A stretch of DNA of 64,000 nucleotides. Source: Zygnema circumcarinatum SAG 698-1b (lineage: Eukaryota > Plantae > Zygnematophyceae). This document shows, piece after piece, positions 1 to 64,000 of this stretch (position 1 is the first letter of the stretch; each line of letters starts with the position of its first letter). Below the pieces are notes generated by a model. That model was not told the origin of the DNA. It did not search any database and saw only the letters and a list, made by a program, of their open reading frames with translations. The translations under genes and the position numbers were made by a program. The stretch is from the NCBI GenBank assembly GCA_037447605.1, contig CM074818.1, positions 818,617 to 882,616 of the forward strand. The letters run 5' to 3'.

Positions 1-51
1 CTGGTAAGTCATTGTTCAAGCTTGAGATTTTTTATGGTTTGGCCTTTGCAG

Positions 52-1015
52 GTTGTAGGAAGCTTTGGTTTCGAGGGACCGGAGAATGAGGCGAAGGAAA
101 GCGTGAAGGAGACGCGCGGGCACGTTGTGAAGCTCGGAGAGAGGGAGTACTCTCCGGAAGAGCTTTCGAGTCTCTTGATGCGAGCGCAAACAAAAGCGGT
201 AATTTTTTTTGTTTCAAAGAACAATTGAAGAACAAGTGAAGGAGTTTACTGCGACCTTTGTTATGCATGGCACGCTTTTCTGCTCGTTAAGTCGAGCTGG
301 GGTGCTTTTGGTTTAATGTGATTTTGAAAATTCACAGAATTTGTGTACAAAAGAACAACTTCAACGAGTCTAAGGAATCCCTATACCTTATAGCCCTTCA
401 TTTTTTAGTTTGCGCTTTTGGTTGATTTTCCGCTTTTCCTCTCCCCTTCAAACTCTCGCACCGTTTCTTGTTGTCCTTCCATTCGCGTCTATATTCTGAC
501 CCTTCATCGTTTTCTCTTTCTCTATCTCTCTCTCGCCCTCTCTCGCTCTCCCTCTCCGGCCTTTTTTTGGGTATCTTAAAGCAGGGCATTGCAAGCTCCT
601 CCAAGCCGGACCATCTCGCGGATGTGATTTTGGAGCAATTCGGAGAACACGTAGCGATTTCGACGGAGAAGCACGGCGATGATATGCAGGAGCTTAAAGT
701 ATGAAAAATTATAAACCAAACAATTCGAAAGTGCCAGAAATCAGAAAGGCAGAAATGGCAGAAACCACAAACTTCAATGCAGAAATTTTCTTTAGAAAAA
801 ACTCAAAACCCAAACCCTAAATCCTTAAAATACTCACCACGCTTGAAAGCGTCTTTTTTGGTTTTTTCCAGGAAACCTTGAAAACAGTTATGGCAAGCCT
901 GCAGATCCAATCCGAGCGACTTGAACGCATGGAGCTCAAGCTTCAATCTGCGACCGTCCCAACGGAAAACGGCACTGCAGAAGATGGAACGGCGGAGGAG
1001 ATTGTCAGAGATTAG
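52..1015 (+). CDS. Last three coding exons (52-198, 585-698, 872-1015) of a gene starting upstream of the window. The C-terminus is coiled-coil-like; possibly the tail of another polycystin/TRPP paralog.
   Basis: Canonical GT/AG sites join in frame to VVGSFGFEG...VVKLGEREYSPEELSSLL...HLADVILEQFG...ETLKTVMASLQIQSERLERMELKLQS...AEEIVRD* (TAG 1013-1015). The family assignment is an inference from the neighbouring genes. Confidence 0.7.
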
Positions 1016-1617
1016 AAGACACGGTCATGATAAACACTGCCACATAACTGAAAACTCAGGAGAGAATGTTTTTGGAATATAGCAGAACGGAGGCGCGACG
1101 TAGAACGTGCCTGAAAAAATGTTGTATCTAATGGAGGGCGAATCTGGGGTTCATTTCATGTTGAAACAATTTTATTTGGATGGGTCCCGGAACAAGGAGT
1201 CGCTCAATTACTTCTGATGATGAGAGATCAGGGCGATGGGCAGGTGATATGGATGGATCATGAGGAATGGGTTGTAAGGAATGGTGGATAGGTGGTTTGC
1301 GTAGAGCCACAGAGAGGGTGATCAGATATTTGCCTAGCAGAAGAGATCAACAACAACAATGTTAGTGGATCTTCATTGTTGAGTGGACTCTTTGCCTCAA
1401 AATCTTTCTCCTTATGATCAATATCGTGTGCATGCGTGTCCCTTATTCGAACCCATGGATTTACTTTCTCATATTCGAAGTGGTTTTAGTGGAATTCAAC
1501 ATCTGTTGGGATTCAATCTCTGCTTGCTATTATTCATCACACTTATATACTTCTGAAAAAGTCTGTGAAGCCTGTCTTGACCACTAAGCTTTCAGCCTGC
1601 ATAGTCAACCTTAGTTA

Positions 1618-1682
1618 GGCAGTGTTTATCATGACCATGTTTTCTAATCGCTGGCAATCTCCTCCGCCGTTCCATCTTCTGC
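1618..1682 (-). repeat. 65-bp inverted copy of 977-1041 (last codons, stop and start of the 3' UTR of the upstream gene)
   Basis: The reverse complement reads gcagaagatggaacggcggaggagattgccagcgattagaaaacatggtcatgataaacactgcc, against gcagaagatggaacggcggaggagattgtcagagattagaagacacggtcatgataaacactgcc at 977 (4 mismatches). Confidence 0.9.
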
Positions 1683-1684
1683 TT

Positions 1685-2080
1685 TTTTGCAATGCAACTT
1701 GGAACGGAAGAGCACCATCATCAACATGAGCAACAACTGACTGAAGCAACGGACAATCAGCAACAAGGAAACGCGAACCCAAAATAAGAGCAACAAGACC
1801 CCAACTACCCAAAAACGCAGTAAGCGCCACACGAACAGTCGGGATGAGTCCCAAACCGCCCGCCGAAATAGGGAGCGAAGCTTGCATACGTGCAAGCGGG
1901 CCCTCCAGCCGATCAAAAATACCAAGATCCAAAAGGCGATGACATACAGAAGACTAGCGCTCGTCAAAAGATTGCAATGTCTCAAGGAAAGGGTGGAAGG
2001 GAGAGTTCGCAAAAGGTAAGAACGATGCAAAGCAAAATAACGAGTAAGCAAAGAAAAAGCTACCGTAGGATTTGAAAGTC
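1685..2080 (-). mobile_element. Degenerate non-LTR retrotransposon fragment (C-terminal part of the RT, CRE-like)
   Basis: Frameshifted peptides ...SYLLRTLP... and QASLPISAGGLGL...VALTAFLGSW resemble the YLLRT and Q..LP...GGLG motifs of CRE-type non-LTR RTs. Confidence 0.55.
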
Positions 2081-2420
2081 GTGGAAAGGACAAGTTACGG
2101 CAGGAAACGTCAGAAAACAGAGCGAAAAATGGCAGAAAAATTAAAACCCGCAGCAAAACAGCAGCAAAACAAAACAAAAGAAAAACAAAAAGGCACACAG
2201 ACAAGAACGACAGAGCAATGCAGCGGGATACGCCACCTGAAAACAAAACAACAACGAGAGGCTGCCACGTGGCCGCAGCAAAGGCGACTGCAGCAGCGCA
2301 ACGGTTGGAAGTATCTATCGTTTTGCTTGGCTTGGCTAGGGGGAAAATGGCATTGATCTCACGATGGTGATCTCATGATGGCATGGGGAACCATGCGGGA
2401 CGTTTTCCCTTTCGCTCGTG

Positions 2421-2508
2421 TGGACGGACGGGCGGACGGACGGGCGGACGGACGGACGGACTGACGGACTGACGGACGGACGGACGGACGGACGGACGGA
2501 CGGACGGC
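2421..2508. repeat. (GGAC)n microsatellite
   Basis: Direct reading of about 20 ggac/ggcg/tgac units. Confidence 0.9.
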
Positions 2509-3218
2509 GGAAGGCGGCAGGTGACGAAGCGGTGGAGCTGCGGCACATTTCGTTTGGAGGTTGGTACAAAACTTTGCGCGTCAGGTTCCGTCTCCGGAGC
2601 TTCCACCAGCTCCTGTCCGGGCGTTTGTTGGTTTTGCAAAGTCTCGCCACCAACAAAGAGGGCTTTCAGCTCTTTTTGGCAGTTTCTGTCAGTGCTAGTA
2701 ACGTAGGGAGTGGCAGCCTTAAAAACCAGTCGGCGTACGGTACGTTACATATGTTGACTTTGGTTTGATAAACAGAGTGGGTTGATCTGGCGGTTTAGAA
2801 GTGGATCAAGAGATCCATGATCATACTTGTACCGGTCTGTTTCTGAGTTTGGTGGAATCAAGCGATCCTTTATCCAGTCAAATAGGTTGTCGGGTCTTGA
2901 CCTCCAACCAATGGTAACCCGTCACGTGTATTACACGTGGCGTGTCCCAATTGGACCATACATTCCTGGTATTGGCGAGTAGTGGTCCGGACCGAACTTT
3001 ATTACTCAACGGAACCGAAAGGATGCCGTACAGTACCGTACAGGAAGGTACAGTAAGGAAATACAAGTACAACTTGTGGCAGGGCAGGCGCACTCTTTAG
3101 GGTTTCGACCTTTCTTTTGTAAAATAAAATCTGCACCAAAAGAGCCGTGTGCTCTGCACTCGCGCGGTGGCCCCTCGCCCTCTCTGGGCACTCCCTCCCT
3201 CTCCGGCCCCGTGCCGCC

Positions 3219-6200
3219 ATGGCGGCGCAGACCGTTATGTTGCGGGACGAGCTTGTTTATGTGGAGGATGAGGAGTAAGTAGGGGGAGGCGAGGGGAGGG
3301 AGAGCGAGACCAGGAGAGGGAGGGAGTGAGGAAGGGATGGAGGAGGAAAGGGAATGGGGGAAGCGGAGAAAGGCAGAGGGAGAAGAGGGACGGAAGGAAA
3401 GGCAGCTCCATTGAAAATCTAATTTCAGGATTTGTTCCAGGGTTCAACTTACGGTTCATGTCTGTAGCAAAAAAAATAGGAACGGGTTGGAATTTTGTAT
3501 TTATGGTTTGCATTGAAGCTGAGACTGCGATGGTGTTGAATGCAGAGTCATATTCGATACAGGCTGCGATGGCGAGCGCAACGTTACCATGGAGGAAAAG
3601 CAAGACTTGGCAGGTCAAAATGATTGTACCAGCAATAACATGAGCACATACAAATATCTAATCTTTGTGTACAAAAGTAACTGTAACGTACTTTCAGAAT
3701 GCAAAGTAACACGGAACGTAAATAGAACATGCAAAACTCGATCGTTTTCCCATTGGAGCAAGAGGACGAGCTGGAGAATGTGGCTGTCATGGTTCCATTT
3801 CCAATCCCAAATACGTTGGGCCAAGTTGAAGCTTTCAATACGAAATGTGTCAACTTGGTATTGACAGGTTTTTGAAGGAGAATGCAGAAATTTATGCCAA
3901 AGTTCATCAGGCCAGCAACCACATTTGGATGTACATTCAGTTGGGATCGTTCGTTCTGTTCACGGCCCTATACATCACGGTGGTGTACCTGCAAGCGAAC
4001 TCATTTCTCACTTATGAGATTTCTACTTCTCATCAAGCTTTGCTTCCGCCAGTGAGTTTTCCTTACGTGCTTCTTCACGATTCTGAGGGTATTAGGGTTG
4101 GATTTTTCTCTCTGTCTCATGCTCTCTCAATACTCTTTTCCTTTTTCAAGTATTCCTCTCACTGGTTTCCTCTCTCTCGTTCTCCCTCGTTCCCATCATC
4201 ATGTCAACTCTTTCCCTCATTTCAAGTTGCAATGGAAACCATAAACTCGATTGTTTTATCCGATTCATGGAAACCCTCAACGACTAAATCCCAAACATCC
4301 TTATACGTCAACCTTGCATTTTTCCTCGCATGAGTGCGACAAAGGGGTCTTTAGGAGATCGTTGGATGTGTAAGTGACTTGTGGGGGGGAGCTTGTATAC
4401 ACCCTAATTTGAATTATTTTTTAATTCATTGTGTGTGGTTTGAACTAATTTAAGGTGTCTGCACGCAGGGCGCAAGTGCGACCGCCCCAGTCATATTCTC
4501 CAAAGGCCCGTCCGAAATATATGATTGGCTAAATGAATCGTTCATTCAGGTTGTTTTCTTCATCGTTTTTCCTAAATTTTTAGGTCCCTACATTCGCTTC
4601 TACATGGTACATTAGTAGAATCGTTTTTTTTTCCTTTCTTTTGGGGTATTAAGAATTGATGAGATCATAATGTGTAACGTGGGTCAGACCTGCAAGATCA
4701 GGATTCGTCCTGCAAGATTAGGGTTGGCCATGCAATATTCTGACTTGAAGTGCCAGGCTTTGACTATGAAGGTCCTGAAATGTGTGAATTTGGCATGCAG
4801 ACGGTGTGGGCGGATCCATTGTGCGGCAACGGCATCTGCGAGTCCCCGACGGAGCACGAACAGTTCGGACGGTTTGGCTGTTTGGCGGACTGCGGCAAGT
4901 TCGCGAACACAACAAGGGTCGTGCTCAGCCTCTCTAACGACTTCACTTCGCCGCAGGAGCAGGCGGCTGCCTCATGGAACCTCTGCATGTCGCGCCCCGT
5001 CGGGTTCTGCTGGTGAGGCCTGCTGCGTGCCAACACTCCTGCAGGGAGTCAGAGCAAGTAGATAGAATGTGTGGAATGTACTGAAGTTATTGCGGGGATG
5101 GTTCCGATTGTTCTTTAAGCTGGGAACAGATTTCGAACTTCTATTCACCGTGAACTTATCTCTCTTCCCTCTCCTACTCTCCTACTGCGCCCACTTGGCT
5201 TATTTTCTGCCTCCCGCGCTCACTCTCTCTTTCCTGTTCCTCTAACTCCCCCTCTCTTCCTTCTCTCCTAAATCTCTTCCTCGCCCTCTTTCCTCGACCT
5301 CTCCCTTGCCCGTATCCCGTTCTCCCCTCTCCCTCTCCCCTAACCCCTCTATTCTCTCTCACTCTTTGTCCCTCTCTCTAATCTCTCCTCTAACATCTCA
5401 CCACTCCCCTCCCCCTTCTGTCTCTCCCTCTCCTTCTCCCACTCCCTCTCCCTCTCCCTATCCCTCTCCCTACTTTTCCAGGTATTCTAGTGACCAGGTC
5501 TTTTTGGACCTCCATCAGGAAAACAACGAGATTCAGTTGGACCTCCCTGATGGCGACTGGAAGCTTCAGCTAAATGCGCCCTCGGGAGGAGTGGAGGGGC
5601 AGATTTTTTTGGCGGGCGATGTGTCGGATCTGCTCCGTTTTGGAGGTTGCAATGAGACTCAGCCGCTGTTCGATGCATGCAGAGAAGTGGGCCCCTGCCC
5701 TGCTTTGAGGGTTTTTAATGTTTCCTGCTTGTTAGGGTATGGCTCTTCAGGGGTCTAGAGGAACATTTTTTTAGGATTTGCGGAATGTGAGGGGAGGGGA
5801 GAGAAGTGAAGTGTACAGTTGAACTGACAATCAGGTGAAGATTGTGATTGTGATTGTTGTGTCAGGCCATTGCGACGCTTAGGGTTACCTGGCGTGTGAT
5901 AGTGAAGGCGTTGCGGGCCTATTCTTTTCCTTCGTCGTGTATTCCTTGTCCTTAAGTAATCATTTATCTAAACTCCTTGAAACTTATAAAGTCTGACATT
6001 GGCTTTTTTGGTTGTACTTTGAAGGCTTGTGCGTCGATCTCGACATGCATTCAAACATATTGCGAGCCATCAGCTGATTATTCTGGCGACCTGAATTATA
6101 CCATATCAACAGCATTTTCGGACTGTGCTACTGTATGCGCTTGGACTCCTGAAGCAGTGTTGGACCTGAACGTGACATCATGCAGCGATGATGTACGGCT

Positions 6201-9200
6201 CTCAATCCTAAACTCGGAAGGTTTGAGTATTTTTTTTTCTCAGTTCTTAAGATCAGGGTATAAAGGAAATAATTTGAACTGACGTTTCTTTCAGAATGGC
6301 TACTTTCGATATCCAGAAATGTAGTTTTGTCAGTTCCATTTTTTATTTGTATCATGTTTGTCTGGGTTGTTTTCACCAGATTTTGTTTTCTGGGGAGAAT
6401 CCGTTTCTCAAAACAGGATCCCTCAAATGCAATTGTAGGTCGCCTTTACCTTCGTCCCGCTTTTTTATCCTAGTTGAGTCTTTACGGCATTGTCTGGGTT
6501 CACTCGTCCAGCATAGGCTCTAAGTGCACTACATACCTCTGTTTTGCTGGAGGACTCTGAATATTACTTTCTTAGTGTTGGAGAAGTTTAGGATTTGAGT
6601 CTTAGTAAACGAGGGAGACAATGATCCATTTGGAGCAGGGACACAAAGTGCTGCTCTTGCACCTGCGCCTGCCCCGACTTCAACCCGATCAGGTCCGCCA
6701 CCTCCAGTCTCACCAGTGAGTGCTCTCTCTCTCCCTCTCTCTCATTCTATCCTTCTCTCCCTCTCCACGGTTCTCTCCTACGTTTCTCACTACCGGCTCT
6801 CAACCTTCACAAACCCTCAATCCTAAATGCTAACCCCTCGGCATACAGACGGTTGGCGGCCGTCGACTCTTTCAGTCCTCCGAAGATGACTACTGGCATA
6901 AGTGCACGGGTGACTCCTCCCTCCGCCTCCTCCTCTTCAACGCATTCTCTGTCGGCCTTTCTGCCCCCCCCCCAGTCCCTCCCTTCGGACCCTCGATTCT
7001 AACCTCCTTATCTTCTCCCCATTCACCTTCCCTCCCTCCACAGCGGCCGCACCCTCCACATCCGCAGCCCAGGATCTCATCTGGTCCGGTCTGGGCCGCG
7101 ACGACGACGAGCGCAACTACCGCATGGACCAAGCCGTGACGCGCGCATTTTTGACATTGATAAAGGACACGTGTATTGGGACTTATAGATTTTCGCAAAA
7201 TCACGCAATATATGGAATGGCAGCCTTCATGAAACTCTATATGGGAGCCTCCAACTCATCGACTAATTTCACCGATACGGAGATGGAGTGGACTGAATTT
7301 GCCACTTGGATTGCAAATGACACCTCAGTATACGGCTTGCTCTCGGCTTTGCACAAGGCACATCCGTGAGTGCGGGAACAGACCATCAACGTTCCAAATA
7401 ATCAAGAAACCTAAGCTTTCTATTAGCGCTCGCACTGGAAAATCCTCAAGCTCTTGAGAAATTGCGGAACCTTGGAGGTTTTAAGTGTTTTTAGAACCTC
7501 TGAAAAACTCGAGCACTATAAACACTTTTAAACGTGAGCTTATTTGTGTTTGCAGCGATCATTTTGGTCGTGATCAAGTCAATCGCTTTATCGACATCCT
7601 TGTTGCAGCCATTGCTTCGGTTGGCACCTTCAAAGATGACTATTTGGTAGATCTCGGAAACTGGCTGCATCGCATGGACGACTGTCTCGCGGATTCGGAA
7701 CGATACACTTGTCGTGAAGGTGACCTTACATTAAAAAATAAAATCGTTGGTTGTTTATGATTCCTGAAGGTTTCTTTTTTCGTTCCAACTTCTTTCAGTG
7801 TTTAATACATCGCATGAACATGATTATTCGTCCCTTCAGTTGCTTTCGGAATCTTCAAATGGTTCGGAGGTTTTAGGATTTTGTACGCCGTGTATAAAAA
7901 GGGTAATTGAGTTTTTTACAATTTAGGATTTGTACATTTTAGAGCATGTTAGATTTTCAGAGACGTGCGTAGTTTCTCACGAAAAGCTGACCATCAATGT
8001 TTTTCCAAAAAAATTGTTGTTGTTTTGCAGCGGATCACGTTCTGCCGTGGGCTTCGGGCTCGCAACTGAACCACACCGTCTCTGTGGGAGACACTGTGGA
8101 GTGGACCTGGACTGACGACAACCCGCACTCCATAGAATGTGCTCTCTCTGTCACTTTTGCCCCCTCATTTACTACCTCGCTCTCTCCTCTCCCTCGTCCA
8201 CTCTCTCTGCCTCCCACTCTCTCCCCTCCTTTTTTATCCAACTCCCTCTCCCCCTTTCTCCCTTTCTCCAGAAACCCTAAAATGTGTGTTAAAAAGTGTA
8301 GTTATTATCGGTATTGAATGTTTTCCGTAATAGCAAGGTTCGACTGTTTTTGTCTTTAGGGTTATCAGACTGCCTTCGTCTTTCATAATTGTACCTGCAG
8401 TGCAAATTATTTACTCTTTGAGCAAGTTTTTAGTGGCCTTTACGAGGCTTTAGAGTTGTGAGAAGTTGATTTCTGCAGCGCTCTTCAGGCGCCTCGCCTT
8501 CATCTCCCTACTCATCTCGTCTTTCCTCCCTCCCTTCTTCTACCTCCCTTCGTCCCTCCCTCCCTCTCCCTCCCTCTCTCCCTTCCTGCCTCCCTTCCTC
8601 CCCTCCTCCCTTTCCGTTCCTCTCTTCCTCCCTTCTCCTCCATCTTTTCCTCCCGTTGCCTTCCTCCTACCCACCCTCTCTCCCCATCCCTTGCTCCCTC
8701 CCTCGCTCACCCAGTTGTGAACAGTTCGGCCCTCACCATTGGCGACACCGCTAAATTTTTCTTGTATGGCTTTGGAGGCGGCCGATGGGCGGTTTCGAGA
8801 AAGACGAAGTGCTCCCCCGACAACCTCCACAAATACGGCGTGGTACCCTGCGTTCTTGGTATGTACTACGTATGTATATATGTATGAATGTATGTATGTA
8901 TGTATGTATGTTTGTATGTATGTATGTATGTATGTATATATGTGTATGTATGTATGTATATATGTATATGCTAGGGTTTCAGAGTGGTCACACGTTGTCC
9001 ACGGCATAGTTTTAAACTGAAAAGTGAAATCGCTTTGCGCAAGCAATGGTCAGCAATGTGATGCAGGGGAATCTTTTTCTGATCCTATCTGTTATTGTGT
9101 TCTCCGTGGCAGAACTTCCATCGGAAGGCCCTTCCACATTCAAATACTGCCACCATTTTTCTCCTAAAGAGTTTCCGGATCCCCCCTATGTTGTTCAGTA

Positions 9201-10713
9201 CTCGTCACGAGGCTATGGCGACTCAAATATCGGATACTTTACTATTCTTGAAAAGCCAAAAAGCCCACCATGTGAGTTCCATCTCCTAATCCATATTCTA
9301 CAAACCGTAAATCCCTAAAAACCCTAAAAACCTTGAACTACTCAAACCTTTCACATGTTCAGTTTTCTTAAGACAAATTTCATGTACTTCAAATGGCTCC
9401 GCTTGACTGCGGGAACAACATCTCGATCCACATTTTGCAGCTTCTTCAACCCCTAAACTTCTTTCTACTCTCAGGCCCTTGTTACAATTTATTTTTAGAG
9501 ATTTCCTGTTCATTTTCTTGCAGATGTTAGCAACAGATCGTACGAAAACTTCGTCCCCATCAATTACCAATGCTCAGAGAACTGCCCCTTGAGCCAACTG
9601 AGCAACGGCAAATGTGACCCAGCATGTAACAACTTCTACTGTGCATATGACGGGGGGGACTGCTCCTGCTCTTTGGATGAGGCCGGCCTCTCGTCCTGCG
9701 CCTGCCCGGCTGGGCAGGCAAGAGGAGACGAAGGCTGTAAGAAACCCTAAAAATCTTGAAAACTGCTTCAAACTCCAAAAACCTGAAAACTGTTCCTCTC
9801 TCTCTCTCCTCTCCCATTCCTCACTCCCACCTCTTTCGCTCTCTCCTCCCTGCTTATCTTCGCAGCAGTCCTCGTCACAGTTCCCTAAATGCCCCACTCT
9901 CGCTCGCTCTTTCTCTCGTTTTCTGCTCTTCTCTTTTCGTCTCTCTCTCTGTCTCTCTCTCCTTCGCCTTCCCTTTTTTCTTCTCTGCCTGCCTCGACTC
10001 CGCTTTTTGTCTCTCTCTGTCACTCTGCCTCTCTCGCTCTCTTTCCATTTTTCTCTCTCTCTACCCCCTTTTCCTCCGTCCTATTTCCCTCGCCCTATCT
10101 CCCTTCTCTTCCTTCCTCCACTCCTACCTTGAAGCTCGACATGTACCCTGTCGCCCACATTTCTGCATTGCATTGATTATTTGTTATTGCTGCAGTGTGC
10201 TGTGTGGGAGGAGCCATTGGTTCAAACTTGCAGTTTACATTTTCCCTTCGAACCTATGGAGAAAACTTGTCCGAGTCCAATGCAAATTTTGCTCCCTCAA
10301 GTACCACCCCTCTCACTCGCACGGTTGCCATTCAAAACAGGTAGATATTTAGATTTTCAAGACCCACGAAAAAAAAAAAAGGCACAAAAAAAGCCTGTAG
10401 TTTTTTCCACTGCCCGAAAAATTCTGTTCTTTTGTTCACTATTCGAAGGTTCCATGATTTTTAAGTGCTGACCCGAAAACTAGAGAGAAATCTCAGTTTA
10501 TTGGAGAAAAATCAGGTGTGAGGGGGATGTACAGGAGGGCAGAGGGGGGGTGAGAGAAGGAGAGGGGAGTTGTGAGAGGAGTGTGGGAGGGGAAGGAGGG
10601 AAGAAGAGGAACAAAAATATACATATTTTTTTTTTGCGCTGCAGAGTGGTAATTGGTCTACTACTTTCACAGGAAAGGACAAGCGGAGATTTGAAATGGT
10701 GTAATCAGGGAAA
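3219..10713 (+). CDS. Polycystin/TRPP (PKD2-like) cation channel, paralog A; 5' part only, 3' end lost in the gap at 10982-11081. Exons: 3219-3274, 3546-3613, 3888-4051, 4469-4549, 4801-5012, 5482-5686, 6025-6220, 6295-6320, 6380-6434, 6606-6715, 6849-6909, 7044-7365, 7556-7719, 8031-8138, 8715-8858, 9113-9271, 9524-9736, 10196-10340, 10645-10713.
   Basis: All 19 exons have GT-AG boundaries and consistent phases. Motifs: S1 TM (YIQLGSFVLFTALYITVVYLQANS), IYDWLN, DPLCGNGICESP..FGRFGCLADCG, LNR repeat (CSENC...NGKCDPACNNFYCAYDGGDC), and the polycystin TOP motif NRVVIGLLLSQER...C. Confidence 0.8.
8868..8970. repeat. (TATG)n intronic microsatellite
   Basis: Direct reading. Confidence 0.9.
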
Positions 10714-10981
10714 GTAAGCCTTTCTATGCGTTTCCCAGTGTTTGACTTTAATTTATATATTCTTTTTATTCAATTATCCTTTTCTACGTTCTGGAACCCT
10801 AGTGGCCTTAAAATCCCTCATATCGTGAGGACATTCAAGGCCAGCTTGATAAGGCTAGAAACTCTGAATATTTGAAACCTTAAAGTTAGCGTATGAAACC
10901 CTAAAAGTATGCTTTGAACCCTTAAGTTAGGGTTTTGAGACTTTCATTTCATGCTTTTTAACCCTGAAGTTAGGATTTTTG

Positions 10982-11081
10982 NNNNNNNNNNNNNNNNNNN
11001 NNNNNNNNNNNNNNNNNNNNNNNNNNNNNNNNNNNNNNNNNNNNNNNNNNNNNNNNNNNNNNNNNNNNNNNNNNNNNNNNN
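10982..11081. other. 100-N assembly gap of unknown true size between the two convergent channel paralogs
   Basis: Run of N. Confidence 0.98.
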
Positions 11082-11089
11082 GAGGTTAC

Positions 11090-14000
11090 TTCTCTGCATG
11101 CATTGAACAGCGGTTGAGTTTCATTGCAACCTCCAAAACGGAGCAAATCTGTTTCATTCCCCGCCATAGTAATCTGCCCCTTCACTCCTCCCGAGGGTGC
11201 ATTCAGCTGCAGCTTCCAGTCACCATCAGGGAGGTCCAATTGAATCTCATTGTTTTCCTGATGGAGCTCTAAAAAGATCTGGTCACTTGAATACCTAGGG
11301 AAGTAAAATAAAGGAAACAGTAGGGCCCCAAGATTAGGGTTTGTTCGATTGTTTTTTGGTTGGATAGACTGGCTTGCAATGTCGAACGAGTTGAATAGTT
11401 TCGGTGTTTGGTAGTGCCCGATGACCGAGAATGGAAAACATTCAGTTCTCAGGAACGAGTAAGCGGTAAAGGGATTACTTCAGATTTCAATGGTGAGGGG
11501 AGGTGGGGTGGGAAAGGGGGAGAGGAGAGAAGGCGGCGAGGGAGAGGAAGAGGACCAGGAGAGGCGAGAGGAGGAGAGATAGAAAAAAAGCTGAGAGTGA
11601 GGGGGAGTGGGGGGAAAGGAAAGAGAGGAGTGAGAAAAGTTCACGGTGAATACAAGTTCCAAACCTCCTCCCAGCTAAAAGAACCTTTAAAACAAATTCC
11701 CACAACCCCAGTGCATATTCCACACATTGTTTCTTCTTGCCCTAACTCTCTGCAGCAGGGTTGACGAGCAGCATCCTCACCAGCAAAGCCCAACGGGCAG
11801 CAGCATGCAGAGATTCCATGAGGCGGCCGCCTGCTCTTGTGGCGACGCAAAGTCGTTAGAGAGGCTGAGCACGACCCTTGTTGTGTTCGCGAACTTGCCG
11901 CAGTCCGCCAAACAGCCAAACCGTCCGAACTGTTCGTGCTCCGTCGGGGACTCGCAGATGCCGTTGCCGCACAATGGGTCCGCCCACACCGTCTGCAGGA
12001 AAAACCCGCACATTTCAGGAACTTCGTAGTCAGATTCGGGCACTCCAATTCCTAATCTTGCAGATCCAACCCTAATCTTGCAGGCTTAACCCTAATCTTG
12101 CAGGCTTAACCCTAATCTTGCAGGCTTAACCCTAATCTTGCAGGCTTAACCCTAATCTTGCAGGCCCAAACCTAATCTTGCAAGCCAAACCCTAATCTTG
12201 CAGGTCGAATCCTAATTTTGCAGGCTTAGCCCTAATCTTGCAGGCCCAAACCTAATCGTGTACGCCCAACCCTAATCTTGTAGGTCGAATCCTAATCTTG
12301 CAAGCCAAACCCTAATCGTGCAAACCGAACTCTAATCTTGCAGGCAGAACCCCAATCTTCAAGGATCAACAGTAATCTTCAAGGCCCAACTAAGCCAACT
12401 AGGCCTAACTTGGCAGACCAACTCCAATCTGGCAGGCCAACTTTAATCTGGCAAACTGAACCCTAATCTTGTAGGCTTAACCCTACTACTGATAGGCCTT
12501 ACCCTAATCTGGCACCCTAAACTGACAGGCACAACCCTAATCTGACAGGGCAATCCTTTGGTAGGCTTAAACAACATATTTGTAGGTCTTGGCATGACCA
12601 ACCCTAATCTTGCAGACCTTTCCAGAATCACGAGCTGATTTTGGAGCCCAAAACCCTAAGTCTGATGGCCCTTGCAAGCCAAATCCTATTTTGCAGATCG
12701 AAAGCCTACCTTTGGAGGTCCATCAATGCAAAACACAGCTCTCACTCTAATCTTGGAGGCAAAACTCTATTTTGCAGACCAAGCAATAGTTATGCAGACC
12801 TTAGCAGGTCAAACCCTAGCTTCACAGAACAAACTGTGTGGCTGCAGGAGAACATAACCCTAACTTCACCTCTTAACCCCTAAACCTTAACCCTCATCCT
12901 AACCCTAACCCTAACCCTAATTCTAACTCACCCTAATCCTGTCGAATCCATATCTTGCAGATGAAAGCCAGGCTCTACGGCTTCCTGTATGGAAAGGTAC
13001 ATATGCATGTTCTCAGGCGAGACTATGAACTTATCGAATGACCATATGAAAATGCATGTAGGGACCTAAGAATAAAGAGGAAAAGGAGAAGAAAATCAAC
13101 AAACCTGAATGAAAGAGTCATTTAGCCAATCATATATCTCGGAGGGGCCGTTGGAGAATATGACTGGAGCAGTCCCACTGGCGCCCTGCAAGCAGACATT
13201 TTAAATTACTTAATACCATACTCCCAATGAATAACAAGACGGTCCAAAGTGGAGTTTACACAACCTTCTCCCCCCAAGTCACTTCCACCTCCCCAAATTG
13301 TAAGCCTGACTAGCAATGACTCCTATGGCGCACACATGTGAGAGAAGATTCAAAGTTTTCTCGAATGACGAAATGTGACTCCGTCATTTAGGGTTTCCAA
13401 GAATCTGAACATTCAAGGAGTGTATGGTTTCCATTGCAACATGAAACAAGCAGGGAGAGGGAGTTGACATTACGAAGGAAGAGAGAGGGAGGGGTGGCAG
13501 ACCAGTGAGAGGGAGCCAAGAGAGTTGAAAAAGGAAACGGGTATTGAGAGAGTCAGAGACAGAGAGAAAGCTGCAACCCTAATACCCTGAGAATCGTGAG
13601 GAAGTCTCACCGGCGGAAGTAAAGCTTGATGAGAAGTAGAAATCTCATAAGTGAGAAGTGAGTTCGCTTGCAGGTACACCACCGCAATGTACAGAGCCGT
13701 GAACAGGACGAACGATCCCAACTGAATGTACTTCCAAATGTGGTCGTTGGCCTGATGAACTTTGGCATAAATTTCTGCATTCTCCTCAAAAACCTATCAA
13801 TAGCAGTTCACACATTTCTTATTGAAAGCTTCAACTTCGCCCAACGTATTTGGGATTGGAAAGGGACCCATAATAGTCAGCTAGTCCTCTTGCTTCATTG
13901 GAAAAACGATAACATTCTGAATGTTCTTTTTATATTCCGGTATTTTGCATTCTGTATGTACATTAAACGTTACAATTACATTTGTACACAAAGATTAGAC

Positions 14001-14706
14001 ATTTGTATGTGCTCATGTCATTGCCGGTACAATCATCTTGACCTGCCAGGACTTGCTTTTCGTCCATCCCATCGTAGAATCCGTCATCTCCGCCTCCTTT
14101 TAACATGACTCTGCATTCAACAGCATCGCATTTTCAGCTGCAATGCACCCAAAAACCTCGCACAAAAATATCCTGACATGAACCCTAAGTTGAACCCCGA
14201 AACAAATCCTGAAACTAAATCTTCAATGGAGCTCCCCTTCCCTCAGTCCCTCTCTCTCTCTCCCACTCCCCCTCCCTCTTCCCCTCCCTCCTCCATCCCT
14301 CCCTCTCTCCCTCCCCCCCCCTCTCTCTCTCTCCCTCTTCCCCTCCCTCCACTTACTCCTCATCCGCCTCCTCAAAAACCTCGTGCTCCTTCAGAGACCT
14401 CCCATGGAACCCCTCCTTTCCATGCCTCTTCCGTTCAGTTCCCGCCTGTTGAACAAATTCCGAAACAGCCGCCGTTCTCCCATCGGCCGGCGTTGAGTGG
14501 GAGCGCGTGAAGCCGGGGCGGTAGCTGTGGGCGGCCGCCGACAGGGAAAGCCCCGCCACATGCTCCCGTACAGTCATACCCAACTGAACGGAGTACGGCT
14601 GCGTGGAACCCCCGTCGAGGTCGTGCGTGGGAATGCCGCTGTGGTAGGGCTCACCCCCCGGCCCGTCCCCGCCCTCCTCCAGCAACTGCACGGCCTGCGC
14701 CGCCAT
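11090..14706 (-). CDS. Polycystin/TRPP-like channel, paralog B; first six exons (14706-14357, 14110-14043, 13774-13611, 13185-13105, 11992-11781, 11294-11090), remainder in the gap
   Basis: Exons 2-6 have the same lengths as in paralog A (68, 164, 81, 212, 205 nt), with near-identical peptides in exons 3-6 (GSFVLFTALYIAVVYLQANS, TVWADPLCGNGICESPTEHEQFGRFGC, DLPDGDWKLQLNAPSGG). Confidence 0.8.
12051..12620. repeat. 20-bp minisatellite (consensus CCTAATCTTGCAGGCTTAAC) in intron 4 of paralog B, degenerating rightwards
   Basis: Near-perfect units at 12051-12350, progressively diverged beyond. Confidence 0.9.
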
Positions 14707-15906
14707 GGCTGCTGGGAGAGGGCCAGGGAGAGGGGCAAGGGAGAGGGAGAGGGCGATAGCTGGCGAGGGAGAGGGAGAGGGCGGGATAGGGGGAGATGGA
14801 GGGAACACTTCCAAAGGTTCAATCAAAAGCCAGTCTACGTGGACATTATGGTCTGACGTGACAGGCTGTGATTGGTTCAATTCATCCACATCATGATGAC
14901 GTGGATCTGCCGCACCTGCGAGATTGGCCGGGAGAAGTGACGGCGGCGGAGGCCGTTTGGGGGCGGCGAACACGGAGGGTCTAGGTTCCATGTAAACTGG
15001 CCACGTCGGATTGAACTGAGCTCCGTGGAAAACTCGCGTTCCGTAAAACGCTGTCGTGGCAACCACGTCGATGCCACATCGGTGCCAATAGTGCCACGTC
15101 AGTGCCATTGGTGCCACGTCGGTGCCATGTCACTGGCTGGAGGCGGGCGTCGATTGTGGCGGACACCAGTACGGACGCGATATCGCGTGACATCCGATAC
15201 GCTCGATACGCTCTATATGAGTCCTCGCAGGTGGCGAGCTGAACGGTGTGATATCTAAAAATAAGGACAATCCTGGCCCTTACTTTTTAGCCCTTTCATT
15301 TCTTACAGCAAGTAAGAACTGATGAGGTAGCAGGAATTGATAAGAGTGAACATGTAAAACTTGCATCAGAAAGAGAGAGAGAGAACAAGAGAGAGAGAGA
15401 GGGCGGAGGGAGGAGCGCGAGAGTGGGGGGGAGTGGGAGCGTGAGAGAGAGAGAGAGGGAGGGAGAGGGGGAGAGGGGGGGGCAGGGTGATGGAGAGAAG
15501 GGGGGAGTGAGAGAGAGAGAGGGGGGAGGGAGAGAGATCGACGGGAAGGGAGAGGGAGAAAGAGACCGAGAGGGAGAGGAGGGGGGGAGGGGAGGGGAGG
15601 GGGGGGTAATAGGGGGAGGGGGAGGGGTGGAGTAGAGAGAGAGAGGGAGAAAAAAAAAACGATCAAAAAGTCTACCTTTCCTCTGCTTATTTCTCGGAAA
15701 TATTCCGCGCTCACTGGAGCAATACAAAAGCAGCCAAAAACAGAAAAACCTCCCAAAAAAAAAAAAAAAAAAATCTGCCTCTCGAAAGCTGCACGAAATC
15801 GTGGCGAAAATCTTGGCCCTCTCTGCGGCCTCAAATTGACCTAAAATTGATTCCGCAATTCCAAAATTTGGCCTCAACTGAATGCATGGAACCAGCCGCC
15901 CCGTAA

Positions 15907-18900
15907 TCACGATATCCCCAATTTCCCCAATTTCGGAACCGGCATTTCGGAGGAATTATTATTTGCAGAAGACAGGGACCGAGGGGTGCCGGCCGCAGGG
16001 TTTGAACTCGGGACCTGCCAGCTGGACTCGACCAAAAGCCGCTTCAAAAGTTCGTAAGAAGAAAAGAAAATCGCTCCTTGAGAGACGTATATCATCAGTC
16101 GAGGCAGAAGGCCCCTGTACGGAACAGACAAAAGGGGTTTAGGATTATTAGGGTTTGAGAGTTATATCGGGTTTCGAGGGTTTTAGCAGCTCCTTCCTTA
16201 CCTCCATCCCACCCTCTCCTCCTCCCCTTTCCCCTCTCCTCTCCTCCCTTTCTCCGTCACCATTTCCCTCTCTCTCTCTCCTCCCTCTCCCCTTGCCCCT
16301 AACTCTGTCTCTGCCTCTCCCTCCCCCTCTTCCTTTTCCCCCTCGTCCTCTCCCTTTCCCACTCCCTCCCCCTCACCCGCTCTCACTCACTCACCCTCTT
16401 CTTCGCCCTCTCCCTCTCCCTCGTCCTCTCCATCGCCCTCTCCCTCTCACACTCCCTCTACCTCTCATTCTCCCTCTCCCTCTCCCTCTTCCTCTCCCTC
16501 GCCCTCTCCCGCTCCCTCTTCCTCTCCCTCTTCCTCTCCCTCTCCCCCTCTCTCCCCATCGCCCTCTTCCCTCCCACTCTCACACCTGTAAAGGCCGCCC
16601 ACTCCCTCCTCCACGGCAATTCGCAGAAAGGCGTCCGCAACGCCGGTGTACTGCACGCCGCCCGCTGCCTGGGATAGGAGGGAGAGACAGAGAGAGATGA
16701 GGGGGAGACAGAGAGAGATAGGAGAAGGGAGAGGGGGTGAGGGTGAGAAAGAGGGTCAGGAGAAACGTAGAGAGAGGTGAGAGAGAGAGAGAGAGGTGTA
16801 TGGGGAGGGGGATTGGAAAGGTGATGGATCACAGGTACACATTAACTTTTCAAAAAGTTGTCCCAAGCAAGTTTACATGCTTTTGAAGGGTTTTTTTTTA
16901 AGTTGCGGGCAGCAGAAGATTGGGATGAAAGGAAGAATGAATGAAAAGAATTTGACCTCGAAATCGGTTATGTTCATTCATCACCTTTGGGACATCACCA
17001 AGATGTTATGACAGTGTTTTAATCAGAAGGGAAGTTCTTAAAGTACACTAAAAAACTCACTTGGGTTTGAAGGCGGGTCTTGATCACATCAAAAGGCGTA
17101 GTGAAAAAAGCAGCAGTGGAGCCGGCTGCTCCTCCAATCAGAAGCTGAGAAAAAAATCATAGAAAATTAAACGAATAGGTAAAACAAAATTGTCAATTAC
17201 CAAGTTATGATTTGTGGTTTTCATTCGTCGAACTCACCCATCCTCCCCCCATCTTTCCTGTTTTTTCTCTGTTTCGGTGTTTGCACGCAGCAGTCCTTGA
17301 AAGATTGGGGTTCCATACTGTAAAAAAGCTTTCAGGCTTTTCAGAAAGTAGGCATTGGGTTCTTAGGGTTTAGGGTTCAGGATTTAGGGGTTAGGGTTCA
17401 GGGTGTAACGTTTAATGTATAGGGTTCAGGGTTTAATGTTTAGTGGTTAGGGTTCAGTGCTTAGGGTTCGGGGTTTAGGGTTTAGCGTTCAGAGTTTAGG
17501 GTTCAGGGTTTAGGGTTTAGGGTTTAGCATTCAGGTTTAGGGTTTAAGGTTCAGGGTTCAGGGTTTAAAGTTGAAGGTTTAGGCTTTAGGGCTCAGGTTT
17601 TAGGGTTGAGGGTTGAGGGTATTCGGATTTTAGGGTTGATCGGGGTCTTTCACATGTGAGTTATCGAGGGCGGTACCTGCGTGACAGGTGTCATGCGCTC
17701 ATTGGCGGCCTTATCCTTCAAAGCTCTGTGCTTGAGCGCTTCGTAAGTCCAAAACTGCACACATTTTTCAGTCAAGATTTTAACCCTTATAAAACCCTAG
17801 TAAATCCCAAACAAAAAAGTTAACTCTAACAGAATCCTAACAAAACCCTTCTCAATTCTCAATTCTAAAAAGCAAAAAAAATCCCTCAAGAGTCCGAACA
17901 ACGCCCAAGCAGCAGTTTAGGGTTTCTGGAAAATTAGGGTTTCCTTTTTTAGGGTTCTGAAATACCTTGGACCCAAAAATAGTTCCGTATGAATGAATGA
18001 ATGAATGAAGGGGAGATGTTGTATTGGCGCACACCTTTATAACGGACTGTGGCACGTTACGGCATAGAACGGCTCCGAGACCTTTGTAAAGAGAGGAGAC
18101 ACCCTCCGTCCGAGCAATGCCGATCAGAGCTTCCCTGTAAGCAATGACACAAAAAAAAAAATTTAGAAAAAAAACCATGTCCATGTAAAAGAAACAAAAT
18201 GGACGAACCGAAACCAAGAGAAACAAATTCATGCAACCAAAAATATATATAAATATACATATATCAACAAATTATCCTCCTCTATTACCAACCAGCTTGT
18301 CTTGTAGAGGGTAGTTCCGAGCTGCATTCGCTGCTTCACTGCCTCGCTCGGAGTGTACACGGCGGAGGTTGCCACGCTGGCAGCCCCTCCGGCCACACAG
18401 TGCGCGACAGCTGTCCACTCCTGCCCGCCCCCCCCCCCCTCTAGGGTTAGGGTTTAGGGTTTAAGGTTTGGGGTTTGGGGTTTGGGGTTTAAAGTATAGG
18501 GTTTGGGGTTTGTAGGGGGGTTGGGGTTTGAGGTTCGTAGAGGGTTTGTGGACACTATTTTAAGTTTAGGGTTTAAGGTTTCGCATGTAGAGCTCAGGGC
18601 TTAGGTTTTAGGGTTTTAGGATTAAGGTTTATAGCTTCGGGTCTAGAGTTTAGGGTTTAGGGTTTAGGGTTTAGGGTTTTAGGATGTGCTGACCTTGGGC
18701 AGGCGCGGCAGAAGCGCCCCCTTGACGGCTTCATAGGTGGAGGTGTAGATGGCGGAAATGGGCGCCGCCGTCACCAGGTTCGCCCCCAACCCCTTGTAGA
18801 GCCCGCCGGGCCCTGAACCCTCGCGGCAGATCGAGGTCAGGGAGTAGGGTGTGGGGTGTAGGGTTTATGGTTTAGCGTGTAGGGTTTAGGGTTAGTTTTA

Positions 18901-20234
18901 GGGTTGGGGTTTAGGGTTCAGGGTTTAGGGTTTAGGGTTTAAGGTTTAGGGTTCGGAGTTTGGGGTTTAGGGTTTAGGGTTTAGGTTTTAAATTTTAGGG
19001 TTTAGGGTTCGGGGTTTGGGGTTTGGGGTAAGGGTTTAGGGGTTTAAGTTTAAGGGTTTAGGGTTTGAGGATAAGAGTGAAGGGTTTAGGTTTTAGGGGT
19101 TTGAGTTAGTTAGAGTTTGGGGTTTGGGGTTTGGGGTTTCGGATGTCAGAATAGGGTTTAGGGTTAAGGGTAAGGTTTAGAATTCAGTGTTTTGGGTTCA
19201 GGGTTTAGGGTTCATAATTTCGGGTTCAGGATTTAGGATATTAATGATTAGAGTTTGGGGTTAAGGGTTTCGGGAGTAGGGTTTATTGATTAGTGTTTCG
19301 GGTTCAGGGTTCAGGGTCTAAGGATCAGGTTTAGGATTAAGGGTTTAGGCCAAGAGTCTAGGTTTAGGGTTCAGGGTTTCAGATTCAGGGTTCAGGATTT
19401 GGGTTTAAGGGTTTAGAGTTTGGCGTTCAGGGTGTGGGGTTAGGGTCCAGGGTAGTTCGGAGTAAGGTTCAACATTAGAATTTAGGGTTAACAGAGCTAA
19501 GGGTTTAAGTTTAGGGTTTAGGATTCAGGACTGAGGATTCAGAGTCAAGGGGTTCAGCATTTTTTGTTCGGTGCTCAGAGTTGATCACCAGTCAGTGTTC
19601 AGCATTTCATTACTTCGCCTGGAACACCAAAAAACGTAAGAAAACTAAAACCTAAAAAAGTACACCCTTTCCACCCAGAACCCCCTCCCCGCCACACCCT
19701 ACACCCTAAAACCCTAAACTCCCTCCCACCCCCTAAAACCCTCGACCCCCCCTCCACTACCCCCTGAAACCCTCAACCCCCCCTCCCCCACCCCTGAAAC
19801 CCTCAACCCCCTCTCCCCCAAGACCTAAAACCCTCAACCCCCCCCCTCCCCCACCCCCTAAAACCCTGAACCCCCTCTCCCTCCCCCCCTGAAACCCTAA
19901 ACCCTTCCCCCCTTCCCCTCCCCCCCGGCTCACCTGTTTCCCTGACGAAGGCGGCGAGCGCCTGGAGGCCCGCGCGCCCTGAACCCCTCCGGCTCTGGAG
20001 GAGGGTTTTGGCCGTGTCTAGAGGGTGCAGGCAGCAGCTCACTGCCGCGCCGGCCAGGCCCCCCGCGGCGGCGGCCCTGAACCCGGCCGGCTTCCGTACG
20101 CCCTCCGTACGCCCTCCGTACGCCTTTTGGACGTCGCGCCACTTGACGGTGAGGGAGGGGCTGCCGGCCGGCAGGGACACGTGGCAGGCGGAGATTGGAG
20201 GGTTGGGGACACGTGGCGAGGGTGAGTCGCCCAT
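15907..20234 (-). CDS. Mitochondrial carrier family (SLC25) protein, SAM-carrier-like, resembling Arabidopsis At4g11440; about 8 exons
   Basis: Three carrier repeats with P-x-[DE]-x-x-[KR] signatures: HPLDTAKTLLQ, TPSEAVKQRMQ, TPFDVIKTRLQ. Also GLYKGLGANL..APISAIY, LCRNVPQSVIK and GLYRGLLPRLMIYVSQGAIFFSSYE. Confidence 0.9.
17357..17640. repeat. Degenerate telomere-like (TTTAGGG/TTCAGGG)n tract in a carrier intron
   Basis: Direct reading. Confidence 0.85.
18442..19550. repeat. Degenerate telomere-like (TTTAGGG)n tracts in two carrier introns, interrupted by the exon at about 18694-18812
   Basis: Direct reading. Confidence 0.85.
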
Positions 20235-21254
20235 GGGGGGCTAAGAGGGCGCCACGTGGCGCCTACATGGCAAGGCGGCTGGCTCCACGTCGGCACAGCT
20301 GGCGGCACGGCGGGGGGTTGGACCTGCCGTTCTATGTCCCAATTGACCGTTTCTGTCCTACGGAACTATATTTAAAAAATATATTTTGGAGCCGATTTAT
20401 AAACCAGTAATTTTTTTTAAATAAATCAATCAACCAATCGTTTTTTGCCACGTAGGACGGTTTGTGCACATGGCGGTTCAGGATTGGAGGCTGCTCGAGT
20501 GATTATTCTCCAACATTTCAAAATGCAGAAAGGCCTTCCACATGTGAACGGAATCAGGTCAGAGCGGATCTGCAAATATCCGGATCAGCCACTTGCTCGT
20601 GTGAACAGCCACCTTGTCCGGATGTTGTCGGCCGCGAAGTGTGACAGGGAGTCCGAATTATCCGGTTCGCGTCGGCAACCCGCCCTTCCTGGGGTGCCCA
20701 GCTGTCCTCCTCCCCCTCCCTCTCCTCCCTCTCTCCCTCTCCCTCTCCTCTCTTTTTCTTCAACTATTCTACATAATCATCACTTGATCCCACCCTTTTG
20801 CCCTCTCTCTCTCCCCCCCTCCCTGCCTTCTTCCCTCTCTCCTTCCCTCCCCCTCTCCCTCCCTCACTTCCTCCCTCCTTTCGCTCCCTCCCTCGTCCCT
20901 CGCTCCCTCCCTCCCTCTCCCTCCCTCCCTCCCTCCCTCCCTCCCTCCCTCCCTCCCTCCCTTCCTCTCTCCCGCGTCCTTTTGCTCCTTTTCTTTCCCT
21001 CCCTCCCTCCCTCTCTCCATCCTCCCTCCCTCCCTCCAACCCTCCCTCCCTCCCTCCCTCCCTCCCACTCTCCCTCTCACAGCCCGCAATGATATCCCTA
21101 TCTGACCAAGCTCTGGCCCAAGCCCAACCTCTCCGCCTCTTCTCAAGCGGTCCCCGCTCTTCTCCCAGTCACAGTTTCACTTCCAGCTACGGTTTCCGCA
21201 TTCCTCTCCCTCCTTTGCAGTATTGCTGACGTCAGCCCTAATTTTTCTGCCGCC

Positions 21255-32882
<11,628 letters not shown>

Positions 32883-35800
32883 AAAGAAAAAAGAAAAAAT
32901 TGTTTGGCTCAAACAAACATTGTACCGCAATAATCATTTTGGGAGGAGAGAAGCGTAAGGAGAGGGTGTTCTTTCTTTCCGGAAATTTTTTTTTTTTAAT
33001 GCGCTGTAAACCAAGAAAGAAGATAAGGCAAGAAGATTGGGAGAGAAGACTCCTCGTGATTTCTTTGAAGCTTTCATGCAAATGCGGGTTTCTATGAGGT
33101 CTAGTTCCGTTGAAATTTGCGTCAAGTTCGCCTTTGAAGGAATACAGACTTGGAGGCTTTTGGAATTTGGGTTTTTTCTTAAAGCAATTTAGAGAGATAT
33201 AATATGGGACTGCGCCCCCCCCCCCCCCCCCCCCCNNNNNNNNNNCCCCCCCCCCCCCCCCCCCCCCCAAAACAATGGGTCTAATTTAGGGGTGACTGAA
33301 ACTGGCTAAAACCTGTCTAGTTTTTATGTTATATCCCCCTTAAGAAAAAAAAAACCACCCGCTCCCCACCATGTTCTTGTTAACTTAACGAGATAAAGTT
33401 GTTGATTTGAACTTCAAAATAGACATGTTTTAGCATTAGTTTTCCAAAAATTTGAGCAGTTTTTATTTCTTTGTTAACGCCCCTTCCTCCGCCCTCGCCC
33501 TCCTCTACAAGAAGGGCGTCCGGAAGCCTGCGCACGTCCGAGCCAGCGCCTGGCCGGGACCGGGGGAGGGGCTCGGCCCGCCATGGCATGGCATGGCGGA
33601 GAGAGGGGTAGAGAGGAGAGGGCCCTCCCGTGTGGGGACGCGGTCGCGAGAGAGGGAGAGGGAGAGGGAGTGGGAGAGGGAGAGGGAGAGGGNNNNNNNN
33701 NNAGAGGGAGAGGGAGAGGGAGAGGGAGAGAGGGAGAGGGAGAGAGGGAGAGAGGGAGAGAGGGAGAGAGGGAGGGAGAGAGGGAGAGGGAGAGGGAGAG
33801 GGAGAGGGGCCAACGAAGGGTAAAGGAAAGGGAGGGCGAGACACGCACGGCAGCTATTGGCCAATCGTGGCCAGACCATTGCCAATGGTTGGCAGGCATT
33901 CTCAACGAGCAGAGGACGAACCAAACAACGGAGGCCCCAACGGTGGCGGAAGTGAAACCACGAAATTAAAAAAAACCAAAACCGGAAACCAGAAACCAGA
34001 AACCAGAAACCAGAAACCGAAAACTTGCGCATACAAAAGACAAAAAGGAAAAAACCTAAAAAGCTCGCAACCAGAAACCGACAAAAAAGGCAGCAGCGAA
34101 TGAAAGGGTGACACGTGGAAAATGCGAGCAATAAGCCAACAACTCGAGGCTGCCACGTGGCAACACCGGCGGGGGGGCGCAACTAGTGCTAGGTCGGTGA
34201 GTCCGTCTGATAACGACAAATTTGTTTGTCGTATTTTAATGTACGGTCCAGGTACCGTACCTGGATGGTGAAATTGTGGGGCCAGCAAATCGGACTTTGA
34301 TTTTTTACATTTAAAAAAATCATGATTTTATCAAATATATTATGACTTGGCGTTCGCTCATTGGATAAACTGCCACTTTTTATTATATGAAATGGTGAAA
34401 TTTATGCCGTACTGTACGAATTCTTGTCGCGACCTGTCGCCGTTTGTACGGCAAGCGCAGGTCCTTTTTGGTACCTTCGCGAAAGTACAAACCGTACAGT
34501 GACTTTCTGAGCCTGTTCGGAACCTTTTTCGAACCTCTTTCGAACGTTTTCCGAAGCCAAATTGGAGGCTGGGTGCCCTGCCGAACCAAAACCGCGCAGT
34601 TTGGACTTTGGAGTGAGGAAAGCGCGCCCTGCATCGCGGGGCTCCAAACTTTGAATCGTGAGTGAAGGGAGGGAGGGAAGGGGAGGGAGAGCGAGAGGGA
34701 GGGAGGGAGGGAGGGAGGGAAGGGGAGGGAGAGCGAGAGGGAGGGAGAGGGAGGGAGAGGGAGGGAGAGTGAGGGGGAGGGAGAGTGAGGGGGAGGGAGA
34801 GGAAGTGGGGGGAGAGGGAGTGAAGGGGAGGGAGAGGGAGAGAAGGGGAGGGAGAGGGAGAGAGAGGGAGAGTGAGAGGGGGGAGAGTTAGAGAAGGGGA
34901 GGGAGAGGGAGAGAGGGAAAGGGAGAGGGAGAGGGAAAGGGAGAGGGAGGGAGAACGGGAGAGGGAGAGGAGTGGAGGGAGGGAGAGGGAGAGGGAGAGG
35001 GAGAGTTAAAGGGAGAGAGGGAGAGAGGGAGAGGGAGAGGGAGAGAAGAGGGAGAGGGAGAGGGGGAGGGGAGAGGGAGAGAGAGAGGGAGAGGGAGAGG
35101 GAGAGGAGAGGGAGAGGGAGAGGGAGAGGGAGAGGGAGAGGGAGAGGGAGAGGGNNNNNNNNNNGGAGAGGGAGAGGGAGAGGGAGAGGGAGAGGGAGAG
35201 GAGAGGGAGAGGGCGAGGGAGAGGGCGAGGGAGAAGGAGAAGGAGAGGGAGAGGGAGAGGGAGAGGGAGAGGGAGAGAGAGGGAGAGAGTGAGTGGGAGG
35301 GAGGGAGCGGAAACGGCTCATTCCCATTCTGTTCAAATGCCTGCAACAAGCCACGCAGCAGGACTTCGCTGAGGCGCCATTTCGCCATCAGGTACATATC
35401 GGGCCGCTGTTCGCCCGCCCGCCCGGCCGGTACAGGGTGTAGGGTTCCGAGTCTGTGGCGCTGGCCCCTGCAAGGAGGCGGAAATGCGGGACAGGGTCCT
35501 GGTGGTCGCGCCGCGAGGGGCGGTTGAGGTTGGCGGCGCTTTGGGCTGGCGCGGGCTCAAGCGCAGAGGGCCGCGTGGTTAGGGTTGCGGGAGAGGGCTC
35601 TGTGCGGGCGTGCCGGAGCGCCTCTTGGCGTGGCTCGCAGCAGGAACAGGGAGGGGAGGGAGAGACAATGGTTTTGAAGAATATCTTGGTCTGATTGTTT
35701 GGTTTCCGTTCGGTTTTCAAGCGACACTTTAGAGTGGGATTCAGTGGTTCTGGCCATTGCGCAGATTAGGGCTTGCTTGCTGTAGAGGAGGGAGAGAGAG

Positions 35801-36404
35801 GGAGAGAGAGTGTGAGAGAGGAGGGGGGGTGAAAGGGACGGAGGGGAGGGGGGAGGGGAAAGGGCTGAGGGGGGGACGAGGGAGGGGGACGGGGAGGGGG
35901 AGAGAGATAGAGAGAGAGTGAGAAAGAAAGAACGGGACAGTGAGAGAGAGAGTAGGGAAGAGACGGAGAGATTTATTTGCTTCCCTCCGCCTCCAAGAGG
36001 GAGGCCTCCTACAGTGCGACATCCTTGTGAGGTCCAATCGGTGCAGGAAATTAGGGCCCACATTTGGTGAGCATGCGTCTTGCACGCACAGAGTGGGGGG
36101 GCGAGAGAAAGAGAGAGAGAGAGAGGGAGAGGGACGGGGAGCGAGAGAGAGAGAGAGAGCGGGAGAGATAAAGAGAGAGAGAGGATGAGAGGGAAAGGGG
36201 GACGGAGAGAGAGGGGGTGAGAGATAGAGAGCGGGAGAGATAAAGCAAGAGAGAGAGAGAGCGAGAGCGCATGTGCTGCTTAAAAATCATGTTTGCTACA
36301 AAACTCAAGGTTTGCATGTTGCATGGTTGACAAGTTGCAGTGCTGTACTTAGGTCTTTTGTTCTTCTCTCTCTCTCTCTTGCAGGAGAGCCCTTTGGGAG
36401 GCGC

Positions 36405-39400
36405 ATGGCCGCGGCTGTCCACAGTGCAATGTCCATGGACTCTCCGCAGCCTTCAAGGTCCCCGAACCTCCTCCCGGGGGAGATTGCGCTCTGCCAGGTG
36501 CGGACTTGCATGCATGCACGCACCTGACGATGGGAGGGTGCACTTTTTTAGCTACTTTAATTTTCATGGGGATGTGTAAGTTTGAGTATGGAACAGTTGA
36601 ATGTGTAACATTTACTATTTGAATAACTGTGAAACATTTTTTGCCTTGTTGTTCAGTTGTGGCCGGTGGAGAAGTGAAACTTGCTAGTTCGCAGTTAACT
36701 AGTTTTATTAACTAATTTCAACGCAACTTTCGAGTTCATGAGCACAGTTTTTAGCTTGATTTTCTAGAACTTGGAAATGTTCTTCTCTTGCGAGTTTAGT
36801 GCAGCACGTCCTGTCCGTACTGAAGAGTTGTGTTCCCCCGTGACGACCTCTTTTTTAAGATTGCAGATTCAAATACTTACAGAAATAAAAAACCGAGCTA
36901 GCTTACACTTGCTGAGTGGCCTTGTAATGTTTGGCTTTTTCCTTTCTCAGGTCGATGGCTGCAATGCGGATTTGAGTGGTCACAAAGAGTACTACCGCCG
37001 CCACCGAGTGTGTGAGATGCATGCGAAAGCTGTACAGGTCACTGTAGGCAATGAAACGCAGCGTTTCTGTCAGCAGTGCAGCCGGTAAGCTGATGCAGAC
37101 TAGTGGATTAAGATATGCGTATTTGGGTTATCATCATCTCCCTCAATGTTGCTGCATTCTGTGGTCGGGACGAAGGGTGAAGATAATTTATGGCAGACTT
37201 GTCGTCGCTTGTAAAGGCACGTGTTGGTGTAGATGTCACTTGACGGATCATTTTTCGTTTGCATGGTCTTTGATTTTTCCTTTTTCGTGAGCGGTTTTTC
37301 TTCTGCAGGTTTCATATGCTCGATTCTTTCGATGAGGGAAAGAGAAGCTGCCGTCGACGTCTTTTGGGACACAATCGGCGGAGAAGGAAACAATCTCAGA
37401 ATGCCGATTCATGGCCAGCCATACGAACGGACGGAGTGCAGACACCAGGTGAGGAACGCATATATGTATGCGATGTATCTATGATTGTATATGCGGGTTT
37501 CAGTTTGATATCGGCATCGTCTAATTCAAAGTTTTGTTAATGTCCCTATCTTTTTGAGACTTCAGGTCTGCAAGCCTAGGAGGACCAAAACTCGCGGAAA
37601 GCGCTTTTGCTCAGTCACATTGACAATCTCATCTTTTCGGAATTTCCTGTTTGCAGATAGTTTGCGGCGTTTAAACTCAGTTCATGATGCCCAGCAAGAC
37701 AGCAAGAGACTCCGCCTTTCTTCTGGTCAAGGAATGGGAATGGGCTCTCCAGACTCCATGACGAGGATCACAGGAAACTTAGATACAATGGGCCCCAAAG
37801 GAGGAGACATCCCCATTGGTTCGTTTTCGACTCCTGCTGGACTTCAGCAGTTAACACCAGGGGGGCGGAGTGGTAGTAATTATGGGGCAGCCGTTCCCTC
37901 TCTTTCTCCGTCGGAACTCTCCCTTCTCCTCCCACAGAGACCAAGTGGAAATCCGCAGATTGTGAACCAAGCAGTGCAGCCAGTCACATCCATTCTCCTT
38001 CGCCAAGCTGCTCAACTACAGACGGCTCCCCAAGCTGTAGTGCAGGTGGGTTCAACTCCAGTAAGGAATCTCGCAACTGGTCCATATTTGGGTCTTCTCA
38101 CGTCTGGTGGTGAATCTGGATTCAACCAGTCACCTAATGGGTCTCCCAGCAGCCTCGAAAAATCAACCTCTCAAGGACTCCTTTCCAGACCTACCGTCCC
38201 TCCTTTCCCTCTCCCTCATTCCCTCCCCCACCCGTCAAATAGTCACGGGGAGCGAGTAGGCAGTGAAGATTTTGTGGGGAGTGGTGAGTGTCAGGGCAGT
38301 GCCGAACCCAGTGTGAGTGGAGAGTTTGTGGGGGATGCACCGAACGGGAGCGAGGGGAAGAGGGAGGTAGGGAGAGAAGTGGGAGAGGAGACTGAGTGTG
38401 GTGAGGTGAAGGGGGAAGTGGTCTCTCCTTTGCCCCAGAGGCAAAGGTCATCTTCGGATGAGACGAGTGAGAGAGCTTCTACCTGGCCTAAGGAGGCAGA
38501 GGGGGTGCCACCTGTCAGCGACCCAATGCGCTTAGGGCTCTCCCTAAACTCCACAGAATTTCCGTCCGGAGATAACCCTCCGAGACATTTTCCTCTAAGG
38601 CAGCATCCTGGAGAAGAGGGAGCTTTGAGAAACCCTTCTCTTGATGATACCCCCGCAGTTTCTCAGCAAAGGGAACACTGGCTAGGGTTGGGCTCTGGGC
38701 TTGAACATATTGGAGGAGAGGGAGGCGGAGGAGAATCTTTGGCATTGGAGATCAGGATGAAGGCGGAGCAGGCGGGTGGGCGGAATTCCTCTGGGCCACC
38801 TGTCTACAGTAGACAGGTCAATTCCAATTTCTTGAATCTATGGAAAGGGTTGAAAACACCTACTTCAGAGTCTCCGGAGTGTAGGGTTAGAGAGAGGAGG
38901 GACCTTTGGAAGTTCGAGGGGATCAGCTTTCTGGAGGATTTATGAATGGAGAAGATGACCAGAAGAATTTGCATGATGTTCTTGGGAGCCGGCTATGGTG
39001 TAGCTGGTGGTGCTGTTTATTTTATGAGCTGGTGTCTTGAGCTGCTGAGGAGAGTGATTCTTAAGGGAGTTTAGAGCGCAGACTCAAAGAAGTATGGCAA
39101 CAGTCATAGGTAGTGAGAATGTACCTCCAATACCTTTTTCCATAGAAGAACAATCAAATGCATTTAGCCAATTAGAACAAATCTGGTGACGTCAGAGTAT
39201 CAACTCCCGTTGATGCCATTTCAGCTACTTAGTCGACTCCCCTTCCCCCCCCGCTCCCTTCCGTTCAGGATAAGACCATCATGTATTGGAAAACTGTTCC
39301 GACTCTTATTCCCCTCTTTTTGATTTTCGCTGACTTCACTGTCAATAATGACTCAAGCCAAAGGCTGCAACTCTGTCTCTTTCAGCCGATTATTCTTTGT

Positions 39401-42400
39401 GCAGCTACGCGAGTGGTACTATATGCAGGAAACCTTTATCCTTTACTTTTAGAGAAAGTATATTTAGCTGCATTTCAGGGGTGAATGGCTGGTTCAGGAC
39501 CGAACAGGACGAGTTTCACTGAAACTTTTTGACAGAAAACCCGAGGATTTGCCAGCCAACCTCAAGGAGCAGGTGAAGCAACCTGTCAAACAGCTCTATT
39601 TGCCTCACTGCCTTCCGTCCTCACATCCTTGCACCCCCTTCTTTCCCTCTTTCTTTGTATTCTTCTCCCCCCACCCCCCTTCTCCCTCTCCTATCTCCCC
39701 CTCAGGTGAATTCTATAGCAGAGCTACATACCCTGCAATTTCTAATGCGTTTTTGTTCATCTGTACAGGTGAATGAGTGGCTCGGCAAAAGTCCTTTGCT
39801 GATGGAGAATTTTGTTCGTGAAGGCTGCACTGTTGTTTCTTTCATCATGCGGCTGTCCTCAGCGGAGTGGACCAAGGCAAGCTCGTGAAGGTCACTTTTT
39901 CTCTTCATCTGCTGCTCAGAACTTCCTCTCAGGACTCGGAAATGCTGAATTGAACGTGTCTGTGTACTCCAAAACTTGAAGTCCTTTCCTTAAGTGCTGA
40001 AGTCCTCATGTAATGATCGCTGTTTGGTAGCCTTACAGAGGGAGAGGGAGAGAGGGAGAGAGAGAGAGAGAGACACAGGGTGGCCTTATCCATTTCCACC
40101 TGTGTAGAGGCACGCAATGGTTTCGATGCTCTTATAAGGACTTCCTCGCTTTGTCTCTGCTATTACCCGCAGCTGATCAGTTCTAGTTTCAGCCCCCCAT
40201 TGGGTTTCTTCCAAGTTAGTTTACTTTTCTGGTTATACTTCTTATGCTTTGCATTTGCACTTTGTATGCAGGTATCTGCAAATCTGCAGGAAAGCTTGGA
40301 GAGATTGGTCTGTGGGTCAGGCGCAGAGTTCTGGGGAAGTGGAGGCATTCTTGTACAGTGGGAAACCCAGATGGCCTTCATACGTGAAGGTGAATATGCC
40401 CTCATAAACTCAAACCTTTTCTGTTTTCGGTTCTCTCCATTACCATATACATATCGAGGAAGCAGAATATCATTCCTGATCTGATGCTCCCTCCTCCCCA
40501 CCCCCCTTCCCCTCGCCACCCCTTTTTTTTTTGGGTGAATTTGACAGGGAAAGTGCAGGAAGTCCCGGTTCCGCTATCTCGGCAACCTCCGATGATTCTG
40601 AGTGTGAAACCGTTTTGTGTGGCGGCTGGGAAGAGAGCTCTGCTCACTCTCTCGGGGTTCAATCTTTGCCCCCCAGATGCGCAGTATGCATACTTCCACC
40701 CGACCACTTTTTGTTTGATGATTTAGTTTTAATGTTCTTGAAATTTTCCGTCGGCAGCACCAGTTTTTCTTCTTGAGGTCGAACAGAGTGGGGGGAAGAC
40801 GAGTAGGGAAAGGAAAGAGCAACTCTATTATACTGTTACAGTACAGTCCTCCTCTGCACAATCTGTTCATGGAAGTTAAGTGTTCCAAGGTTCAAGTTTA
40901 ATCGACTGTTGAATGAAAGTGAAGTTAACAGAAATTTATCAAGCGATATCCGGGAACAATTACTTAATAACTGATCATGGAAATGCTCATCAAATCTTAT
41001 ATTTCGTGACTTCACTGTATTGTGCGTCCTTCTCATCGTTTTTGCAAAGTCCTCTCATAAACTAAGAATGTCAGCGTTCACTGAACTGCTTTTGTGAATT
41101 CCGAATGCAGAGCTGTCTGCTATGTTGGAGGAAAAGCGCACACTTCCTCGCCCCAGAAAGTACAGCGAACTCCCTCTCGAAGCTTTGGAGAGCACGGAGG
41201 CAGTGATTTGGAGAAGGGGAAGGAGGAATTGAACTTGGGAGAGAGAGCCTTTCGGGAGATGGAGGAGGTGCAAATTGTTATGCCTGTGGTGGAGGGTCTC
41301 TGCGGGCGAGTCTTTGTTGAGGTGAGCTTCCCATGAGGTTGACAATGTGGATAAATGGAACAAATTAAGGGGAGGGGAATCTAGGGTTTTGATGAGGTTT
41401 AGAGTTGGAGGGGGGCATGGTGAGACTTCAGAAACTTCTGAGCTTCAGATTACTTTCCAGGTCATATCAAGCCATAGTTAGCAGAAGTTTGTTCATATTC
41501 CCTCCGGTATCCCTATACTAAGCTATTCTACTGCCTGATTTTTGTGGTTTAGAAGTCACAGAAGCTTAAGCGAGACCTAATTTATTACCACTAATAGGGC
41601 TTGTGCTGCTGTCATACAAATCTGACTCCTCCTTTTGATGTAAATTGGCTGTTCTTAAAAGCCCAAAGGACCTCAAAAACCTCGTAGGTCTGCGTACTCC
41701 TCTCTCTCTCCGTCTCCTGATGTCACTCTCCCTTCCCCTCTGAAAGTATGCAGGTAGAGTCGTCTCTCTCTCCCTCTCCTTCTGATGTGACTCTCCTCCC
41801 GGAAAGTATGTAGGTAGAGTCGTCTCTCTCTCCCTCTCCTTCTGATGTAATTCTCCTCCCTTCCCCTCCCAAAAGTATGCAGGTAGAGTCGTCTCTCTCT
41901 CCCTCTCCTTCTGATGTGACTCTCCCCCTTCCCCCCCCCCCAAAAGTATATAGGCAGAGTCGTCTCTCTCTCCCTCTCCTTCTGAAGTGACTCTCCCCCT
42001 CCTCCCCCCCCCCAAAAGTATGCAGGTTGAGTCGTCTCTCTCTCCCTCTACCTCCGATGTGACTCTTCCCCCCCCTGAATGTATGCAGGTGGAGCACCTG
42101 ATCGGACCCTGCAGCAGCAATATCTGGCCGGTCCTCGTAGCCGACAAAGACGTCTGCAATGACATCGCAACTTTGGAGAGATTTTTGGACTCCGATTCTT
42201 CGTCTACCACAGGGGGACCCCCCGAAACTCAAATCCCAAGTACGGTAGAACTCCTCCATGACCTGGGGTGGGCCCTACAGGAGCTCAACCAGCTCAAGTC
42301 TGAGCTTGCAGCGAAAGAGGGAGAAGACCTCTCCGCTAATGAAACTGTCTCCCCCTCCCGAGGTGAATGCTACCACTTACCTGATCCGGCTTTGGAAGCT

Positions 42401-42487
42401 CTCATTCAACTCTGTATATCGAGAGGGCTCTGGGAAATAACAAAGCGGCTCCTCGACCTTGCTGTGGAGCGAAGAAAACTGGTGTAA
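36405..42487 (+). CDS. SPL: SQUAMOSA promoter-binding-like (SBP-box) transcription factor of the large SPL1/12/14/16 type; additional upstream exons are possible
   Basis: Spliced SBP domain CQ|[26 protein letters not shown]...QRFCQQCSR|[28 protein letters not shown]-terminal motifs [39 protein letters not shown] and LLHDLGW. Confidence 0.9.
41698..42090. repeat. About 60-70-bp minisatellite (about 6 units) built from the 3' splice site of the last SPL intron
   Basis: Repeated GTATGCAG|GTAGAGTCGTCTCTCTCTCCCTCTCCTTCTGATGTGACTCT. Confidence 0.85.
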
Positions 42488-42889
42488 TCCGTTGTTCCTT
42501 GTGGGAGAGAGAACTGAGAACTGAAATGAGCTTCCTCACATGGAAGGCCGCAGAACCCCTCAGAGAGTCTCCAGTGGCCCTTAGGTCGCCGTTTATAGCA
42601 TTGGAGGGTATGGAGGATCCCGGTGGCCGGTCGTCCGCTGCATAAAGTCAGCTCAGGTGTGAAGCAGGAGGGTTTGGGAACTCGGAGCCCATGACTTTAA
42701 CGAGGCTTTCACTAGTGGTTTCACCTGCTGGGTTCACAAATACTGAACTGAGAGACGGCTGCTGCCTGTAGGGTCTCAGTATGGAAGTGACCATATGTAA
42801 AGCTTGGCATGTTTGCTCTTGTAAAGGTAGGGGGGGGTCCTGGGCTGCTTCGCTGTCCTTTGCATCTTGTCCAGATTGAGACGGCCAGC

Positions 42890-43165
42890 ATATGGGTGCA
42901 TGCATGTATGGATGCATGGATGCATAATGTGTCCATAGGGATGAGTGGATGCATGGATTGATGGGTGCATGCATGTATGGATGCATGCGGCCATGGGTGC
43001 ATGGATGTGTGGATACATCTGGCCATTTGTGCATGGATGCATGGATGTGTGGATATATAGATGCTTAGGTGCACGGTTGTATGGATGCATGGATGCACGG
43101 GATGTATGGATGCATGGGTGCATGAGTGTATATGTGTGTGTCATGCATGCCCATGCCATGCATGG
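42890..43165. repeat. Low-complexity (ATGC/ATGG)n tract downstream of SPL
   Basis: tgcatgcatgtatggatgcatggatg... Confidence 0.75.
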
Positions 43166-44338
43166 AGTTGTCGTGAACATTGCGGTGACTCGTGTGATAA
43201 TTTTGATACTTGGAAAGAATGAGAGGTACGCGGCTGCTGTCCTTTTGTTTGTCTAAGGCTGTTACTTCATTGAGTGCTGAACTAGAAGCTCTCATTCTGC
43301 CTCGCTCCCTTCCTTGGTGTCCCTCTTCCTCTCCTTTTTGTTACTGTTACATCAACACCTCTCCCTTTCCCAATCTCCCCCTCCCTCCCCTCACCCTCTC
43401 TCCCACCTCCCATCCCACTATTGAGCTTGCCCTGAATCCCAACCCAGAAACCCCATAATTCATCACCACAGCACATCCAGTGCCCAAGTTCATGTTTCAT
43501 CGTTTCACACTTGGTTTCCCCTTCGGCAGTCCGAATTTGCTCGCTACTGATTCTCAACTTCCAGAATACGGAAATCAGTGGTCTCTCCACCTGTTCGGTT
43601 TTACGGCATTTTGGCCAACGGGAAAAAATTTCAAACAGGAAATAGTTAAAATTTTGGGCCAGTCCGCGAGACCGGCAAACCTACCAGACGGTCAGATCGG
43701 AGCTCTTTCACTAAAATATTTTCTTTTCCAAATCAAGAAAATTTATGGAATGTGATCGGACCGCCCATATCCATTGACTTTTTCAATACATGTAATCTGA
43801 ACCGTCCGCCGACCTTGGACTTTCTTCCGGGCAGCCTTTGAAAAGTATCAAGTTTCTAGAAGGGCCTACTTGGGGATTTCAGGATTCAAAAAAAACGAAA
43901 AAGAAAAATTCGATGTGCGATCTTTCTGAAATAAATACTTTACAGTGCACTTGTGATCTGAAAAATAGTCCTTGTTTCGATTTTGTTTTCAGTTTGAAGC
44001 TTTTGCAGGTCTGTAAAATTCCCAAAGCATTCTTGGACGAGTGGTAGGGTTTGGGGGCACGGGGGGGCCGGGGGGGTCATGGGTCATGACCGGGTCACGC
44101 GAGAAAAACCGTGCCCATCCATGCCCCTCCGTGCCCCCTACGTCAGCGTACCCCATGACGTCATGTCACGTCATTGCCTGGGCCGAGACGGTAACTGCTG
44201 ACATGGAACTCCCATGTGGAGGCAGCCATTCCGTAATGTTTGTACAATTTGTAGTTTTTCGTACGTGCGTTTGTACTGCTCGTACTGTACGCACGCGTCT
44301 CCGAACTGTACATGGTCCAATTTGAACTGTTCTATGCA

Positions 44339-44384
44339 GTCACGTCACGGGGCACTAGAAGGGGCACATGCCCCGTGACGTGAC
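44339..44384. promoter_or_regulatory. Perfect 16-bp inverted repeat (GTCACGTCACGGGGCA-N14-TGCCCCGTGACGTGAC) with TGACG elements, upstream of profilin
   Basis: The arms are exact reverse complements, about 210 bp 5' of the profilin ATG. The regulatory role is inferred. Confidence 0.5.
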
Positions 44385-44593
44385 CGAGCCTCCAACCCTA
44401 AAGAGTGGCCTTCCTCTCCCGCTTCCAACTGTCAACCTCTCTCCCTCTCCCTCTTCCGTCTCCCTCTCCCTCTTTCTCCCCCCTGCTCTCTCCTTCCCGT
44501 GTTCTCCCTCCCTCGGCCTCCTCTCTGTCCTTGTTGTTTGTGAGCAGGAGAAGCAGAGAGAAGGAGGAGGAGGCAGGCAGGCGAGCGGCCAAC

Positions 44594-45795
<1,202 letters not shown>

Positions 45796-46625
45796 ATGTG
45801 AAGCTGAAGCACTCTTCTTTTTTCTTAAACTGAACTGAAGATTGTGTGTGACTGGTGTGAAGATGTGCCTCATCACATCGTCTCCTTCTTAAGTTACAGG
45901 TATTCGCGGTCTAATGATGGTCATGCAAGACACTACTGAGGCTTCCCTGGCCTATTTCAGGTCATATATCTGCTTAAGCAATGCAATGACGCCTCACTGC
46001 GCCTTGTGAATGTCGGCATCAGTAGTGTTCTGAAGGAGGTTTTCCGACCCCCGAACCGAAGCTCGTGGAAATTTTAATTCATGTTTAAGTCCATGGAGAT
46101 CTCCAGAATCCAATTCTACATGTAACTGATCTTTATTATGTCGGTTTCCTTCAGTTTCCTCGTTTTCTATTCATATGATTGAAGCTTTCTTCAGGTTGTT
46201 GTGGAAACTGTTAAAGTGAGCTGCTCTATGCTTTTTCGTTTTCAGCAGTCCAATAGGAGACTGCCCAAAAGAAAATATCAATCTGCCCGTTTTGCAGTCA
46301 GAGACTCTCGTGAAGTCTGAACTTTTTCTATTAGCAGCCTATTCTCCCAATTAATGAAGTGAGCAGGATTACCAGAAATGAGAAGATATACTATTTTTTT
46401 GTTTGCAAGCATGAACTTGTCCCTTACGAAGTCTTGCATTCAGGGGAATCGCAACAGGTGGAAAGTCATCCAATTACGGATGCTTTCTGGGAGTTTTGTT
46501 TCTTCTGTCAATGTATCCATATTTTAGGGTTGTTCGTTGATGTGCAGCGCACCTTCTTTCCCACATTCTTTAGTAGGACGAGAGTTGAACTGTACTGCCT
46601 GACGCATCTGCTGCTTGGCATCTGC

Positions 46626-46671
<46 letters not shown>

Positions 46672-47494
46672 AGGCGAGGTCTGTTTGATGTATGTATATA
46701 TAGTTCTGAAACAGGATGGAGACCCTTCCTTATGCTCTTTCCCATCTCGTCGTGTGACTGCCAATCGCTTGTCGGTCGTGGTATTTGGAAGGTGTTGCAG
46801 GATGGGAGGCAATCTCTAGCAGTCTGAGAGTGGTTGCTTCCAGTAACTATCGTCGCTCGTTCTGTCTGTCATTGTCAATTGGACGCAGGTAGTGAATAAG
46901 AGTATGCAGCTTTCTTCATGCTTAGTATAGATAGATTCATGATATGAAAATGCACGAAAATGTAGGTCAGATTGTACCTGAGGGAGGAAATGCAGGGGAT
47001 TAGGGATGAAGATTAGGGGACCTCTTGGCCCTTGGAAAAAATCGGGATTCCAATGTGAAGGTAGGCATGAGAAGTCAGTCTGATAAGCAGTCTGAAGGAG
47101 GCAGATGGAGCATGGCTGACATCACTCTCTCCTCGACTCTCCTCTCACCCTATCCCTCCCTCTTCCCTTTTCTCCCCCCCTTCCCTCTCCTTCCTCACCC
47201 TCTCGTCTCAATCCCCTTCCCCTCCCCCCCCTCCATCCCGCTCACTCTGCATCAATGCCTGCACAGATGATATGATCCGAATGACAGGCTCCCAACTTAC
47301 AGGTTGAGGCAGGTTTACAGTTTAAACCGATCAATTCGAATTTCTTTTAGGAAGTCGATGGAACTCGGAAGGAAGTGAGGAGAAAACCTTAGGCAAGGAG
47401 ATTGCAACACGTGGATGCAGATAAAGTTGTTTGTTTGGGGTCCCTTGGCAGGCCCAAACTAATGCTTCCGACGTATCTGAATATCAGACAGTTA

Positions 47495-48225
47495 TGGACA
47501 GCCATTGGATAGCAATGGTTGGACCATCCAATGGTTCGCAACCATTGCAATGGGCTTTCTATGGTCAGAACCATTGGCAAAGGTTGGCAACCATTGAATC
47601 CAATGGTCTGGAACTACTGGTGCAATCAACCTGTGGTTTGAAGTTTGAATCATTGATGGGCAAATAGTCCTCGTCTCCTATTTTCGGCCCCAGTGAACGG
47701 TTTCAGGAAAGGCTCCATTAGGGCGTGTCAGACTTAACAATTGGTATGGGTCCAAACCTTGATCAGCAATTTTTTCTGTGAAAATTTGTCTATTTTTGGT
47801 AATATGTCTAACCATTGCCAATGGTTGGCTGCCATTGGCTGGACCCAATAGCTTCCAACCGCTGGCGACGGAATGAAACAACCATTGCTAGCAGTTCTGA
47901 ACCATTGGTTGGCGGATGCTGGCACACTGTTGCCAATGGCTGTGAACCGATGGCAATGGTTGAGAACCATTTGGCAGCCAACCATTGATCATTCAAAATG
48001 GCCAAACCGATGTTCGGAGACAAGCTCATTCAACAACAAGATTGGTCCTTTGTGACCGGTTGGTTCCTCTTGATCCCTCATGTTGTTGTTGTTTGCTTGC
48101 CATGCACCTCTCATGGCATTGCCATGCGTGAGACCCATGCCAATGCACCATCCCATGTTCTATGGACCAATGGTTCACAAGTCGAGACCAAACTATGAAC
48201 CATAAACTGCCATTGCCCATGGTCG
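47495..48225. repeat. Dispersed repeat rich in AACCATTG(G)/(C)CAATGGTT motifs; related stretches at 33855-33900 and 53915-54055
   Basis: Many copies of the motif in both orientations; possibly a non-autonomous transposon. Confidence 0.5.
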
Positions 48226-48654
48226 CACAAATCTCACAAATCTGCTCTGCATAGAACGGGCGATCTCACAACAGCACAGAACAGCATTTTTACACCATAG
48301 ATGCGCGCCCCTCCTTCCTAGAAGCTTCCTTCGCCACGCGGCCCAATCGGAGCGCTCGGCGCCGCCGTCGTCCCAAGAACTCGCCGCGGCTTCGTTCGTA
48401 CGGTCCGAACGGTCAAACCGTACAGTCCAGGTAATACAAATCTTTCGTACAGTGTCGCGTCAGCATGCCACGTGGCAGAATCTGGCGACTTTGCTGGACC
48501 GTCAGCCAATCGGCGGTCCCTCCAAAGCAGGCTCGCACCTGCGAGGGACGGAGAGGCCAATCAGAGGGCGCCACGCTGGCAATAATTTTGGAGCAAGGCG
48601 GGAGGGCCGAGAGAGAGGGAAAGAGAGCGGGAGGGCAGAGATTGGGAGAGGGGG

Positions 48655-48692
<38 letters not shown>

Positions 48693-48926
48693 AGGGAGGG
48701 AGGGAGGGAGAGGGTGAGGGAGAGGGAGGGAGGGGGAGTGGGAGGAAGAGGGAGAGGAAGAGGGAGAGGGAAGGAGGGAAAGTGAGGGAGAGTGAGGGAG
48801 AGTGAGGGAGAGGAGAGAGGTGAGGAGATAGGGAAAGAGGAGAGGGAGCGGGAGGGAGGGGGAGGGAGAGGGTTCGCAGGGATTCAAGGACTTCAGCTTT
48901 CGGGTTTTGAGCGGGTTCCAGGGACG

Positions 48927-51204
48927 ATGGTGCCACGTGTCGTGGTGGCATTGGCGGTGGTGCTCTTGGTCGTGAGGGGCCTCGGAGGGCGAGTGCCGAC
49001 GGGCGACCAATTGGATCGGTGAGGTTTTTGGGTGCCTTTGAGGGGGGGAGGAGGGCTGCGATGTGAAGGGAGAGGGAGAGGGAGGGGGAGAGGGAGAGGG
49101 AGCATAAATCATTTGAATCTGGTGAACCTGGAAGGTGGGGGCGAGGGAGGGTGAGAGGCAGGGAAGAGAGGAGAGGGGGTGGAGTTGGGAGTGGTAGTGA
49201 AAGTGAGGCATAGGGAGAAAGGAAGGAAAAGAGACAGAGGGAGGATTTTGATAAAGAGTAGAAAAGAGAAGAAATACAGAGAGAGAGAAGGGGAGGAGAG
49301 AGATAGGGAGACGACAGAGAGGATGGAGAGAGAGAGAGGGGGTTGAGAGCGGGCGGAAAGAAAAAGGTGGGAGAGAAAGTGGAAGAGATCGCATTGGACA
49401 ACTTCAGGAGTTTATTTCTCATGTTATCTATGTACGTAATATATTTGAAAATATATTTTCTCTGGTTTGCATCCATGAGCCAGCTACTTTTTAAACCAGA
49501 GTGAGCCAGCAACTCGGTGAAAGAAACTTTCAAAGCTTGCTATCCAAGTTTCTATACGCCACATTCCATTTGTAGATTCGTAGATTAGGAATGGATTTCT
49601 TACTCCCTCTCGCTCTTGCCCTCCCTCCCCGCTCTCCTTCCCCGTCCTCCCTCACTTCCCCACTCCACCCCTCCCCACTGCCCCTCGCTCGGCTTGCCCC
49701 GCTTCCCTTCGCCTCTCTCATCTCCCTCTTGCTCTCCCCCACTCCCTCTCACCTCCTTCTCACCTCCCTCTCCCTCTCTCCTCCCTCTCTCACTCCCTCT
49801 TTCATCCCGCTCTTTCTCTCCATCTCGACCTCGCTTGCCCTCTTCCTCTCCCTCCCCTTTCCCCTACCCCTCCACCTCCCTCATTCTCTCCTTGTCCTTC
49901 TCCCTTTCCCCTACCATTTCCCCTCTCTCTCTCTCCCACTCCCCCTGCCTCCACCTCCATCTTGCCTCCTTCCCTCCCTCTCCCTCTCTCGTTTCCCACT
50001 CCCTCTTCCTTTTCCCTCTCTCCCTGTCGTTTTCCCCCTCTCTCTCTCTCACTCTCCCTCTCTCTGTCATTCTCCCTCTCACTCTCGCTTTCCCACTTCC
50101 TCCCTGTCTCCCCCTCGCATACCCATCCCCCTTCCTGCCCCTCTGCCCCTCCCTCTCCTCTATCCCTCGCTCTCGCTCTCGCTCTCCCTCTCACTTATCC
50201 TTCTCCACCCTCTCTCTCGCTTTCCCTCTCCCCCTCCAACTACCCCTTCCCCCTCCCGCTCCCTTCCCCCTCTCTCTGCCTCTCTCTCTCCCTCGCCCTC
50301 ATTAATTGAGTTGTGGTTTCTCTACTTCCTTGTTCACCCTCTCTGCCTTTTCAGGCCCACTGTGCGCAAACTTGCACTTTTTAAAAGTGTCTCATCGCCA
50401 GAGGCAGTTCCCGGAATCGGTACATCTCAGATCTTTGACTAAATCATGCCATGCTTTCAGTTACGCTTCTTGTCTCGCATTGAACCATTCGATTTTTATG
50501 AATGCTATTTACGAAATTTAATCATTAACATTTCTCAAAGTTCTTCAACAGTGAAACAGTGGCCCAAAACGGAGGGCTACCCTTCATGGAACCGCACAAC
50601 GCCGCCGGAAACAGGCAGCTGCGAAACCGTTTGGGGCAACGGATTTTCCGAATTCATCGCCGTACATGGAACGCCTAAGAAATCCTCTTATCCATCTTAC
50701 TCTTCCTCCTCCCACACCCCCATACAAGAAGAAAAGCCCATTACATGGGAACTTTCCGACCCAAAAAACATCAACGAAGGGAGAAAAGATAATGCTCGAT
50801 CTACTGAAGCCGAAAATGTGAGTGATAGCTCCAAAGTAGAGGTAGCCCCAGGGTGGATAGAATGTAGGAGAAACCCTACTTTGAGGACATCTATATGTGA
50901 AGGGCATGGCATGGTGATGCATCCCCACATGGTAGCCATGGCCATGGGGGGAGAGGAGGTAGAGGCAGTCTTGGGGAGGACAGATGAGGAGGAGTGGCCC
51001 GAGATAGTTCCTGGAAGCTTCCAGGTCATGGGAGGAGGAAGAGGAAGAGGAGAGGGAGAGGGAGAGGGAGAGAGGGAGCTCGTATCGGCGGAGATGAGAG
51101 ACCGGCTTTATCCTTCCGCTGTCAATGGGAAGAAGAGAATAGCGTTCTGGCAACACCTTCTGGGGGGGCTGCAGGAGACTCCTTCAGTGACATGTGCAAC
51201 GGTA

Positions 51205-51274
<70 letters not shown>

Positions 51275-53251
51275 ACTGCCTGCCTCTCTTCCTCTCTCCC
51301 ACTGTCTCTTTCTCTCTTTCCATCTCTCTCTTTCTCCCTCTATCCCCCCTTTCCCTTCTCACCTCTCGACCTCTGTGTCGTCATTGCCACCCTAAGGCTT
51401 TGCCTCTTTCGCTCTTCTTCACTTTCTCTGTGTCCCTGTCGGTTACCTTCCACGCTCTTTCCCTCTCGTCCTCCTTCCCCTCTCCCTTCTTCTCCCAGAA
51501 GCCCCCATCGCTCCCCCTTCCCCCTCTCTCTCTCCTTCCTCCCTCCCTTCCCCGTCTCCCTCCCACTCCCTCTCCTCCTCCCACTCCCACAGTCCCAGAA
51601 GCCCTGAACCGTGTCTCTCCCTCTCCCTCTCCGTCTCCCTCTCCCTCTCCCTCTCCCTCTCCCTCTCCGTCTCCCTCTCCCTCTCCCTCTCCCTCTCCCT
51701 CTCCCTCTCCCTCTCCCAGGTGTTCCCTGACCCCGTCCTCCTCGTGTCTCGCTTCGAGTACGTGAACGTGTACCACACTCTCACCGATTGGGAGGCCGCC
51801 CTCCGCACCGCCAAACTGCTCGCCCTCCCCCGCCCGCCCGGACTGCTCCTCCTCGACGGCCACGCCAAGGTAAGGGGGGGGTTAACCATGGCGGTGGTTA
51901 ACCATTTGGTTGGTCATCATTGACTTGACTCGGCTTTATGACTATGTATGACTCGTCACAGTAACATCATAAACCCTAAAAACCACCAAACTTACCAAAG
52001 CTCTGAAACAACAACAACACTCACCGTCCCTTAAGCTTGTAACCTTCCTGCCCTCCCCTCCTCCTTTTAACCTTCCACCCACCTTCCCTTTGACATTAAA
52101 TCTTTAACTCTTAATCCTGAACCCCCCCCCCCCCCCCCCCNNNNNNNNNNCCCCCCCCCCCCCCCCCCCCCCCCCCCTCTTCTAATTTCCCCTCTTCTGT
52201 GCAGGGTGTGCTTGACCCGACTTGGCACACCCTATTCAATGGAGTTCACTTTGCAAAGCATCTCCCCGGGCCGGTCTGCTTCCATCACCTTATTATGGTC
52301 CCCTTCGGCTACTCTTCGCCCATTTTTCAAACGCACAAAAAGTGGTTGGGACCGCTCATTGAATGTAAAGCGGGGATTACTGAAACGGAACGGAAACAGA
52401 AACTGAAAAGGAACGCTGTCACGCTGTGGCGCAGCCACGTGTCGACTAAAGAGAGGTGGGAAACTTCGAGGTCGTTGGAGTTGACGGAAACCTTTGTTCG
52501 CTCTTTTGGGATCGACAAGGAGGGTCCCTCGTATCGAGATATGTTCGATAAGTGGACTGTGAAAGGGATGAGAGGGGTGAGGGAGATGAGTCTCCCGCTA
52601 CAAGCAGGTTCTATGCGAATTCTGTTCGTTCGGCGAGAGTATTTTTTGGCTCATCCAAGAAGTAAAAATGGGCCTGTTTCGAGAATTAATGAAGAGAGTC
52701 TTTACGAGGCTTTGAAGGAGTGGGCGAGAGAGAGAGCGGGTGTGGTAGACTTTAAGGAGTTGGAGGAGGAGGAGATAAGAACGAGGGACCCCAGAGCGCT
52801 CGCGAGAGCTGTGAGAGAGGGAGAGAGAGAGAGCGTGGGAGGGAGGCAGGGAGGAGAGAGCATGGAGGAGGGCAGCAGCAGGAGACAGCTTCTGAGAGAG
52901 AGAAAAGAAGCGAGTAAGAGAGTTTCAGGAGCAGGTGGGAGAGGTGAACCACGAGCCTATGTTATCAATGGTAATCTCGCTCACATGCCTTTCTATGAGC
53001 AGGTGGAGATGGCCTACAGGGTCGATGTATGGCTGGGCGTACATGGAGCAGGTTTGACTCACTTACAGTTCTGTCGGCCCGGAACGCATGTAATTGAGAT
53101 TCAAGCAGGGCCCAAAGACACTCAATATGAGCTCTTAGCTCGAGTGAGGGGGCTGCCCTACCATAGGGTTGTGACAAGGAAGGAAGTGGAGGCATGGAAA
53201 GTGCTCGACTTGTTGGAAAAAATAGCAGGGAATGCATTTGGGCGGTCGTGA
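48927..53251 (+). CDS. XYLT: Beta-1,2-xylosyltransferase (GT61); exons about 48927-49018, 50355-50419, 50552-51201, 51720-51869, 52206-53251
   Basis: N-terminal signal anchor, KQWP...[61 protein letters not shown] and [10 protein letters not shown], as in plant XYLT. Confidence 0.9.
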
Positions 53252-56024
53252 GTTCGAGTCTTGGGGTGGTCGGAATTTCGTACATTGTTGCGGTTGGTGG
53301 CTCGCCCTCTCTCAAGCTCTGTGTAATGATAGCATGACTCGAGTTTTTGGTTTTGAAGGCGGGGGGGGAGAGAGGGAGAGAGTGAGTGAGTCAAGGGTGT
53401 GACAGTTGTAGATGTACAAAAGTGCTTGGGAGTAAAGGGAAGAGGGGCATGGATGTCACGATGGCGATGATGCCATCAAATGTACATGCGATAAGCAGCA
53501 TGGGGAACCACGAGGGACTGGTCGCAAAAAAACTTTGTGACTATGTGATTCATACTCCATGATCTATCCTTTGGGTCCAAGTTTTTGGATGCTCAATCGC
53601 GCGCATCGCAGCCGTCCATTAGCACGTCACATAGCGTTCGATTACCAACGAACAATTAGGGTTTTGTAACTTGTATTTGGGCGAACAGGATTGGTTGGTT
53701 CGTACTGTGTAACATGGGAGTTTGTGGGGGAGGGGGGGTCGATGTTGATCAAGGATTGCTATCTCATCAGCTTCAAGGCTGGTTTGTTCAAGCACATTGT
53801 ACTTTGTCCTATCTTGCTTCTGTCTATTCTACTACATATTAAGACTTTCAATTGGTTATGAGGGTTACTCATAATCACAGAGCTGCGATATGAATTGCAT
53901 TCCGAGCTGTCAGACCGTTGGATGACCGATCAGAATGGTGGCGAACCATTGATTCGCAACCCGTTGTCAAATGTTGCAACCATTGGCTTCAAATGGGAAC
54001 CAACCATTGGCCCTTCCAGCCACTACCATCCAACGGCTGTCCAATGGTTGCCGATCCCACGGTTTAAGAAGTGCACTGCTCGCTTTCACACGTAGAACAG
54101 GTGCGTAAATGGACTGGTGTCAGTAAAACAAGCTCGCTCACGGCGCTACGCGACACGACATCGCTCGTGTGCATCAGCTTCGAAGGTCCCAACTTGTTGG
54201 ACAATGTTGATATTGCTGCGCAGCTCTAGGGACGTGTGCCCAATGTTGTACAGTGTTCGGCTGTACTCCATGTTTGCATGTTCAAGAGGTGGACTGTTGC
54301 ATAGGACTAGGTCTACTTAATCGAGGTCGTAGGTTTACGTTTGTACGGACGATGTGCACGTGGAGCCATGTGATTGGTTTGAAACTCACGTCGCGACAAA
54401 ACATTTTCCACTGGACTTTAGCGAGCGCGCACTTGCGGAGATGCGACGCAGGATTCAGCGACACGTGGCGAGACGTGGACGCCACCACGTCACGTCCACG
54501 ACGTCGACGACGTCCGACGTCGTTTCGTCGTCACGTCACGTCCGTCGTCTTGTCACGTTGGACGTACAAGTACGGACCGCAACTGGATCGGAACTGTGCC
54601 ACGGGCACGCTTAACTGCGGATTCATGTGCAGTGAATCTAAGGCCCAAACGAGTACAGTACTGTACTGTACTCCGAAATGACAAACGATTGTCGTAATCC
54701 AGACGACACATCGGCAGGCCTCTTCTGTTTCTTTCGGCTTAAGATAGGGGACTGTCCCCTAACTTGGTTTTGTAAAAACACGTAAATATGGATTGTACGG
54801 ACGAAACCGTGCACGTACGGACGAGAATTTTGTGGAGATCTTGCTTCATCATTTCCCAACACTGCTACCGTCGAGTCTGATTTTTCAGTAATTGGATGGG
54901 AGAAAGACGAGTTTCGAAAGAGGTTGACAGACTTTTCATTGGAAGGCATTCTTCACTGCAAACAGTTTGATAGTTTGACCGCTCTTCGAGGGTCTCTTTG
55001 AGTAGTTTGCATCACTTCTATAGCTGTCTTGTTCAGCCTAAAACTCCTAAGGGAGTGGGACCATTTTTCATTTCATTTCTAATTTTAGTTCCTATTTCAG
55101 TTTTTCTTTTGTGACTACACCTAGAATTTCAGAGGTTATGATTTGGAATAGAGTTTTCGTGAGGAAATTTCAAGACTATGATGGATTCTAAAGTGATATT
55201 TGGAGTAATTAATGATGGATGGAAAAGGAAATAGAGAGCTTAGGATTGGATCTACAAAGTTTCAGTGCAATTGGGTTTTTGAATAAGCAACTATATGTTG
55301 TGATTGCCAAATGCACAGTTGTTCTAATAGATTGGTAAAATTTACCAATCTATAAGAGTCGAAAAGGTTGCACCAGTTTCTAAAGCCGTGTTGTTATACC
55401 AACAAGTAAAGTTCATATACATCATTGTTATCGTGGTTGCAAATGCAATTCATTTCCTTTTTGTTTTTAACCAAAAAAATGTTTTTTTGGGGCTTGTGTG
55501 GTATTTAAGTTGAAATCACGTAAACTAATCTCAAAATCTTACATAAATAAGCTATTTACGATATTTAGGGGATCTCCCCTATTTGAAGAGGCCTGACATC
55601 GCACGTTCAGTTTACCGGCGTTGACTGGATTGATCGGGCTTGACCGGGGTTGACGGCGTTGACTCTTTGACAGCCCCGCGAGGCAGGTCGTCGTGTGCGA
55701 CGCGTTACCGCCTTACCGGTACCTTCAGGGAAGCGTTTTGTCCACGTAGCTGCCAAGTAAAGTCAACCGACCAATCGCATGACGCCACCTGTCCATCGAG
55801 CTCACCTCGGCGACGCGCGCGCTGTTGAGGCCACGTGGTAGTCCAGCTGGACGGTCAACGCCTCTCTCGCCTCCTCTATTCTCCCTTTTTCCCTCCTCCC
55901 TCTCCCTCCCTCTCCTTCCCCCTTTCCGCCTCGCTTCCTCTCTCCCCCTCCCCCTCCCACCCTCCCACATTTCCCTCCCACATTCCCACTTCCCTCTCCC
56001 TCCCTCCCTCCCTCTCTCCCCCAA

Positions 56025-57722
56025 ATGGGCGGCTCCCTGAGTGGCCAGAAGCTCGCCGAAGTCCACGACGCGAAGGACCTCCAGTTCGCCGTCGACCCCC
56101 TCCCACGTGCGGTCCACCAGCCCAAGCCCCCGCGTGTGGGCCCCACCCCCGCCCCTCCCCCTCCCCTTCCCCCTCCCACCGCCGCCGTCATCTTCCTCCA
56201 CGGCCTCGGGGACACCCCCGAGGGCGACTACGCCAAGGAGTTCCGGCGCCACGTGGCGCCCAATCCGGGCTCGGGGCACATCAAATGGCTGGCCCCCGCG
56301 GCTCCGAGGCAGCCTGTGACCGGCCATGGCGGGCAGGTGCTCCCGTCATGGTTCGACATTCTGGAGTTTCCCATTCGCGTGGAGGGGCGGAGGAGCCGTT
56401 CGCAGGATGTGATGGCGGCGGTGAAGGGAGTGCACGCTCTCATAGAGAGCTGCGAGGCGGAGGGCATCGACTCAAGGCGAGTTCTCCTTGTGGGGCTCAG
56501 TCAGGGCGGGGCCACCGCGCTCGTCAGCGCTCTCACGTACCCTAAGCCTCTCGCAGGCTTAGCGGTTCTATGGGGGTGGAATCCGTTGCGGGACAAGGCA
56601 CTGGAGCGGGCGATCCATGCGCAAGCGCGGAGCCTGAAGATGATTTGGAGCCATGGAATGGCGGACCCTGTTGTGAAGTATAACAATGCAGTGGCAAGTG
56701 TGAGATTGTTAGAGCGGCTCGGGGTCGCATGTGAGCTCCACAGCTATCCTGAGGAGGCGCATCGCCCGCACAAGCAGGAGTTTGCCATGCTCAGCATGTG
56801 GGCTCGCGAACGGATTCCGCCCATAGAACCCAAGTATTGGGCCAGCCAGCGTCTGCAGGAGGAGCAGAGAGAGGGCTTTCAGAAGAGGGAGACCGACGGG
56901 TGGGAGTCATCTTCGAGCGACGAGGATTCAAAGAAGCCTACCGCGGCTATAATATGGCTGCATTCGATTGGGGAAAAGGCTTGGGGAGGCGTCTCTTCAA
57001 ACTTCAACCTGCATATCATGAATCTTGGAGGAGGCATGGAGCATGTGAAGTGGGTAGCGCCCAGTGCCCCAGTGCAGGCGGTCACATGCGACTCCGCCGT
57101 AGAAATGCCCTCGTGGTTTGACTTTTGGGAGGTTCCTGTGAAGGTCACATCACCGAAAAGTCGCAAAGAAGACGTGTTCAGAGCAGTGAAAATAATTCAC
57201 TCTCTGATTGACAAATGTGAAGAGAAGGGAATCAGCTCAAGGCGAGTCGTCCTTGTGGGAGTTGGTCAGGGCGGGGCGGCAGCCCTAGTCAGCGCGGTTA
57301 CATGTGAGAAGCCGCTCGGCGGAGCAGCTGTTCTATGGGGATGGAATCCGTTGGAGAGACGGGAGCTTATGGAAGCTGCTAAAGGGAGGGCCAAGGGGCT
57401 GGAGGTCCTTTGGAGCCATGGAATGGCTGACGCTGTTGTGGAGTACGAGAACGCAGGAGAAGGGTGCCTGACTTTGAAAGAAGTGGGCGCCAACGTTGAG
57501 CTTGTTGGGTATGAGCATGAAACGCATAATCCCCATCGAGCGGAGATGGAGGTGTTGCGGCTTTGGCTGAAGCGACAACTTCCTGAAGTAGGGAAGGAAA
57601 CCACGAGGAAAAACTCGAGGGAGGAGGGGCCCTTGAGTGCCATCAAGAAAGCTTGGTGTATGGGCAGGGATAGTGCTATGTATAGGAGTGTAGAGAGCAG
57701 GCGAGGAATGAGCGTGGAGTGA
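56025..57722 (+). CDS. Intronless protein with two tandem phospholipase/carboxylesterase (acyl-protein thioesterase, SOBER1/TIPSY1-like) domains
   Basis: 565-aa ORF. Domain 1: FLHGLGD, PSWFDI, GLSQGG, HGMADPVV, EAH. Domain 2: WLHSIGE, MPSWFDF, GVGQGG, HGMADAVV, ETH. Confidence 0.9.
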   Translation: MGGSLSGQKLAEVHDAKDLQFAVDPLPRAVHQPKPPRVGPTPAPPPPLPPPTAAVIFLHGLGDTPEGDYAKEFRRHVAPNPGSGHIKWLAPAAPRQPVTGHGGQVLPSWFDILEFPIRVEGRRSRSQDVMAAVKGVHALIESCEAEGIDSRRVLLVGLSQGGATALVSALTYPKPLAGLAVLWGWNPLRDKALERAIHAQARSLKMIWSHGMADPVVKYNNAVASVRLLERLGVACELHSYPEEAHRPHKQEFAMLSMWARERIPPIEPKYWASQRLQEEQREGFQKRETDGWESSSSDEDSKKPTAAIIWLHSIGEKAWGGVSSNFNLHIMNLGGGMEHVKWVAPSAPVQAVTCDSAVEMPSWFDFWEVPVKVTSPKSRKEDVFRAVKIIHSLIDKCEEKGISSRRVVLVGVGQGGAAALVSAVTCEKPLGGAAVLWGWNPLERRELMEAAKGRAKGLEVLWSHGMADAVVEYENAGEGCLTLKEVGANVELVGYEHETHNPHRAEMEVLRLWLKRQLPEVGKETTRKNSREEGPLSAIKKAWCMGRDSAMYRSVESRRGMSVE

Positions 57723-59179
57723 GCGTTCTTGCACGATCATGGCCGGCCAAGTCATAAGCAGATCCGGGCTTACGGTTTAGCATTGTCTTATTCTTCTCTT
57801 AGTAGGGGAAGGCGATGGGATATGGGCCACCTGGTTTATAAGTGGAGGGAATTTCGGTCTCTGTGATCGCATGTAGACATTGTTTCGTTTCTACAAAATA
57901 AATTCAAAATGACCGTCGTTTCAATGTAAACGATACTCGTGTTGTGCTATGAGCCACCACTCGCACATTGCATTGAAATGATGATGATGGTGATGATGAC
58001 CACATGATCATGTTGTTGCTGTTGTTGTTGCATGTCATGTTGTTGTTGATGCCAAGTACGATGGAGCCCGCACATGTCCATCAAACAGGGAAAGAAAACG
58101 AAAAAAACAGTTATGAGGATGTGAGGTTTTAGAATGAAGAGTTTCGGGTTTAGGGTAGAAGGGTTGATGGTTTAGGGTTAAGGGTTCGGGTTGGAGTATG
58201 GGGGCTAGCCTTTGGTGGTTTAGGGCTTAGGAATAGGCTCTAGGGTATAGATTTGGATTTCGAATTGAGGGAGTCAGGCTTGGAAGCCAGGGTTTTGTTG
58301 GAGATGCATCCACGGATCTCCCTCGTGCCGTGTCTCCTCCACCTCATTCTCCAGTCTCAGACATCTCAGACATCAGTGAAGCTCAACAGATTGGAGACAT
58401 CACCGGCGTGCAAGGGCCAGATCGTCGGTGAAGGGGACACCGTGCCCCTTCACCGTTTCCAGTCCCCTCCTACGGCCCTTAGCCGTTTCCGGCTGCCGTC
58501 TGGGCCGCGGCCGCGCAGCCGTCCTCACTGCCGTCCGCGCTCCCGTCCGAGCGCCTGCTCAAACTTGTCCCGCGTCCGTACATCGTTTCGTCACGTCACG
58601 GTCCCGGAACTTGTCACGTCCCGTGCTGTCGCGAACCAGCCTTGTCGCTTCAAGTGCCGCGCCCTGTCCTTTGACTTCTAGGGAGTCTATGTCCCAACAA
58701 CGTTGTACAGTCTCTAGTGCCGTACAACATTCCCCCTCTTGGGGCCTAGGCTCTGAAACAGGAGGAGATTGTTCCTCCACATGATTGGCCGTTGACTCCC
58801 TCCGTTCAGCATATCGGGACCTCCGGGTCTGTCGCAAGGGTCTCCAGACCGCTGTACGACAAGTGTCCAAGGCGGCGGTGAAGCTGGAATCCAAAACTCG
58901 CCTGAGTGCGATCACGCGTGCCCTCCAGGGTCGTGTGATGGCCCCTCCTGGTCACGTCACGGCATGCAGGACCGGCGCGCTTTGCAAGAGCGCTGGCGCC
59001 GTCCGATGCCGTGTGGTCGCGCGGGCCGTCCGTGGCAGGCGCCACTTCGGGCCGCTGCGCTGTCGGTAGCGCGCGCAGTTCCACCGCCTTCGCCCGTGCC
59101 GTCCTCGGCACGTGCGGCTGCTACTGACTCACGTATCGCTGGTCGCCAGTCTTAGTGAAAGCCGCCCCTCTGAGTCCCT

Positions 59180-59470
59180 CTATACAAAAGCATTTTCTGG
59201 CCTTCCTATGCACTATTTTGCAGATGTTCTGCCTGAAATTCCCCTCGTATCCACTCTCGCAGATTTGGCTAACCGAAAATAAGTTGTTTTTAAGGGTTGG
59301 GGTGTGCAAGACACTACCGATTCTGATCTGGGAAGCTGTCCCTTCTCCAATGGGCGACAGCTGGACGATGCCTCCTTGTGTGACGGCAACGTGGTCTCCG
59401 GTTGCTGAAATCACTGAGCGTGACTCATCCAACAACTGCATTTCTGCGAAAAGAGACTTGTCTTATGGTA
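59180..59470 (-). mobile_element. Ty1/Copia pol fragment (protease / beta-barrel region)
   Basis: DKSLF...GDHVAVTQGGIVQL...VLHTPTLKNNLFSVSQICESGY..NF...C, matching the Copia VL.VP.L..NL.SVSQL motif. Confidence 0.75.
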
Positions 59471-60099
59471 CAATACTATATAGAGTTTAGGGCTTAGGAA
59501 TTTGATTGCTCATTATTTTGTCTGAGGAGTGGGAGAGGCGGAGGGGGAGAGGGAGAGGAAGAGGGAGAGGGAGAGGGAGAGGGAGAGGGAGAGGGAGAGG
59601 GAGTGGGAAAACGGCAGGAGGGAGGGAGGGAGAGCGGGAGGCGAGTGGACGCAGCTGTACGGAACCGAAAGTGCAGTACGGCAACGTATATACGATACAG
59701 CGATACGGTAATATTCCGATATTACGATACGATGATATGAAGATATATGCGATGATGTTGCCATGCCGATTTGGTATCGATATATGAATCGCAAAAAATA
59801 TCGTATCGTACTGGGTTGGCGATATGTCACGAGGTCAGCGGTCGTGCTGTGCGGTGTGCGCGTACCGCAATGTGGCCGAACTGTGGCGTGCGCCGTCGCG
59901 GTAAGGGCACTGCCCTACGCTAGACGCACCCCCTCGAGTACCTTCACTCGCTTGAGGGCTCGTTATGTGGGCACCAATTCGGCAAACGGAGGTTCTATGC
60001 AGGACTGATGCCGTTAAGGAGGAGCCTCTCTCTCTCTCACTCACTCTCTCTCTCACTCTCTCTCACTCTCTCTCCGGGGAGGTCTCTTCTGGAAAGTGG

Positions 60100-60545
60100 A
60101 CCCAGAAGCTGATGCGAGCACAGGAAACATCGCAGAACTGTTTGATCGATTGGGGTCCTTGAATCTCTCCGCCTGCATGCATGGCTCTGGTGCGGCCTTG
60201 CGATCCGAATGGAGTAAGAAGGCGATTTAAGGAAATGAATGAATACATTCGTGAGTTCCTGAGAAGTGAAGTTGAGAGGCATAGGGAGGGAGGGAGGGAG
60301 GGAGGGAGGGAAAAGGTTTTAGCAGTCGCACAGGACTTCTGCGATGCATTGCTGATGTCAGCGAGGGAACATGAAGTGGGGCAGATAGGGAAGGTAGGAA
60401 TTCTCGAAGGTGTGATTCTGGCGGGTGCGAGCACCAGCTCACTCGGTCACTGTGGAGGGGGCAGTGGTGGAGCTGCTGAGGAAGCCCCAAATGGTGGCTC
60501 GGGGGCAGGAGGAGGTGAAGCAGGCCTTTGAGGCACGAGATAAAA
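60100..60545 (+). pseudogene. Cytochrome P450 (CYP71-clan-like) fragment with two frameshifts
   Basis: ELFDRLGSLNLS / RPCDPNGVRRRFKE...DFCDALL...VILAGASTSS / VTVEGAVVELLRKPQMVARGQEEV (F-J helices, AGxxT motif) lie in three frames; no K-helix or heme motif follows. Confidence 0.7.
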
Positions 60546-62563
60546 AGAGAGGGAGAGAGGAAAGGGGGAGAGGGCGAGAGAGAGAAAGAGAGAGAGTGGG
60601 GGGGGGAGAGAGGGTGGGGGAAGCCAGTTTGTCCGGCCAGCCCCATCGAGCGTGACGCTGCCTGCAAGGGCGAGCGCCCTTCGAAGGCTGCATGGGGGAG
60701 GGGGAGCGGCGGGTGGGAGATGGGCGAGGGAGAGCGAGTAGGGGGAGAGAGAGGGCAGGTGGGGAGCAGGAGAGAGTGGGGAGGGAAAAGGAGGAAGGGG
60801 AGTAGTGGGAGGGAAGAGAGGTAGGGAGGAGGGGACAGGGGAGAGGAGGGGAAGTCAGGGGTGAGGGGCGTGTGGGAGTGGGAGGTCCGGGAGGGGGAGG
60901 GAGGGAGAGCGGGAGGGAGACAGGGAGGGGAGTGGAGGGGAGGAGAGGCCCTCCGTCTCCCATTACCCCGTTGTCCAATCAGCGTCGGGCCACGTGGCCG
61001 CCACGCGGTCCCGCCAATGATGAGCTTCGAGCTGCGCCCCCGAGCGACTGCCACGTCAGGACGTGGCGACGGCCGATTGCCAGCGTGGCAACTACGTGGC
61101 GACGCGCGATTGGATAATGTAGAACTTTTTTTACCCCGGAGAAGTTTTGCGAATGATGACGTGACTGCCATGTGGGTGCCACGTCATTGTACCGCGTTCG
61201 GATGGACGCTTGGCTCTCTATGTGAATACGCGGCATTACCGTGATTTGGAACAGCGAGGTTCCGTGAGTGGTCGTGCAGGTCACTGTGTGAATGGCACAA
61301 CGACGAGGGTCCCGTGTGAATGCCTGAAGTGGGTCTCGATTCGGTCCGTTATCCCTGCGCCCGACACGTGGCCCTAGGTCGTACGGACGGCGGGGCTGAT
61401 CTGGATATGGCCTATATCCATTAATGGACTGATGGCCAAGCGGCGGCCACGTGGCATTAATGTGGCTGGGCGGATCCAGGGGGACCTTTTTTTTATTTTT
61501 TATTTTTGGGAAAATTCAGCACCTGATTGTGTTCTTTTATGGGTCGCGCCACACGAGAAAATTTGAAGGGAAAAAATATGAATTGGAAACAAATTGCAAA
61601 AATCTCTAGGTCATTTTTCGGTGTGGACTAGGGATGTACTTTTGTCCGACAAATGACTTTTGGAGTTTTAGATTTCAGAATTAGAACGTTGTAAGAGTTT
61701 CAGAGTTTTAGAACACTTTTAAAATGACCGCACGACCATTGAAATTGAACACCCGCCGACTTGAATTTGCGCTCGCGTTGATCGTACAGTTCATCCGTAT
61801 GACCGTACATGCGTACGACTGGCCGGCCATTTTAAAAGCGTTTTATAAAATGGCCTGATTTTTAGTATTAATACACGACACTGAGTTCTAATGGACATCC
61901 CTAGAGTTAACAAGCAGTGAAATAATACTTATCCTGAAAAAAAAAAAAAAGAAAATAAAAAAAAGTTTTTCTGCCCAGCAGCCGAGGAAACATTCTATCT
62001 TTCTTGTCCTCATTCGTGCCCGGAATAAAAAACTTAAACCGCTCCGTATGAACTGTACGAAAACTAGTACGGGCATACGGCGTGCTCTTGCCAGCTGTTG
62101 GTTGCCGCCCCATTCAACTTTCCCATCCGTCCCTCCCTCTCCCTCCCTCCTCTCTCCCTCTCCCTCTTTCTCCTTCTCCGTCCCGCTCTCTCTCTCCCTC
62201 TCCATTTTTCCCTCCCTCTCCCTCTCTCTCTACCTCGCTCGGTCTTTCTCCCCTTCCTCTCTCTATCCTTCATCTTCGCTCGCTCTCTCTCCCCCTCTCC
62301 TGTTCTTTCCGTTCCGTTCGACCAACTGTTAGACTGAAACGCAACAGCGTTGGGCACAACAGCCCTTTCCATGGAGCCTCGAAAACCCTAACTATTCCCC
62401 TCCCCCCTCTGCCCCCCCCCCCACCCCCTGGACCCTAAAGGCCGTCCATAGCCTAACTGAGACTGAACCCCGACCCTCCCCAAACCCTTCCTACACCCTA
62501 TTTCTGAACTCTAAACCCTAAAAATTAACCCTAAAACTCTGAACCCTAGAGCCGGACTCTCCC

Positions 62564-63424
62564 ATGGAGCGTGTGTTCTCCGTGGACGACATTCTCGGCA
62601 CCTTCTGGAAGCTTGACACGCAGGGAGAGGGCGGGGGAGGGAGTGGCGGGTCGCACGCGGACCTGCAGCGGCTGCAGCGAGAGCAGTCCCTCTCCCTCTC
62701 TCTCCCGCACTCCGCCTCCCTCCATCGCATGAACCGCAGCTCCTCGGAATGGGCCTTCCAGGAGTTTCTCAAGGAGCACGCGACAGCTGTCACAGCAGGA
62801 GAGGGAGGGGAGGGTAAAGGGAGGGGGAGGGAGAGAGAGGTGGAGAGGGAGAAGGAGGGGGGGGAGGGAGGGATGGAGGGGAGTGGGGAGGAGGAAGAGG
62901 AGGATGAGGAGGAAGAGGAGGAGGAGGAGGAGGAGGAGGATGAGGAGGAGGATGAGGAGGAGGACGAGCGGAGGCAGGGGGATGGGGTGAAGGAAGAGAG
63001 AGGGACAGGGCGGAAGAGGGGAGCTGGAAGGAAGGAGAGCTCTCCCTCTCCCTCTACCGCTCCCTCTACCGCTTTCTCTACCGCTCCCTCTACCGCTTTC
63101 TCTACCGCTCCCTCTACCGCTTTCTCTACCGCTCTCCCTACCGCTCCCACTCTCACTCCCTTCCTTGACGCCAGAGGAGCGCTGCCAGCTGGCGCCTGGG
63201 GGGGTCCAGTTGGCATGGGGGGAGTGAGCGTGGCGCCGCCAACTGGCAGGGGGGAGAATGCTGGTGCACACGTGGCAGGCGGGGGAGGGGGACACGTGGC
63301 AGCAGACGGAGTGCGGCCGCTGTTCTCGGGCCTTCAGGAGGAGGGCCCCGGGGCGTTGGCGATGGAGTACGAGACCATGCTCAAGCAGCGCCTGGCCATG
63401 GCCTGCGCCATGGCCTCCACCAGA
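62564..63424 (+). CDS. Exon 1 of a group C bZIP transcription factor (bZIP63/Opaque2/CPRF2-like); the gene continues beyond the window
   Basis: Group C motifs MERVFSVDDI...FW, MNRSSSEWAFQEFL and EYETMLKQRLAMACA, then a GT donor at 63425. Confidence 0.88.
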
Positions 63425-64000
63425 GTGAGAGAGGGGGTGGGGGGGGGGGGGGGGGGGGAGAGGGAGGGAGGGAAGGAGGGGAGTGGGTGGGAGGGGTAAG
63501 GAAGGGAGCGGAGAAAAAGAAAAAGAAAAGTTCTTTTAAAGGTTTTAAAGGTTCTTGAAGGGCCGATAGGCAATGGTATACTTGTAAGTTTTTCTTGGTC
63601 CTTCATTTTCAGCGTATCATGAATAGAAAGTAAAGAAACCTAGCCGCACACTTAACGGGCAGAAATAAATAGAAAGATTGCATGAATGCTCGTATCGGTC
63701 TGCAGTGCTTATCTCCGCGGAATGAAACCTTTTCCAGTTATTGAAGCACTTTACAATTCCGTGGCTTCGAGGGTTTATTCCAAGGTGAAAAGGCTAAGGC
63801 TAAGCAGGGCAGTCAAGCTCAGTCAAGGCAAGGAAATCGAAGCTAGTCAATGTGGTTAAGGCGAATCAAAGTTAGTCAAAGGTTAGTCAAAGTGCTTTAA
63901 AAAGTCCACTAGAGTCAAGAGGCCCAAGGATAGTGAGAGTCAAGGAGGTCAAGGAGAGTCAAGGAGGTCAAGGCATCTCTTTGGAACAACGCTGTTCTAT

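Follow-up and report, generated by a model that had tools for sequence, protein, structure and literature searches.

A helical module in the S1-S2 loop of a PKD2-type gene of Zygnema circumcarinatum carries a weak globin-like signal

The S1-S2 loop of PKD2 is extracellular (PMC10846610, PMC11015965), and in Chlamydomonas PKD2 (CHLRE_17g715300, P0062) it is cleaved in vivo into fragments that stay associated (PMC10846610). Among globins, chimeric forms of the T1 type are reported from ciliates, and word searches of the review in question showed none fused to a channel (PMC7475203). Our literature searches found no globin-TRP fusion. Non-heme globin folds are also known (RsbR, phycocyanin, photoglobin), and these lack the proximal His (PMC8717448). 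An earlier note on DNA of Zygnema circumcarinatum SAG 698-1b had proposed that a domain resembling group I 2/2 truncated hemoglobins lies in the outer loop of a polycystin/TRPP channel. Here we describe this locus and compare it with the known systems.

The window, which is the whole 64,000-nucleotide stretch analysed, contains an intron-rich eukaryotic gene on its plus strand, and 15 exons between positions 3868 and 10713 join with compatible phases into a stop-free chain of 791 codons, running from an S1-like helix to a TOP motif. The chain begins with an exon for the S1-like transmembrane helix, ending in YLQ (3868-4051), and continues with a small exon in the region of the first TOP helix (4469-4549; AG/GT, phase 0-0), which is kept in a minus-strand copy. 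Next come an exon with a Cys motif common to green-algal PKD2/SIP-like proteins (4801-5012) and a beta-rich exon (5482-5686) with weak matches (E 1e-5 to 1e-3), probably an Ig-like domain as described for CrPKD2 and SIP (PMC11015965). A Cys-containing exon without a match (6025-6220), a Pro/Ala-rich linker exon (6606-6715) and a 61-base mini-exon with an RRLF motif (6849-6909) follow, the last directly 5' of the helical module. Both small exons are needed by the chain and were absent from the earlier note, and the passage from phase 0 to phase 1 fits only with the mini-exon. Downstream of the module, three phase 1-1 exons (8031-8138, 8715-8858 and 9113-9271) look cupredoxin-like by eye; no copper-ligand set was seen in them, and exon-by-exon profile scans gave no family match. 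They are followed by a phase 1-1 LNR (Notch) repeat exon (9524-9736; PF00066, E 9e-9) and by two exons with the NRVVIG TOP motif (10196-10340 and 10645-10713). A 100-N scaffold gap lies at 10982-11081, and beyond it the gene is lost to view.

The helical module is encoded by exon A (7044-7365), which has AG before 7044 and GTGAGT at 7366 and runs from phase 1 to phase 2, and by exon B (7556-7719), which has AG in front and GTGACC at 7720 and runs from phase 2 to phase 1. Joined in frame through a split Pro codon, they give the peptide quoted in the earlier note, with 486 bases, no stop and canonical AG/GT ends. The splice that the note had read between these two exons is thus borne out by the splice sites, the phases and the stop-free chain, all of them read from the genomic sequence. 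Coding-likeness was 0.36 bits per codon in exon A and 0.26 in exon B, against about -0.15 in the intron between them, values that are rough because the training frames were partly off. The outer boundaries of the pair are both phase 1, and the same holds for each of the three downstream cupredoxin-like exons and for the LNR exon. In exon A a linker precedes candidate A-B-C-E helices; then come a segment bearing three N-glycosylation sequons (7253, 7265 and 7316) and a candidate F helix, in which the His at 7361-7363 is the candidate proximal residue F8; exon B holds candidate G and H helices.

Other parts of the window were also inspected. Short ORFs at 1-1020 are charged and coiled-coil-like and may be C-terminal exons of an upstream PKD2 gene. 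By eye, the window further contains a mitochondrial-carrier-like gene (15900-20250, minus strand), a profilin-like exon (44405-44720, plus), a glycosyltransferase-61-like gene (50446-53251, plus) and an intronless tandem double phospholipase/carboxylesterase ORF (56025-57722, minus).

The family of the gene was identified from its N-terminal exons. A DNA pattern for the Cys motif retrieved 120 metagenome loci, mostly algal, and prasinophyte PKD2-like ORFs of these loci, several carrying PF08016, matched the S1 exon (blastp, E ~1e-7) and the Cys exon (E ~1e-18). The same two exons gave ~20 bits (phmmer) and 54-61 bits, respectively, to chlorophyte PKD2s, and a region search returned chlorophyte PKD2s including that of Chlamydomonas. 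A TOP-strand profile of the chlorophyte PKD2s found its best place in the window in exon 10645-10713, as a short match (E 0.046). The helical segment therefore lies in the S1-S2 loop, between S1 and the TOP motif as the earlier note had placed it, and it would be extracellular. Including the A+B pair, the loop is estimated at ~900-930 aa. Of 94 long homologues, 28 have a motif of the form R[RK][LM][LFQ] no more than 800 aa downstream of the Cys motif, and RRLF is a candidate cleavage site in the loop.

Chlamydomonas PKD2 and SIP/MST3 share with the Zygnema gene the S1 helix, the Cys motif and the beta region next to it. Chlamydomonas PKD2 also has a dibasic RRL-type loop motif (an RRLL stretch), the NRV(I/V)G TOP strand and a very long S1-S2 loop, but it showed no match to exons A and B, the LNR exon or the cupredoxin-like exons, and no pore was found for the Zygnema gene in the window. 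The prasinophyte proteins L148, L168, L236 and L239 share this N-terminal module, behind which extracellular domains are inserted, in L148 and L239 after an RRML/RKL-type motif. At the loop position where the Zygnema gene has the helical module, the cupredoxin-like fold and the LNR, the prasinophyte relatives instead carry LamG, Kringle, Big_12, DUF285, F5/8 or Sushi domains. In these four ORFs the insertions form long LamG, F5/8, Kringle or DUF285 arrays, and no pore was seen. A predicted algal protein (P0054) has a heme-peroxidase-like domain (PF00141) before PKD2, which may be a gene-model fusion.

No homologue of the exon A/B segment was found among the fetched algal relatives or in the database searches. 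The 29 chlorophyte-type and 5 prasinophyte LamG-type proteins neither resembled exon A or B nor matched a globin profile, and the full-length relatives that searches retrieved were of chlorophyte and prasinophyte type, with none recognisable as streptophyte. Exact look-up of the window ORFs in the databases found them absent. Judged from these domain contents, the S1-S2 loop is a domain swap site in green-algal PKD2. A foreign domain is therefore expected here in kind, which makes a globin plausible, yet is no evidence for one. By a slight preference, we read the module as a heme-free accessory unit of a shuffled ectodomain cassette in an algal PKD2-type subunit.

Library and structure searches were made exon by exon. 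Every query, alignment and fold was thus a half-domain, so that all negative results have reduced power. The comparison of the peptide with 2/2 globins by profile and structure, which the earlier note had proposed as a check, returned no globin on this basis. Exon A had no globin match in Pfam, NCBIfam or PDB sequences, and exon B had chance matches only in the same three collections. A phmmer search of exon A against 1.84 billion representatives gave two matches, both to unrelated repeat proteins and neither to a globin; a word-index search of exon A gave none, and a search by ESM Atlas features gave penicillin amidase at low recognition, then nothing, and no globin. No relative of exon A was found in viral contigs, and a single match in plasmids was rejected as chance, since it lay over a membrane-protein ORF in another frame. 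We fetched 109 2/2 globins, of which all five checked were Bac_globin, and built an HMM from 106 of them; it scored exon A at -0.1 bits, a value matched or exceeded by 25% of shuffles, and exon B at 0.6 bits (5% of shuffles). HHalign assigned globin probabilities of 0.3% to exon A and 0.7% to exon B. Hmmsearch with a 3/3 profile gave -2.1 and -0.1 bits for the two exons.

Single-sequence AlphaFold modelled exon A at pLDDT 45 with helices at residues 10-37, 43-60, 74-83 and 85-97, which fall at the places of B/C, E, an extra helix and F, and the model found no globin in three structure libraries. A genuine half-globin folded in the same way reached pLDDT 72.5 with truncated hemoglobins as its top matches. 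Since a close family member served as control, the contrast excludes a typical member of the family and not a remote one.

Signal was further sought with a targeted glocal test, in which insertions at AB and EF carried a low cost and each exon was scored separately, end-to-end, on the corresponding profile half; the two scores were then summed. Against the 2/2 profile the sum was 11-13 bits (p ~0.001-0.002 versus shuffles and general decoys), under a gap model that was chosen after the sequence had been seen and was tuned to the globin hypothesis. Held-out divergent true 2/2 globins reached 34.5-49.9 bits in the same scoring, and the module scores about a third of these. Against a 3/3 profile, which was narrow (16 bacterial F-family globins), the score was 4.3 bits (p 0.002-0.013). 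A 3/3 reading suggested by alpha-globin was tested with this bacterial F-family profile and rejected, as it scored no better than the 2/2 one. Given freedom to place the junction anywhere over 13 positions, both profiles set His 7361 on F8, although two further His stand within 3 residues of it, and both agreed on the register of the G helix in exon B (3.8 and -0.7 bits). Of 24,000 decoy windows from real proteins, none attained the 2/2 and the 3/3 score together, whereas about 1% of amphipathic decoys with a His near the junction reached either one (p ~0.01), a value that would lose its significance if thousands of families were searched. A weak globin-like signal is thus present, and it comes mostly from the F and G helices. 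The N-terminal half fits three incompatible registers of like score (9.3, 7.2 and 5.1 bits). That of the earlier note is the best of the forced 2/2 registers, at 9.3 versus 7.2 bits; in the second, all three Phe (B9, CD1, E14) are present, but five residues of helix E are deleted.

Compared with group I (T1/N) 2/2 truncated hemoglobins (Bac_globin, PF01152), the module has a fitting domain length, a compatible order of helices, a candidate F8 His and the residues F4 Leu, E14 Phe and G12 Leu, with an Asp at the B/C corner. It differs from them in B9, the CD1 spacing, E11, the EF Gly-Gly and G5, in an insertion of ~25 residues plus 5 at AB, and in what would be an extracellular, channel-fused setting. 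In the register of the earlier note, the residues are B9 Ala, B10 Phe, E11 Met, E14 Phe and G5 Val. Of the 2/2 helix pattern that the note had aligned, with Phe at B10, CD1 and E14 and His at F8, B10 Phe and E14 Phe stand, the helix order is compatible and His 7361 is a candidate F8; the match is weak, and CD1 falls in a two-residue gap, with Phe 7190 one position off. The Gly pattern of the family, with Gly-Gly motifs at AB and EF and a Gly before F, is not matched (Gly-Arg and Gly-Ala), and the distal site, polar in the family with Tyr B10 and Gln E11, has Phe and Met. Among the fetched group I members, the second EF Gly is present in 94 of 95 and Gln E11 in 88 of 95, and conservation at CD1, E11 and the second EF Gly ranges from 93 to 99%. 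Because several defining features are missing and the score is about one third of that of divergent members, the module is not classed as a group I truncated hemoglobin, contrary to the earlier assignment. Bacterial 3/3 F-family globins (flavohemoglobin globin domain) resemble it in length (~145 aa), in the F/G/H helix pattern and in the His at F8, but the module has neither B10 Tyr nor CD1 Phe in its best register against them. As described, the non-heme globin folds differ from the module in lacking a proximal His, for which it has a candidate.

The module may instead be a divergent heme-binding globin, either 3/3-like or descended from the 2/2 type and carrying a glycosylated EF insertion. 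On that account His 7361 would hold the heme in an apolar pocket of B10 Phe, E11 Met and E14 Phe, and O2, NO or redox state would alter its shape and gate the channel through the TOP domain. The convergence of two profiles on one F8 and one G-helix register argues for it, as do the low p against shuffles and general decoys, the p of ~0.01 against amphipathic His-bearing decoys, and the top rank of the earlier note's register among the 2/2 registers. A natural bacterial 2/2 globin (L042:5575-5979) has a 37-residue EF-loop insertion at the same EF site, and all three sequons of the module fall inside its proposed insertion. Against it stand the B9 Ala, the CD1 gap, the E11 Met, the Gly-Ala in place of the EF Gly-Gly and the G5 Val, together with the late choice of gap model. 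The pocket offers no distal hydrogen-bond donor for O2, no homologue of the segment was found to show that the His is kept, and no pore was found for this gene copy in the window. Taken together, we consider this account doubtful. Judged from the sequence features, the fold has an even chance of being a worn-down, globin-derived one; that it is a heme-binding globin seems rather unlikely; and gas or redox gating of the channel seems decidedly improbable, His 7361 being the sole pointer to both. The whole proposal, namely that a TRPP channel of an alga close to land plants has an extracellular heme globin, its exon pair (phase 1-1) shuffled in next to the cupredoxin-like fold and the LNR, and is the first globin-coupled TRP and an O2/NO/redox sensor, we regard as unlikely.

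A further possibility concerns the gene copy rather than the fold. It may encode an incomplete channel subunit, that is, a pore-less SIP-like protein or a truncated duplicate, or it may be an assembly that joins two fragments at the gap. No exon for S2-S6 with a pore loop (PF08016) was found anywhere in the window, in which the gene can be followed as far as the N gap at 10982; of the polycystin/TRPP channel named in the earlier note, the gene family holds on S1 and the algal Cys motif, and the pore domain is absent from the window. An inverted paralogue of the 5' part of the gene (11088-14384, within a minus-strand region noted at 11088-14708; 76-88% DNA identity) enters the same 100-N gap before its helical module would be reached, so that two copies converge on one gap; together with the PKD2 neighbour upstream, this suggests a local cluster of three copies or a mis-join. 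Pfam found no channel domain in the L236 and L148 ORFs with the same N-terminal module (stop-to-stop ORFs, which may be single exons), and Chlamydomonas SIP is a pore-less fragment of this kind (PMC10846610, PMC11015965). However, the chain reaches the C-terminal TOP strand, and the donor left open at 10714 suggests that the gap hides further exons. The paralogue exons are 88-93% identical to those of the plus copy and intact in the four compared, with pN/pS 0.2, so the gene has been under selection after duplication. We therefore hold an incomplete subunit to be improbable, and the gene presumably encodes a complete channel. An intron of the minus-strand copy contains a tandem array of ~20-base units with CCCTAAT (12050-12480), and two or three related units occur at 4685-4740 in the plus copy.

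That the exon pair is usually skipped or decays, with no domain made, is very improbable: loss of this phase 1-1 pair would leave the frame intact, and the pair occurs in no homologue or database product found, but its 486 stop-free bases, canonical splice sites and coding-like composition speak against this.

On the favoured reading of a heme-free accessory unit, exons A and B would give a compact all-helical module of ~145 residues, which opens a variable cassette right after RRLF and is followed in it by the cupredoxin-like fold and the LNR. The module would work without heme, as a glycosylated spacer or a binding module. The loop may be cut near RRLF, with the pieces remaining together as they do in Chlamydomonas PKD2. 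The cassette would stand above the TOP domain and pass partner binding or mechanical load to the gate, a coupling that may be likened to the role proposed for mastigonemes with CrPKD2.

If the module does bind heme, a fused globin would directly couple gas or redox sensing to a TRP channel, and an algal polycystin without a known stimulus would gain a testable ligand. If it does not, the S1-S2 loop of green-algal PKD2 is still a site of domain swapping, occupied here by an uncharacterised helical module.
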